Shown in pieces: positions 1 to 64,000 of a stretch of DNA of 64,000 nt. This DNA is from Phaeosaccion multiseriatum. Its lineage: Eukaryota; Protista; Ochrophyta, other classes. Every line of letters starts with the position of its first letter. The first letter of the stretch is position 1. The position numbers were made by a program, and so were the translations under genes. The DNA lies in NCBI GenBank assembly GCA_965112735.1, contig OZ218961.1, positions 806,001-870,000 on the forward strand, written 5' to 3'. The notes beneath the pieces were generated by a model. It did not search any database. It had not been told where the DNA came from and was given only the letters and a program-made list of their open reading frames with translations.

Positions 1-430
1 GGAGGAGGGGGAGGAGGAGGAGGAGGAGGAGGAGTCGTCGTCGGGGGAGGAGGAGGAGGAGCAGGAGGAGGAGGAGGAGGAGGAGGAGGAGCAGGAGGAG
101 GAGGAGGAGGAGGAGGAGGAGGAGGAGGAGGAGGAGGAGGAGGAGGAGGAGGAGGAGGAGGAGGAGGAGGAGGAGGAGGAGGAGGAGGAGGAGGAGGAGG
201 AGGAGGAGGAGGAGGAGGAGGAGGAGGAGGAGGAGGAGGAGGAGGAGGAGGAGGAGGAGGAGGAGGAGGAGGAGGAGGAGGAGGAGGAGGAGGAGGAGGA
301 GGAGGAGGAGGAGGAGGAGGAGGAGGAGGAGGAGGAGGAGGAGGAGGAGGAGGAGGAGGAGGAGGAGGAGGAGGAGGAGGAGGAGGACGAGGAGGAGGAG
401 GAGGAAGAAGAGAAGGAGGAAGAAGAGAAG
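1..430. repeat. (GAG)n microsatellite
   Basis: Near-perfect trinucleotide run. Confidence 0.95.
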
Positions 431-880
431 GAGGGGGAGAAGGGTGGGAAGAAGGGGGATCGTGGTTCCGCCGAGTGTATTAGTGAAGGTTGTCAGAAGA
501 GTCGCCAGGCGGGCTATGATAGTATGTGCATACGACACTCGCACATGAAGTTCCTGAAGGAGATGGTCATCAAGTACACGAGCAAGGGCAGCTGGTTGCG
601 AACGTATTTGCGGAGGAAGATGAAGGAGTGGGAGGAGAAGAAGCCTTTAGTGCAGATGACGAACACTCTGGAAGCGGAGAAGAACGAGAGGGAGGAGGAG
701 GGCGTGGACATTGAGTTGATTGATGTTATGCTGACATGTGTAGAGCAGAGAAGATCAAAATCAGGGAACTCAGCAAGAAGAGGAAGAAGGCAACTGCGCA
801 GCAGGAGGGGGGCGGGGTTGGGGGAGAAGAGGGAAGTCGGGGGGGACCTCACCAACTTCAACTTCCAGCAGACGGACTGA
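2..880 (+). CDS. Partial ORF, open at window edge: ~130-residue poly-Glu followed by a single C-x4-C-x11-C-x2-H motif (WRKY19-like zinc finger)
   Basis: The frame of ORF 524..880 stays open back to base 2 (GAG codons). It reads KKGDRGSAE-CISEGCQKSRQAGYDSMCIRH, resembling the CxxEGCxKxAQGxxxxCxxH repeats common in stramenopiles. Confidence 0.35.
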   Translation, partial: EEGEEEEEEEESSSGEEEEEQEEEEEEEEEQEEEEEEEEEEEEEEEEEEEEEEEEEEEEEEEEEEEEEEEEEEEEEEEEEEEEEEEEEEEEEEEEEEEEEEEEEEEEEEEEEEEEEEEEEEEEEEEEEDEEEEEEEEKEEEEKEGEKGGKKGDRGSAECISEGCQKSRQAGYDSMCIRHSHMKFLKEMVIKYTSKGSWLRTYLRRKMKEWEEKKPLVQMTNTLEAEKNEREEEGVDIELIDVMLTCVEQRRSKSGNSARRGRRQLRSRRGAGLGEKREVGGDLTNFNFQQTD

Positions 881-2021
881 AGGGGGGCTGGGCCCTGTAG
901 CAGCCGCAGCGGCAGGGAGGGCATCGATGGACGATCCCAAGCACGCCCACTTGGCAGCCCACCCAGGCATTTCATTGACTTAACTTAAATGCCCCACCGG
1001 GGGCAGGGGGGGAGGCAGCCAGTGGTTGTGTGTGTGACCAACTTTTGAGGAGGAGGAGAGGTGGGTAGGCGAAGGGCGAGGGGAGGCATGGGGAGTGCGA
1101 GAGGGGGGCGAGGAGTAGCTAGCTAGGGACGGGCGGTGGAAGAGGCGGGGGGGGGGCACCAGCAGGGTCAGGATGCAGGTCCGGTGTTACCGCCTGCGGG
1201 GAGGGGGGGGAGGGGAGGGGACGGGCTGCTGTAGCATAGGGGGGGGAGGGGAAAGAACACACTCAATTGAGATCCAACTGGCGGCACTAGAGACCCAACT
1301 AGCTGTGCCTTTGTTAGCTACTAGTGATATTGAAGAATCGTGTCGGATAGCCGAACCGCATTGGAGGATGGCAGTGGACAGGCGCGGGGAGGGAGGGAGG
1401 GAGGAGGAGGAGGAGGCGGACTGCAGAGTGCGAGGACGAGGGGCCCGAGAAAGTGTGTATGTATTGGTACGTATTGTACAATCTTGAAAGTCGTGTGCGT
1501 GACTTGCCGCCTTGAAGTTGTGAGGCAGTGACGCTTCTTTCTTCCTTTACAAATGAAAGTAATACAGTACTAGTACTAGTAGAAAGGTAAGAGATACTCG
1601 GAAGAGCGTTTCCTCCGCCAGTAGCAACCCCCGTGGCCCTCCTCCTTACCCCTGGACTGGAGAGACCAGGCCAGCCCCATCACCACGCTCAGCCACACTC
1701 CCCATCTTCGCCCCCCCCCAAGCAAAGTGTACAGCTACATCATCGGCCAAAACTACCACCGCCTCCTAGTGTTGCTGCTACTGCTACCAATGCTGCTGCG
1801 GTATCACCAACTGCTACTGTTACTGCTGCGGATGCGGTATCACCCACTGCTACTGTTGGTGCTGCTGCTGCGGTATCACCAACTGCTACTGTTGCTGGTG
1901 CTGACCTTGGAGGCCTGACAACTGCCGCCTGTGCCCCTCCACAGCCACCGGTCCGCTCTACAATGTCAAGGGTGTGGGTGTCAGGACTCAAGCGTGTCAG
2001 GAGTAATGAAGTGAATCTCCT

Positions 2022-5000
2022 TCACATGATAACCGCGGTGTGGTCAGCCCCGCAGCTCAACTGCCTCGCCCTCCCACCCCACTCCGGCGGCAGCTGTAGC
2101 GGCTGTATCGGCTGAACCCCACCCTGCTGGTGGTGGTGGTGGTGGTGGTGGTGCTGCTGGTGGTGCTGATTGAGGCCCCAGGTAAAGACGCGGTGATCGT
2201 CGCTCAGGGCAGCGGAGTGGTGGTGACCACAGCCCACCTGAGTCACACGCACCCCCCTCACTTGCTCCACTCTACGAGGCACCAGCACAGCTCGTGTCGC
2301 CTTGCCTGCTCCTCCTCCTCCTCCTCCTCCTCCTCCTCCACCACCACCACCACCACCACCACCACCCGCCGCGGCTCCTCCTACTCCTCCTGCACCTGCT
2401 GCTGCCACCGGTTCTGAAGCACCAACTCCTACCCCTCCTCCTCCTCCTCCTCCTGCTGCTCCTCCTCCTCCTCCTCCTCCTCCTCCTGCTCCCCCTCCTC
2501 CTCCTCCTCCTCCTCCTCCTCCTCCTCCTCCTCGTAGTCCAACTTGACCATAGTTATCATACCCACACGCAAACACGGCTCCACTCTCCGTCAAAAAGAC
2601 AGTGTGCCCATAGCCCCCTGCCGCCCCCACAACCCGAAGAGCCCTAGCGGCAAGGGCTCTGACGTGGGCAGGGAAGAAGTGATCCACATGGCTGCCCTGG
2701 CCCAGCCTCCCCTGCGAGCCACTTCCCCATGTAAAGACAGCCCCTTGCTCTGTGACCGCGATGGAGTGACTCCAGCCGGCGGCGATGAAGCTGACACCAG
2801 GTACTTTGCTGACACCAGGTACTTTGCTGACACCAGGTACTTTGCTGACACCAGGTACTTTGCTGACACCAGGTACTTTGCTGACACCAGGTACTTTGCT
2901 GACACCAGATACTGTCGGAGGTGCTTCCTGCCCACCCCTGATGGAAGACATAGATGCAGATGCAGACACACCACCGCCACAAGCCCGAGTATCCTTCTGT
3001 TGCCCTGGTTCCTCCTTCTCTGTCTCTGTCTTCTCGGTCTCCGTCGGCGTCTCTCTCTTGTTTGCATGTCTTCTCTCTGTCTCAGTCGGTGTCTCTGTCT
3101 CTGTCTCTACCCGAGAGGACGAGAAGATGGCACCAGACACGGGTACCAAAGGCTTTCCCTCCTCCTCCGCCAACACCTTGTAGAACCAGTCGGCCTTAAT
3201 CGGAAGCGGCACCCCGTCATCCACGCCTTGTTGGGCCTCCTTCACCCTTCCAAGTCTACCCGACCTTGCCCTCCCCCAACTGTACACCTGACCTCGGTCT
3301 GTCAGCGCTAAGGAGTGCCTCCCTCCACAGGCCACTGAGACGACTCTCGCCAGTCTCCTAGTGCCTCTACCACGAGTGCCCTCGCGACCCCCTCGGGCTG
3401 CCCTCCTCCTCCCTCGCTGCTGCTGCTGCTGCTGCTGCTGCATTCCTCCTCCCCTGCGGGATGAGGAACTAAATGCAAACCCGCTCTCCTCCTCCTCCTC
3501 CTCCTCCTCCTCCTCCTCCTCCTCCTCCCCCTCCTCCTCCACTAGTATCAGCCGCGGTTTGAGAACGACGAAGGAGCCGATGTCTCCCCTCTCTTCTCCC
3601 TCACTATCACTCACTCCCCCACCTCCCCTACCCCCTCCTCCTCCTCCTCCTCCTCCTCCTCCTCCTCCTCCTCCTCCTCCTCCTCCTCTCATGGGTCCCA
3701 CCTGCTGACACCGATTGTCGCCCCAGCCCCAGCACTCTCCCCGGTGGGTAGTGACAAGCATATGCCCCCCTCCACAGCTCACTTGACGCACCACCGTTGT
3801 GTGAAACGCCATCACCCTACAAGGCTTCTGTAACGGGAAGAAGGTTTCCGAATTGTCACTGTCTCTCCCATGGCCGAGCCTCCCTCCCTCCGCCATACCC
3901 CATGTCTGAAGCTCGCCTGCAGGAGGTGGTTTGAAGGTGTGTGTGTGAGTGTGTGTGAGAAAGAGTGTGTGCGTGTGTGGAAGTGGAAGGGGTAGTGAAT
4001 TCAGGGGGGTATGGAGCAAAGTCAGGGATGAGCTTCGGGAGAAAAATTGGAGTGTAAACTTGGGCCGACCGAACTTGGAGTCCGATTATGGAAGCAATAC
4101 GGACGCACACACACGCCAGCACACACACGCGCACCCACACGCAATCATCTACAGAGAGAGGACGTTTCTCTTAATAAAAAACACGTAACCTAAATACCAT
4201 ACCATACCATAACACAACATCACATCACATTACGAAACATTACGTAAGCTGACATAACGTTACGTACCATCTGCTGTCACCACCGCGAAGCACTGATCCC
4301 CACACGCGATGCGCAGGGGCTGCGCAGGCTGCTCCAGGCCGTCGTCATCGCTCACAATGGCGAAGGATTGCCCATGTGCCTGCCCTGACGACTGCCCATA
4401 TGCCTGCCCATATGTCTTCCCGTATTCTCCCCCTCCACCACCACCGCTGCCACCGCCGTTGTCACGGTCACGGTCACGGTCACAGGTTGGCGGTCGCCCA
4501 TGCCTGCCACTCTCGCCGCCGAAGATGCACACCACATTCTGTTGATAGCGGCTGCCTTCTTGCCCTTCGTTCGTCTCGTTCTTCTTCTCCTCTTCCTCCT
4601 CCTCCGACTGCTGTTCCATCGCCAACTGTTGTTGTTGCTGCTGCTGCTGCTGCTGCTGTATCGCCAACTGCCGCGAGTCCTCCTGTACACTCTGTGCATT
4701 CTCCAGGCAAGCAACGTCCGAGGCCACAGGTGGCAGCGACCGGATGGCCATGAATCCCAACGCGTCCAGATCGTCGTCGTTCTCCCCCTTCTCCTCCTCC
4801 TCCTCCTCCTCCTCCTCCACTAGGAGGCCCTCCCCAGCACTGCTACCTTCGCACGCCAACGCAGGCCCTTGACTCAAGCAAGGCTGTTGCTGCTGCTGAT
4901 GCGGATGCTGATGCTGATGCTTCTGCCTCTGCCTCTTCTGCTTCAGGGCTTCGTACTCCCTCCTCATGGACTCGCTCTCCTTCACCACACGCAAGCCCCC

Positions 5001-8000
5001 CGTCAGTGAAGTGCGATCTCCTCCACCAATAGCGGGAGGTACAGCAGTTGGTGGTACGGCACCAGTGGGTGCAGGAGTACCACGACCGGTGTGGACAGAT
5101 GGAGGAGAGGCAGAAGCAGACCGAGAGGGAGAGCGACACCTCTCCTGCTTCTGCGCCTGCTCATCACCATCACCATGAGCAGAAGCAAATCCATCGTCGT
5201 CGACAGAGGTGAAACCGTTGTCGTCATCGGATTCGTCATGCTTCAAATGGAGCCCCACCTTGGCCAGCAACCACTCCAGTGCCACAGACACGTTACTGAG
5301 GACGAATCCGACGGCGGATGCACTCGAATTGACAAAGTGGAACGCCTCAATGTAGCGTAAGTCAGTGAGCAGGGAGGCAGAGAACGGGTAGGCTGCAATG
5401 ATGCAGTGGGCGAGGACGAGCACCAAGTCGTCAGTCGCCAGTTGTAAGTGGCCGTGTTGGATGGCGTCGACGTGGTGCATCTCCAGGTTGGATTGGATGC
5501 TCGTGTGGATCTGACGGGTGGGTGGGTGGAAGGAGGAGGGGAGGGAGGGACGGAGGGAGGGAGGGGGGGAGAGGGAGGGAGGGGAGGGAGGGAGGGAGGG
5601 AGGGAGTGAGTGAAGTGGAGGGAGGGGAGGGAGGGAGGGGAGGGGAGGGAGGGAGGGAGTTAGGGAGGGAGTTAGGGAGGGAGGAAGAGAGAGACGGAGG
5701 GAGGGAGGAGGGAGGGAGGGAGTGAGGGAGGGAGGGAGGGAGGGAGGGAGGGAGGGAGGGAGGGAGGGAGGGAGGGAGGGAGGGAGGGAGGGAAGGGAGG
5801 GGAGGGGACGGAGGGGAGGGGCTCTAATGGTATTACAGCTAGTACTCCGAAGCAAAATGTGGAAGGTGGGTGGGATGAAAGTTTGTAGTCTCGTAGCATC
5901 ACAAAGCAGAACAAAAGCACGGACTTCCCATACGTTCATGTGAGCTCTTGAGCGTATCGAATGTCGACATGTTCGATACTGTGTCGACGCCCGCGAACTG
6001 AAACTGAGAACAAACCTGAAACTGAAACTGACACTGAAACTGACACTGAACTTTCCGTCTGCCACTCCCTCTCCCTGATGTACACGTGTAATTCGCACCT
6101 CGGTGGTAGCCTTCTTGAGCATGAGAAGCTTGTCCATTGGAGTGAAGCATCCGCTGACCGCGGCGAGAGACGCCACGGCTCGGGACTGAGGGCATTGGAA
6201 CTCTGCCCTCACGCCGATGTCAGCCTATGGGGAGGGGAGGGCAGGGTATAGAAGGGTAGGGTAGGGTAGGGTAGGGGAGGGGAGGATAGGGTAGGGGAGG
6301 GGAGGGCAGGGTAGGGTGATATATTGATGGATGGGTGGATGGATAGATGGATGATGGGCAGAGAGGGAGGGAGGGAGGGAGAGAGGGAGGGAGGGGGAGG
6401 GGCGGGAAGGGAAGGGGAGGGGCAGGAGAGGGGAGGGGAGAGGACGAGGGGGAGGAAGAGAGGGAGAACGAGAAAGAGAGTGGGGGGGGGGACGACAAAG
6501 TCATGACCTGAGTGTTGGTGCCGCTCGCGGTGTGCTGTCTGCCACGTGATATCGAAGCCTGGCTCTTATGCTCTTATGCTCTTATCTCTCATGCCTCTAC
6601 GCCACCCCCCCTCAGTGCCTCTATTGCTCTCTGCACACCCTCTGCCCCCTCTTGCACGCACTTGCCTGTGTGTGAAAGCGCATGAGTGAGATGGCCCTAC
6701 CCAGACCGGAGTCGATACCGTCGAAACAGTGCAGCACCCAAGGGTAAACGGCAGCGTGAGCACCCTCCATGAGGTAGCTCTCCACCACCTTGACCCAGAC
6801 GCACGCACACACACACACATAGGAGAGAGAGAGGAAGGGAGGGAGGGGAAGGAGGGAGGGAAGGAGGGAAAGAGGGAGGGAGGGAGGGAGGGAGGGAGGG
6901 AGGGAGGGAGGGAGGGAGGGAGGGAGGGAGGGAGGGAGGGAGGGAGGGAGGGAGGGAGGGAGGGAGGGAGGGAGGGAGGGAGGGAGGGAGGGAGGGAGGG
7001 AGGGAGGGAGGGAGGGGAGGGACGAAGGAAGAGAGGGAGGGAGGGAGGGAGGGAGGGAGGGAGGGAGGGAAGCATGCAGTTGGTGGCTGAGGTGAGAGGG
7101 CCACACAAGTCTTCGATAGCAATCTCTTGAAGAGAATAGCATGAGGTATGGCTGACCAAACTGAGCCTGAAACTGCAACTGAAACTGCAACTGAAACTGA
7201 AACTGTCTGTACCTGTGCGAGGATTGTCTCCCGGCCCTCCCCGCCCTCCATGCCACCCGACAGCACGAGGGCGTCTGCGCTGCGCCGCCACTGCTGCTCA
7301 AGGAGCCCTTCCAAGCTACACGCGTTGTACATACGTTGTACACGCGTTGTACATACGTTGTACACGCGTTGTACATGCGACGCCACGAGGGGAGGCACCC
7401 GCAGGTAGACACGCACGCACGCACGCACGTACGCAAAGGTGTGAACAATAGAGGCAGTTAGGAGGAGGGGGGTGGGGGAGGGCGTTGAGGTGAGCAAAGA
7501 GAGAGTGGAAGATAGAGTTAAAAGACGGAGAGAGAGAGAGAGAGTGGGAGATAGTTGGGTGTGGAGAGAGGGAAAGAGGGGAAACATAGAGAGAGGTAGG
7601 GAGGGAGAGAGAGAAGACAGAGAGAGGGAAAGGGAGGGAGAGAGAGAAGACAGAGAGAGGTAGGGAGGGAGAGAGAGAAAGGGAGGGAGAGAGAGAAGAC
7701 AGAGAGAGAGAAAGGGAGGGAGAGAGAGAAGACAGAGAGAGAGAGAAGACAGAGAGAGGGAAAGGGAGGGAGTGCTCTCATCCCTCTCACCCTCCCACGC
7801 CCGTCCTGCCCCCTCTCACTGCTTCCTTACCTTGGTTGGGCCCTGCTAAGGCAAGTTGGGTCTACTCCGGCCACTCTGGCGAGCTCTGCCACAAAGTCAT
7901 CAAGGTCCTGAAAGACCGCCTCCAGCTCAGGGTAGCACCGCAACAAAGCGACGTACCCCTTCACTGCCGCCTACGGACACGCGAATCGCAGGAACAAGCA

Positions 8001-9568
8001 GCCCATTTATTAGGATTTTTCGTTTTTTCGCGGGAGGGAGGGAGGGAGGGAGGGAGGGAGAGAGGGGAGGGAGGTACGTGTGTGTATGTGTGTCTGTGTG
8101 TGTATGTGTGTGGGTGTGGGCGAATGTGTGTGTGGGGGAAGGTGTGTGTGTGTGGGGTGTGTGTGTGTGTGTGTGTGTGGGTGAGAAGACGCAAGCAGCG
8201 GTAGTCAGTAGTGATAAGCACTTACTTAAAGGGATTAAGGGGTAAGTGCTTGGAAGTTGAGTAATGCTGATCGATTCCGTAAAGCAATGTTGTCCAATTT
8301 CACCACCCCTTCCTCCCCACAGCTCATTTGTGCCTGTTAACTCTAAAACTTACTTACATACTTACTTACTTTCTTACTTACTTACACTCTTCTCGCTCGT
8401 TCGCCCCCTCCACCCCTCCCCCCTTCCCTCCTTCCCTCCCTCCCTCCCTCTGTATCACCAACTCACTCACCTGGTCAAGCTCCCCAGACTCGTCCGGCGC
8501 AGCTATGCCCCCCTGGAGAGGCCTTGCGATGTACAGAAGCTTCACGGGCCTCTTCTCCACCAAGCCCACCTCCTTCGCCCTTGTCCAACGTGCCCCCTTC
8601 TTGTACAAGGGTGAGGGGCTGCTGACGACCTCAGACACAGACACAGTCGAAGGTCCGGGTTGGTGTCCGAGCGGCAGCTGCTCGTCTCGCTGCTGCGTGG
8701 CCCATGCTTGCTTGTCTCGGGGGTTTGGCTCCTCGGCCTGCTCAACCCGCTTCTCTTTCTCGCGACTGCTGTCGACCGCGGACACTACCACAGGCCATGG
8801 CCTGTGCTGCTGCTGCTGATCCCCTTTCGCTCCTCCCTTCTCTTCCTTCTCTCCCTCTTTCGAGCCCCGCTGTCCGCATCCCTCCTCCTCCGCCTCCTTC
8901 ATTATAGAAGTACAGCGAACCTCCATCTGGGGCTTGCCTATTGCCACCCTTTCCATGTAGCTCTGTAGATCCTCACTCAGCATCAGGCGCACCCTCCGGG
9001 GCTCTGGGAAGCCTCTCTTCGCGATGAGCTCGTTCCCGGCGATGGTCACGACCTTGCCATTGAGCGTCACGTACTCTCCAGGCAGCTTGCCTGGAAGGAG
9101 GATATGAGTGTGTACGTCGTCGAGAGTGATGTCGTCGCTTCCCAACGACGAGCTCTGAGGAACACACACAACAACCTCACCCCCACCCTCTTGCTCTACT
9201 CCTTCTCCCCTTCCTGCCAGAGCTCCGGCCTCACGCTCTTCACCTCCACGCAGAACAATCTTATTCCACAGGTCCCGATAGTCCGTGCGGAGGACGTATA
9301 GGAAGTAGTGGGTCTCGCTGCGTCGCTCTCGTCGATCGAGACTTCGCCTTGCTTTCCCTCGGTGGTACGCGCGGCAGGCAGGCTGGAATAAAGAGGGCAA
9401 AGGACAGCCGTAGCCAACGCCTGAGCCACCATCGTCCAGGTCTGAGTCGTAGGCCGGATCCTTAGCGTCGCCGTCGCCACAGCACTCTCCCCAGACTGGG
9501 TGTCTCACGGAACAGTCGAGTGAAGACGGCCCAACAAGCACAACGTCAGCAGCAGAAGTTGTGGCCAT
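2022..9568 (-). CDS. VARP/ANKRD27-like N-terminal domain + VPS9 Rab-GEF domain + C-terminal RCC1 repeats (7 predicted exons)
   Basis: Approximate exons: 9568-8471, ~7958-7831, ~7315-7213, ~6789-6666, ~6225-6100, 5510-4268, ~3916-2022. The N-terminus (HYFLYVLRTDYRDL, VCVPQSSSL, HILLP..EYVTLNGKVVTIAGNELIAKRGF, LLYIARPL) matches the VARP N-terminus. VPS9 motifs: TPMDKL, LATDDLV, GFVLSNVSVALEWL. RCC1 motifs: VSCGGGHML, VACGGRHSLAL..VYSWG..GRLG, IAAGWSHS..VFTWG..GRLG. Confidence 0.8.
2789..2912. repeat. 18-bp coding minisatellite (GCTGACACCAGGTACTTT) x~7, encoding (GVSKVP)n
   Basis: Direct tandem repeat inside the last exon of the VPS9-RCC1 gene. Confidence 0.9.
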
Positions 9569-10085
9569 TCTCAGCCTCCTCCTCACTCAACGTCAGACCT
9601 TCGCCTTCATATTCGATCAAGAAGCTGAATCTCCCAATCAATCCCTGTATTAAAAGTTTACCGCGCACTCACAAAAACGGAGACCGATCCGGCGGCGGCG
9701 GATGACTTAATTGACTTATGCGGCGTTACAGAGTTTGAGTTTCAGTGGTCTTCTGGTTCCTCGTGCCTAGTTTGCGTAGTGCAGCAGGAGAGGAGGGGCT
9801 TGGCAGGACTGAGTACTTTCCGAGAAGCACATCAACGGACAAGCTCTCACCTTGGTTCAAGGCGTAGAGCGGCGGTCACGCCACGACTTGGTCTCCCAAC
9901 AATCGCTCACTGGGGAAGCGTGGCCACGGAAAGGGGAAAGGATGCACGTCGAGGAGGTCGAGGTTGAAGCCGTAGGGTAGGCAGAGTAAGAGAACGCAAC
10001 AGAAGAAAGAGGGAGAGAGGAAAAGGCACCTCGGCTAGAACAAGCCCATTGGCTGAAAGGAAGTATAGAAAGTGACAGAGAAAAA
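9569..10085. promoter_or_regulatory. Probable bidirectional promoter (VPS9-RCC1 gene / DnaJ gene)
   Basis: Divergent start codons about 520 bp apart, and the spacer has no microsatellites. Positional inference only. Confidence 0.4.
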
Positions 10086-10874
10086 ATGGAGGTAGAGCTC
10101 GTGCCACCCGAGAAACTCTCGGAAGGGCAGGCTCTGGTGGGCAAGGGTGGGGTGGAGATCAAGAATGGACTGGCGGTGGTGCTCGAAGCCAAGCTGGCGT
10201 ACTCCGAGGACCCGGCGGTAAGTAATATGGACCTTTGCGGGTGTTGATAGTACGATACGTGCAGTGCAGGAGGTAGACATATGTGGAAGGGAGAGTAGAC
10301 TTCAAGCTTTAAGCACACAGAGGAACTAACCTACACCTCCATAGGATAAGCTCTCGAGAACAAAGGGCACGCTGCCCCTCTTCCTCAACCATATCGTGCT
10401 TTGTCCGCTCTTGTCACGCCTCCACTCTTCCCCACTACCCCTTCTCATCCTGGGACATCAATGCGCGACTTCAAACCCGTCATCTGCTCCTGTATTCATC
10501 GTGTGTGTGTGTGTGTGTGTGTGTGTCTGTGTGTGTTTGTGTGTGTGTGTGTGCCCTTACACGCGTTTTGCAAAATACAGGCCACGGGAGGAACCAACTG
10601 CTCCAACTTCCTCTCGGCAACGCTGCGTCGCCTCGCAGACGACCCTTACCTCACCCTCGACCTCGAGATGACCGCCACCGAGGCTGAGGTGAAGAAGGCG
10701 TACCGCAAACTGGCACTTAAATACCACCCCGACAAGAACAAGGCCACGTCTGTGCTCTTCCAGGCAGTGCAGGGCTCGTATGACACGCTCAGCGACGAGG
10801 CCTTACGGAAGGCTTACGACCTGAGGCGCCAGAGGCAGCAGGAGGCGCTAGGGAAGCTGCGGAAGAAGGCTCCT

Positions 10875-10917
<43 letters not shown>

Positions 10918-13900
10918 GGAGGACGAGCACCAGCCACTCTCCCCCGGCTACCTCACGCGGCACAGCAGCAGCAGGGTCAGGTGCGTCGAAAGCGGCAGGA
11001 GGCGCTTCATCCCGACCCACGAGTGCTGCCTCGAAGGCCGGGCAGCAGCAGCAGCACCAGGGTGGCAGCAGTGGCACCGGTCGAGGTAGAAGCCACCATA
11101 GCGGTCACGGCAGTCACGCGAATCATGGCCATGGGCATGGACATAAGTCAACGGATGAGAAGGTTCGGCAGTTCAACAAGCGCTTCTATGAGGATTTTCG
11201 CAAGGCCAACCAAGTCCCCGGGGGGACAGCTAGAAGTGGGGTGCCCGGAGAGGGCCCCCAAGCAGGAGCAGCAGGAGCGAGGGCAGGGGCCACCCCCTTT
11301 AATAAGGGCGCGGGTGCTGCTCAGAAGGTGTGTATGCATGTCAGAAGGATATTTGTGCGTATGTGTGTGTGTGTGTGCGGGTGCGTGCGTGTGTGTGCAT
11401 GTGTGCACACGTGTGTTTGCATCCGTGTGTTTTTTCAGTATCACTCTCTCACTCCCTCTCCCTCCCTCCTTCACTCACTCACTCACACTTACAAATCCCA
11501 AACAAAACAACACATCTCAACACTACTCTCACAGGTACCGCCCCGCCCCAAAGTGCGAAGTACCAACCGCACCGAGGCCACTGTGACTCTCGAGTGGAGC
11601 TGCGGTGCCCTGCCCCTCACCACTGCCTACGAACTCCAGTGGAGGAAGCGCGGTCGCACCGCCAGCGATTGGACCACCTCCCCAACTCTCATTGTTGGCT
11701 CCTCCTGTCGAAAGAAAAACCTCGAAGCCTGCACTTGTTTCGAGTTTAGGGTACGAGCTGCCAGCGCGTGGGGGTGGTCTCAATATAGTGAGCCAGTGAT
11801 GGTGGTTACGCTACCCGCGGCGGAGCAGGGGGCGAATGTGAATTCGAGTCGGAGAGGCAGCGTCAATGTCAGCAGCTATCAGACCGAGGGCATTGGTGGG
11901 GCTGCGGCGGGAGGAGGTACGTGTGGGGAGCAGGGGTGCGACGTATCGAAGCAAAGGAGGGGGGGAGGAGGGGAAGAGAGAGGGGAAGGGAGAGAGGGGA
12001 AGGGAGAGGGGGGAGGGTTGGTTGGTTTGAGTGATTGATTGATTGATTGATTGTTGTTGGCCATGCCCTCTGTTGCTGATGCGCTGCCCAGCTGCCTTGC
12101 ATCCACCTCACCTCACCTCACCTCACCTCACCTCACCTCACGTGACGTCACCCCCGTCATCTTCTGGTGTCATCTCCTAAAGTATCCCGTCATACCTACC
12201 GTGTTGTTGCGGTTCTCATGTCTCTCTCCATGCACTATCTCCTTCCGTCTGTCGGCTTACTTGCAAATGTCATGCCTACTTCCTTTGCTTTACCATGTTG
12301 ACGCATGCGATGCTTTGACCACTTCCACAGAGCCCCGGAGAGGCCGAGAGGGTAGGCGGGGCTCGCAATCCGCTTCCGCTCGAGGCACACCGGGCAGCCC
12401 AGGTAGGTTATCCTCACCACCACAGATACACCCACAGAGCCAAAGCGGAGACGCAGATGAAACGTAACGGCCGTCGAAACCAACTAACTCCTCCTCCTCC
12501 TCCTCCTCCTCCTCCTCCTCCTCCTCCTCCTCCTCCTCCTCCTCCTCCTCCTCCTCCTCCTCCTCCTCCTCCTCCTCCTCCTCCTCCTCCTCCTCCTCCT
12601 CCTCCTCCTCCTCCTCCTCCTCCTCCTCCTCCTCCGCGCACACACACACACATGTACGTACCGCACGCACACGCACACACACGCACGCCCGCCCTCACAC
12701 ACACGCACATACACACATGCACACACAAACACCATACAGACAACAAAGACAACAAAGGAGGAGCTTCCACGGAAGGGGAGGCCGAGCGAGAGCAGCGGGA
12801 CGCCGAGCGAGCGGCCCGAGAGGCAGCGGCACATGTCAAAAAGACCAACTCTTGGTACTGGAGGAGAATGAGCCACGCGGCTGCCCAGGGCGACCGACCC
12901 GGCAAGGGAGGAGCAGCAGGAGGAGGAGGTGGAAGGCGAGGATCTACTTCAGGGGATGGCAGTGGAAAGCCAGTGCGGAGAAACACCGTCGCTGCACAGA
13001 AGCACGAGGCAAAGGACGCGTGGACTTGCAAGGTGGGTAAGGTTAATCACGCAGGGGATGTGCTGTAACGGTTGTAACGGTTGGTTGGGGGCCACTGGGA
13101 CACGAGGTAGGTACAGCCCACTCCCCATCTGCTGATTGTACCACCAACCGGGCTGGGTTGCGTGAGTGCTGGCTCTACGTCTCATCGGTTTCTTTAGTTT
13201 GGGGGAGCTACTGCTCTTCTGTTCCGCCGCTCACCTGTCTCCCTCCCTCCCTCCCTCCCTCCCTCCCTCCTTCCGTCCCTCTCTCCCTCCCTCTCTCCCT
13301 CCCTCCCTCCCTCCCTCTCTCCCTCCCTCCCCCCCTCCCTCTCTCCCTCCCTCCCTCCCTCCCTCCCTCCCTCCCTCCCTCCCTCCCTCCCTCCCTCCCT
13401 CCCTCCCTCCCTCCCTCCCTCCCTCCCTCCCTCCCTCCCTCCCTCCCTCCCTCCCTCCCTCCCTCCCTCCCTCCCTCCCCTGCATCCCTTCCCAGGTGTG
13501 CAAGCGAATGAACGAGGGCGGCACTACGAGCTGTTGGGTGTGTTACACAGCCCATGACTACGAAGCCACGAACCTCGAGAAGATCAATCTCGCCTCCGAC
13601 AAAGCCGCCCAAGATGCAGCAGCAGCAGCGGCGGCAGCAGCAGCAGCCGCCGCCCCCGCAGCAGGTGGTGATACAGGAGCAGCAGGGGGAGATGCCGCCG
13701 CCACAGCTACCGCAACGGCAGCGGCAGCAGCAGCGGCAGCAGCAGCAGCAGGAGGAGGAGGAGGAGAAGGCACAGGGGCGGGGGGAGGTAGAGCAGGGGG
13801 GCGGAGAGCCAGTAATGCTTACAGAGCATCCGTGTCTCGACAGTTCCCGGAGATTTTCAAGGACAAGGCAAAGGCTGCGAGGAGAGGGTCAACGAATGCC

Positions 13901-15673
13901 GCCGCCGCCGCTGCAGCAGCAGCCGCCGCAGCAGTTCGTGATACAGCAGCAGCAGCAGCAGCAGCAGGAGGAGGAGGAGGAGGAGGAGGAGCAGCCGGAG
14001 GAGGAGCAGCAGGAGGAGGAGCAGCAGGAGGAGGAGGTGGAGGAGGAGATGATGATGGAATCCGAGTGTCAACAAAGGTCCCCTCGATTCGAATCTACGG
14101 GGTGCCCGACGGTACACCAGGAGGAGGAGGAGGAGGAGGAGGAGGAGGAGGAGGAGGAGGAGGAGGAGGAGGAGGAGAAGGAGGAGGGTGCAGCGCGAGA
14201 CAGCCACACACAGTGTATGACGATGGTATTCGAGTCAGTAGCGAGACAGCAGTTGGTGGTGACACCACTGACACATCAGCAGGAGGAGGAGGGGACAAAG
14301 GCAAGGTGTGGGAGTTTACAGAGGACGATGTTGATGTACTGTCCGACGGCGGGAGCGACTCCGACGACGACCGACCCGACGATTGGTCATACGCCAGCGA
14401 GGCGCCACCAAAAGCAAGACGCGGTAGTCTGGCAGGAGAAGGAGGAGGCAGTGGGAAAGTCAAGAAGGGGAGGCGAGGGTCGCGTGCATCAATTACTCCC
14501 AACGACGACAGTGATGATGATGATGATGGTGATGATGACGACAGTGCGAGCATCGCGAGTGCTCCCGAGGTTGGCAGCAGCAAAAAGGCATCGGTCGTGC
14601 CCAAGACCCGTCTCAACGAGAGCGTAACAAAGCTGCACAATGTCAGAGCGGAGCCCCTCTTGGTAGGCGCACCCGTGGTGGGCTACCTGGTCGCAGGTAA
14701 GGCCATTGACTTACTAGGAGAGGTGGGGGATTGGTACAAGGTGAGGTGGCATAAGAGTGCCAGGCCCGAAGCAGCAGCAGCAGCAGCAGCAGCAGGAGGA
14801 GGAGGAGGAGGAGGAGGAGGAGGAGGAGGAGGAGGAGGAGGAGGAGGAGGAGGAGGAGGAGGAGGAGGAGGAGGAGGAGGAGGAGGAGGAGGAGGAGGAG
14901 GAGGAGGAGGAGGAGGAGGAGGAGGAGGAGGAGGAGGAGGTGATGGTGAAGCTACTGCTGCGGCGGCTGTGGCGGTGGAAGCAGGGACCGGGTGGTGTTT
15001 GGCGCGAGATGAGAAGCACACCTATGTCATCAAAGAAGATGCGGCAAAGTCAACGTCTACCTCCGGGCGGCGGCGGAGGTCCAGCAAGGGAGCTAAGGGA
15101 GGAGGGGGCAAGACAGGCAGGGGGTCGCAATTACATACCTGCGGTGGAGGTCCAAGTAAGAAGGATACGGCCAAGAAGGGGAAGAAGGGGCAGAAGGAGG
15201 GTGAGGAAGGTGAGGGAGAGGAGGAGGAGGGCAGCGACCCTCTACGTATCTTCGAAGACTCGAGCGACAATGATGATGGAGAGGCAGAGGACGAGTGCTG
15301 GTACGAGCTTCACGACGAGGATGGGTCTACATACTACTTCCACTCCGCCAGTGGGATAAGTCAGTGGGAGCCGCCGGAGTGGGTGGAGGAGGTGGATCCT
15401 GAGAGCGGGGCACTGTACTATGTCAACAGCCACACCCACGACCCGCAGTGGGAGAAGCCGGATGGCTTTGTGCCAATTGTGAGAGACAACCCGTACTACA
15501 CCACGCCCCAGGCGGAGTTTATGAAGACGATGCTCAGTCCGAAGCGATCCCACTGCGCCAAGAGCTTCCGCCAAGCGATGGAGGAGATGGAGAGAGAGGA
15601 GGAGGAGAGTCGACAGAAAGCTGCGACGGCGGGGGCGGCAGCAGAGGCGGCCTCGGCCAGCGCTGGAGCGTAA
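10086..15673 (+). CDS. Multidomain J-protein: DnaJ - FN3 - RanBP2-type zinc finger - SH3b-like - WW - WW
   Basis: Exons 10086-10217, 10581-11327, 11535-11916, probably 12332-12403, 12740-13032, 13496-15673; phases are compatible. J domain: AYRKLALKYHPDKN. FN3: TVTLEW..YELQWR..FEFRVRAASAWGWSQYSEP. Zinc finger spliced together as WTCK|VCKRMNEGGTTSCWVC. SH3b: HNVRAEP..VVGYL..G..IDLLGEVGDWYKVRW..GW. WW domains: WYELHDEDGSTYYF..QWEPP and WVEEVDPESGALYYVN..QWEKP. Confidence 0.8.
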
Positions 15674-15828
15674 TGTTAGTGCCAACTTCAGTTCATTGAG
15701 TTTATTGACCTCGATTAATACTACACACACAAGCCCTGTTGTTCGAAGTACTGTGCTTGCTCCTCCTTTGTACTGGTCTCTGGACCCACACGCATTCACT
15801 CTCGTCCCAGTCACATCTAATCCAGCTC

Positions 15829-15874
<46 letters not shown>

Positions 15875-16575
15875 GGGAGGCAAGCCAAGCCACTCCAGCA
15901 GCTGCCCCGAAGCGCCCCACTCCCTCCGACGGGACCAGCGCAGGTCCAGCCACCCGACGGGCATTTGTTGTGAAGATCAGACATCAGATTGGGTATCGCC
16001 AGACCCCCCAATCGTCATCACATCCCAACCAGCATTTCCCCCGCTAAAGTCTTTCACACGCGTTTCTCCCCCGCCTCGCCGACGATTCGCACTCCACCGG
16101 GGGTAAAGATTAGGCGGGCCTGTGCCGGTCGTTCATCGCTGCATGCACAAGACAGCACGCCAACTCATCCCAGTGGCAGCCAGACTACGTGGTGGAGGGG
16201 CTCGCACATGCACTACATGCACTACATGCGTTACATACGTTTCATGCGTTACGTCATCAATCCCCGAAACTCCCTGGACTGACTGTGATGAGCTGGTATA
16301 GCTATGCCCCGTAGCCGAGAGTACACGCTCTTCTGAGGGCCACTCACCACGTTCTTCAGAAGACTCGTCTCAGTCGGCCGGATTAGTGGTATATCAAAGC
16401 AGTAGCTCCGCCACTCTCTGTATACCGCCGATATTAAGAGACTCCAATTGGAATACCTCCCCTCCCTCTTCCGTCGCCACCTCCACAGCTGCTACCGCTC
16501 CTCCTCCATTTCACCATCTTCCTCCTCGGCGACGCCCCTTCGCTCATCGGCAAGCAGCGTCGTCCACGAAGGGAG
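15596..16575 (+). repeat. Dispersed repeat, copy 1 (inverted homologue at 30330-30820)
   Basis: Blocks such as CGGAGGGAGGCAAGCCAAGCCACTCCAGCAGCTG..CCCTCCGACGGGACCAGCGCAGGTCCAGC and CATCTTCCTCCTCGGCGACG..TCGCTCATCGGCAAGCAGC recur reverse-complemented at 30445-30775. Confidence 0.9.
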
Positions 16576-16688
16576 AGCGAGGGCGTATTTAATAGGAGGC
16601 ACCTAAGAAACTGAAAGTGCGTGTGTGTGCGCGTGAAGGGAGAGAAAAAGAGACAAGCAGGTGCACGTGTTGTACTACTCAAACACAG

Positions 16689-19055
16689 ATGGCGTTCCAA
16701 TCATCTATCTTTACAGTGATGTCGTTGAGGAGAGTGGCGAGAACCTGCTACTCCTCCTGCATCGGTAGGAGAACAGGACTTGGAGCAGAACGGCGCGCCG
16801 ACTCCACTCTCCACCAGCAGAAGCCGCTGCAGCAGCAATGGTCCAGCTTCTCCACTAAAGGGGGTGACAAGTCGAGGCAGAGGCGGATCCTGAAGGAGAT
16901 CCAAGCTCTGGGCAGGAGCAAGGATTGGAAGAGGGTTGCACCTACTCTGGAGAGCGCACGGCGCGAGGGCCTGACGCCCAATCTGTTTTGTATGAATGCT
17001 GCTATTTCCGCACTTGGGAAGTGCGGGCGGTGGAAGGGCGCACTGGCCCTTCTGGCAGAGATGAAGAAGGGAGGAATCGCACCTGACGAAATCAGCTACA
17101 ACGCCACCATCAACGCATGCGCCAAGGCCAAGCAACAGCTGGAGGCATTGAGGTTGTTGAGGGAGATGAAGGCAGGAGGAGTCGCCCCTGACGTAGTCAG
17201 TTACAACAGCACCATTGATTCATGCGCCAAGGCCAACCAACACGTGGAGGCATTGAGGCTATTGCGGGAGATGAAGGCAGAAGGAATCCATCCCAATGTA
17301 ATGAGCTACAACGCCACGATTAATGCATGCGCCAAGGCCAAGCAACACGTGGAGGCACTGAGGTTGTTGAGGGAGATGAAGACAGAAGGATTCCGTCCCA
17401 ATGTAAGGAGCTACACGACCACCATTGACGCATGCGCCAAGGCCAAGCAACACGTGGAGGCATTGAGGCTATTGAGGGAGATGAAGAAGGAAGGAATCCA
17501 TCCCGATGTACGATCCTACAACGCCACCATTGACGCATGCTCCAAGGCCAACGAACACGTGGAGGCATTGAGGCTACTGAGGGAGATGAAGAAGGAAGGA
17601 ATCCATCCCGATGTACGATCCTACACCAGCACCATTGACGCATGCGCCAAGGCCAACAAACACGTGGAGGCATTGAGGCTATTGAGGGAGATGAAGGAGG
17701 AAGGAATCCATCCCAATGTAAGGAGCTACAACGCCACCATCAGCGCATGCGCCAAGGCCAAGCAACACTTGGAGGCATTAAGGTTGTTGAGGGAGATGAA
17801 GAAGGGAGGAATCGCACCTGACGTAATCAGCTACAACGCCACCATCAACGCATGCGCCAAGGCCAAGCAACAGGTGGAGGCATTGAGGCTATTGAGGGAG
17901 ATGAAGGCAGAAGGAATCCATCCCAATGTAAGGAGCTACACGACCACCATTGACGCATGCGCCAAGGCCGACCAACACTTGGAGGCATTGAGGTTGTTGA
18001 GGGAGATGAAGGAGGAAGGAATCGCTCCTGACGTAATCAGCTACAACTCCGCCATTGACGCATGCACCAAGGCCAAGCAACACGTGGAGGCACTGGGGTT
18101 ATTGAGGGAGATGAAGTCACAAGGAGTCACTCCTGATGTAATCAGCTACAACGCGACCATTGACGCATGCGCCAAGGCCGACCAACACGTGGAGGCATTG
18201 AGGCTATTGAGGGAGATGAAGGAGGAAGGAATCCATCCCAATGTAAGGAGCTACAACGCCACCATCAGCGCATGCGCCAAGGCCAAGCAACATGTGGAGG
18301 CATTGAGGCTGTTCAATGAGATGAAGGAGGAAGGAATCGCTCCTGACGTAATCAGCTACAACACCACCATTGACGCATGCGCCAAGGCCAAGCATCATGT
18401 GGAGGCACTGGGGCTATTGCAGGAGATGAAGGCAGAAGGAATCCATCCCGATGTATGGAGCTACACGACCACCATTGACGCATGCGCCAAGGCCAAGCAA
18501 CACTTGGAGGCATTAAGGTTGTTGAGGGAGATGAAGGAGGAAGGAATTGCTCCTGACGTAATCAGCTACAACTCCGCCATTGACGCATGCGCCAAGGCCA
18601 AGCAACACGTGGAGGCACTGGGGTTATTGAGGGGGATGAAGTCACAAGGAGTCACTCCTGACGTAATCAGCTACAACGCGACCATTGACGCGTGCGCCAA
18701 GGCCGACCAACACGTGGAGGCACTGAGGTTGTTGACGGAGATGAAGGAGGAAGGAATCGCTCCTAACGAAAGTACCTACAACGCCACCATTGGTGCCTTG
18801 GAGGAGGGTGGACAAGAGGACGCTGCTGACGAGCTGTACGTAGAGGCCGTGTCGGCAGGGATTTATCCACACTGGTCGGAGCCTGGGAGGTACGGGGGCT
18901 TGCGCGCTTGCACCAGGGTGGGAACAAGCAAGGCAGCGCTTCGGTGCGTGCCCTCAGAGGTGAAGGCGGGGGCTGGGATCGAAGTTGTCACAGGGCTAGG
19001 TCGAGGCAGTGAGGACGGCATCAGCGTTCTCAAGCCCGTGGTGTTGAGTGAGTGA
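16689..19055 (+). CDS. Pentatricopeptide-repeat (P-class PPR) protein, 18 repeats, organelle-type presequence, degenerate or truncated Smr-like C-terminus
   Basis: 35-aa units VxSY(N/T)xxIxACAKAxQHxEALRLLREMKxEGIxP(D/N), 105 bp each, at 16983-18872. The N-terminus is R/S-rich and poor in acidic residues. The tail SKAALRC..IEVVTGLGRGS..VLKPVV resembles the Smr domain of PPR-SMR proteins. No intron seen. Confidence 0.92.
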   Translation: MAFQSSIFTVMSLRRVARTCYSSCIGRRTGLGAERRADSTLHQQKPLQQQWSSFSTKGGDKSRQRRILKEIQALGRSKDWKRVAPTLESARREGLTPNLFCMNAAISALGKCGRWKGALALLAEMKKGGIAPDEISYNATINACAKAKQQLEALRLLREMKAGGVAPDVVSYNSTIDSCAKANQHVEALRLLREMKAEGIHPNVMSYNATINACAKAKQHVEALRLLREMKTEGFRPNVRSYTTTIDACAKAKQHVEALRLLREMKKEGIHPDVRSYNATIDACSKANEHVEALRLLREMKKEGIHPDVRSYTSTIDACAKANKHVEALRLLREMKEEGIHPNVRSYNATISACAKAKQHLEALRLLREMKKGGIAPDVISYNATINACAKAKQQVEALRLLREMKAEGIHPNVRSYTTTIDACAKADQHLEALRLLREMKEEGIAPDVISYNSAIDACTKAKQHVEALGLLREMKSQGVTPDVISYNATIDACAKADQHVEALRLLREMKEEGIHPNVRSYNATISACAKAKQHVEALRLFNEMKEEGIAPDVISYNTTIDACAKAKHHVEALGLLQEMKAEGIHPDVWSYTTTIDACAKAKQHLEALRLLREMKEEGIAPDVISYNSAIDACAKAKQHVEALGLLRGMKSQGVTPDVISYNATIDACAKADQHVEALRLLTEMKEEGIAPNESTYNATIGALEEGGQEDAADELYVEAVSAGIYPHWSEPGRYGGLRACTRVGTSKAALRCVPSEVKAGAGIEVVTGLGRGSEDGISVLKPVVLSE

Positions 19056-20209
19056 GTCAGTGAATGAATGAGTGAGGAAGGGAGGAAATGAGGGCGTGTT
19101 TTTTTTTTTATATGAGACTGTAAATAGTAAATAGCCTTATCACACTCGATAAAATAAATTATGTATTTTATTTCAAATATAATATAATATATATATATAT
19201 TTATATAATATATATACATATATATATATACCTCTCTCGTCACGTTCGCCGACGGCATTTCCAGTCGTCACCACGGGAGATTCCTATGAGAGATAGAGCT
19301 AGAGAGAGTGAGAGAGTAGAACTCCTCTACAGAGAGAAGAGTAGAGCTAGGACTCCTCCATAGAGCTGGTACTCCTCTCTCTCACTGTAAGCCTGGGCCT
19401 TGGCTGCCGTGCGTCAGAAACGAGGCCATAAAAAATGGGGTTATAGCAGATTTGCGACACCGCGTACCATACGCTAGTGGTAGCGTTACAAATGGGGCTG
19501 AAAGTCAGAGATAGAGGAGACTCTGATCTACCTCCCACTGCCATCTCACGTGCCATCGACGTAAAATGCGCGAGAGGCAGCGTCCAGACGATATGAAACC
19601 CCATAAATGGTCGAAAAGGCGTAATAATAAATGCGATTTTTACAGCCTTTATCATAAATTTATGAAAAGAGACGTTCTGCCCACAAAAGAAAGGCTTGGC
19701 TTCAGGGGGTAGGGTTTTGACTCCCTCCTGACTTTCTATTCTTGGTCTGAATAATATATGTAGTATATCCTTTTAGCCCCCCTTGATTGTAAAAAAAACA
19801 GCGCAGAATGTGTAAATAAACAAATCAAAAGTAAAAAGAATACGTAACCCTACGTACTATGTTTATTTCTTCCTTCTTGCTTCTCTTCCTCCTTTGCAGT
19901 GTCTTTGCTTTCAGGACTTTCATCTACTCCCAGCTGCTGTCCCGGCTATCGATAAAGTTTGTGGTCTTTCCCCCCAGCAAATTAGCTCAAGCTCCTCTCG
20001 TACACGACAGATATGAAAAACCCAAAGGCTTGAAAAAGGACGCGAGGGGGAGGGGGGGGAGGAAAGGGAGGAGCAGAGAGAAGCAGCAGCCTGTGGTAAT
20101 AAATGAAGCGAACGATGAGGGGTCTCCGGTGATTTGGTCTGCGTTGCAAGGAGTTCGTGCGTGCCGACCGAGGGAGAGATCCCTCGCCGAGGCAGGGCGG
20201 GCGTGAGGG

Positions 20210-23200
20210 ATGGCAGTTGCTTCTCGGAGTCGGCATAAGCAAGAACAAAAGATACAGGAGGACAGTCAGCAGCAGGAGACGCTGGCGGGGGAGAAGGAAG
20301 ATGCCAGGGTCACTGACGCGGCTCCAGCAGGAGCAGCATCAGGAGCGGGAGCAGTATTGGCACCAGCACCGGCACCAGCAGCAGCAGCTGCAGGGGAACT
20401 GGTAGGGGATGCAGAGACGAGGACAGAGCGTGCGCCATTAGTGGAGCCTGCGGAAAAGTACTTGGGGTTCAATCTCCAAGAACTAGTCGACGATGGTAAG
20501 CAAGAGTAAGCAAGACGATGGACTTTTTCGATGCCCTGCTCCCTTCCTCTCTAACCTACCCTCACCACCTATCAACGCCCACGCCCCGGTACGTCATCAC
20601 TAATATCACTATCCTCTTCGTGTCTCTCCCCTTGCGAGACTCCCTGTGTTGTCGAGCTTCACTCTCCAATTGTGTGCTCCTTCCCCCCCTCAGACGCCTC
20701 CCTATTGTCGTCCCCCCCCCCCCGTCTGCGAACCCTCTCCTCTCCCCCACCTTACGATTTCCGTGCGTGCATTCATTCCCACCTCTCCCTTCCTCCCTCT
20801 CCTCCCGCCCACGCCTCCGTCCCTCGACCTCTCACAGAGATGAACTTCATTGAGGACTACACATCTGATGGCATCGTGGCGCTGGAGGAGGCCTTTCAAG
20901 ATGTCATTAAGGTACTTTACATGTATAAGCCGTGTTTTGTGTGTGAGTGTTCCCCCCACTCAGGCACTACACACACCCACCCACCCCCCCACACACACAC
21001 ATTTATGCACACACATTTATGAACACACGCACACAATCACGCAGACACACATATACACACACGTACACTTACATGCACATACACACATGCCTAGGGAGAA
21101 TACATGCAAGCCCCTGCAACACCGAATGAAACAGTCACGCCCTATCCCCCCCGAAGCGTTACAGTTTGGCATTGGCGACTCTTTCCTTTTTTGAGAGTTG
21201 ACACACTACCCCAACTGCCCCCCCCCCCCTACCTGCTTTGTTACAGGAGAAGGAGTTGCGATGGGATGAAGAGTCCAAGAGAAGACTACGGAAGGTGCGT
21301 GCGTTGGTCTGTGGCGCTTGCTCTGTCTCTTCTCTCTCTCTCTCTATAATTATATATATACATATATATATAATGTATATATATATTACATATATAATGT
21401 TTGGATCTGTCCACCCCCTCTCTCTTTTCCATTCTTCTCCTTCCCCTCTCCCGCTCTCCTCTGTCGGCCTCCCTCTCCCTGTACGGTAGAGTTGAGTATG
21501 TTTGTAGTAGCATGAGCGAGCGGGCGAGTGAAGAATGAGTCAATGGCTGAATACACCGTCCAAACATGCTTCTGCTGACCACCCGACAACTCCTCCCATG
21601 CTCTGCATTGTAACTCTGCTGTGAATGTATCTGCTTGACCATGTTGGGCCTCCACGTCCCCCCCTCCCCCGCCCCCCCCCCCCCAACAGACCAGCGACGC
21701 TTTGTCCAATGCCATCACACTGCGCTTCAAACAGGATATGGACGTGTATGAGGCGTATCTCAAAAAGCACCTCTTCGGATTTCCTCCCGATCTGGTGAGT
21801 GAGTGAGTAAATGAGTGAGTGAGTGAGGTGGTGGGTGAGTGAGTGAGTGAGTGAGTGAGTGAGGGGGTGGGGGAGTGGGTGACAGAGGGAGGGAATGAAT
21901 GAGTAAGTGAGTCAGTGAGGAAGTGGGTGAAGTGGGTGAGGGAGTGAGGGAGCGGAGGTCACACACGTCACATGAAAACGACGAGACGACTGTTTGTTCA
22001 TTCCCCCCTCACCTCCCCATGTCGATAGGATTGACCTTGCTCGAGCCCATTAAACTGGAACTGGAACTGAGAACCTGCCCCTCCCCCTCCTTTGCTGCGA
22101 CCCGTCTCTCTCGCTACTATGTCCACCTCTCCTCCACCACATTGATTGTGGCGCAGCTGGAGGCAGCAAAGCGAGGGGAAGGCACAAAATGGGCAGCGGC
22201 GAAGAAAGCGGCGGAGGAGGAGAATGAGACCCGTCGGCGAAACGAAGCAGCACAGGGCTTACTCACTGGCGCCGCGCAGCAGGCCGCTGCTGCCGAGTCA
22301 GAAGCACCCAAGCTGGAGGACCTGACGACCTTGCCGCAGCTGATGCAGCTGCTGAGGGCCTCGAGCAATGAAATTGATCTGGAGGCGAGAGAGGCGGAAT
22401 TGGATGAGGAGCTCAGAGTGGAGAGAGAGAAGCTGCGCAGGGCTACACAGGAGAACAAGTGCGTAGTATTGGGTATTGGGGGTTGGAGGATTGGGTGTTG
22501 GTTGGAGGCACACACACACACATGCATAGGCATACTCGGTGCTACACACACTTTTGCTTCTCACTCACTGGCTCAGTGCCCCCTCCCCCCCCCCGTCCCC
22601 CACACACTGTTGCTCACTCACTTACTCCCTGACAGCTCCCACACACACACATACTCGGTACTACACACACTGTTGCTCACTCACTTACTCACTGAACACT
22701 CTCTCACACACACACTCTCTCCCCGCCCACTCTCTCCTCTCTCCCTCTACCTCTCTCTCTCTCCCTCCCTCTCTCTCTCTCTCACTCCCTCCCTCCCTCC
22801 CTCCCTCCCTCTCTCCCTGTGCCTCTCTTGTCTCACTCCCATCTCTCTCTCTAGGCGTTTGGAGCAAGAAGAGCAGACTTGGGCGAGTAACGCTGCTCAG
22901 ACGAAAGAATGTGCCAAGGGCGTCGCAGAGGTATTGCAGTCGTCAGGCACACTCAGCCGATCTCCAGGCGCGATGAAGGAACTGAAGGCTATGCTAAAGC
23001 TGCTCAGCAGTGTCGAAGAGAGAGCCAAACGCGTGGAGGGGCTAGGGGAGGCTGCCAACAAACTGCTCCCCAGCCTGAGGGGAGGTGGGGAGGAGGAAGA
23101 GGACGATGGAGCGGTGGATGGTGATGAAGAAGGCGTGGGGGGCGGGGTGGGGGGTGTGGCGGGCGGAGGAGGGCGCTTGGGAGGAAGGCCTGGGGGCGGG

Positions 23201-23398
23201 GGGAGGGGCGGGCGGCCAAAAATGGCGCCTCTAGGGGCGGCGTTTAGTGCAATGGGGGGTAAGGTGGTGGCAAGGGAGGTGTCGACGCTGAACAGCAAGC
23301 TTCGGGGACGGAGGGGTTCGAGGGGGGGAGGAGGGAGGGGCAGCAACAGCAGCAACAGCAGCGCAGACGGTATTGCCAGGCCTACAACGCTTCGCTGA
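20210..23398 (+). CDS. MIS12: Kinetochore protein Mis12/Mtw1-like (6 predicted exons)
   Basis: The spliced product EKYLGFNLQELVDD|EMNFIEDYTSDGIVALEE..|..RFKQDMDVYEAYLKKHLFGFPPDL follows the Mis12 pattern (FGFxP..FxDDxxN ... DKFExYxLRNxFxIP) and is followed by coiled coil. Approximate exons: 20210-20495, 20838-20911, 21247-21294, 21690-21794, 22157-22458, 22855-23398. Confidence 0.65.
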
Positions 23399-24577
23399 AA
23401 GACTGGGAGCGATGTAGGGCCGGAGAGAGGAAGAGAGAGAGAGAGAGAGAATGTAGGTACCTCCGACTCCATCGGCAGGGGGGGAGCAGGAGTCAATGTG
23501 TATGTGGTGTCTGGAGGGAGACTTCCTTGGATGTGGAAGCTGCTCAGCTCGTACGAATGCAGACAAGGGGGCATGCAAAGGCGCGAGCCTTCCTTCTATG
23601 GGGATGTGCTCCAAGTTGCTTGGTATTTGCTTTGTTTCCCCGTGTGTGTGTGTGTGTGTGTATGGTACTTGTCGCTGTGCTACGATGATGGTGCTGTATG
23701 GTAGGGCGGTATAGTGATGCAAAGACTTTGTATTTGAGCCCCCCCCCCCCCCTCCTCCTCCTCCTCACCGACCTGCGGTTTGCGCTGAGCGCTTTTCGCC
23801 AGAGCCTCTCCTATAGGATATATATAGGTTCTTATAGGAAGAGGAGGGGAGGGGGGAAGGGCGGGGGGGGGGGGGGTTGAATCACATGGACACTCCAGCC
23901 TTTTTGTGGGCCCCTTTTTCGTGTCTGTTACTAACAAAATCATAATTTATAGGGTTGTATGTCTGCTTGCTCTCAGCCAGGAGCAACTCCCTGCCCTATC
24001 TTGAACGGAGAGCAGTCAGTGTGGAGATGTAGGGGGGGTGACGAGGAGTCCTTTGCTTGGTTGTTGGTTGGTGTGTGCGTGGTGGATGTGGGCGACATGG
24101 TCCCGAGTTGGTAAGACGAGCCAACTGTGATTCCCTCCTACATTACGTAACATTTGCCAAATCGAGCGCAAAGGGAAACAAACGCATAAGCAAAGGAGGA
24201 AAGGGATTGGCACTCTGCTTAGCAGGTGGTTGTTGTGTGTCTTCTTTCTCCTCTCCACCAGCCAGGTTTTCGTCTCCTCCGTCGAGCAAGGTTGGTGTGA
24301 ATGTTGACGCTGTATGTTTACGTTGCTCCCCTCCCCTCTCTATCCTTCCTTTATCTTGCGGGCCCTCTGCTCCGGCCTTTGACCTATGCCTTCGCTGCTA
24401 CTGCTACTGCTGCACTGGGCCACGTTTTTGCGTCGCGCCATGAGGGGGGGATGGCGGCTTTCAACACCCTATCCTACGACAGGGAGGCACATGCATTCAC
24501 AGAGACAACTGTCAAGGGTCTATGCGCTTCAAACCCATCTCTCGCCCCCTCTTATTTCTCTCTCTCTCTCTCTCTCT

Positions 24578-24613
<36 letters not shown>

Positions 24614-24885
24614 AGCTCTTTCTTGTCTGCCTGCATGTCCTGATCAGCTTCATGCTGTTGAAGAAGCGGCACCTTCTGTTTTTTGTTCTCCCTGAATTCT
24701 TCCTACTGAGTGTTGTGCCTATGTATGCATGAGTACCACAAGGGCAGCCGCCTCCCCCCCTCTGCAGCGTGCAACACTCTTGCAGAAGCTGCCTTTTGTC
24801 AATCCCTACCATGCACCAACCCCCCACCCCCCTCTCTCTCCCTCTCTCTGTGTCTCCCTTTGCCTCCTCCTCTCTCTCCCAATAG

Positions 24886-26059
24886 ATGCGTCACACGACG
24901 GTGCTAGTAGCTACCGCCGCCGCCCTAGGCTGCACCGATGCCTTCGTGCCCATGACCACAAGCCGGGCGAACCTCCTTCTTTCCACCTCTCCCACCGTGG
25001 CACCAACAAGAGGTGTGTATGCAAGTCACATACATCCCCTCGCCCTCGCCCCGTGCGTACACCACCCACAATCATCCACTAGTTGCCATTGTTCTTTGCA
25101 ACTATCTTTCCCTTTGCCTCACTCCCTCCCCGGGCCTTGCCTCGGTGGGTGTGTCTCCACCTCCTTCGTTCTCTTGTCTTCCTCGGACACACACTCACGC
25201 GACTGTGCTCACTCACCCCCCCCCCTCCCTCCCCTTCCTCGCTCGCTCTCCCATCTATGTCCATATCTCTCTCAAACCTCTCTCTCACCTCTCCCCCCCC
25301 CCCCCCTCTCTCTCTCCCTCTTCCCCCCGTCTCTTTCTCTCTCGTCTCTCTTTTCTCTCAGCGTACTCACGGGGTAGTGTGATGCGCATGTCCGACGGCG
25401 GTGACTTTGACTATGATCTCATCATCGTGGGCTGCGGGGTGGGAGGGCACGGAGCGGCGCTGCACGCCAGAGCGAGTGGTGAGTGAGTGAGTGAGGGAGA
25501 GAGGGAGTGGCTGTGGCATGGACATGGGTAGAGAGAGCTTTCTTTCTCTCCTCCCCCCTCTTACTTCTACGTCGCTCTCTTGTCTCACTCTCCCTCCCTC
25601 TCACCCACTCCCTCTCTCTCCCTCTCTCTCTCTTTCTCCCTCTCCCTCTCTCTCTCAGGCCTGAAGACAGCAGTCCTAACGGGAAAGGACGTTGGAGGCA
25701 CATGCGTGAACCGCGGCTGTGTTCCCTCCAAGGCCCTTCTGGCAGCATCAGGCAGGGTGAGGGACATGCAAAACGAGAAGCACCTAGAGGACCTCGGCAT
25801 CCAAGTTGATGGTGAGTGTAAAGTGTTGTGGTGACACGGCGGGAGGGAGGGAGGGGAGGAGGAAGGAGGGGGGGGAGGTCAAGGGGAAGGAAGAAGCGAA
25901 GGGGAGAGAGAGAGAAGTAAGACATGGAGATTTGTGGTGGAGCGGATGGAAGCAAAGAATCTTGGTTTTGGCCCTGACCCTAACCCCGACCTTGACCCTG
26001 GCGTTTGACACTGACTCTGACTCTTGCCTCCTCCTCTCCCTCCTCCCCTCCTCCTCGCC

Positions 26060-26090
<31 letters not shown>

Positions 26091-26760
26091 CAGGCAAAGT
26101 TCGCTTCGACCGAGCTGCTGTGGCAGGGCATGCCAAGAACCTTGCCAACCGCGTCAAGGGGAACCTTGAGGCATCGCTAGTGGGTCTTGGGGTGGACGTT
26201 CTGGACGAGTCGGGTGAGTCAGGAGTAGAGGCATATGGGGAGGGATATGGGGAGGGAGGGGGTGGAAGGTATTAAGGGAACAGAAGGAGGGAGGGAGGGA
26301 GAGAGGGAGGGAGGGAGGGAGGCTCACTCACTTACTCACTCACTCACTCACTGACTTACTGACTTACTCACATGCGTACCTTTCTGACGCTCGGACGATA
26401 CGTGAAGGGATCTATGCCGGCCATCAGAAGGTGAAGGGAGGCAGCACAGGAAAGATGTACACGGCTAAGGATATCATCTTGGCCCCAGGCTCCATCCCTT
26501 TCGTGCCCCCAGGAGTGCAGGTGAGGGGGAGGAGGGGAGGAGGAGAAAGAGGAGGAGGGGGAGGAGGAGGAGGAGGAGGAGGAGGAGGAGGAGGAGGAGG
26601 AGGAGGAGGAGGGTGGTCGAAGGGTGGGGGGGAGGAGGGTGTAGGGAGGGCACTGTCTGTTGAGGAGGGAACACAACGCGGGATCACTCTTCTCTTCTGG
26701 GGGCTGATTTCCACCTCTTTCCCCCCATCGTGTGCTCTCAACAACAACAACAATAACAAT

Positions 26761-26804
<44 letters not shown>

Positions 26805-27917
26805 AACAGGCGGACGAGAAGACTGTATTCACCAGCGACGGAGGGCTAGAGCTCGCCTTCGTCCCCGAATACGTCGCCATCATCGGCTCGGGCTACATTG
26901 GACTCGAGTTTAGTGACGTGTACACGGCCCTGGGCGCCGAGGTGACCTTCATCGAGGCTCTGCCTACTCTCATGCCGACGTTCGATCGAGAGATTGCCAA
27001 GCTTGCAGAGAGGCTGCTTATCAAGCCGAGGGCAGTGGACTCACGCCTTGGAGTGTTTGCAGCCGAGGTGACGCCCGGGATTGTCGGGGAGAAGCCCGTT
27101 ACTATCAAGGTAGGTTTTTGGGGGGTCGGTGGGTGGGTGGGTGGGTGCTCGGGGGTGCTTGTTTGGGTGTCTTAGGTTGGGGTCCTAGCTGGAGGGTCCT
27201 TGTCTCTACTCACTCCCTCACTCACTCACTCACTCGCCATCCACCCATTTTGTTTCCTTGGAGTTCTAGCTGGAGGGTCCTTGTCTCCACTCAATCACTG
27301 ACTCACTCACTCACTCACTCACTCACTCACTCGCCATCCACCCCTTTTGTCTCCGTCTGGTGTATGGCTCTCCTCCCCTGTTGGACCCCCTTTCACAGAT
27401 GATCGACGCCAACACCAAGGAGCATGTGGAGACCATCGAGGTCAGTGTCCATGAGGAGCATCAGAGCAGGAGTGATGGTTGCTGTTGTTGCTGTTGTTGT
27501 TGTTCTTCTCCTTCTTCATCTTCCTCTTACCTCGCTCTTTCCGCCGCTCAATTCTCTCCTCCCCCCTCCCTCCTGCCTCTCCCTCTCCTCCTCCTCCTCC
27601 TCCTCCTCCTCCTCCTCCTCCTCTCCTCCCCTTGCCCCTCTCTCTTGTCTGGCTCTAGGTGGATGCATGCATGGTGGCCACAGGGCGTGTGCCGGCCACT
27701 AAGGGCCTCGGCCTCGAGGAGAACGGAATCGAAACCGTCAGAGGCTTCGTCCAGGTGAGAACCCCAGGGTTGTATGTGCGTATACACTATCACTTACGTA
27801 CGGACATGTTACGTACGTACATACATGGTTTAGTAGTACAGCACCCTCTTGTGTGTGGCTTTTCCGACTCCGACAGCAACGGCCTGGGGTTCGCCGCTCG
27901 CGTATGTGCGCTCTCTC

Positions 27918-27969
<52 letters not shown>

Positions 27970-29429
27970 CGTATGTCTTAACTCCCCTCTCCTCTCTTTC
28001 TCTCTCGCGCTGCCTCTCCCTATGCACCACCTTCACCCAATTCCTCCACCACCCACCACCACCACCACAACCCACCATTTTGCCACCAACCCTGATCACC
28101 ACAACCACCACCACCACGACCCACCATTGCCACCAACCCTGATCACCACAACCACCACCACCACCACCACCACCGCCACCTCCGCGACCACCTCGTCCTC
28201 CACCTCCATCTCCACCCAACCCTAGACCAACGACAAGATGCAAGTTCTGTCAGGCGAGAATGGAGAGGCCATCCCCAATCTTTACTGCATCGGGGACGCC
28301 AACGGCAAAATGATGCTCGCACACGCCGCCTCCGCCCACGGAATCTCTACGGTGGAGAACATTTGCGGTCGGCCGAACATTGTGAATCATCTTCACATCC
28401 CCGCGGCCTGCTTCACGCACCCGGAGATTGCCATGGTCGGTCTGACGGAGGAGCAGGCGAAGGTAGATGCAGAGGAGAAGGGCTACGAGCTAGGCAAGAG
28501 CACGGGGCATTTCAGAGCCAATTCCAAGGCTCTGGCTGAGGGAGAGGGAGACGGTATCGCCAAGGTAAGGCAACGGCTAGAGGGGGGGGGGGGGGAGGGG
28601 GCAGGGGCAGGCATATGGGCAGGGGCAGGCATATGGACAGGGCCAGGCACATGGACAGGGGCAGGGTAGACATATGGTCAGGGGCAGGCATATGGGCAGG
28701 GGTAGGGGTAGGCATATGGGCAGGGGCAGGGAGAGTCGCGGTTTTGGGCAGTTCTTCCTCCGTATCTCCCCGGGTGCCTTTTTTTTAACCTTTTGAAAGG
28801 CTATTTTCTCTCTTTGTCGCCTATCTCTCTCTCTGCCCTCTCTCTCTCTCCGCGTTGTGTGCATTTTCTTACATGACTGATTCCCTCTCCCCTCTCTCCT
28901 CTCAGGTGCTGTTCAACAAGCAGACGGAGGAGATTGTCGGAGTGCACATCATCGGCATCCATGCTGCTGACCTCATCCAGGCAAGTCACCCTCTCACTCA
29001 CTCACTCTTTCGCGAGAGAAAGAGAGGGAGAGGGAGGGAGGGACGGAGAGGGAGAGAGGAAGAGGGAGAGGAAGAGATGCGGCTGATCTCATCCAGGCAA
29101 GAAACTCACTCACTCACAATCCTTTCACTCTCCCTCTCTCTTGCCCAACACCACCCCACCCCACCCCATCATCCTCCCTCTCTTCCTCTCTCCCTCTCTC
29201 TCTCCCTTCCTCTCTCCCTCTCTCTCTCTTCCTCTTTCCCTCTCTCTCTCTTCCTCTATCCCTCTCTCTCTCTCCCTCTATCCCTCTCTCCACCCAACAG
29301 GAGTGTGCCAACGCCATGGCCTCCGGCACCACTGTGCGCGAGCTTGCCATGATTGTGCACACGCACCCCACCCTCTGTGAGGTGCTCGACGAGGCCTTCA
29401 AGGGCGCTGTCGGACGCACGGCACACTAA
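24886..29429 (+). CDS. lpdA: Plastid dihydrolipoamide dehydrogenase (E3), about 11 exons
   Basis: FAD motif [17 protein letters not shown]; redox disulfide [15 protein letters not shown]; NAD motif [11 protein letters not shown]; [18 protein letters not shown]; C-terminal HTHPTLCE. The presequence [19 protein letters not shown]|FVP is a signal peptide plus an ASAFAP-type Phe. Confidence 0.95.
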
Positions 29430-30329
29430 GGAGAGAGAGAGAGAGAGAGGGAGAGGGGAGAGAGAGAAATAGAAGGAACAAGTCGCTGAGACGGGAGAGG
29501 AAAAGAAGCTCACAGCACAGAGGAATGGCGCGTGGGACTGAAGCGGGAGGGTTTGAGGGTTTGAGAAATTGGGGGTTGGTGTTTGGGTTTAAGCGGGTGG
29601 GTGGATTGGTGAGTGCGTGCTGTTGTTAGTGTTGGGGGGTCTGGATCCGATCGTTTGGTCGACATCGAAAAATGTTATCGATGTCGAGTCGACGAAATGG
29701 AACGGATCTCAGAGTGAGAGAGAGAGGTAGCGAGGCGTTTTATCGACAGTTAAGAGGAAGTTCGGGCTCGGCATGCGTGTGGGTATACAGCAGAGGAGGA
29801 GGGTTACCGAGTCGACGAAGAAGAGGAGCGAAGGCCCCATGCAGCGGGCACTGGCCTGCTGGCCTTGTGTGTGTGTGTGTGTGTGGATGGGTGGGTGTGG
29901 GTGTGTATCTACGCATAGCTACTCAAGAGCAGAACAACGCATCACAACGGTGACTGAAAGTTAAGTCGGTCGTGCGCCAAGCGGGGTAGGGACCATTCGG
30001 AACGGTTTCGAAACGGTTTAGGGGAGAGGACTTGGGGTTGCAATCCGCAGCAGCAGACCGTGGATGTGAGACTCGGATGGGAGTTTTGGCAAGCGCCTCA
30101 ACCTTACCCACTTGTGAGTGACCCAACCTTACCCACTCGTTCGCCGACCCTCCGCGGGGGAGGAGTTGGGAGAGAGGGCCACGGAGGGAAAGGGGTGCTT
30201 CGGATGGGAGAGAGGGTACCTCCGCTACAAGTATCCGTTATTAGTGGGAGCGGGAGATGGGTGCTGTATTGAGGAATGACACATTTTAATTTATCCAAAT
30301 GAGAGAAAAACACAACACTCCCATGCACG

Positions 30330-30845
30330 CGAGGCCGCCTCTGTTGCCGCCTCCGCAGCCGCCGCTTTCTGTCGACACTCCTCCTCCTCAGCTCGGGTCG
30401 ATCGGATCCAAGATCCGAGTCTCTTTCTCTCTCTCTCTCTCTCTCTTCGTGGACGAAGGCTGCTTGCCGATGAGCGAAGGAGCGTCGCCGAGGAGGAAGA
30501 TGATGAATTGGAGGAGGAGCAGCAGCAGCTACTGAGGCGGCGGAAGAGGGGGGGAAGGCATTCCAATTGGAGTATTGGAGTCTCTTGATACCCTTGGGAG
30601 GAGTTGGCGTGCTGTCTTGCATGCAGCGATGAACGAGCGACACAGCCATGAGCGACCGGCACAGGCCCGTCTGCCTTTGCCCCAGCTGGACCTGCGCTGG
30701 TCCCGTCGGAGGGAGTGGGGCGCTTCGGGCCAGCTGCTGGAGTGGCTTGGCTTGCTTCCCTCCGAGAGAGAGAGGGAGATAAACTCGAAACTGACACTGA
30801 AAGTACGCTCCAGTGCTGGCCGCGGGCGCCTCATCCAGAGTCACC
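30330..30845 (-). repeat. Dispersed repeat, copy 2 (circularly permuted), preceded by a stub of the ankyrin-gene start
   Basis: Reverse complement matches 15596-16575 with internal deletions. CCTCATCCAGAGTCAC at ~30829-30844 duplicates ~32011-32026, around the ATG of the neighbouring gene. Confidence 0.85.
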
Positions 30846-30894
30846 TACGCCTCTCTCCCTCTCTATCGGTCAGTGCTAGCTCGTTCTCCTCCTC

Positions 30895-32016
30895 TCAGTC
30901 CTGGCAGTCGCAGGGGTGTCCGTTAGCATGCCCCCACTGCTTGATCTCCTCAAAGGTTCTGGCGTCGATATCCCATTCCTCACCGTACCCGTACTCTTCT
31001 TGATACACTCTGTCCCTGATGACCTGTGGGCACGACCTTTCGTCCCACGCACACTGCACTTCCTCCGATCGGAGCCATTTCAGCACAGCAAGGCTCATAC
31101 CTTCCATGACTGCCTCCTTACAGACCTCCTCATCCCAGTCACAGAGGTGGCGAGCATTGGCGTGGAGGAACTGCAGTACCTCAAGACGGCCCCCTTGAGC
31201 TGCAAGTGAGGCCCCACTGCGCCAAGTGCCATCTTTATTCTCTTCGAGCAAGGCTCTCGTGGGAGGATACGCGAGGAGCCATTCCACAACGGGGAAATGC
31301 ATACCATAACATGCTATCTCCCAAGATCCGGAATCAATTTCTGCACCAGCTTCGTCCGACATCAGCCACTTGAGCATCTCCAAGTGCTCCTTCCCTGCAG
31401 CGTGGCGAAACATATCGGCGCCGTTGCGATCCCATGGACACTGCTTCTTGTCTGGAAGGTCCTCCGAGCGTAGCCATTTGAGCACTCGTAGGCCATACTT
31501 TCTGTTACGTGTAGTTGCAACACAAGCCCACCCACCCCAGGGACAGTCCTTGCCGTGGAGGGCCTTGCATACGTCGACATCACCGTACTCCGCAGCGACC
31601 GTGAAGAGCTTGGCACATAGCTCCAGCCCGTGCTGACTTGTTGTCGCCCAGTTGATGGACTCCACAGAGCTGAACACAGATGAGTAGTCTGTCTCCATTA
31701 CTGGATACAAGGCGGTGTAGCTGGCCTTCCATTCCTGACACACACCTGCCACGAAGCAGAAGTGTCCCTTTCCCACGTACTTTAAGATTGTGCTGAACAG
31801 CCCGAGCTGTGCCAAGACCTCATGGCACGCTTCACAGAGCTGCCCATTCCCTCCTTCATTTGAAGAAGTAGCACAGGTACTACCACCAGTCGCTGCCATC
31901 CTCCTCCGCTGCGTGGAGCTCCGCCCCCCCCCCTGCAAAGGCCCTCTCGCCGCTACTCCCACTGTAGCGGCACCGAATCCGGCACCAGAGCAGAGCGAAC
32001 TGCGCGGCCTCCTCAT
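30895..32016 (-). CDS. Intronless ankyrin-like repeat protein ('CPW(D)' type, as in algae and giant viruses)
   Basis: N-terminal ILKYVGKGHFCFVAGVCQEWKASY. Repeats AAEYGDVDVCKALHGKDCPW, AAGKEHLEMLKWL, AAQGGRLEVLQFLHAN..CDWDEEVC, QWGHANGHPC. Confidence 0.8.
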   Translation of the reverse strand: MRRPRSSLCSGAGFGAATVGVAARGPLQGGGRSSTQRRRMAATGGSTCATSSNEGGNGQLCEACHEVLAQLGLFSTILKYVGKGHFCFVAGVCQEWKASYTALYPVMETDYSSVFSSVESINWATTSQHGLELCAKLFTVAAEYGDVDVCKALHGKDCPWGGWACVATTRNRKYGLRVLKWLRSEDLPDKKQCPWDRNGADMFRHAAGKEHLEMLKWLMSDEAGAEIDSGSWEIACYGMHFPVVEWLLAYPPTRALLEENKDGTWRSGASLAAQGGRLEVLQFLHANARHLCDWDEEVCKEAVMEGMSLAVLKWLRSEEVQCAWDERSCPQVIRDRVYQEEYGYGEEWDIDARTFEEIKQWGHANGHPCDCQD

Positions 32017-32392
32017 CCAGAGTCACAGATGGTCGGCCAAAGCCGGAGTTTCTTTTTGTTTGGCGGCAAAGGCAAGCAACACCGTCCGTAAAGCAGTCAA
32101 AACCCTAACCCTTGAAGCTTTATCTGGCTGGTACCGTCGAAGGAGTAGGAGGTTGGAGTAGAACGAGTGGAAGAACGAAAGCAGAAAGAGGTCAAGGGAA
32201 GTGGAAGCCTACTCTGCTTTCTGCTGCTGCCTGGCTGGCGTCCACGCCCGCTCATCAAACGTCTCCTTACTGCACTTTCACCTGTCTCTATACTGCTGCT
32301 TCCCCCCTTCCGCAGGAGTTCATCAGCTCCCGGCACAGAAGGGCATCGGGACGTGGAGGTGGCGGGGCGCGTGAATCTACGCATAGAAGGCG

Positions 32393-33409
32393 GATGAGAC
32401 GGTCTTCAGCAGCAGCAGCGACTGGTGGTAGTCCCAGTGCTCCTGCTTCGGACCAAGGAGGCAGTGGGCTGCTCTTTGAAGCTTGCCACGAGGTCTTGTT
32501 GGCACAGCTCGAGCTTCTCAACGTAGTCATGGAGCACATGGGAAAGGGGCACTTCTGCTTCGTGGCAGGTGTGTGTGAGGAGTGGAAGGTCAGCTACGCC
32601 GCTTTGTATCCAGCAGTGGAGACAGACTATTCATCTGTGGTCAGCTCTGTGCAGTGCGTCAACTGGGCGACAAAAAGTCCGCAGGGCGTTGAGCTAACTG
32701 AAGAGCTGTTCGAGGTCGCTGCCCGGCACGGAGATGCCGACGTATGCAAGACCCTCCATGGCAAGGACCGTTTCTGGAATGGGTATGTGTGTCACGCAAC
32801 AGCGTGCAACAGAAAGCATGGCCTGAGTGTACTGAAGTGGCTGCGCTCAGAGGACCTTCCCGACAAGGAGCAGTGCCCATGGGAAGCGAACGGCGTCGGT
32901 GTCTGTGGCTTGGCTGCACAGGATGGGCACTTGGAGATGCTCACGTGGCTGTTGTCGGAAGAAGGTAATGCTGAGATGAATGGCCAATCTTGGATGGTCG
33001 CATGTGCAGACGGGCATCTCCCCGTCGTGAAATGGCTCCTCGAGCATCCTCCCACGAGGGCCTTACTGGAAGAGAATGAGCACGGCGAGTGGCGTAGTGG
33101 GGCTAGGTGTGCAGCTGGAGGGGGCCATCTCGAGGTACTGCAGTTGCTCCACGCCAATGCTCGCCACCTCTGTGATTGAGATGAGAAGGTCTGCACGAAT
33201 GCAGTCACGGAGGGCGTAATGACATGGCTCCGATCGGAGGAAGTGCAGCGTGAGTGGGACGAAAGGTCGTGCCCACCGGTCATCAGGGGCAGAGAGTGTA
33301 TGAAGTAGAGTACCTTGATGGCTACGAATGGGAAATCAGTAACGAGACCTTTGAAGAGATGAAGGAGTGGGTGCACGCCAATGGGCATCCCTGCAACTGC
33401 CAGGACTGA
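32393..33409 (+). pseudogene. Inverted paralogue of the ankyrin-like gene, disrupted
   Basis: Collinear with 30895-32016, but TGA replaces Trp at 33177-33179 (HLCD* vs HLCDW). There is also a short deletion and a 2-nt frameshift in GGCAGAGAGTG (~33290). Homology resumes to EWVHANGHPCNCQD* ending at 33409. Confidence 0.85.
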
Positions 33410-33691
33410 GAGGAGAATAAGCAGGCGTGGGTGAGAGGCATATGGAGCAGATACACACCTTCTGCTGTGCATGTTGGTGGTGGGAGGGTTTAGACCATTG
33501 CACAGCTTGGCGTCTTGAGTGAGTCAGCAAGCGGAGGGCTGTCAACGGTGGGCTGGGTGGGGGCTGGTCAAGAGGCATCAGCGGCCACATGCAGGCGGCT
33601 GAGAGGGTATAGTGGAGCAACAGGCCCGGCGGCTTCAGATCTTCCCTACCCGTTACAGAATTTGGATTCTAATTTGTAGATGTAAATGTAA

Positions 33692-34870
33692 ATGGAAGCG
33701 CCCAGTCGAAGAGAAATGCGAGCTTACCTCCCCACCATTGCGGAGGCGGAGGAAGCACAAGGACCCAAAGACGCACGGTGGTGGCCTTCCCTGCGGCTGG
33801 CGCTCCTCCTTCTCCTTTTTGTGGTGGTAGCCTCGCTGGGCTTGTTGGAGGACGTTACGCAGGGAAGCCTTTGGAGTGTGGGGGTTGGCTTCTTCTCCGG
33901 GAAGAGCGAGCAGCAGCAGAGTGCGAAAGAAGAAGGGAGGCGGCAATCAGTAGGTCTGAGGTGGAGAGCAGCAGCAGCAGCAGCGGCGTCTGGAGACGAG
34001 CCCTCCTCAACAGGAAGGAGCCGGAGGAGGGGGCTGCGAGACTCAACCTCACTGGCTGCCGAGGAGTTGACCTCCCCCCAACGATATGAGAGTAAGGCAT
34101 CCCTCAGCCTCGAGGGGGAGGGTTTGAAGCGAGGGAAACAGCATCCGGACGAAAGGAGGGCCTACCAGGAGCAGAACGAGGCGGAGAAAGTGCTGCAAGA
34201 GGTCCAGCGAGAAAAGCAGCAGCGGCAGGAGGAGGAGGAAGAAGAGGAGGAGGAAGAGGAGGAGGAAGAAGAGTCACCTCCTATAATAGTGGTGGGGCTT
34301 CCAAAGTGCGGTACGAGCTCTCTCGCCGCTGCTGTGCAATGCTCAGGGCGAAAATCGTCTCATTGGATGTGCGGTCGAGCAACGTGCGGGAACTGCATTC
34401 ACAACAATGTCCTGGCGGGGAAGCCGCCCTTGGAGGGCTGCGGGCATGAAGACTTTTTCGCCCAGATTGACCGAGATGGGGACAATGGGAAGCTCTGCTA
34501 TTTTCCGCAGATCTCAGCCCTCGAGGAGATTCATCAAGAGTTCCCCACCGCAACCTTTGTACTCAACCAACGCCCTGCCGAGAGATGGGTCAGCAGCGTC
34601 GATCGATGGGGGAACATGCGCCAGCGCCTAATCGATTGCGATATCCCGGGCTTTCCAGCCGGCGTGGGGAGCGAGGACTTAGAAATGGTGGAGTTTTTCA
34701 ACAGACACAAGCGCTTCATACGGGACTTTGTGGACGCTCACCCTTCGCACTTGCTGGTAGAGGTGGATATCGAGTCGGAAACCGCCGCGACCGTGCTGCA
34801 CAATGAGCTGGGCATTCCTCGGAGCTGCTGGGGGCAGATGAACGTAGGCAAACCTCGGTCTCGGTTGTAG
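33692..34870 (+). CDS. Type II membrane P-loop sulfotransferase-family protein (Sulfotransfer_4-like), intronless
   Basis: Single N-terminal TM (LALLLLLFVVVASLGLL) and a stem. PAPS-binding-type IIVVGLPKCGTSSL; FPTATFVLNQRPAERWVSSV; HKRFIRDFVDAHPSHLLVEVDI. Confidence 0.75.
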   Translation: MEAPSRREMRAYLPTIAEAEEAQGPKDARWWPSLRLALLLLLFVVVASLGLLEDVTQGSLWSVGVGFFSGKSEQQQSAKEEGRRQSVGLRWRAAAAAAASGDEPSSTGRSRRRGLRDSTSLAAEELTSPQRYESKASLSLEGEGLKRGKQHPDERRAYQEQNEAEKVLQEVQREKQQRQEEEEEEEEEEEEEEESPPIIVVGLPKCGTSSLAAAVQCSGRKSSHWMCGRATCGNCIHNNVLAGKPPLEGCGHEDFFAQIDRDGDNGKLCYFPQISALEEIHQEFPTATFVLNQRPAERWVSSVDRWGNMRQRLIDCDIPGFPAGVGSEDLEMVEFFNRHKRFIRDFVDAHPSHLLVEVDIESETAATVLHNELGIPRSCWGQMNVGKPRSRL

Positions 34871-35377
34871 TTATATAATGTACCATAGGACGAAGAATAA
34901 TATTTTTTCCTACCATGATGGCACGTCTGTCGGGTGTTCTGTAACCCCTTCCACCGAGCGCCGCTGCTCCTGAGCGTTCACAAGCATAGACTGTCTGTGA
35001 TTCATTACTTGGTTGATACCCTTAGCTTCACTGACCTGTCTCTTCTCAAAACCACACCAACTCATCAAGAGGGAGCGACTCTATCTAGACAGGGGGCGCG
35101 CCCCACCCCCCTTGTGTGTGGATAGGCACTGCTGCTCCCTTCCCCTCCCTCCCTGTCAACCCCCCCCCCCCCCCCTTCAACCCCGTCCCGAGGTGCGAGC
35201 CCAGCGAGAGGGGCACTAGGCTCACAGAAAGCCCCAGCAGAGCAGCAGCAGTCACAGTAGCCGCACAGTAGCAGCAGAGCAGCAGGAGGCTCTCTGTCGC
35301 TCTCTGTCCCTACACACTGCCTCGTGTCACAGCAAGGCTCCCGCTCCCGTACTGCTGTGTATCATATGGAGAGAGCT

Positions 35378-35425
<48 letters not shown>

Positions 35426-35779
35426 GTCGTCGTCGCTATCGGAGAAAGGAGCAGCCCTTCTGGCCTTCGTAGAAGCGATGCACTCTTTCTTTCTTGTTGC
35501 CTTGATCATGACAACCCTGGCGGCATCAGAGGGCCCACAGGCGCTCGCGACGAGGGGTCTGACATCTTCGAGTCACTGTCTCTTCTACAACCCTCAACAG
35601 CAGCCTCAGCAGCAAAGCAGCAGCACCTCAACAAAACAATAGGCCCAAAACAATGAATGAATGCCCTTCCTACTGTACCCTGTCTTCAGTGCCTTCAATG
35701 TCCAATGTCGAATGTTCCATGCTCTACCCTAACACACCCTAACCCCACGTGTATCCGTGTAACCGTCCGCGATCACTCG

Positions 35780-38223
35780 TCACCGGTCTTTCCGGATGAA
35801 GACAGGCTTCTCCAACAGACCAATGTCTCTTTCGATGCTGTCGAGCTCCTCCTCCAGCCGTAGCTTCCTCGCCCTCCTCCCCCCCTCGTATTTGGTGAGG
35901 TGACACAGGCGCTGGTACTCGGCATTGGTGGTGTCCCATTTGTGCTGCATTCCATCATGGCGTGTGGGTGGTACATGTGTGTGACAGTTGGTGAAGGCAT
36001 GAGGCATGGGATGGGGACGAAGATGCACTTGGTTTCAGAGGGCACATTCTTGCGCGCAAAGCAAGGAAGAACGGAGGCTACACAGCAAACATGCAAGAAA
36101 GCAAGGAAGCGAGCTAAGCACACAAGCAAGCACGCAATAAAAGAGGGAAGCTGTGCATACAAGCAAGCATGAAAGCAAGGAAGCAGGCAGGCATGCAAGC
36201 AAGACTGATGGGAAAAGCAAAGAGGCATATCGGCATGTCGGTCTGCTAAAGATGACGATAGCCGTCCGTTTCGACAAGTGTGTTAGGCACCCCAGCGGGG
36301 CTTTGTGGCTCGATACGCACGCCCTCCGATCGATCCCTCCTCCCTCCTACCCCCATATGTACAACCAACCTTCATGGATCTTAGGAGGTTGGTTTGCTCC
36401 TTTGGGTCCATGGGCATGGCGGCATCCTGCTGCAAATTGTTGATACCTTTCGATCGATTACGCGTGTGTGCGTGCGTGTGTGCGTGTGTGTGCGTGTGTG
36501 AGTGTGTGTGTACGTGTGTCCATGTGTGTGTGTGTGTGAGTAAAGCAGACATTGATGGCAGTGTATGGTCGCGGTCAGCAGGAAGTTGGTTACGAGGGGG
36601 TTTCGATAGAAGGGAAAGTGCAAGTGGGTGTAGGTATGTGAGGGAAGGGTACCAGGAGGTCAGGAGGGGGGCACGACAAGAGCGAGGAAGGCCTTAAACT
36701 ATGCCCTTCGCCTCTCTCGGGGGGGCCTCCCTTCCTCACCCCCCGTCCCTCCCACATCTCGTCCCGTCTCCTAAGCAAGCAAGCACGCAAGGAAGGAAGA
36801 AAGCAAAGAAGCGAAAAGGCGGGCGCGAGTACGCGATAGAGGCACGCACCTAGCTGTTCCTTGACATACTCGTCGATCATCTCGTTCTCGGCCTTGACCT
36901 CTTCCTTGACATACTGCAGATACTCGGGTACTCGACCGAAGTCCTCCTTCTCCATGTAGTTCACTCGCTGCTGCTGCACCTTGGGCACCGATAGGACTGA
37001 CCGGGCATTGTGGTAGGGGGGGGGGAGGAGGGGTAGTGGTGGTGGTGGTGGTGGTGAAGGAGGAGGAGGAGGAGGATGAGGAGGAGGAGGAAGAGGAGGA
37101 GGAGGAGGAGGAGGAGGAGGAGGAGGAGGAGGAGGAGGAGGAGGAGGAGGAGGAGGAGGAGGAGGAGGAGGAGGAGGAGGAGGAGGAGGAGGAGGAGCCA
37201 AGCCGGCACCATAGGACAGGCGAGCACGCGTGCAAGAGAGAGGGCAAGGAGCCACTCCACTCTACCCCATTCCACTCCCCCCCCCCTCCTCCCCTCAATC
37301 CCAGTCCACCCCACTAAGCACCACTTCATTCGGCTCCACTGGACTCACTCGCGGTGACGGCGTTGGCGGAGATGAAGTTCTTTCGCGTCTTGAGACTTGA
37401 AGGAAGGGGAACCTCCACGCGGGCGGGTGGAACGGGCTCCTGGGGTAGACAGGCATATGGGTGAGCGGCAGGCAGGCCCATGGGTGAGCAGCAGGCAGGC
37501 ATATGGATAGGCAGACAGGAATATGGGCCGAGCCTGACGTGGGGCACGATAGGATAGCTCAAGCAGTGACGATGTGTGTGGATGTGTGTAGGGGGTGTGT
37601 GAGCGTGGTGCGGGGGACGCTGCTGGCAAAGCAAGTCTACAAGGCAGGACCAGAATTGAAACTACAAGCTCCTATGCGCGCGCACATACATGTGCACACA
37701 CGCACGCACACACACACGCACACACACACACACAAACGCACACATGTACCCACACACACGCAGAGAGAGAGAGTGAGACCCTTTCTCTCACCCTTTCTCT
37801 CACCTTGCGTCCAGTCCTGGTCTTGGTCGCACGCCCGCCGCTAGCACCACCACCACCAGCGCCATCACCACCACCACCACTCCTTGCAAGCTCTAGCGCG
37901 TCCAGTGCATTTGCCGCTGCTTGCTCCTTTGCCGTCTGCCGTTGCGTTCTACGCAGCGTCTCTTCGGACATGGTCGCGCTCCGGTCCGCGCCCGCTCCTC
38001 GCTTGAGGAAGCGAGTGGGGTCTGTGGTGGGGTGCTTCATTCCCATGATGCCGCTATTTGCGCCCCTCCTCCTGTCCGTTAAGGAGCTGCATGTGTGTGT
38101 AAGTGTGTGTCGTTGGTCCGCAAGTTTCCGTTGTATGGTTTGGCAGGCAGGCAGGGGAGAGACAACCGGAAATGCGCGTTAGACTTGCCCACACAAATGC
38201 CGCTGGATGTGCCTTTTAGCGGA

Positions 38224-38295
<72 letters not shown>

Positions 38296-39072
38296 GAGGA
38301 GGAGGAGGAGGAGGAGGAGGGGGGGGTGGGGGCTAGACCCCTTAACTGGTTGGTTTCGCGCAACGTCACTCGCCGCCCGCCCTTCCCCACTCCTTTCCGA
38401 GAGGTGGCAAGAGAGAGAGAGAGAGCCTGCTACCTTTTATCGCAGAGAGAGAGAGAGAGCCTGCTACCTTTTATCGCAGAGAGAGAGCATGCTACCTTTT
38501 ATCGCAGAGAGAGAGCCTGCTACCTTTTATCGCAGAGAGAGAGAGCCTGCTACCTTTATCGCCATCGGTAGGGGTCATGTTGGGCCCGCTTCGTCCTCGC
38601 CCCCTTCGGTTTCGTCCCCCCTGCTGTCTGTCTCCTCTCTCTCTCTCCCCAACCCCCCCCCCCTCTCTCTCTGTTGGTCTGTCTGCTCGTCTACCTCTCT
38701 GTCCCTCTCTCTCTGTCTGTCTCTCTCTCTCTGATTCTCTCTCTCTCTGTCTGCCTGTCTGTCTCTCTGTGTGTCTCTCTCTCTGCCTGTCTATATCTAT
38801 GCCTGCCTCACCTGTTGGCGTTTCCCTCTGCGTGCAATGCTCTGAACTTACTCGACACCCGGTGTTGCAGCGCCTTCGCCTGCCGCTCCTCCTCCACTTT
38901 GGGCAGTAGATTGAAGATCGACTCACCCCCTCCTCCCCTTTCCATCATAGCCGCCCCTGCTCGAGAGATCGCGCTACTCTCCTTCCTTCGAGGAGCAGCG
39001 CCACTTCCTTCCCTTGATGCATGTAGTGCTGCCAGTCCTGCCCCCCCTGGGCTGGAGGCCCTCCTTGCTGCG

Positions 39073-39106
<34 letters not shown>

Positions 39107-39146
39107 ATGATGCTGATGCCCCCGACTGTGGCCGAGCGAAGTCCAT
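35780..39146 (-). CDS. ENKUR: Enkurin (flagellar protein), about 6 exons
   Basis: ESIFNLLP..SSKF; PTRFLKRG; KNFISANAVTA; YMEKEDFGRVPEYL; KWDTTNAEYQRL..RKLRLEEELDSIERDIGLLEKPVFI. Confidence 0.85.
38405..38560. repeat. ~30-bp intronic minisatellite (GA)n-GCCTGCTACCTTTTATCGCA x5
   Basis: Direct tandem repeat with a variable GA count. Confidence 0.85.
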
Positions 39147-40977
39147 GTTGGGCTATAGCCCCCCACAGAGCTACTCCCTTCCTCCTTCCCTCACTCCCTC
39201 CCTCCCTCTCCCTCCCTCCCTCACAATTGTACCGCCACTTCCAACTCCCCCCTGCAAAGGTCGGTAGTCTACCGAGCCAGTGCCCTGCGGTGTAAAATGA
39301 GCTCGAGTGCCGCTACCCTCTTGGGCAGGGCACGGTAGCTGTCTGACAGCGAAAGGCTTATGATTGAGGAGGAAGAGCCGAGGAAGGAGCAGAGCAGAGA
39401 GAGGGAAAGAGAGAGAAAGAGTTGGGGTGGGAGGAGGTTGATCGAGACGAAAAAGAAAAAGAGGAGAGGAGGGTTTGTAAATACGCAAAGAAAAGAGGAA
39501 GAAGCCTCTTGTGTGATGAGGAAGGTAGTATACGAGTGATGAGGAAGGTAGTATACGAGTGACATGTAACCCATTTAGAAGCCCTTTCCCACAGAGGTTT
39601 GGCTGCGAGGCAGAGGCTTGTAAGGAGACTTAATTTGCTAGGCTGGGCGAGAGAGAGACGGACGTAAGGGAACAAATGACCTACGCCATCTTCCTCGAAG
39701 AACGCCTCACGGTCTACCTCTTCCACCCTGCAGCAAGACAAAAGCTTTGCACCCACCTGTCAATGGGAGACGTCCTTCTTCTAGTGATCAGTGTTGTAGC
39801 TTGCTCGCTGCTGCTGCTCTGGACTGAGCTGCTGCTGGCCTGCTGCTGCTCCTGCTGCTGTTAAAGGCCCTAAAACCTAGCTCTAACTCCTAGTATACCG
39901 CTACTTCTTAATGCTGTGCCTGCTCCTCTCTGTCGTCCCGAAGCTCCCCCTTCCCCTCCCAACGGCCGTGTAACGTGTAACGAAGATCCAGTTGGAATTT
40001 GCGTTTGCCGGATATTTTATTGACTGCTTGGCACGCACGCCCGCACGCCGCACGCACCCACACAGACTGCCGCATTCCCCCAGTACGATACCCATCCGCT
40101 CCCATTCCTCTCCTCCCCTCTTTCCCCTCCTCCGCCCCCAAGCATGTGGAAAATCACATGCGGTCGAGAGAGCGAAAGGGCTTGGCCTCCTTCCATGGCC
40201 GAGAGGGAGGCCCTCCGTCAAAGACTTACTATGGCTCCCTCAGGCTGACTTTGGCTGACCAAGGGCTTGAGGCTGAGGGGGGGTTGTATGGATGCCGTCG
40301 TAGAAGAGACGGTGGTCCTACTCGTAGCGACGACCTCCAGAAGGGGCACTGCGTGCGGCAGCAGCAGCACTTGGTGATACTGCAGATACCAAAGCGGCCA
40401 GAACAAGGGCAAGGGCACAGTCATAGTATTGTTCAGTGGCCATAGTGGCGAGAGCAGCTGGAGGAGGAGAAGGAGAAAGGGAAGGAGAGGCTGTGGGGAG
40501 AGAGGAAGGCAACACCCACCACCATCACGTTCGACCCTATATTTTCGGGGGGCACACCGTAATCTTGTCCAGGGTCGATCACGTAGGCAGGAGCCGCAGC
40601 AGTCATAACAGAGGACGGGGACCAAAGAAGACACTTCACCTACCTCTAGCTTCCTTTTCGTGTAATCTCCTTCTGTGATGATGCAACTGAGCGTAGTCGT
40701 GGACTGAGGGCCTCGCAGGGCTGTTTGATGGGGCCTCCAACTGCCAAAAAAAGTTCCCGCCTAATCCTGTGTGAGTTTCAGTTCCCGAGGCCCGCGAATT
40801 CTCTTACCAGGCAGCAGCAACTTAATAGCGCAGCGTTAGAGACCTACAGCGCCTGCATGGCCCACACACGCATCAACCCTACACACAAGTAGCTCTGCCG
40901 CTGGGTTGGCTGCTTTCTCTTGTGGCCGAGTGAGGCCACCACTGGCTGGCAAAAAGTCATTCCGCGAGAAACAAACG

Positions 40978-43900
40978 ATGAGTACAGGTGTGGAAGAAGG
41001 GGGAGAAAAACATATAGGGGAGATGGAGGAAACCGGTAAAAATCACAGCAGCAGCAGCAGCAGTAGTAGCAGCAGTAAAAGCAGGACAGCTGACGAGGTT
41101 GATGGTGGTGCCGCCCTGCTGCTGAAGCCAGCAGCAGCAGCAGCTCTCCACACCTTGCTCGGCGGGAGGGCGCAGGAGGTTGTGGACGAGCTCGGGGACA
41201 AGCCTTTCGCCTTTTGGTACGATGGAGAAGGCAACGAGGCGGAGAGGTATAGCTTCAAGCGTATGTGGGATGAGGTAAGCTGTGAGCTGAGAGATGCCAG
41301 CGACGAGCCAAACCAGCATCATGTCATTGCGGGAGAGTGTGGTGCGTGGCCTTTTGTTAAGGTGTTGCCAATTTCCTGCAACGTTAGCTGCCTGGGGGAG
41401 GATCTTTCTTTGTCCCACATCCTTCTTTCTTCTTTATTTACTTCCTCCTCCTCCTCCCCTCTACCCGCTCCACTCCGCCTTCCCTCCACCATTGCCCAGG
41501 CGGGAAAGATCTCCTACCTCCTCCGCGAGGAGTGGCGAGTGCCCAAGGGAGCCACGGTGGTGCTGTGCTACGAGCCGAGCCTGCACTTCTTCGCCGCCTT
41601 CCTGGGCTGCCTGAGGGCGGGCGTGGTGGCGGTGATGGTGTACCCGCCTGCTCCTCCCCTGTCAAAGTCCCTGCCCAAGATGAGCAAGATCGTGGCGGAC
41701 TGCGGGCCCCTGCTGTGCCTCACCGACTCCAAGATTGCAGCTCTGTGCAAAGAGGACAAAGCCAACCAACTCTCTGACTCGCGCAAGCTGTGGCCTGAGG
41801 ACCTTGACTTCAACGCCACCGATGGAGGGCTGTTGCAAAACCTCTTCGCCTCCTTCTCCTCCTCCTCGTCGGCGAGGAGCTTTGACGAGGCGAACGTGAC
41901 CGAGGAGGACCTGGCCTTCCTGCAGTACACCAGCGGCTCCACCGGCGACCCCAAGGGCGTCATGGTGACCTTCGGTGCACTCATGGCCAACGTGTACCTC
42001 ATCAGCTCGCACCCCGCCACGGGAATGTACAACCTTCTGTCGGCCGATCCTGCCTCAGACCAGCAGGAAGAGACGAGAGGCTCTTCCTCCTCAGACCAGC
42101 ATGAGGCGAGCGAGGGGAGTGACGAAAGCAGACCACTCAGTCTCACGAAAGCTGCGCAAACCAAGTTGAGATACATACCGACGACGGGCTTCTCGTGGTT
42201 GCCCCAGTATCATGTGAGTTTGAGTTAAGAGGGCAGGGGCGTGAGAGAGGGGGTTGGAGGGTAGGTGTGGAGGGTAAGAGCCAAACGAGGGGAGTGGAGG
42301 CAACGGAGGAGAAGGAGGAACATCAAGCGCGAGGGAGGGAAGGAAGAAGCAGAGCTCGGTCGTCTTGCCTTTGGTGCTCACGTGCGCCTCCACTTCTGCC
42401 CTGCCTGCTCTCTGTACTTGTCAATGTTGGCATCTGGTGCCATCTCACACAGGACATGGGCCTCGTACTCGGCCTCCTCACTCCGTTCCTGACGGGCATG
42501 ACCATGCACTACATGTCCCCCGTGAGCTTCATTAAGCGGCCCCTGCTCTGGCTGGAGCTCATCTCTCGGCACCGCGTGGAGTGGTCCATCGCCCCCGACT
42601 TCGCCTACGCTCTCTGCGCCCGCTACATGGCCAAGGTGCGCGGCACTCGTAAGGAGCCCAAGCTGGATCTGTCCTGCGTGGTCACGCTGACGTCGGGAGC
42701 CGAGCCCATTCGAGCGGAGACGGTGAAGCGGTTCCAAGAGGCCTTCCTGGGCAGCGGTCTGTGGCCAGGGTGAGTGAGTGAGTGAGTGAGTGAGTGAGCG
42801 AGTGAGTGAGTGAGTGTGAGTGAGTGAGTGAGTGAGTGAGTGAGTGAGTGAGTGAGTGAGTGAGTGAGTGAGTGAGTGAGTGAGTGAGTGAGTGATCAAG
42901 TGAGTGAGTGATCAAGTGAGTGAGTGAGTGAGTGAGTGAGTGCGTGAGTGAGTGAATGAGTGAGTGAGTGAATGAGTGAGTGAGTGAGTGAGTGAGTGAG
43001 TGAGTGAATGAGTAAGTGAATGGGTGAGTGAATGAGTGAGTGAGTGAGTGAGTGAGTGAGTGAATGAGTGAGTGAATGAGTGAGTGAGTGAGTGAGTGAG
43101 TGAGTGAGTGAGTGAGTGAGTGAGTGAGTGAGCGAGTGAGTGAGTGATCAAGTGAGTAAGCGAGTGAGTGAGTGAGTGAGTGGGTGAGCGAGTGCATGAG
43201 TGAGTGAGTGAGCGAGTACGTGAGCGAGCGAGTGCGTGAGTATGTGAGTGAGCGAGCGAGTACGTGAGTATGTGAGTGAGCGAGCGAGTACGTGAGTATG
43301 TGAGTGAGTATGTGAGTGAGTGGATCCGTTTCAGGACAGGACAGGGCAGGATGAGGCACCAACCAGCGCAGCGACGGCCTTCCTGCTCGCTCTCCATTTC
43401 CGGCGGGTGCTTTGGTCTCTAACCTCGTGCTTGCACTCTCCTGTGCCCCTGTCTCTCCGTGACCGGCACACTGTTAGGTGGTTCTCGGCTGCGTACGGGC
43501 TCGCCGAACACGTGGTCTTAGGTAAGAGCCCGTCCCTGGACGAGCCGAATCGACGATGCGGATGAGGGCTTATTATGACGAGCGGTAGTGATCAGTTCAA
43601 AGCCTCATCCACCCCTCGTCCTCTCGCCCTCCCCCCCTCCTCTCCATCGCTACTCTTCTCCCCAGTGTCGTGGGCCAATGTCATCGCTGGGTCGTCCTCC
43701 CATCCCGAGCTCACCAGCGTCGGCTCCGTGGTCGGGAGAGCGGACGTTATGGACATTCGTATTGTCGATCCTGACACCAAGGTCGAGGTCAGCGAGGCAG
43801 CTATGGAGGGGGAGATCTGGATCTCCTCGCCCTCCGTCGCCGCCGGATACTGGGGCAAGCCCGAGCTGTCACAGGAAGTGTTCCGAGCGCGACTCACTCT

Positions 43901-46900
43901 CCCAGGGGGGGACGGGGGGGGCAACGGCGGCTCGTCTCCTCACGAGTACCTGCGGACAGGCGACGTGGGGTTTGTGGAGGAGGGGCTGCTGTACATCTGC
44001 GGCCGCATCAAGGACCTCATCATCTTCAACGGGGTCAACCACTACCCGCAGGACATCGAGTTCGCCGTGCAAGAGGCCTCTGACGCCGTTCGGGAGGGGC
44101 AGGTGGCAGCCTTCTCCTCTGACGAGACGGGAGGGGACGGCGTGCTGGAGGTGGTGTTCGAGATCCACCAGGAGCGAGAGAGCGAGGCCCGGGCAGTAAC
44201 GGAGGCCGCCCACGTGGCAGTGTCGTCGTCTGTGGGCCTTAATGCGGCCAAAATGGTGGCCGTCAAGCAGAAGACCATCCCCAGGACCACGAGCGGCAAG
44301 ATCCGACGGCGGGCGACGCGGCGAGCGCTCCACTCCGACAAGCTTCACACCATACACGAGCTGCTCAGCGAGGAGGACAGCCACCACCCTGCGATCACAG
44401 ATGGAGGTGGACAGCCACGCACCATTCACGAGCTTACGAAGGACGGTGCCGCGTGTGGGGATGGGGATGGGGTGGAGAACGATACCTCTCCATCCGGGTT
44501 GGTAGTCGCGTCTCTTCAGAAGCAGGATGAGGGGCAGGAGCAGGAGGAACAGGAGCAGGAGGAACAGGAGGAACAGGAGCAGGAGCAGGAGGAACAGGAG
44601 CAGGAGCAGGAGCAGGAACAGGAAAAGGGGCAGGCGCAGGAGCAGAAGCAGGTGTGACAAGGCAATGGAGGCGACTTGAAGAGAGAGAGAGGCCATTATG
44701 TGAAGGATAGCTTCTTGCCGTCCCTCTCGCTTCGACCTATCAATTGTGTGAAGGATAGCTCCTTGGCTAAAGCCCCCCTCTCCTTCTGCCTTTTTTGTGT
44801 CCGTTTCCGTCCCCACGTGGATGCATAACACTGCAGGACCCTCCTGTTCAAACAAGAAGAAGAGTGAGCTTCGAAGACGAGGTCCGGCGAGGGTTGGAAG
44901 GAGGCGTGTACGTGAGCGCATCAGTCGCCCTGCACGAGACAGCAGCAGCAGGAGCAGCAGCAGCAGGAGGAGGAGGAGGAGGAGGAGGAGGCTCCCCTCC
45001 ACCCTCCGCAAAAGAAGGGGTGGACTCTGCGTCGGAAGCTTCTTCTGCTTCGGATGCTTCTCCGTCAGAAGCTTCAGCGTCGGATGCTTCTGCGTCGGAA
45101 GCTTCTTCTTCGTCGGACGCTTCTCCGTTAGAGCCTTCTGCGACAGATGCTTCTGCATCAGACGCTTCAGACGCTTCTGCGCAGGAAGCTTCTTCGTCAG
45201 ATGCTTTTGCGCCGGAAACGGCTTCGTCGGATGCTTCTGTGCAAGAAGCTTCTTCCTCAGCTCCTTCGTCAAATGCTTCTCCGTTGGATGCTGAAGACTT
45301 GGACTCTGAGCTGCTGCGTGAGGAGTTAGCGAGTTTATCGCCGGAGGGACGTCAAGCAGTGGTGGTAGCTCAGGTCAAGCAGGCTCTGATGGAGTGCACT
45401 GGCGAGGATAGAGTCAGTCGAGCCGATGCATCGACCCTTCTCAGTGAGGTTGGTGTGGACCCGCTGATCTGGATGGAGATGGTCAAACGCCTCTCTGCAA
45501 GGGGCTACCGGCTACCTCCTTCTCCGCTGATGGAGCGTCGCACCCCGGGGCAGATCGCGCAAGACTTGCTTGGGGTTTTGTTCCCCTCCAACGAGGCCGT
45601 AGCCACCGCCGGTGGGGCAGTAGCTGGGGCGGCCGAGATGGCAGCCGATGGCGACGTCGCATCCAGTCGAGAATCCAGCAATCGCAACGGCGTGGATGGT
45701 GGTGTAGGAGACGCGGACAAAGGGCCCCTCGTGGGGAGTGAGGACACGGACAGCGAGGAGGATGCCGAAGGAAGTGATGGCCAGGGGTGCTTCTTTTCAT
45801 CCTGTTCTGCCATTCCCAGCTTCTGCATGGGGGTGGTGGCGATGGTGTACAGCTCACTGGCGGTCGCATTGTCTGCCTTCCCCGGTGTCATTGTGCTGGA
45901 GTCCATCCTGTTGGACAAGTGGGGTAGGTGGATCACTTTGGCGTGTGTGCCTCTCGCCTTCCTCTCGTGGGCGGTTCTGCTCATGGTGGTGGTGACGATG
46001 ACCAAGTGGGCGGTCATCGGCAGGTACCGGGCGGGGTCTTATCCCATCAATAGCGGGTACTACTTCCGCTGGCTCTTTGTGGATCGCGTGACGGACTTTG
46101 CGTTGCAGCGACTGCCGCTGCATGGGAGTGTGGTGTGGACATGGTGGCTTCGCGCACTCGGAGCAAAGATTGGGCATGGGTGTCGCCTGCATTCGGTGTC
46201 CGTATCGGAGTTCGACTTGGTGCACTTGGGGCCGCAGTCCACTGTCGAAGAGTTTTGTCGGTTTCGCCCCGCGGTGATTGAGGACCGCCATCTCCTACTT
46301 CGAAAAATCACAGTTGGCGCAGACTGTGTGGTTGGTGCTTCGTCTCAAGTGTTTGGGGGCGCAACCATGGGCGACATGGTGCGGTTGCGACCGTCCACGG
46401 CAGTCAGCGGGCGGCGTGGAGCCCTGGCCCCGCACACAGAGTGGAGCGGCTCTCCGGCAACGCTTTGCAACAACCTCGACAGTTACAGGGATGGCCCTAA
46501 CAACCGCGACAGTTACAGGGATGGCCCTCCTTCTTGGTTTCCGGCAACGACACGGACAGGCGGCAGCTTTGCTTCTTCGAGAGGGCGGGATCGGGATGAG
46601 CTCGAGAGTCTGAGGAGTAGCGAGGAGTTGCTACACAGCGATGGGTTGGGAAGCGCTTTTGACTGTGCTGGGGCTCTGCCTGGCGGCACTGTGCATGGTG
46701 GCCGCCAGCATTCCCGCGTACGTTCTCTGGGGGGCGGTGAGTGAGGAGTGGGGTTTGTTGGGAACAAGCGTACCCGACTATCACTCTCTCGACATGGGCT
46801 ACCTCGTCGCTGCATTGATCGTCACCTTCGATCTTGCGCTGGTGCCGCTCCTTCCCATTGCGCTTGGTGAGGGTTTCGTGGGCTCTCTTGCTCCATTGAA

Positions 46901-49599
46901 GGAGCTGACGACGGAGCAGTACCTGGTGAAACCGATGCTGATTCTGGCCTTGGCCTATTCAGTGGCAGGCGTGCACATGAGCCTCATGAGTCTTGTTCTG
47001 AAGCACTACCTTGGCGGCCTTCGTACTGATGCAGCGGGCGGCAGCACTGGCAAGAGGCAAGTTGTCGACCTGGTGATCCGACTCGTGTACCCTCGATACA
47101 TGTCGCTGCACGCTGGAGGGCCTGGCATGGTCCTTTGGCTTCGTGCTATGGGCGCTCGCATCGCATGGACTGCCAAGGTCATTGCCCCCTCCCCTTCTTC
47201 CCCTGTGCTGGACCCGGCCTTGCTCGAACTTGGGCCACATTCCGTGGCGCTGGGGAACTTTGCTAGTCTAGCGGAAGGCTACGCAGGGAGGGTCAAGATG
47301 GGAGCCTGCGCCGTGACCACACCGGGCTCCTGTCTCTGTCCCGGGTCACAGCTTGGCGACGCTTCAATGGTGGGCCCGCTGACCTCCTGCCCCTCCTCCT
47401 CCGCGTCGCTGTCGGCGGCCAAGGTGCGATCGAGAACCCTTCGCTATGGTAGCCTGGTGGCACCGATCAGGCTTCACACGCAATATGACGAGAAGCGGCA
47501 GCACCAGCACCAGCAGCAGCACCAGCAGCAGCAGCAGCGGCATCAGCAGCGCAATCACAACGATGATAGGCTTGGTTCTTGCTTAGCTGGAGCAGGGGCT
47601 GCGATGTACTCTGTGTTGAGTCCTGTTGCCGTCCTCATGCTTCGTTTCACCACCCTGACCGGCACTCTTCTCTTGGCAACGTGGTCTGTGGCGTTCCTGG
47701 GAAGGTGGCCGGCTCTCGCCCTGTCGCCGGTGGTCATCTTGTCGCTCAGCATGGCCATGGCGGCTTGGTCGGTGGTCGTGAAGTGGTGCATCGTGGGGCG
47801 AGGAGCAGCCGCAGGAAGTTACGCCGGCGTCGGAAGCGTGGCGTTCCACACGAACTTGTTCAGTGCCGCAGTTACCCAAGCGGCTCGAGAGAGTGGCGTC
47901 AACAGCCTTGCGGGCACAGCAGCGCACACCTTGTGGCTTCGTGCCATGGGGGCTCGAGTCGGCAAGGGTGCCGTGGTGCTCGCCACAGATGGCCTGTCCG
48001 GATTCGACTTGATCCACTTGGGGGCAGGGAGCGTTGTGGATAGGGACTGCGTGATCGATGCCCGAAGGATTGTGCATGTGGAAGGAGGAAAGGCGGCCGT
48101 TGAAGGTCACAGAAGCGAGGAAGCCGCCGACGATGACGAAGACGAGGAGGAGGAGGGTGAGAGTGGTCCACCGCGAAGCATCACCACCGCTTCTTGCAGC
48201 ATTCTCTTTGAGAAAGTCATCGTCGGCCGAAGGGTGACGATAGGGGCGGGATCCGTCGTTATGGCTTCAACATCGCTGTCTCGCAATTCTAGCGTGTCCC
48301 CGGGAACTCTCATCGGTCCCGGGCTGCAACAGATCGACGATGTGCTACTTGAAGGTGTGCCCGCTGTGCGCATGTCACGCGGAGCTGATGGAGGAGCGTT
48401 CGAAGCAGACCTTGTGGGGAAGAAAGAAGCGCCAGATCTGTGGGTGGACGCGTGCCTGCCCAGCGATGTCACCACCACGATAAGAGGCATGGCGAGGGCA
48501 TCCTCTGTATATGTGCGGTGGAGTGCATCAGCAGCGGAGCTGACCACAGCGGGCTCGAATTGTACAGTCGAGTCTCCTATTCCGACGGTGGAGTCGATTC
48601 TACTCACAGGGGCCACCGGCTTTGTGGGTAGGCATCTGCTCGTTGACTTGCTGCAAGCGCACCCGCACTCGTTTGTGTATTGTCTTGTACGGGGCTCGGA
48701 CGACAACGACGGGTTACGGCGTGTGATGCTGGCCTTGAAGGAGTCCCAGCTCACTCTACGATCGTCACAAAGGGCCCGATTGGTGGTACACAGGGGCGAT
48801 GTGACATCACCAAGCCTCGGCCTCGCGGAGGAAGAGTACCAGGCCCTGGCCGGCACGGTGACACGCATCTACCACGCCGCCAGCCTCCGTAGCTTCACCA
48901 AGAACTATGCGCAATTGTTTGGGGCGAACGTATTGGGCACCCTTCATCTGCTAAGTTTCGCGGCGACTCACTCTCTCAAAGCCCTGCATATGGTTTCCTC
49001 GACTGCCGTCCTTACGCCGGACATGGTCAACGAGGAGGGGAGAATCCCTACAGACGCACCCTTGGGAGACATGACCGCGCTGCCTGCCACAGGACGAGCA
49101 ATTGGCGACCAGCTCGGGTACTACCAAAGCAAGGTAATTTGGGTGCCAGTGGATGTGGATGTGGCTGCTGCTGCTGCTGCTGCTTCGGTCGTTCTGTGTG
49201 TGCCCTCCTTCCTCCGACGAGTGTTACCCATCCGTCCATTCACCTCTTTTAACTCCTCCCCTTTTCCCCCTCTTTTCGCCCTCGTCTGCCTCCGTCTGCT
49301 GTCATGTACTGCCATCCACCTCCTACCCATCTCCTGCCCCCTCCTCTTGTCTCTCCTCCTTGCCATTCACTCCAGTGGGTAGCAGAGAGGCTTGTCACAC
49401 AAGCGGGGCAGGAGGGTCTCGACGTTAGTGTGTACAGAGTGCCTCTCGTGGTGGCAGGGCATCGATCCACTGGGCTTGCCCCCCGGCACGGTGATGTCTT
49501 TCTGTCCATGATTGAGCACGCAAGCAAGCACGGGGAGGCCCTCGCGCACACTCTCAACGCCACTCCTGTTGACATGGTGTCACAGGCCATCGTCATGCT

Positions 49600-49641
<42 letters not shown>

Positions 49642-50113
49642 TGAGGACGGAGCACCAACACCTGCACCAACAGCAGTGACGACTCGGACCTCCGTGTTCA
49701 ACATGGCCTGTGACACCTTCAACATTACGCCGGAAACCCTCCAGCTGGCCGTGGAGAGTGCCGGTCAAGTGAGACCTACCCCTCTGCCTACGGAGGCCTT
49801 TCTGGACTCGGCACACACGCCTCCTCTCGCGCTGCGCTCTTTCCTCTCCTCGCAGTCCTGCTGCTGTTTCTTTGACGGCTTTTCCTGCGCCGTGCACGAC
49901 GTGTACCTACCCAGTCCTCCCGCGGAGGAGTGCTTTCGACAGATTTTGAGTGGCCTGTGTGGGCAGCAAGGTCAGGGGCAGGGGCAGCAAGCTTACCTGC
50001 GCCACAACCACCACCACTGCGCTCCCGTGCCGAGCTGGAACGGGGTGAGTTTGGTCCTGACCATGATGGGAGCTCAACAGCAGAGAGAGCAGAGGGAGAA
50101 GGCATTTCTATAG
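40978..50113 (+). CDS. NRPS-like membrane enzyme: fatty acyl-AMP ligase (FAAL) - carrier domain (Ser absent) - 3x Pls/PosA-type TM + left-handed beta-helix modules - terminal NAD(P)-dependent thioester reductase
   Basis: Exons 40978-41274, 41500-42213, 42453-42769, 43478-43521, 43666-44651, 44837-~46500/46640, 46641-49133, 49376-50113. A domain: AFLQYTSGSTGDPKGV, SWLPQYH|DMGL, YGLAE, GEIWISSPSVAAGYW, YLRTGDVG, GRIKDLII.NG.NHYPQDIE, IPRTTSGKIRR. Carrier: LSEVGVDPL. Pls-type modules: KWAVIGRYRAG.YP..S.YYFRW and WLRA(L/M)GA(K/R)(I/V) x3. R domain: ILLTGATGFVG, GDVTSPSLGL, IYHAAS, NVLGT, GYYQSK|WVAE. Confidence 0.85.
42770..43320 (+). repeat. (GTGA)n intronic microsatellite starting at the splice donor
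   Basis: About 550 bp of GTGA/GTGAGT units directly from the exon end. Confidence 0.9.
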
Positions 50114-50358
50114 TTTGAGGAGTAGAAGTACGTGGTATGAGGAGAGGGGGGAGAGGGGGAAAGGAGGAGAGGGAGGATGGGAAGTAGTTGGAGCAGCGTA
50201 GAGACGAGGACAAGCGTAAACGTATCGGTGTGTGTTTTGTAGCGTGTGATGTGTGTGATGTTTGGCTTCACCTATTCTTGCAATAGATATTTATTTAGCA
50301 CCTAATTAATTGAATTTGTGTACACGTATTGTGCGTGCGGGCGTGTGCATGCCCGCCC

Positions 50359-50397
<39 letters not shown>

Positions 50398-50502
50398 GTA
50401 TACGTGTACGTGTCTGTGTTACCACCGTGAATTGGGAAGAAGGGGCAACAACATTCCGTAGTTACGACCTTTGCATAGCTATCTCCATGTATCGACCTCT
50501 TT

Positions 50503-52672
50503 TTACACTTTAAAATCACTGTTCAACGCCTTCTCCTTGTCCGTGGGTCCGTCAAGCACCTTGAGAACTGCCTCTTGCTTCAGCAGTCTGAGCTTCTCTT
50601 TGGCCTCTCTGCGCTTGGCCTTTTTGAGTTTCAGTTGCTCTTCCTTGTCGGCTGATCGGCTCTGCTGCAGTCTGGGCGGGTTGTGTTGTGCGTGTGGTGT
50701 GGGGGGGAGGGGCAGAAGGGGGGGGTGGGTGGGGGGGAGTGCAGGAGCGCGGGAGGGAGAGGGAGATGAGGCTGAGAGGAGAGAGAGAGGGGCGCTCACA
50801 CCTAAACTCAAACCCAGCCTCAGTCTCCATACACAGACTCTGTTCAAAAGCTCCCTTACTCTCGTGCTTCTAACCTTGCTTCCCACCTTAGAGAGAAACT
50901 CGGTATATAAACTCAAACCAAAACTCGACACGCAACGCTCGAGCAGAAACTCAAACTATAGTACATACTCACTTGGTTCTAACGTCCCACACTTGATTCC
51001 TGAGGTCCACCATAATAGAGACTCCGTATATGAACTCCCTGCTTTCGAGTTTCTCCCTGTGCTTCTCTAGCTTCTCGTCCTCGATGAGCTCTACCGCCCC
51101 TCGTACACTAAGGCCTCCTCCCCACTTGCTCAGGCGAGGCCATGATCGAACGTCCTGAGGCATGGATGGAGGGAGGAACGAAGGAAGGAAGGGAGGGAGG
51201 GAGGGAGGGAGGGAGGGAGGGAGGGGGAGGGAGGGAGGGAGGGAGGGAGGGAGGGAGGGAGGGAGGGAGGGAGGGAGGGAGGGAGGGAGGGAGGGAGGGA
51301 GGGAGGGAGGGAGGGAGGGAGGGAGGGAGGGAGGGAGGGAGGGAGGGAGGGAGGGAGGGAGGGAGGGAGGGAGGGAGGGAGGGAGGGAGGGAGGGAGGGA
51401 GGGAGGGAGGGAGGGAGGGAGGGAGGGAGGGAGGGAGGGAGGGAGGGAGGGAGGGAGGGAGGGAGGGAGGGAGGGAGGGAGGGAGGGAGGGAGGGAGGGA
51501 GGGAGGGAGGGAGGGAGGGAGGGAGGGAGGGAGGGAGGGAGGGAGGGAGGGAGGGAGGGAGGGAGGGAGGGAGGGAGGGAGGGAGGGAGGGAGGGAGGGA
51601 GGGAGGGAGGGAGGGAGGGAGGGAGGGAGGGAGGGAGGGAGGGAGGGAGGGAGGGAGGGAGGGAGGGAGGGAGGGAGGGAGGGAGGGAGTGAGGGGGGAA
51701 GGGAAGGAGGGAGGAAGGGAAGGAGGGAGGAAGGGAGGTAGGTAGGTAGGGAGGGAGGGAGGGAGTGATGGAAAGGAGGGAGTGAGTGAGTGGGGAGGGA
51801 GGGAGGGAGAGATGAATGGACATTGGCTGTTTGCTTGCCCTCTACCCCTCCCTCTCTCTCTCTCGCTCTCACTCTTCCTCTCGCTCTCGACCCCCTTCTA
51901 CTCTCCCCCCCTTCTCTCTCTCACCCCTTCCTCCGTCCCTCCGCCCCTCTCCTCCTTCGTCCCCTCCACCTCCCTCTCCCCATCTTCCCCTCTCTCAATG
52001 ACTTACTCTATCTCCGTTGGGCATCTTTAGGGTCCCGTTACCGTAGATGTATCCTCGATCCCAGGACCCATCATAAGAGAGCTTCAGGTTTTTGGACACA
52101 AACATTCCTCTTCCGTGGGGCACTCCTGTTAGTTGCATGGACGCGAGAAACGAGGAACCAAAGTTAGGGGCGTATGGGTGGGCGATGCAGAACAAGCCAA
52201 AGCGGACAGAGGGAAGACATTCATGAGGCCCGCACTCCTCATTCCTCACTCCTCACTCTTCGCCCCTCCCTCCTCACTCCTCATTCCTCATTCCTCACTC
52301 CTTACCCTTCACTCCTCACTCTTCACTCCTCACTCCTCACTCCTCACTTCTCACTTCTCATCCTCCCCCCCTCTTCATTCTTCACTCTTCGCTCCTCACT
52401 TCTCACTTCTCATCCTCCCTCACTCTTCACTCTTCACTCTTCACTATTCATTCCTCACTCCTCTCTCTTCCCTCATCGCTTCTCACTCTTCACTCTTCAC
52501 TCCTCACTCATCGCTCCTCACTCTTTTTTCATTCCTCACTCACTCACTCCTCACTCCTCACGCCTCGCTCCTCACTTCACTGTTCACTCACTCACCAGCC
52601 AGGAAGTCTCCTTCGTAGTATGACTTACTCGGGAAGACAAGCTTGCCGTGACCCTGTCTCACGCCTTGCAGC

Positions 52673-52734
<62 letters not shown>

Positions 52735-55700
52735 AATAAGAGAAACAAAAGGGCGAGGAGTGACAGGAGGGTAAAAAGAAGAGCAGGAAGAGGACCATGC
52801 CCTATACCGTGCCCCACCCCACCTTCCCCTCCCTTTCTCTCCCTTTCCCTCCCTTCCCCTCCCTTTCCCTCCCTTCCCCTACCCTATCCTACCTCACTCC
52901 ACCTTCCCCTCCCCTCCCCTCCCCTGCCCTGTCCTACCCTACCAGATCCTGCCCTACCCCACCCTAAACCCCACTCTATCCTACCCTACCCTACCCTACC
53001 CCACCCTACGGAAGAACACTACGTCAGAACGCCCTACGTAGTGTCCTACGTACGTACGTACGTACACACGTACCATCGCTCCACCCGCCTTCATAAACGC
53101 TGCCGGTCTTGGAAGTGAGCTTGCCGTGACCGTGAAAGAAGCCCGCCTGGGGAGGGTGGAACAGGGACGGTATGTCAGTGAGGGTGTCAGTGCCTTCATG
53201 TGTCAGGGGGGTGTGTGGGGGGGGGGGGGAGGCAACCACACACACACACACTCTCACTCTCACTCTCACTCTCACCCCCGCTCTCACTCGGTCACTCATC
53301 CTCACCCTTCCTCCCTCTCTCTCTCTCCCGCGCTCACACATACTCTTCTTCACTCCATGTCTCTTACTGTTACCTACTCTCTCACATTCTCTCTTACTCC
53401 ACACTCTCTCTCTCTCCTTCTCATCCCACACACTCACCCTGACCCCAACCGTGACTGTGACCCTGACCCTGGCCCCATCAACGCTGTCTCACCTTGAATG
53501 AACCTTTGAACTTGGTCCCATCCGGATACGCTGTCTCACCGTAACCGTCGGGCCAGTCCGCCTGAAACGCACCTGCGTACTCTGAGCCGTCCACGTATTT
53601 GAATCTGTACGTGTTGGTTGTTCGTTCGATTCGTTCGCGCCAAAAGGGAGGGAAGGAAAGAAGGAGAGAGGGGGAGAGAGTGTGTGTGTGCGTGCGCGTT
53701 AGGAGTGGGAGGGAGGGAAGGAGAGAGAGAGGGAAGGAGAGAGAGAGGGAGAGAGAGAGGCAGGGAGGGAGGAAGAGAGCGTGTGTGCGAGTGTGTGTGT
53801 GCGTGTGTGAGAGAGAGAGAGAGAGGGCAGTGCATGAGGAGTGGGAAGGAAATGCTCGTGGGTGGGTGGGTGTAGTCAACATTCACAGGCCACAGCCGTC
53901 AACCGCGAGCGACATTAAAAGAGAGCCTAAGCACCCATCAGCATGTCGGTGTCGACATATTGAGGCCAACCAAGAAACCCACACCCAAACTCAAACCAAT
54001 ACACCACCATAACCTGACAAGAACAAGAGCAAGAAGGGAAAGGAAGCGGAGACGGGAGGGGGGGCGGAAGCAGGGGGCGAAAGTAATCGCTGCAAGGCAA
54101 GACCGTCGGCCATGTACCTACTTACCATCACCTCCACTTGCACACCAGACCACACCACACCACACTACTCTCCAACCTTCCTACTGTACCTGCCGTATCC
54201 CGTCATTTTGCCCTCTTCCCAGTCTCCTTCGTAGCTAAAGTACTTCTCTCGTCCTTCGCTATTGGGTAGCTGCTGAATGGGGGCCTCCCACCCCGGTGGT
54301 CCGTGGGTATCAGGCTTGTACCCAATCTGAAACCGTGAGCTCCGCAGCATTTTTTTTCGATGCCCTTCGCCGACGGAAGGTTTGCGTTTGCCTGGATCCT
54401 CCCCACCGGGTTTGGAGCTTGTGCCTCCCCCTCCTCCTCCTCCTCCTCCTCCTCCTTGCCCCTCTTCTCCCTCCGGCTCGTCTTCGTCGCCGGAGTGCGG
54501 CTCCTTCACTCCCCGGCACAGCACAGAGGGGACAGGGAGGCCAAACACGTAAGAGAAGTAGAGGCATATGGAAGAGAAGTGGAGGCACACGTAATAGAAG
54601 TGAGGCACACGTTAGAGAAGTAGGGGCATATGGAAGAGAAGTAGAGGCACACGTAATAGAAGTGAGGCACACGTAAGAGAAGTAGAGGCATATGGAAGAG
54701 AAGTAGAGGCACACGTAATAGAAGTGAGGCACACGTAAGAGAAGTGAGGCACACTAGAGGCACATGGAAGAGAAGTAGAGGCACACTTAAGAGAAGTAGA
54801 GGCATATGGAAGAGAAGGAGAGGCACACGTAATAGAAGTGAGGCACACGTAAGAGAAGTAGAGGCACATGGAACAGAAGTAGAGGCACACGTAATAGAAG
54901 TGAGGCACACGTAAGAGAAGTAGAGGCACATGGAAGAGAAGTAGAGGCACACGTAATAGAAGTGAGGCACACGTAAGAGAAGTAGAGGCATATGGAAGAG
55001 AAGGAGAAGCACACGTAATAGAAGTAGAGGCATTCCGCATTCAAGGGCGAGAAGCAAGTCATCTGTGAGTGTTATGTATGCACACATACACGCACGCGCA
55101 CACACACATGACGCCGATCTCCACTGTGGCAGATCTGAGCCTGAGGCACGGTCCTTCCCTTCCTCTCTTCGTCGCTCGCTGCCTCCCTCCCTCCTTCCTT
55201 CCTTCCTTCCTTCCCTCCCTCCCTCCCTCCATCTGCCTCCCTCCCTCCCTCCCTCCCTCCCTCCCTCCCTCCCTTCCTTCCTTCCTTCCTCCCTCCTCCC
55301 TCCTTCCCTCCCTCCCTCCCTCCCTCCCTCCATCTGCCTCCCTCCCTCCCTCCCCTCCCTCCCTCCCTCCCTCCCTCCCTCCCTCCCTCCCTCCCTCCCT
55401 CCTTCCCTCCCTTCCTCCCTCCATCCATCCGCCTCTGCCTCTCTCCCCCGTCTCCTTGCTGACTTACCATTGTGAGCAGCGCCCTTGCCTCTACATGCAT
55501 CTTCTCTAAGCGGCTCTTCTTGGGTACCTCTAGCCTGTGACGCCCAAGAAGGTGGGGATGTGGGGGGTTGAAGAGGTTCAGATATTTTACCTAGCATTTC
55601 TTAATAGCTCAGAGTTTCTCTCGAGCGGTTAAGGGAGTCCATGCTTCACATTCTATCCCCATCTGAGCAAATGAAACATGCATGCACGCATCTGAGCAAG

Positions 55701-58041
55701 CACGCGCCTACGGAAACACACGTACAGAGAGAGAAGGTGACACACATATATACATGCAGACACTTGCAAACACACACAAAATATGGACCACACAACACGC
55801 GCACACACACACGCACACACATGTACACACGCAAAGACACGCACATGCATGCACACTCACGCACACACACGCACCCACATACACCTACGCACACGCACAC
55901 ACATGCGCACACATACACACACACACATACACACACGCACACACACATGCAAACACGCACACACACACACATACACGCATACACACACATGCTCTCTTAT
56001 TGCACAACGATTGCAGTACCTGTAGAACTCGTCGAAGGTCCGTCTTTCAAACATGTCCCTGTAGTACTGCCCACTCTTGGCTCCTAAGTGGACGAGATAG
56101 CTCCCTCTCTGAGGTACACGCACGCACACACACACGCATGGATGCACATGTACACACAGACACACATGCAGAGAGGGAGAGGGAGAGGGAGAGGGAGTGG
56201 GAGAGGGAGAGGGAGAGGGAGGAGGGGAGGGAGAGAGAGGGAGAAGGGGGGGGGAGGGAGTGGGAGAGGGAGAGGGAGAGGGAGGAGGGGAGGGAGAGAG
56301 AGGGAGAAGGGGGGGGAGAGGGAGAGGGAGAGGGAGAGGGAGAGGGAGAGGGAGAGGGAGAGGGAGAGGGAGAGGGAGAGGGAGGGAGAGAGAGGGAGAG
56401 GGAGAGGGAAAGGGAGAGGGAGAGGGAGAGGGAGAGGGAGTGGGAGAGGGAGAGGGAGAGGGAGGAGGGAAGGGAGAGAGAGGGAGAAGGGGGGGGGAGG
56501 GAGTGGGAGAGGGAGAGGGAGAGGGAGGAGGGGAGGGAGAGAGAGGGAGAAGGGGGGGGAGAGGGAGAGGGAGAGGGAGAGGGAGAGGGAGAGGGAGAGG
56601 GAGAGGGAGAGGGAGAGGGAGAGGGAGAGGGAGAGGGAGAGGGAGAGGGAGAGGGAGAGGGAGAGGGAGAGGGAGAGAGAGGGAGAGAGAGGGAGAGGGA
56701 GAGGGAAAGGGAAAGGGAGAGGGAGAGGGAGAGGGAGGGAGAGAGAGAGAAGAAGAGGGAAAGGCAAAGGGAGAGGGATAGGGAGAGGGAGGGCGCATGC
56801 ACAGCATCAGAGGCGAGAAAGGGAGAGGCGAGGGGGAGAAGGGGGGGGGGGGCACCCCAAGGAGAGAGAGCGGGGGGTGAGGGAGTGTTTAAGAGATGGG
56901 CCTGCTCCTCTGTGTGTGAACGAATGGCTCTGCCTTTCTTTCCCTGCCCCTCTAACTCTCTCTCTCTCTTTCTCTCTCTCTCTCCCTCTCTACCCCCATC
57001 TCTCTCTCTGCCGTAGAGGAACCCCTTCCCACAGTTAACAGACTGACACCTTGACACCAGGTACTGACACCTTAACACCAGGTACTGACACCTCGACACC
57101 AGGTAGGTAGCACACTGGCGCCCGACCCGACTCCCAGTACCGTACCTTATGCTGCAGGTCCCACATTTTGTCGACGAGGGTTTCCGAGTACCCTGCTCGC
57201 ATGAGCATCCTCCGATACACCACCCCTCGAGCAGCGTCGATGGTCTGGGCGGGGCCTTTCTCTCCAGCCGCGGTCTTGTAGAGGCGGGGAGGGGGGGAGG
57301 GAGGGAGGGAGGGAGGGAGGGAGGGAGGGAGGGAGGGAGGGAGGGAGGGAGGGAGGGAGGGAGGGAGGGAGGGAGGGAGGGAGGGAGGGAGGGAGGGAGG
57401 GAGGGAGGGAGGGAGGGAGGGAGGGAGGGAGGGAGGGAGGGAGGGAGGGAGGGAGGGAGGGAGGGAGGGAGGGAGGGAGGGAGGGAGGGAGGGAGGTAGG
57501 GAGGTAGGGAGGGAGGGAGGAAGGGAGGGAGGGAGGGAGGGAGGGAGGGAGGGAGGAGTTAGAAACAAGAACAAGACGACAAAAGCAAGGAAAGGGAGGT
57601 GAGGAGGGACGCTTCTGAAAAACGTGCTCTTAGTAGCCTTCACTCTGCACGATAGAACCTAAAGAAGGCCGTTCGACCTTCCCTCGCCGTGACTTTCCTC
57701 CCTTCCCTATTGCACTTGGACATTCTCCCACTCACGCCGAGATCTTCTTCGTGCTCCTCCTCCTCCTCCTCCTCCCCCTCCCGGCCTTCTTGAATAGCAG
57801 GCATAGCCCCGTCGCCTCCAGCAGAAGATAGTCTTCGCGAAGACTCTCTCCTCCTGCTGCTGCTGCTACTGCTGCTGGTCGTCCTCCTCCTCCTCCTGCT
57901 GCTGCTGCTGCTGCTACCACCTTTTTTGGAAGAAGAGGATGGGCGCCTCTCTGATGAGGACTTCCTCCTCTTTCCACTACTGCTGCTTCCCCTGCGAGAC
58001 TTTCTGTCTTTCCCGTCCCCTTCCTGCTCGGGAGCGACCAT
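50503..58041 (-). CDS. MORN-repeat protein with C-terminal coiled coil (about 11 exons; 5' exons uncertain)
   Basis: Successive exons give [118 protein letters not shown]. Confidence 0.8.
51190..51690. repeat. (GGGA)n microsatellite, read as (TCCC)n on the MORN sense strand just before an acceptor
   Basis: Perfect tetranucleotide run of about 500 bp. Confidence 0.95.
54545..55031. repeat. Intronic minisatellite (~62-bp unit of GAGAAGTAGAGGCA / CACGTAA submotifs)
   Basis: About 8 imperfect tandem copies. Confidence 0.9.
56170..56790. repeat. (GAGAGG)n compound purine satellite, intronic
   Basis: Hexanucleotide run with a higher-order duplication. Confidence 0.9.
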
Positions 58042-58168
58042 GGTCAGCTTCGAGACCACTGAAGCCCTTCGTGCCTCTTACTCTGGGGTGTGGACGAGGG
58101 GGGGAATGATCACATCCACCTGCTTCTGCAGCGTACTGCCTCTCTTTCTGTGCGATTGGAGGGAGGGC

Positions 58169-58255
<87 letters not shown>

Positions 58256-58359
58256 GCTCTCTCTCTCTCTCTCTCTCTCTCTCCTGTCTCTCTCTTTCTC
58301 CCTCTCTCTCTGTGTCTCCCTCTCTCTTTCGTTCTTTCTTTGTTCCAGGCTGTCACAAT

Positions 58360-58851
58360 TTCTTAACGTTAAATTTCTAGATGTCGATGTTAAAAGTAGA
58401 CCACCTCGACTCCGGTGCCCACGTTGTTGAGGCGCCTCTTCTTCAGAGGCTTACCTAAAGCACAGAGAGGTTAGAGAAGGTACCACCTTGCTGCCTTGCA
58501 GTAAGGAAAGGGCGGAGGAGACTGGAAGCTGGCTGAAGAGTTCCAAAAGCTAGAAGATACCCAGAGCGTGGAAGCACCAGGATAGAGCCTGCAGAGCGAT
58601 ATCGTAGAGCCGAGGAGGAAGAGAGACAAAAGGCCGGAGTGTGGGAGCGCAAAGCTCCCCCCTCCTTGTGTCTGGAGGAAGATCTGGTCACGCTCCTGTT
58701 GGCTGATGCGAAAGGCGATTCGACAAGGCAGGCCGGTCGAAAGTTTTGGGGAAAGAGGCAGCACGTGTGAATAAGACAGCTTGACAAAAAAGTCAACAGA
58801 GCAAAGGATTGGCTCGGGGCATCACGAGTAGGGCAGGCAAGGAGGAGGGAC
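58360..58851. promoter_or_regulatory. Probable bidirectional promoter (MORN gene / SGF29)
   Basis: Short spacer between divergent genes. Positional inference only. Confidence 0.35.
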
Positions 58852-63932
<5,081 letters not shown>

Positions 63933-64000
63933 ATACGCGCGAGAACGGCGGCGGTCTGATGGATAGACGTACATACCACCACACCAACACGCATACATTC

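Follow-up and report, generated by a model that had tools for sequence, protein, structure and literature searches.

Within the window, by which we mean the whole 64,000-nucleotide stretch analyzed here, one intron-split nuclear locus on the + strand (40978-50113) of a photosynthetic stramenopile alga raises two questions: whether a single gene joins a FAAL-type adenylation (A) domain to a carrier (T), membrane modules of the Pls/PosA type (C1, C2, and C3), and a thioester reductase (R), and what such a protein would do. Our answer, held tentatively and at somewhat less than even confidence, is that this is a real nuclear gene and the smallest of a six-member family, that the C-terminal cassette common to the family serves membrane-bound reductive chain release, and that this copy has either been crippled recently or works without its own carrier.

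Gene structure and domain content

HMM profiles place the domains in the order FAAL-type A, one carrier, three Pls/PosA-type modules, and thioester reductase. With GT-AG introns removed in phase, the exon model of ~2,411 codons reads as one open frame whose sole stop is terminal, by a local count of frames and stops across predicted joins. The features are as follows (a slash marks a splice junction).

40978-41274, +: exon 1, start codon and beginning of the FAAL N terminus, ending ...RMWDE; first ATG of the ORF at 40906-42228
Intron after exon 1, +: donor GAG/GTAAGC at 41275, acceptor CCCAG/ at 41499, phase 0
41500-42213, +: exon 2, FAAL N-terminal subdomain (PF00501, 1.2e-26; YTSGSTGDPKG at 41926-41958, SWLPQYH)
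42214-42452, +: intron, GTGAGT...CACAG, phase 0
42453-42769, +: exon 3, FAAL core (APDFAY at 42591-42608; PRK05850, 5e-22; PRK09192, 2e-21)
42770-43477, +: intron 3, donor AGG/GTGAGT, acceptor GTTAG/, phase 2
43478-43521, +: exon 4, a micro-exon (YGLAE at 43494-43508) with a single in-phase GT-AG pair on either side
43666-44651, +: exon 5, remaining FAAL core and C-terminal subdomain (YLRTGD, GRIKDLII, SGKIRR), Gln/Glu-rich tail; donor CAG/GTGTGA at 44652
44837-45370, +: linker between A domain and carrier, low complexity, Ser/Ala/Asp rich; acceptor CTGCAG/ at 44836; tandem repeats at 45026-45267
45371-45562, +: carrier (PP-binding; PF00550, 5.3e-05)
45791-46481, +: Pls-type module C1, hydrophobic helix pair (45821-45994), WWLRALGAKIG (46142-46174), beta-helix, WSGSPA (46442-46459); TIGR02353, 1.5e-34
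46482-46638, +: C1-C2 frame break, a weak-donor intron (GTTACA at 46482 or 46512, acceptor CACAG/ at 46638) or a frameshift
46639-47570, +: Pls-type module C2 with LWLRAMGARIA (47133-47165), preceded by hydrophobic helices (46656-46997) and followed by a Gln/His-rich linker
47571-48440, +: Pls-type module C3, helices (47580-47780), LWLRAMGARVG (47931-47963); TIGR02353, 1.1e-13, and Hexapep
48597-49133, +: thioester reductase, N-terminal part, TGATGFVG (48606-48629), VSSTAV (48993-49010), YYQSK (49119-49133); TIGR01746, 7.3e-41; PF07993, 9.4e-37
49134-49375, +: reductase-domain intron, AAG/GTAATT...CTCCAG/TGG, phase 0; splicing gives GYYQSK-WVAERL
49376-50113, +: last exon, reductase C-terminal part, poly-Ser stretch, stop codon; TIGR01746, 6e-10; PF07993, 1.4e-06

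The introns lie mainly in the A domain, and their in-phase GT-AG positions bear out the original prediction on this point. The length of the micro-exon is consistent with FAAL homologues (e.g., P0167 residues 302-346). Identity to the paralog designated C10 is 87% over 41164-41280, and DNA likeness to the same paralog breaks off at 49137 and restarts at 49372, matching the reductase-domain intron. Public sequencing comprises four runs from one sample, with contigs that are colinear with the genome through the intron at 49134-49375 and contain no joints, so the runs are DNA and silent on splicing and expression. The expectation of one spliced gene holds to the extent that in-phase GT-AG introns, with predicted joins, link all pieces, but the C1-C2 junction lacks a convincing donor. 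Intron 3 contains a (GTGA)n microsatellite of ~139 copies (42770-43322; TRF score, 749), and exon 2 includes a candidate optional in-frame intron near 42027-42170. The neighboring genes are unrelated (RCC1, DnaJ-fn3, WW, ankyrin, Sulfotransfer_4, and SGF29-tudor).

AMP-binding pieces of the FAAL type lie in the ORFs at 40906-42228, 42195-42773, 43320-43565, and 43575-44657, and the core motifs of the A domain are complete. On the exon 5 piece, the top NCBIfam models are the FAAL families PRK12476 (8e-46) and PRK05850 (9e-46), compared with 2e-20 for the CoA ligase PRK06187, and the closest solved relatives of the domain are the FAAL structures 7r7e, FadD32, FadD23, and 3kxw. By profile and structure alike, the domain is nearer to FAALs than to acyl-CoA ligases or amino-acid A domains, as had been predicted; the score against TIGR01733 (59.6 bits; cut-off, 317) does not indicate an NRPS-type A domain for diamino acids. 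The segment in which the FAAL-specific insertion, the element that bars CoA use, would be expected is ~16 residues shorter than in profile PRK05850 (between matches, positions 315-377), in a stretch spanning two introns with predicted borders only.

The C-terminal reductase, foreseen from its TGATGFVG and YxxSK motifs, is recovered on both sides of its intron (TIGR01746, 7e-41 and 6e-10). It carries the NAD(P)-binding T-G-x-T-G-F-x-G and S/T...Y-x-x-x-K signatures (TGATGFVG, VSSTAV, and YYQSK) and, judged by these intact motifs, looks competent. PF07993 scores 127 bits (cut-off, 20.1), and TIGR01746 gives 140.6 and 38.9 bits for the two exons, each scored separately (cut-off, 213.35). MxaA (4u7w), Mtb Nrp (4dqv), and CAR are the closest solved relatives, with a further match to 7eoz, and the last-exon part shares 57% identity with the paralogs over 178 aa.

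A C-terminal cassette and its clade

Carrier, Pls-like domain, and reductase recur as a C-terminal cassette (T-C1C2C3-R) in five paralogs from the same genome, namely, four giant type I PKSs (two labeled C15 and one each labeled C13 and C2) and C10, which has the order FAAL-oxidase-ACP-KS-T-PlsC-R. The focal gene, the smallest of the six, has its FAAL-type A domain directly before the cassette. The sharing of the cassette with PKS paralogs fits module shuffling. Elsewhere the cassette occurs in dinoflagellate NRPS modules, one chytrid, and some metagenomic eukaryotes. Fourteen of the 15 R-bearing cassettes fall on one side of a branch with an SH-aLRT of 100, and the focal gene clusters with C10 (SH-aLRT, 96). 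Module C1 is 84 to 86% identical to the paralogs, and module C2 is 71% identical to that of C10.

The best identity in a search of 1.84 billion representative sequences was 33%; the best match in a search of 5.8 billion sequences with an uninterrupted paralog cassette had 24% identity over 79% of the query. Neither search found a FAAL-T-PlsC-R protein outside the focal gene. Searching with the C2-C3 part returned five actinobacterial Pls/PosA proteins and nothing else, and a full-text literature search found no published description of the cassette. The claim of an undescribed architecture is therefore upheld as to rarity and lack of description, but the gene does not stand alone: its genome encodes six members of the family, of which it is the smallest.

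The likeness of the middle region to the Pls C terminus, also part of the original prediction, is confirmed by TIGR02353 (Pls/PosA terminal domain), which matches C1 (119.5 bits) and C3 (50.4 bits) on separate ORFs, and by the motif in each module. These scores lie far below the curated cut-off of 423.1; homology is clear, but the domain is not an equivalog. Tandem left-handed beta-helix modules, each after a membrane helix pair, are indicated by three motif copies and by hydrophobic pairs. The predicted arrangement of transmembrane helices and hexapeptide beta-helices needs qualification in module 2, where hydropathy gives three hydrophobic stretches instead of two. In an AlphaFold model of an uninterrupted paralog cassette (pTM, 0.74), three pairs of long helices accompany three beta-helices and an ACP fold; Foldseek matched this model exclusively to hexapeptide acyltransferases and ACPs. 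No Pls-type membrane domain was found in the PDB by sequence or Foldseek, and the ESM Atlas yielded only uncharacterized hexapeptide clusters, mostly eukaryotic, with diatoms commonest.

Module 3 sets the R-bearing clade apart. A Glu, an Asp, and a His are invariant there in 14 R-less Pls-family proteins (...Q-T-H-L-F / A-H-I-N), and their conservation suggests that they may be important for Pls catalysis. The focal gene has Gly, Ala, and Arg at these sites (alignment A1 columns 1600, 1608, and 1621); DARRIVHVE (48057-48083) of C3 occupies the invariant-His site, ahead of an acidic insertion. All 15 R-bearing cassettes compared lack the three residues. The clade has invariant residues of its own in modules 1 and 2, all of which are retained in the focal gene; the polar ones cluster in module 1, and C1 keeps every one of them.

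From these features we infer a family mechanism in which the R domain, drawing on NAD(P)H, would reduce a carrier-bound acyl or polyketide chain to the aldehyde or alcohol at the membrane. The Pls-derived domain would anchor the enzyme and take up or hand on the lipid product. It is probably nonpolymerizing in the R-bearing clade because that clade has lost the Glu, Asp, and His of R-less proteins and keeps its own module 1 invariants. The cassette terminates giant type I PKSs in four paralogs and a FAAL-oxidase-ACP-KS line in one.

Carrier substitution, frame break, and competing readings

The predicted carrier domain is present (PF00550 at 45371-45562; 23.8 bits; cut-off, 20.8), but a Pro (CCG, 45461-45463) stands at the phosphopantetheine Ser position of the G-x-D-S-L motif. 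In alignment A2, the focal gene reads GVDPL, whereas the five paralogs have GIDSL or GVDSL, dinoflagellates GM(T/S)SL, and bacterial Pls GGGSL. Short-read contigs spanning 45004-45867, and hence the region of the Pro codon, show 0 differences from the genome, and no second carrier domain was found in any + frame within 40 to 51 kb. Without phosphopantetheinylation at the canonical site, the thiotemplate chemistry of the original prediction is blocked as the gene is written, and carrier-bound thioester reduction is impossible on this polypeptide. The copy is damaged or atypical, and its activity is doubtful.

At the C1-C2 junction (46464-46659), frame 1 must change to frame 2, and only GTTACA-type donors are available there; donors elsewhere in the gene are GTAAGC, GTGAGT, GTAAGA, GTAATT, and GTGTGA. 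The region is one ORF in the paralogs (C10 and C15a, for example, read straight through), so that the frame break is found in the focal gene alone, and the read contigs show no indel at the break. A 30-bp tandem duplication (46469-46528) lies within this region. Given the carrier Pro and a C1-C2 junction whose frame is restored only if a weak intron is spliced out, the copy would be either recently crippled or independent of its own carrier.

The focal gene is under purifying selection. Its dN/dS relative to the paralogs is 0.14 to 0.42 in every domain and 0.18 to 0.27 on C1-C3, and the focal branch carries 52 N and 105 S changes, 37 N and 84 S of them downstream of the frame break. In C1 and C2, the focal branch is longer than that of C10. 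Selection on C1-C3 shows that the Pls-like domain has some function and leaves room for a catalytic role.

These observations bear on several other readings. We consider it possible, though somewhat unlikely, that the locus is a young pseudogene, a C10-like duplicate that lost its oxidase-ACP-KS segment and carrier Ser, acquired a C1-C2 frameshift, and yields no working enzyme. The change of a universally conserved Ser to Pro, confirmed by read contigs, would be expected of such a copy, as would a frame break with no consensus donor where all paralogs have one ORF; the focal branch exceeds that of C10 in C1 and C2, and the public runs holding the locus are DNA contigs, none RNA. The ratio of N to S changes, which is maintained past the break, argues against it, as do an 833-codon open frame, the intact A- and R-domain motifs, and every retained clade-invariant residue of the Pls-like domain. 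Selection, intact motifs, and retained residues together indicate that any inactivation would be very recent. A division into two genes, with the stop at 46744 closing A-T-C1 and the ATG at 46641 opening C2-C3-R, would explain the frame break and the position of that ATG exactly at the C2 helix start. We regard this as extremely improbable, since each of the five paralogs and every distant relative carries the three modules on one polypeptide, and both the cassette model and the PosA model (PMC10522769) show the three beta-helices packed into a single pseudo-trimer.

The Pls-like modules might instead be the catalytic core, passing the activated fatty or hydroxy acyl group, once or iteratively, to an acceptor at the membrane that bears a hydroxyl or amine, with R providing an alcohol acceptor or an alternative release; a polyester, wax-ester, or algaenan-like product would be speculative. 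Homology to the polymerizing domain of Pls/PosA (PMC10522769), the hexapeptide acyltransferase fold, the dN/dS on C1-C3, and the clustering of clade-invariant polar residues in module 1 are consistent with this. The module 3 Glu, Asp, and His of 14 of 14 R-less members are nonetheless replaced here and clade-wide, and the acyl donor would need a carrier, which in this protein has no Ser. The polymerase or transferase activity originally envisaged is weakened accordingly, and we judge this reading distinctly unlikely. A carrier-independent enzyme, in which the A domain yields acyl-CoA or lets acyl-AMP go, R reduces a free thioester in the manner of a fatty acyl-CoA reductase, and the carrier is only a structural linker, is a speculative and highly improbable alternative. 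It would agree with the membership of R in PF07993, which also includes acyl-CoA reductases, with the 7eoz match, with the shortened segment, of predicted borders, at the site expected for the insertion, and with selection that persists despite the Pro. However, the best models and structures for the A domain are FAALs rather than CoA ligases, and C10 has the same short segment yet has Ser-bearing carriers.

We therefore retain membrane-bound reductive chain release, with a recently crippled or carrier-independent focal copy, as the preferred reading. A bolder version, which we hold to be unlikely, is that the cassette is an unrecognized, membrane-bound machine by which protist PKS, NRPS, and FAAL lines release their chains. 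In that case, the clade-specific invariant Ser, Arg, Glu, and Asp of module 1 in the repurposed Pls domain may replace the lost module 3 His; the machine would insert, export, or couple a reduced long-chain product at the membrane, e.g., for wall or surface lipid polymers; and the focal gene would be the minimal fatty-acid-primed form, active via an in-trans carrier or a free thioester.

Significance and comparison with known systems

To our knowledge, Pls-type terminal domains are known only as bacterial and fungal polymerases of cationic amino acids. The domains described here belong to a distinct clade, placed between carrier and reductase at the end of fatty-acid-primed, polyketide, and peptide lines across several protist groups, which points to an unstudied route for the release of hydrophobic chains at the membrane. 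At ~2,400 residues, compared with >4,000 in the PKS paralogs, the focal gene would offer the most compact test case in nature, but its serine-less carrier makes C10 or the PKS paralogs a safer experimental entry. The focal copy, compared with its paralogs, provides a natural experiment on the cassette's dependence on a carrier of its own.

Among known systems, the Pls/PosA family (epsilon-poly-L-lysine and delta-poly-L-ornithine synthetases; A-T-C1C2C3) likewise has a carrier followed by paired helices and three beta-helix modules, with a W-L-R-x-L-G-A-x-I-G motif in each module. The fold of the paralog-cassette model agrees with the published PosA model, in which three beta-helices are packed as one pseudo-trimer (PMC10522769). 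Unlike these synthetases, the focal gene has a FAAL-type rather than a cationic-amino-acid-specific A domain and a thioester reductase after the membrane domain, and it lacks both the carrier Ser and the module 3 Glu, Asp, and His of the 14 R-less members. CAR, Lys2, and the terminal R domains of MxaA and Mtb Nrp share the logic of adenylation, carrier, and NAD(P)H thioester reductase. CAR and Lys2 differ from the focal gene, in which a membrane domain of ~900 residues separates T from R; correspondingly, the CAR model NF041592, with contiguous A-T-R, scores 85 bits (cut-off, 1300). FAAL loading domains (FadD32, FadD23, FadD28, and the cyanobacterial PKS FAAL 7r7e) give the best HMM and structure matches and have the APDFAY and YGLAE motifs and a fused carrier in common with the focal gene; they differ from it in the segment expected to hold the FAAL-specific insertion, which in the focal gene is shorter than in PRK05850.

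The closest comparison is with the paralogs, which share the cassette at 52 to 86% identity by domain and, in C10, a FAAL domain at 74 to 90%; in contrast to these, the focal gene passes from A to the cassette without intervening KS, AT, or other PKS domains, and it alone has the carrier Pro and the frame break. More distantly, the dinoflagellate C-A-T-PlsC-R proteins (Prorocentrum/Polarella CAK0807952.1, Symbiodinium CAE7780214.1, and Alexandrium) and the metagenomic A-T-PlsC-R (P0152) and FAAL-ACP-KS-AT-...-PlsC-R (P0153) proteins belong to the same cassette clade and have likewise lost the module 3 Glu, Asp, and His. A preprint labels the domain "unknown function" in Cladocopium (bioRxiv 10.64898/2026.09.08.749829), and these relatives are all either unannotated or labeled in this way. 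They are only 24 to 38% identical to the focal gene, and in most of them priming falls to amino-acid-type A domains accompanied by condensation domains.

Domain order and gene model

Between 40.9 and 50.1 kb on the forward strand, a series of long open frames yielded translations that match, in order, an adenylation (A) domain, a carrier (T), a domain homologous to the terminal part of poly-lysine and poly-ornithine synthetases (Pls/PosA; modules C1-C2-C3, or PlsC), and a reductase (R). Profile searches of the separate ORFs thereby recovered the predicted order of fatty acyl-AMP ligase (FAAL), carrier, Pls-type modules, and reductase, and every predicted motif was present in the translations (WWLRALGAKIG, LWLRAMGARIA, LWLRAMGARVG, TGATGFVG, and YYQSK in the Pls-like and R domains), alongside YTSGSTGDPKG, APDFAY, YGLAE, YLRTGD, GRIKDLII, and SGKIRR in the A domain.

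Profile matches and predicted introns of the window gene
40906-42228, 42195-42773, and 43575-44657, +, ORFs matching AMP-binding/FAAL profiles
44795-46744, +, ORF matching PP-binding (carrier) at residues 193-256
Pls-like part, +, Pls/PosA terminal-domain model TIGR02353 (module 1, 1.5e-34; module 3, 1.1e-13), plus a Hexapep match
R part, +, thioester reductase TIGR01746 (7.3e-41 and 6e-10) and PF07993 (9.4e-37)
41275-41499, +, in-phase GT-AG intron
42214-42452, +, in-phase GT-AG intron
42770-43477, +, in-phase GT-AG intron (intron 3), containing a (GTGA)n microsatellite of ~139 copies
43522-43665, +, in-phase GT-AG intron
44652-44836, +, in-phase GT-AG intron
49134-49375, +, in-phase GT-AG intron in R, whose removal gives canonical GYYQSK-WVAERL

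The top NCBIfam models for the A domain were the fatty acyl-AMP ligases PRK12476 (8e-46) and PRK05850 (9e-46), whereas the long-chain CoA ligase PRK06187 reached only 2e-20 on the same piece. The nearest solved structures were FAALs for the A domain (7r7e, FadD32, FadD23, and 3kxw) and terminal reductases for R (MxaA, Mtb Nrp, and CAR).

In the gene model, most pieces are connected by predicted in-phase GT-AG introns that fit the consensus well. The exception is the C1-C2 junction, the weak point of the model, where a frame change is required between 46464 and 46640 and only GTTACA-type donors occur. With the join 46482-46638 added, the model is open over 2,411 codons in a local frame check. 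In all five paralogs this linker is a single uninterrupted ORF, and the short-read contigs contain no indel at the junction. The A domain and its end contain four or five of the predicted introns, R has one, and the Pls-like part has a single candidate, in agreement with the claim that introns are concentrated in the A domain and nearly absent from the Pls-like part.

The microsatellite (42770-43322) occupies most of intron 3, its first unit makes the GTGAGT donor, and similar repeats occur in the contig-10 paralog. Coding low-complexity repeats occur within interdomain linkers at 44517-44652 (Gln/Glu rich), 45026-45267 (Ser/Ala/Asp rich), 47494-47550 (Gln/His rich), and 49600-49641 (poly-Ser), and the read search passed over some of them as repetitive.

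Paralogs, host, and distant relatives

A TIGR02353 search of the 67-Mb, 22-contig assembly gave 72 matches in more than 25 places. The carrier-C1-C2-C3-R cassette recurs at five other loci (52 to 86% identity by domain). Four of these copies, two on contig 15 and one each on contigs 13 and 2, form the C-terminal end of giant type I PKSs carrying KS, AT, DH, ER, KR, and ACP domains. The fifth, on contig 10, closes an assembly line of FAAL, flavin oxidase-like, ACP, and KS domains, and the FAAL there is 74 to 90% identical to that of the window gene. Tree building paired the window cassette with the one on contig 10 and gathered the four PKS-linked cassettes in a tight clade. Reductase-less (R-less) Pls-type genes comprise ~15 intronless NRPS-type A-T-PlsC genes, each an amino acid adenylation ORF followed by an ~880-codon ORF with three Pls modules, and several PKS-PlsC genes. 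This genome-wide expansion of the terminal domain is large (e.g., C1:1174000-1183999, C4:2026000-2035999, and C3:388000-397999). Among the six paralogs, module C1 (45810-46463) shows 84 to 86% protein identity and a dS of 0.36 to 0.48, and the flanking T, C2, C3, and R parts are far less alike (dS, 0.7 to 1.5), a pattern that may point to gene conversion or to unusually tight constraint on module 1.

The assembly contains more than 50 light-harvesting-protein loci, and the best named relatives of one such protein are from Chrysoparadoxa (54%), Tribonema, and brown algae. On this basis, the host belongs to the photosynthetic stramenopiles, and its near relatives are missing from the databases. 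Near-identical, intronless light-harvesting genes form tandem arrays at C9:474910-521083 (>10 copies in two inverted blocks) and C15:1683723-1700707. The genes adjoining the window gene are ordinary eukaryotic ones unconnected with the cassette; a Sulfotransfer_4 ORF (33692-34870, +, 5.6e-11) lies ~6 kb upstream, and a long ORF at 16617-19055 (+) was originally read as a putative PPR repeat array.

In a representative library of 1.84 billion proteins, no hit exceeded 33% identity when every matched stretch was counted, and a search of 5.8 billion proteins with an uninterrupted paralog cassette gave nothing nearer than 24%. Pls-like modules and R were combined in ~10 clusters of the former library: C-A-T-PlsC-R in the dinoflagellates Symbiodinium, Alexandrium, and Prorocentrum/Polarella, A-T-PlsC-R in a chytrid, and, in EukProt transcripts or metagenome contigs, one FAAL-ACP-KS-AT-monooxygenase-DH-...-PlsC-R and one minimal A-T-PlsC-R. 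None of the proteins found with this combination carries a functional name, and the sole paper found mentioning the domain labels it "unknown function" in a eukaryote (bioRxiv 10.64898/2026.09.08.749829). An NCBI protein filed under a land plant (P0220, labelled Ambrosia artemisiifolia, 2306 aa; DAO, catalase, amine-oxidase, carrier, hexapeptide, and DIP2-like AMP-binding domains) resembles the paralog on contig 10; it may be a contaminating sequence or a relative that has escaped notice.

Carrier substitution and state of the window copy

The single carrier of the window gene reads SEVGVDPLIW, with a Pro codon (CCG, 45461-45463) where relatives have GIDSL/GVDSL (five of five paralogs), GMTSL/GMSSL (dinoflagellates), or GGGSL (bacterial Pls). 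Four sets of reads gave contigs that span this position with zero differences, and an HMM built from paralog and relative carriers found no second carrier in any forward frame of 40-51 kb. Because the Ser is absent, no phosphopantetheine arm could be attached, so the thiotemplate route from A through T to either PlsC or R would be blocked on this polypeptide. The original prediction overlooked this substitution, and the thiotemplate chemistry it implies for this gene would not proceed as proposed; as an observation it was largely right, with the Pro and the weak C1-C2 join as caveats.

The window copy may accordingly be crippled, use a borrowed carrier, or act upon free thioesters. That it is a young pseudogene is a possible but less likely reading. 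Pairwise dN/dS between the window gene and its paralogs is 0.14 to 0.42 in each domain. A count of single-step changes that used the contig-10 copy and two PKS copies for reference assigned 52 nonsynonymous and 105 synonymous changes to the window lineage alone (37 and 84, respectively, 3' of the break, C2 to R). For the contig-10 lineage, the counts were 29 and 89 (Fisher test, P = 0.14). These values indicate that purifying selection acted on the entire gene, with the region 3' of the break included, through most of its separate history, so any loss of activity would have to be recent.

Pls-like domain and proposed mechanism

Across 14 R-less proteins (five actinobacterial Pls/PosA and nine fungal or protist), a Glu, an Asp, and a His of module 3 are invariant, the His lying within Q-T-H-L-F or A-H-I-N. 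In the alignment, all three are absent from every R-bearing cassette compared, and the window gene has Gly, Ala, and Arg there. The R-bearing clade has its own invariant polar residues, all retained in the window gene: one Arg in module 2 and, mostly, residues of module 1, namely, a Ser (Gly in all R-less proteins), the Glu and Asp of S-E-F-D, the Glu of A-V-I-E, and S-G-R. A quick tree has a branch (SH-aLRT, 100) that keeps 14 of the 15 R-bearing cassettes together on one side, all but the long-branched chytrid.

The best-supported reading of these sequences is that the cassette family performs reductive release at a membrane. R retains its full set of motifs and is similar to terminal reductases that form an alcohol or aldehyde. 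If the number of membrane helices is even, the carrier and R would both lie on one side of the membrane, and an N-terminus without an obvious signal peptide by eye suggests the cytosolic face. Conservation of the Pls-derived domain indicates that it has a function. Because the residues invariant in R-less proteins are lost, we favor a domain that anchors the enzyme and hands over a hydrophobic product; the original interpretation is partly right, with its polymerization option disfavored by the missing module 3 Glu, Asp, and His. Acyl transfer via the module 1 residues is an alternative that the domain might still perform.

In place of the window cassette, we modeled the uninterrupted contig-15 paralog (T-C1-C2-C3; 30-row alignment). 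The model (pTM, 0.74) has an ACP fold, three long-helix pairs, three beta-helices, and, within module 3, an acidic insert that is disordered. Foldseek matched it to serine, maltose, and galactoside acetyltransferases and to ACPs, with no Pls-type structure among the matches. PosA itself has been predicted by AlphaFold/RoseTTAFold as a pseudo-trimer of left-handed beta-helices on six bent helices (PMC10522769), and the fold modeled here agrees with that prediction.
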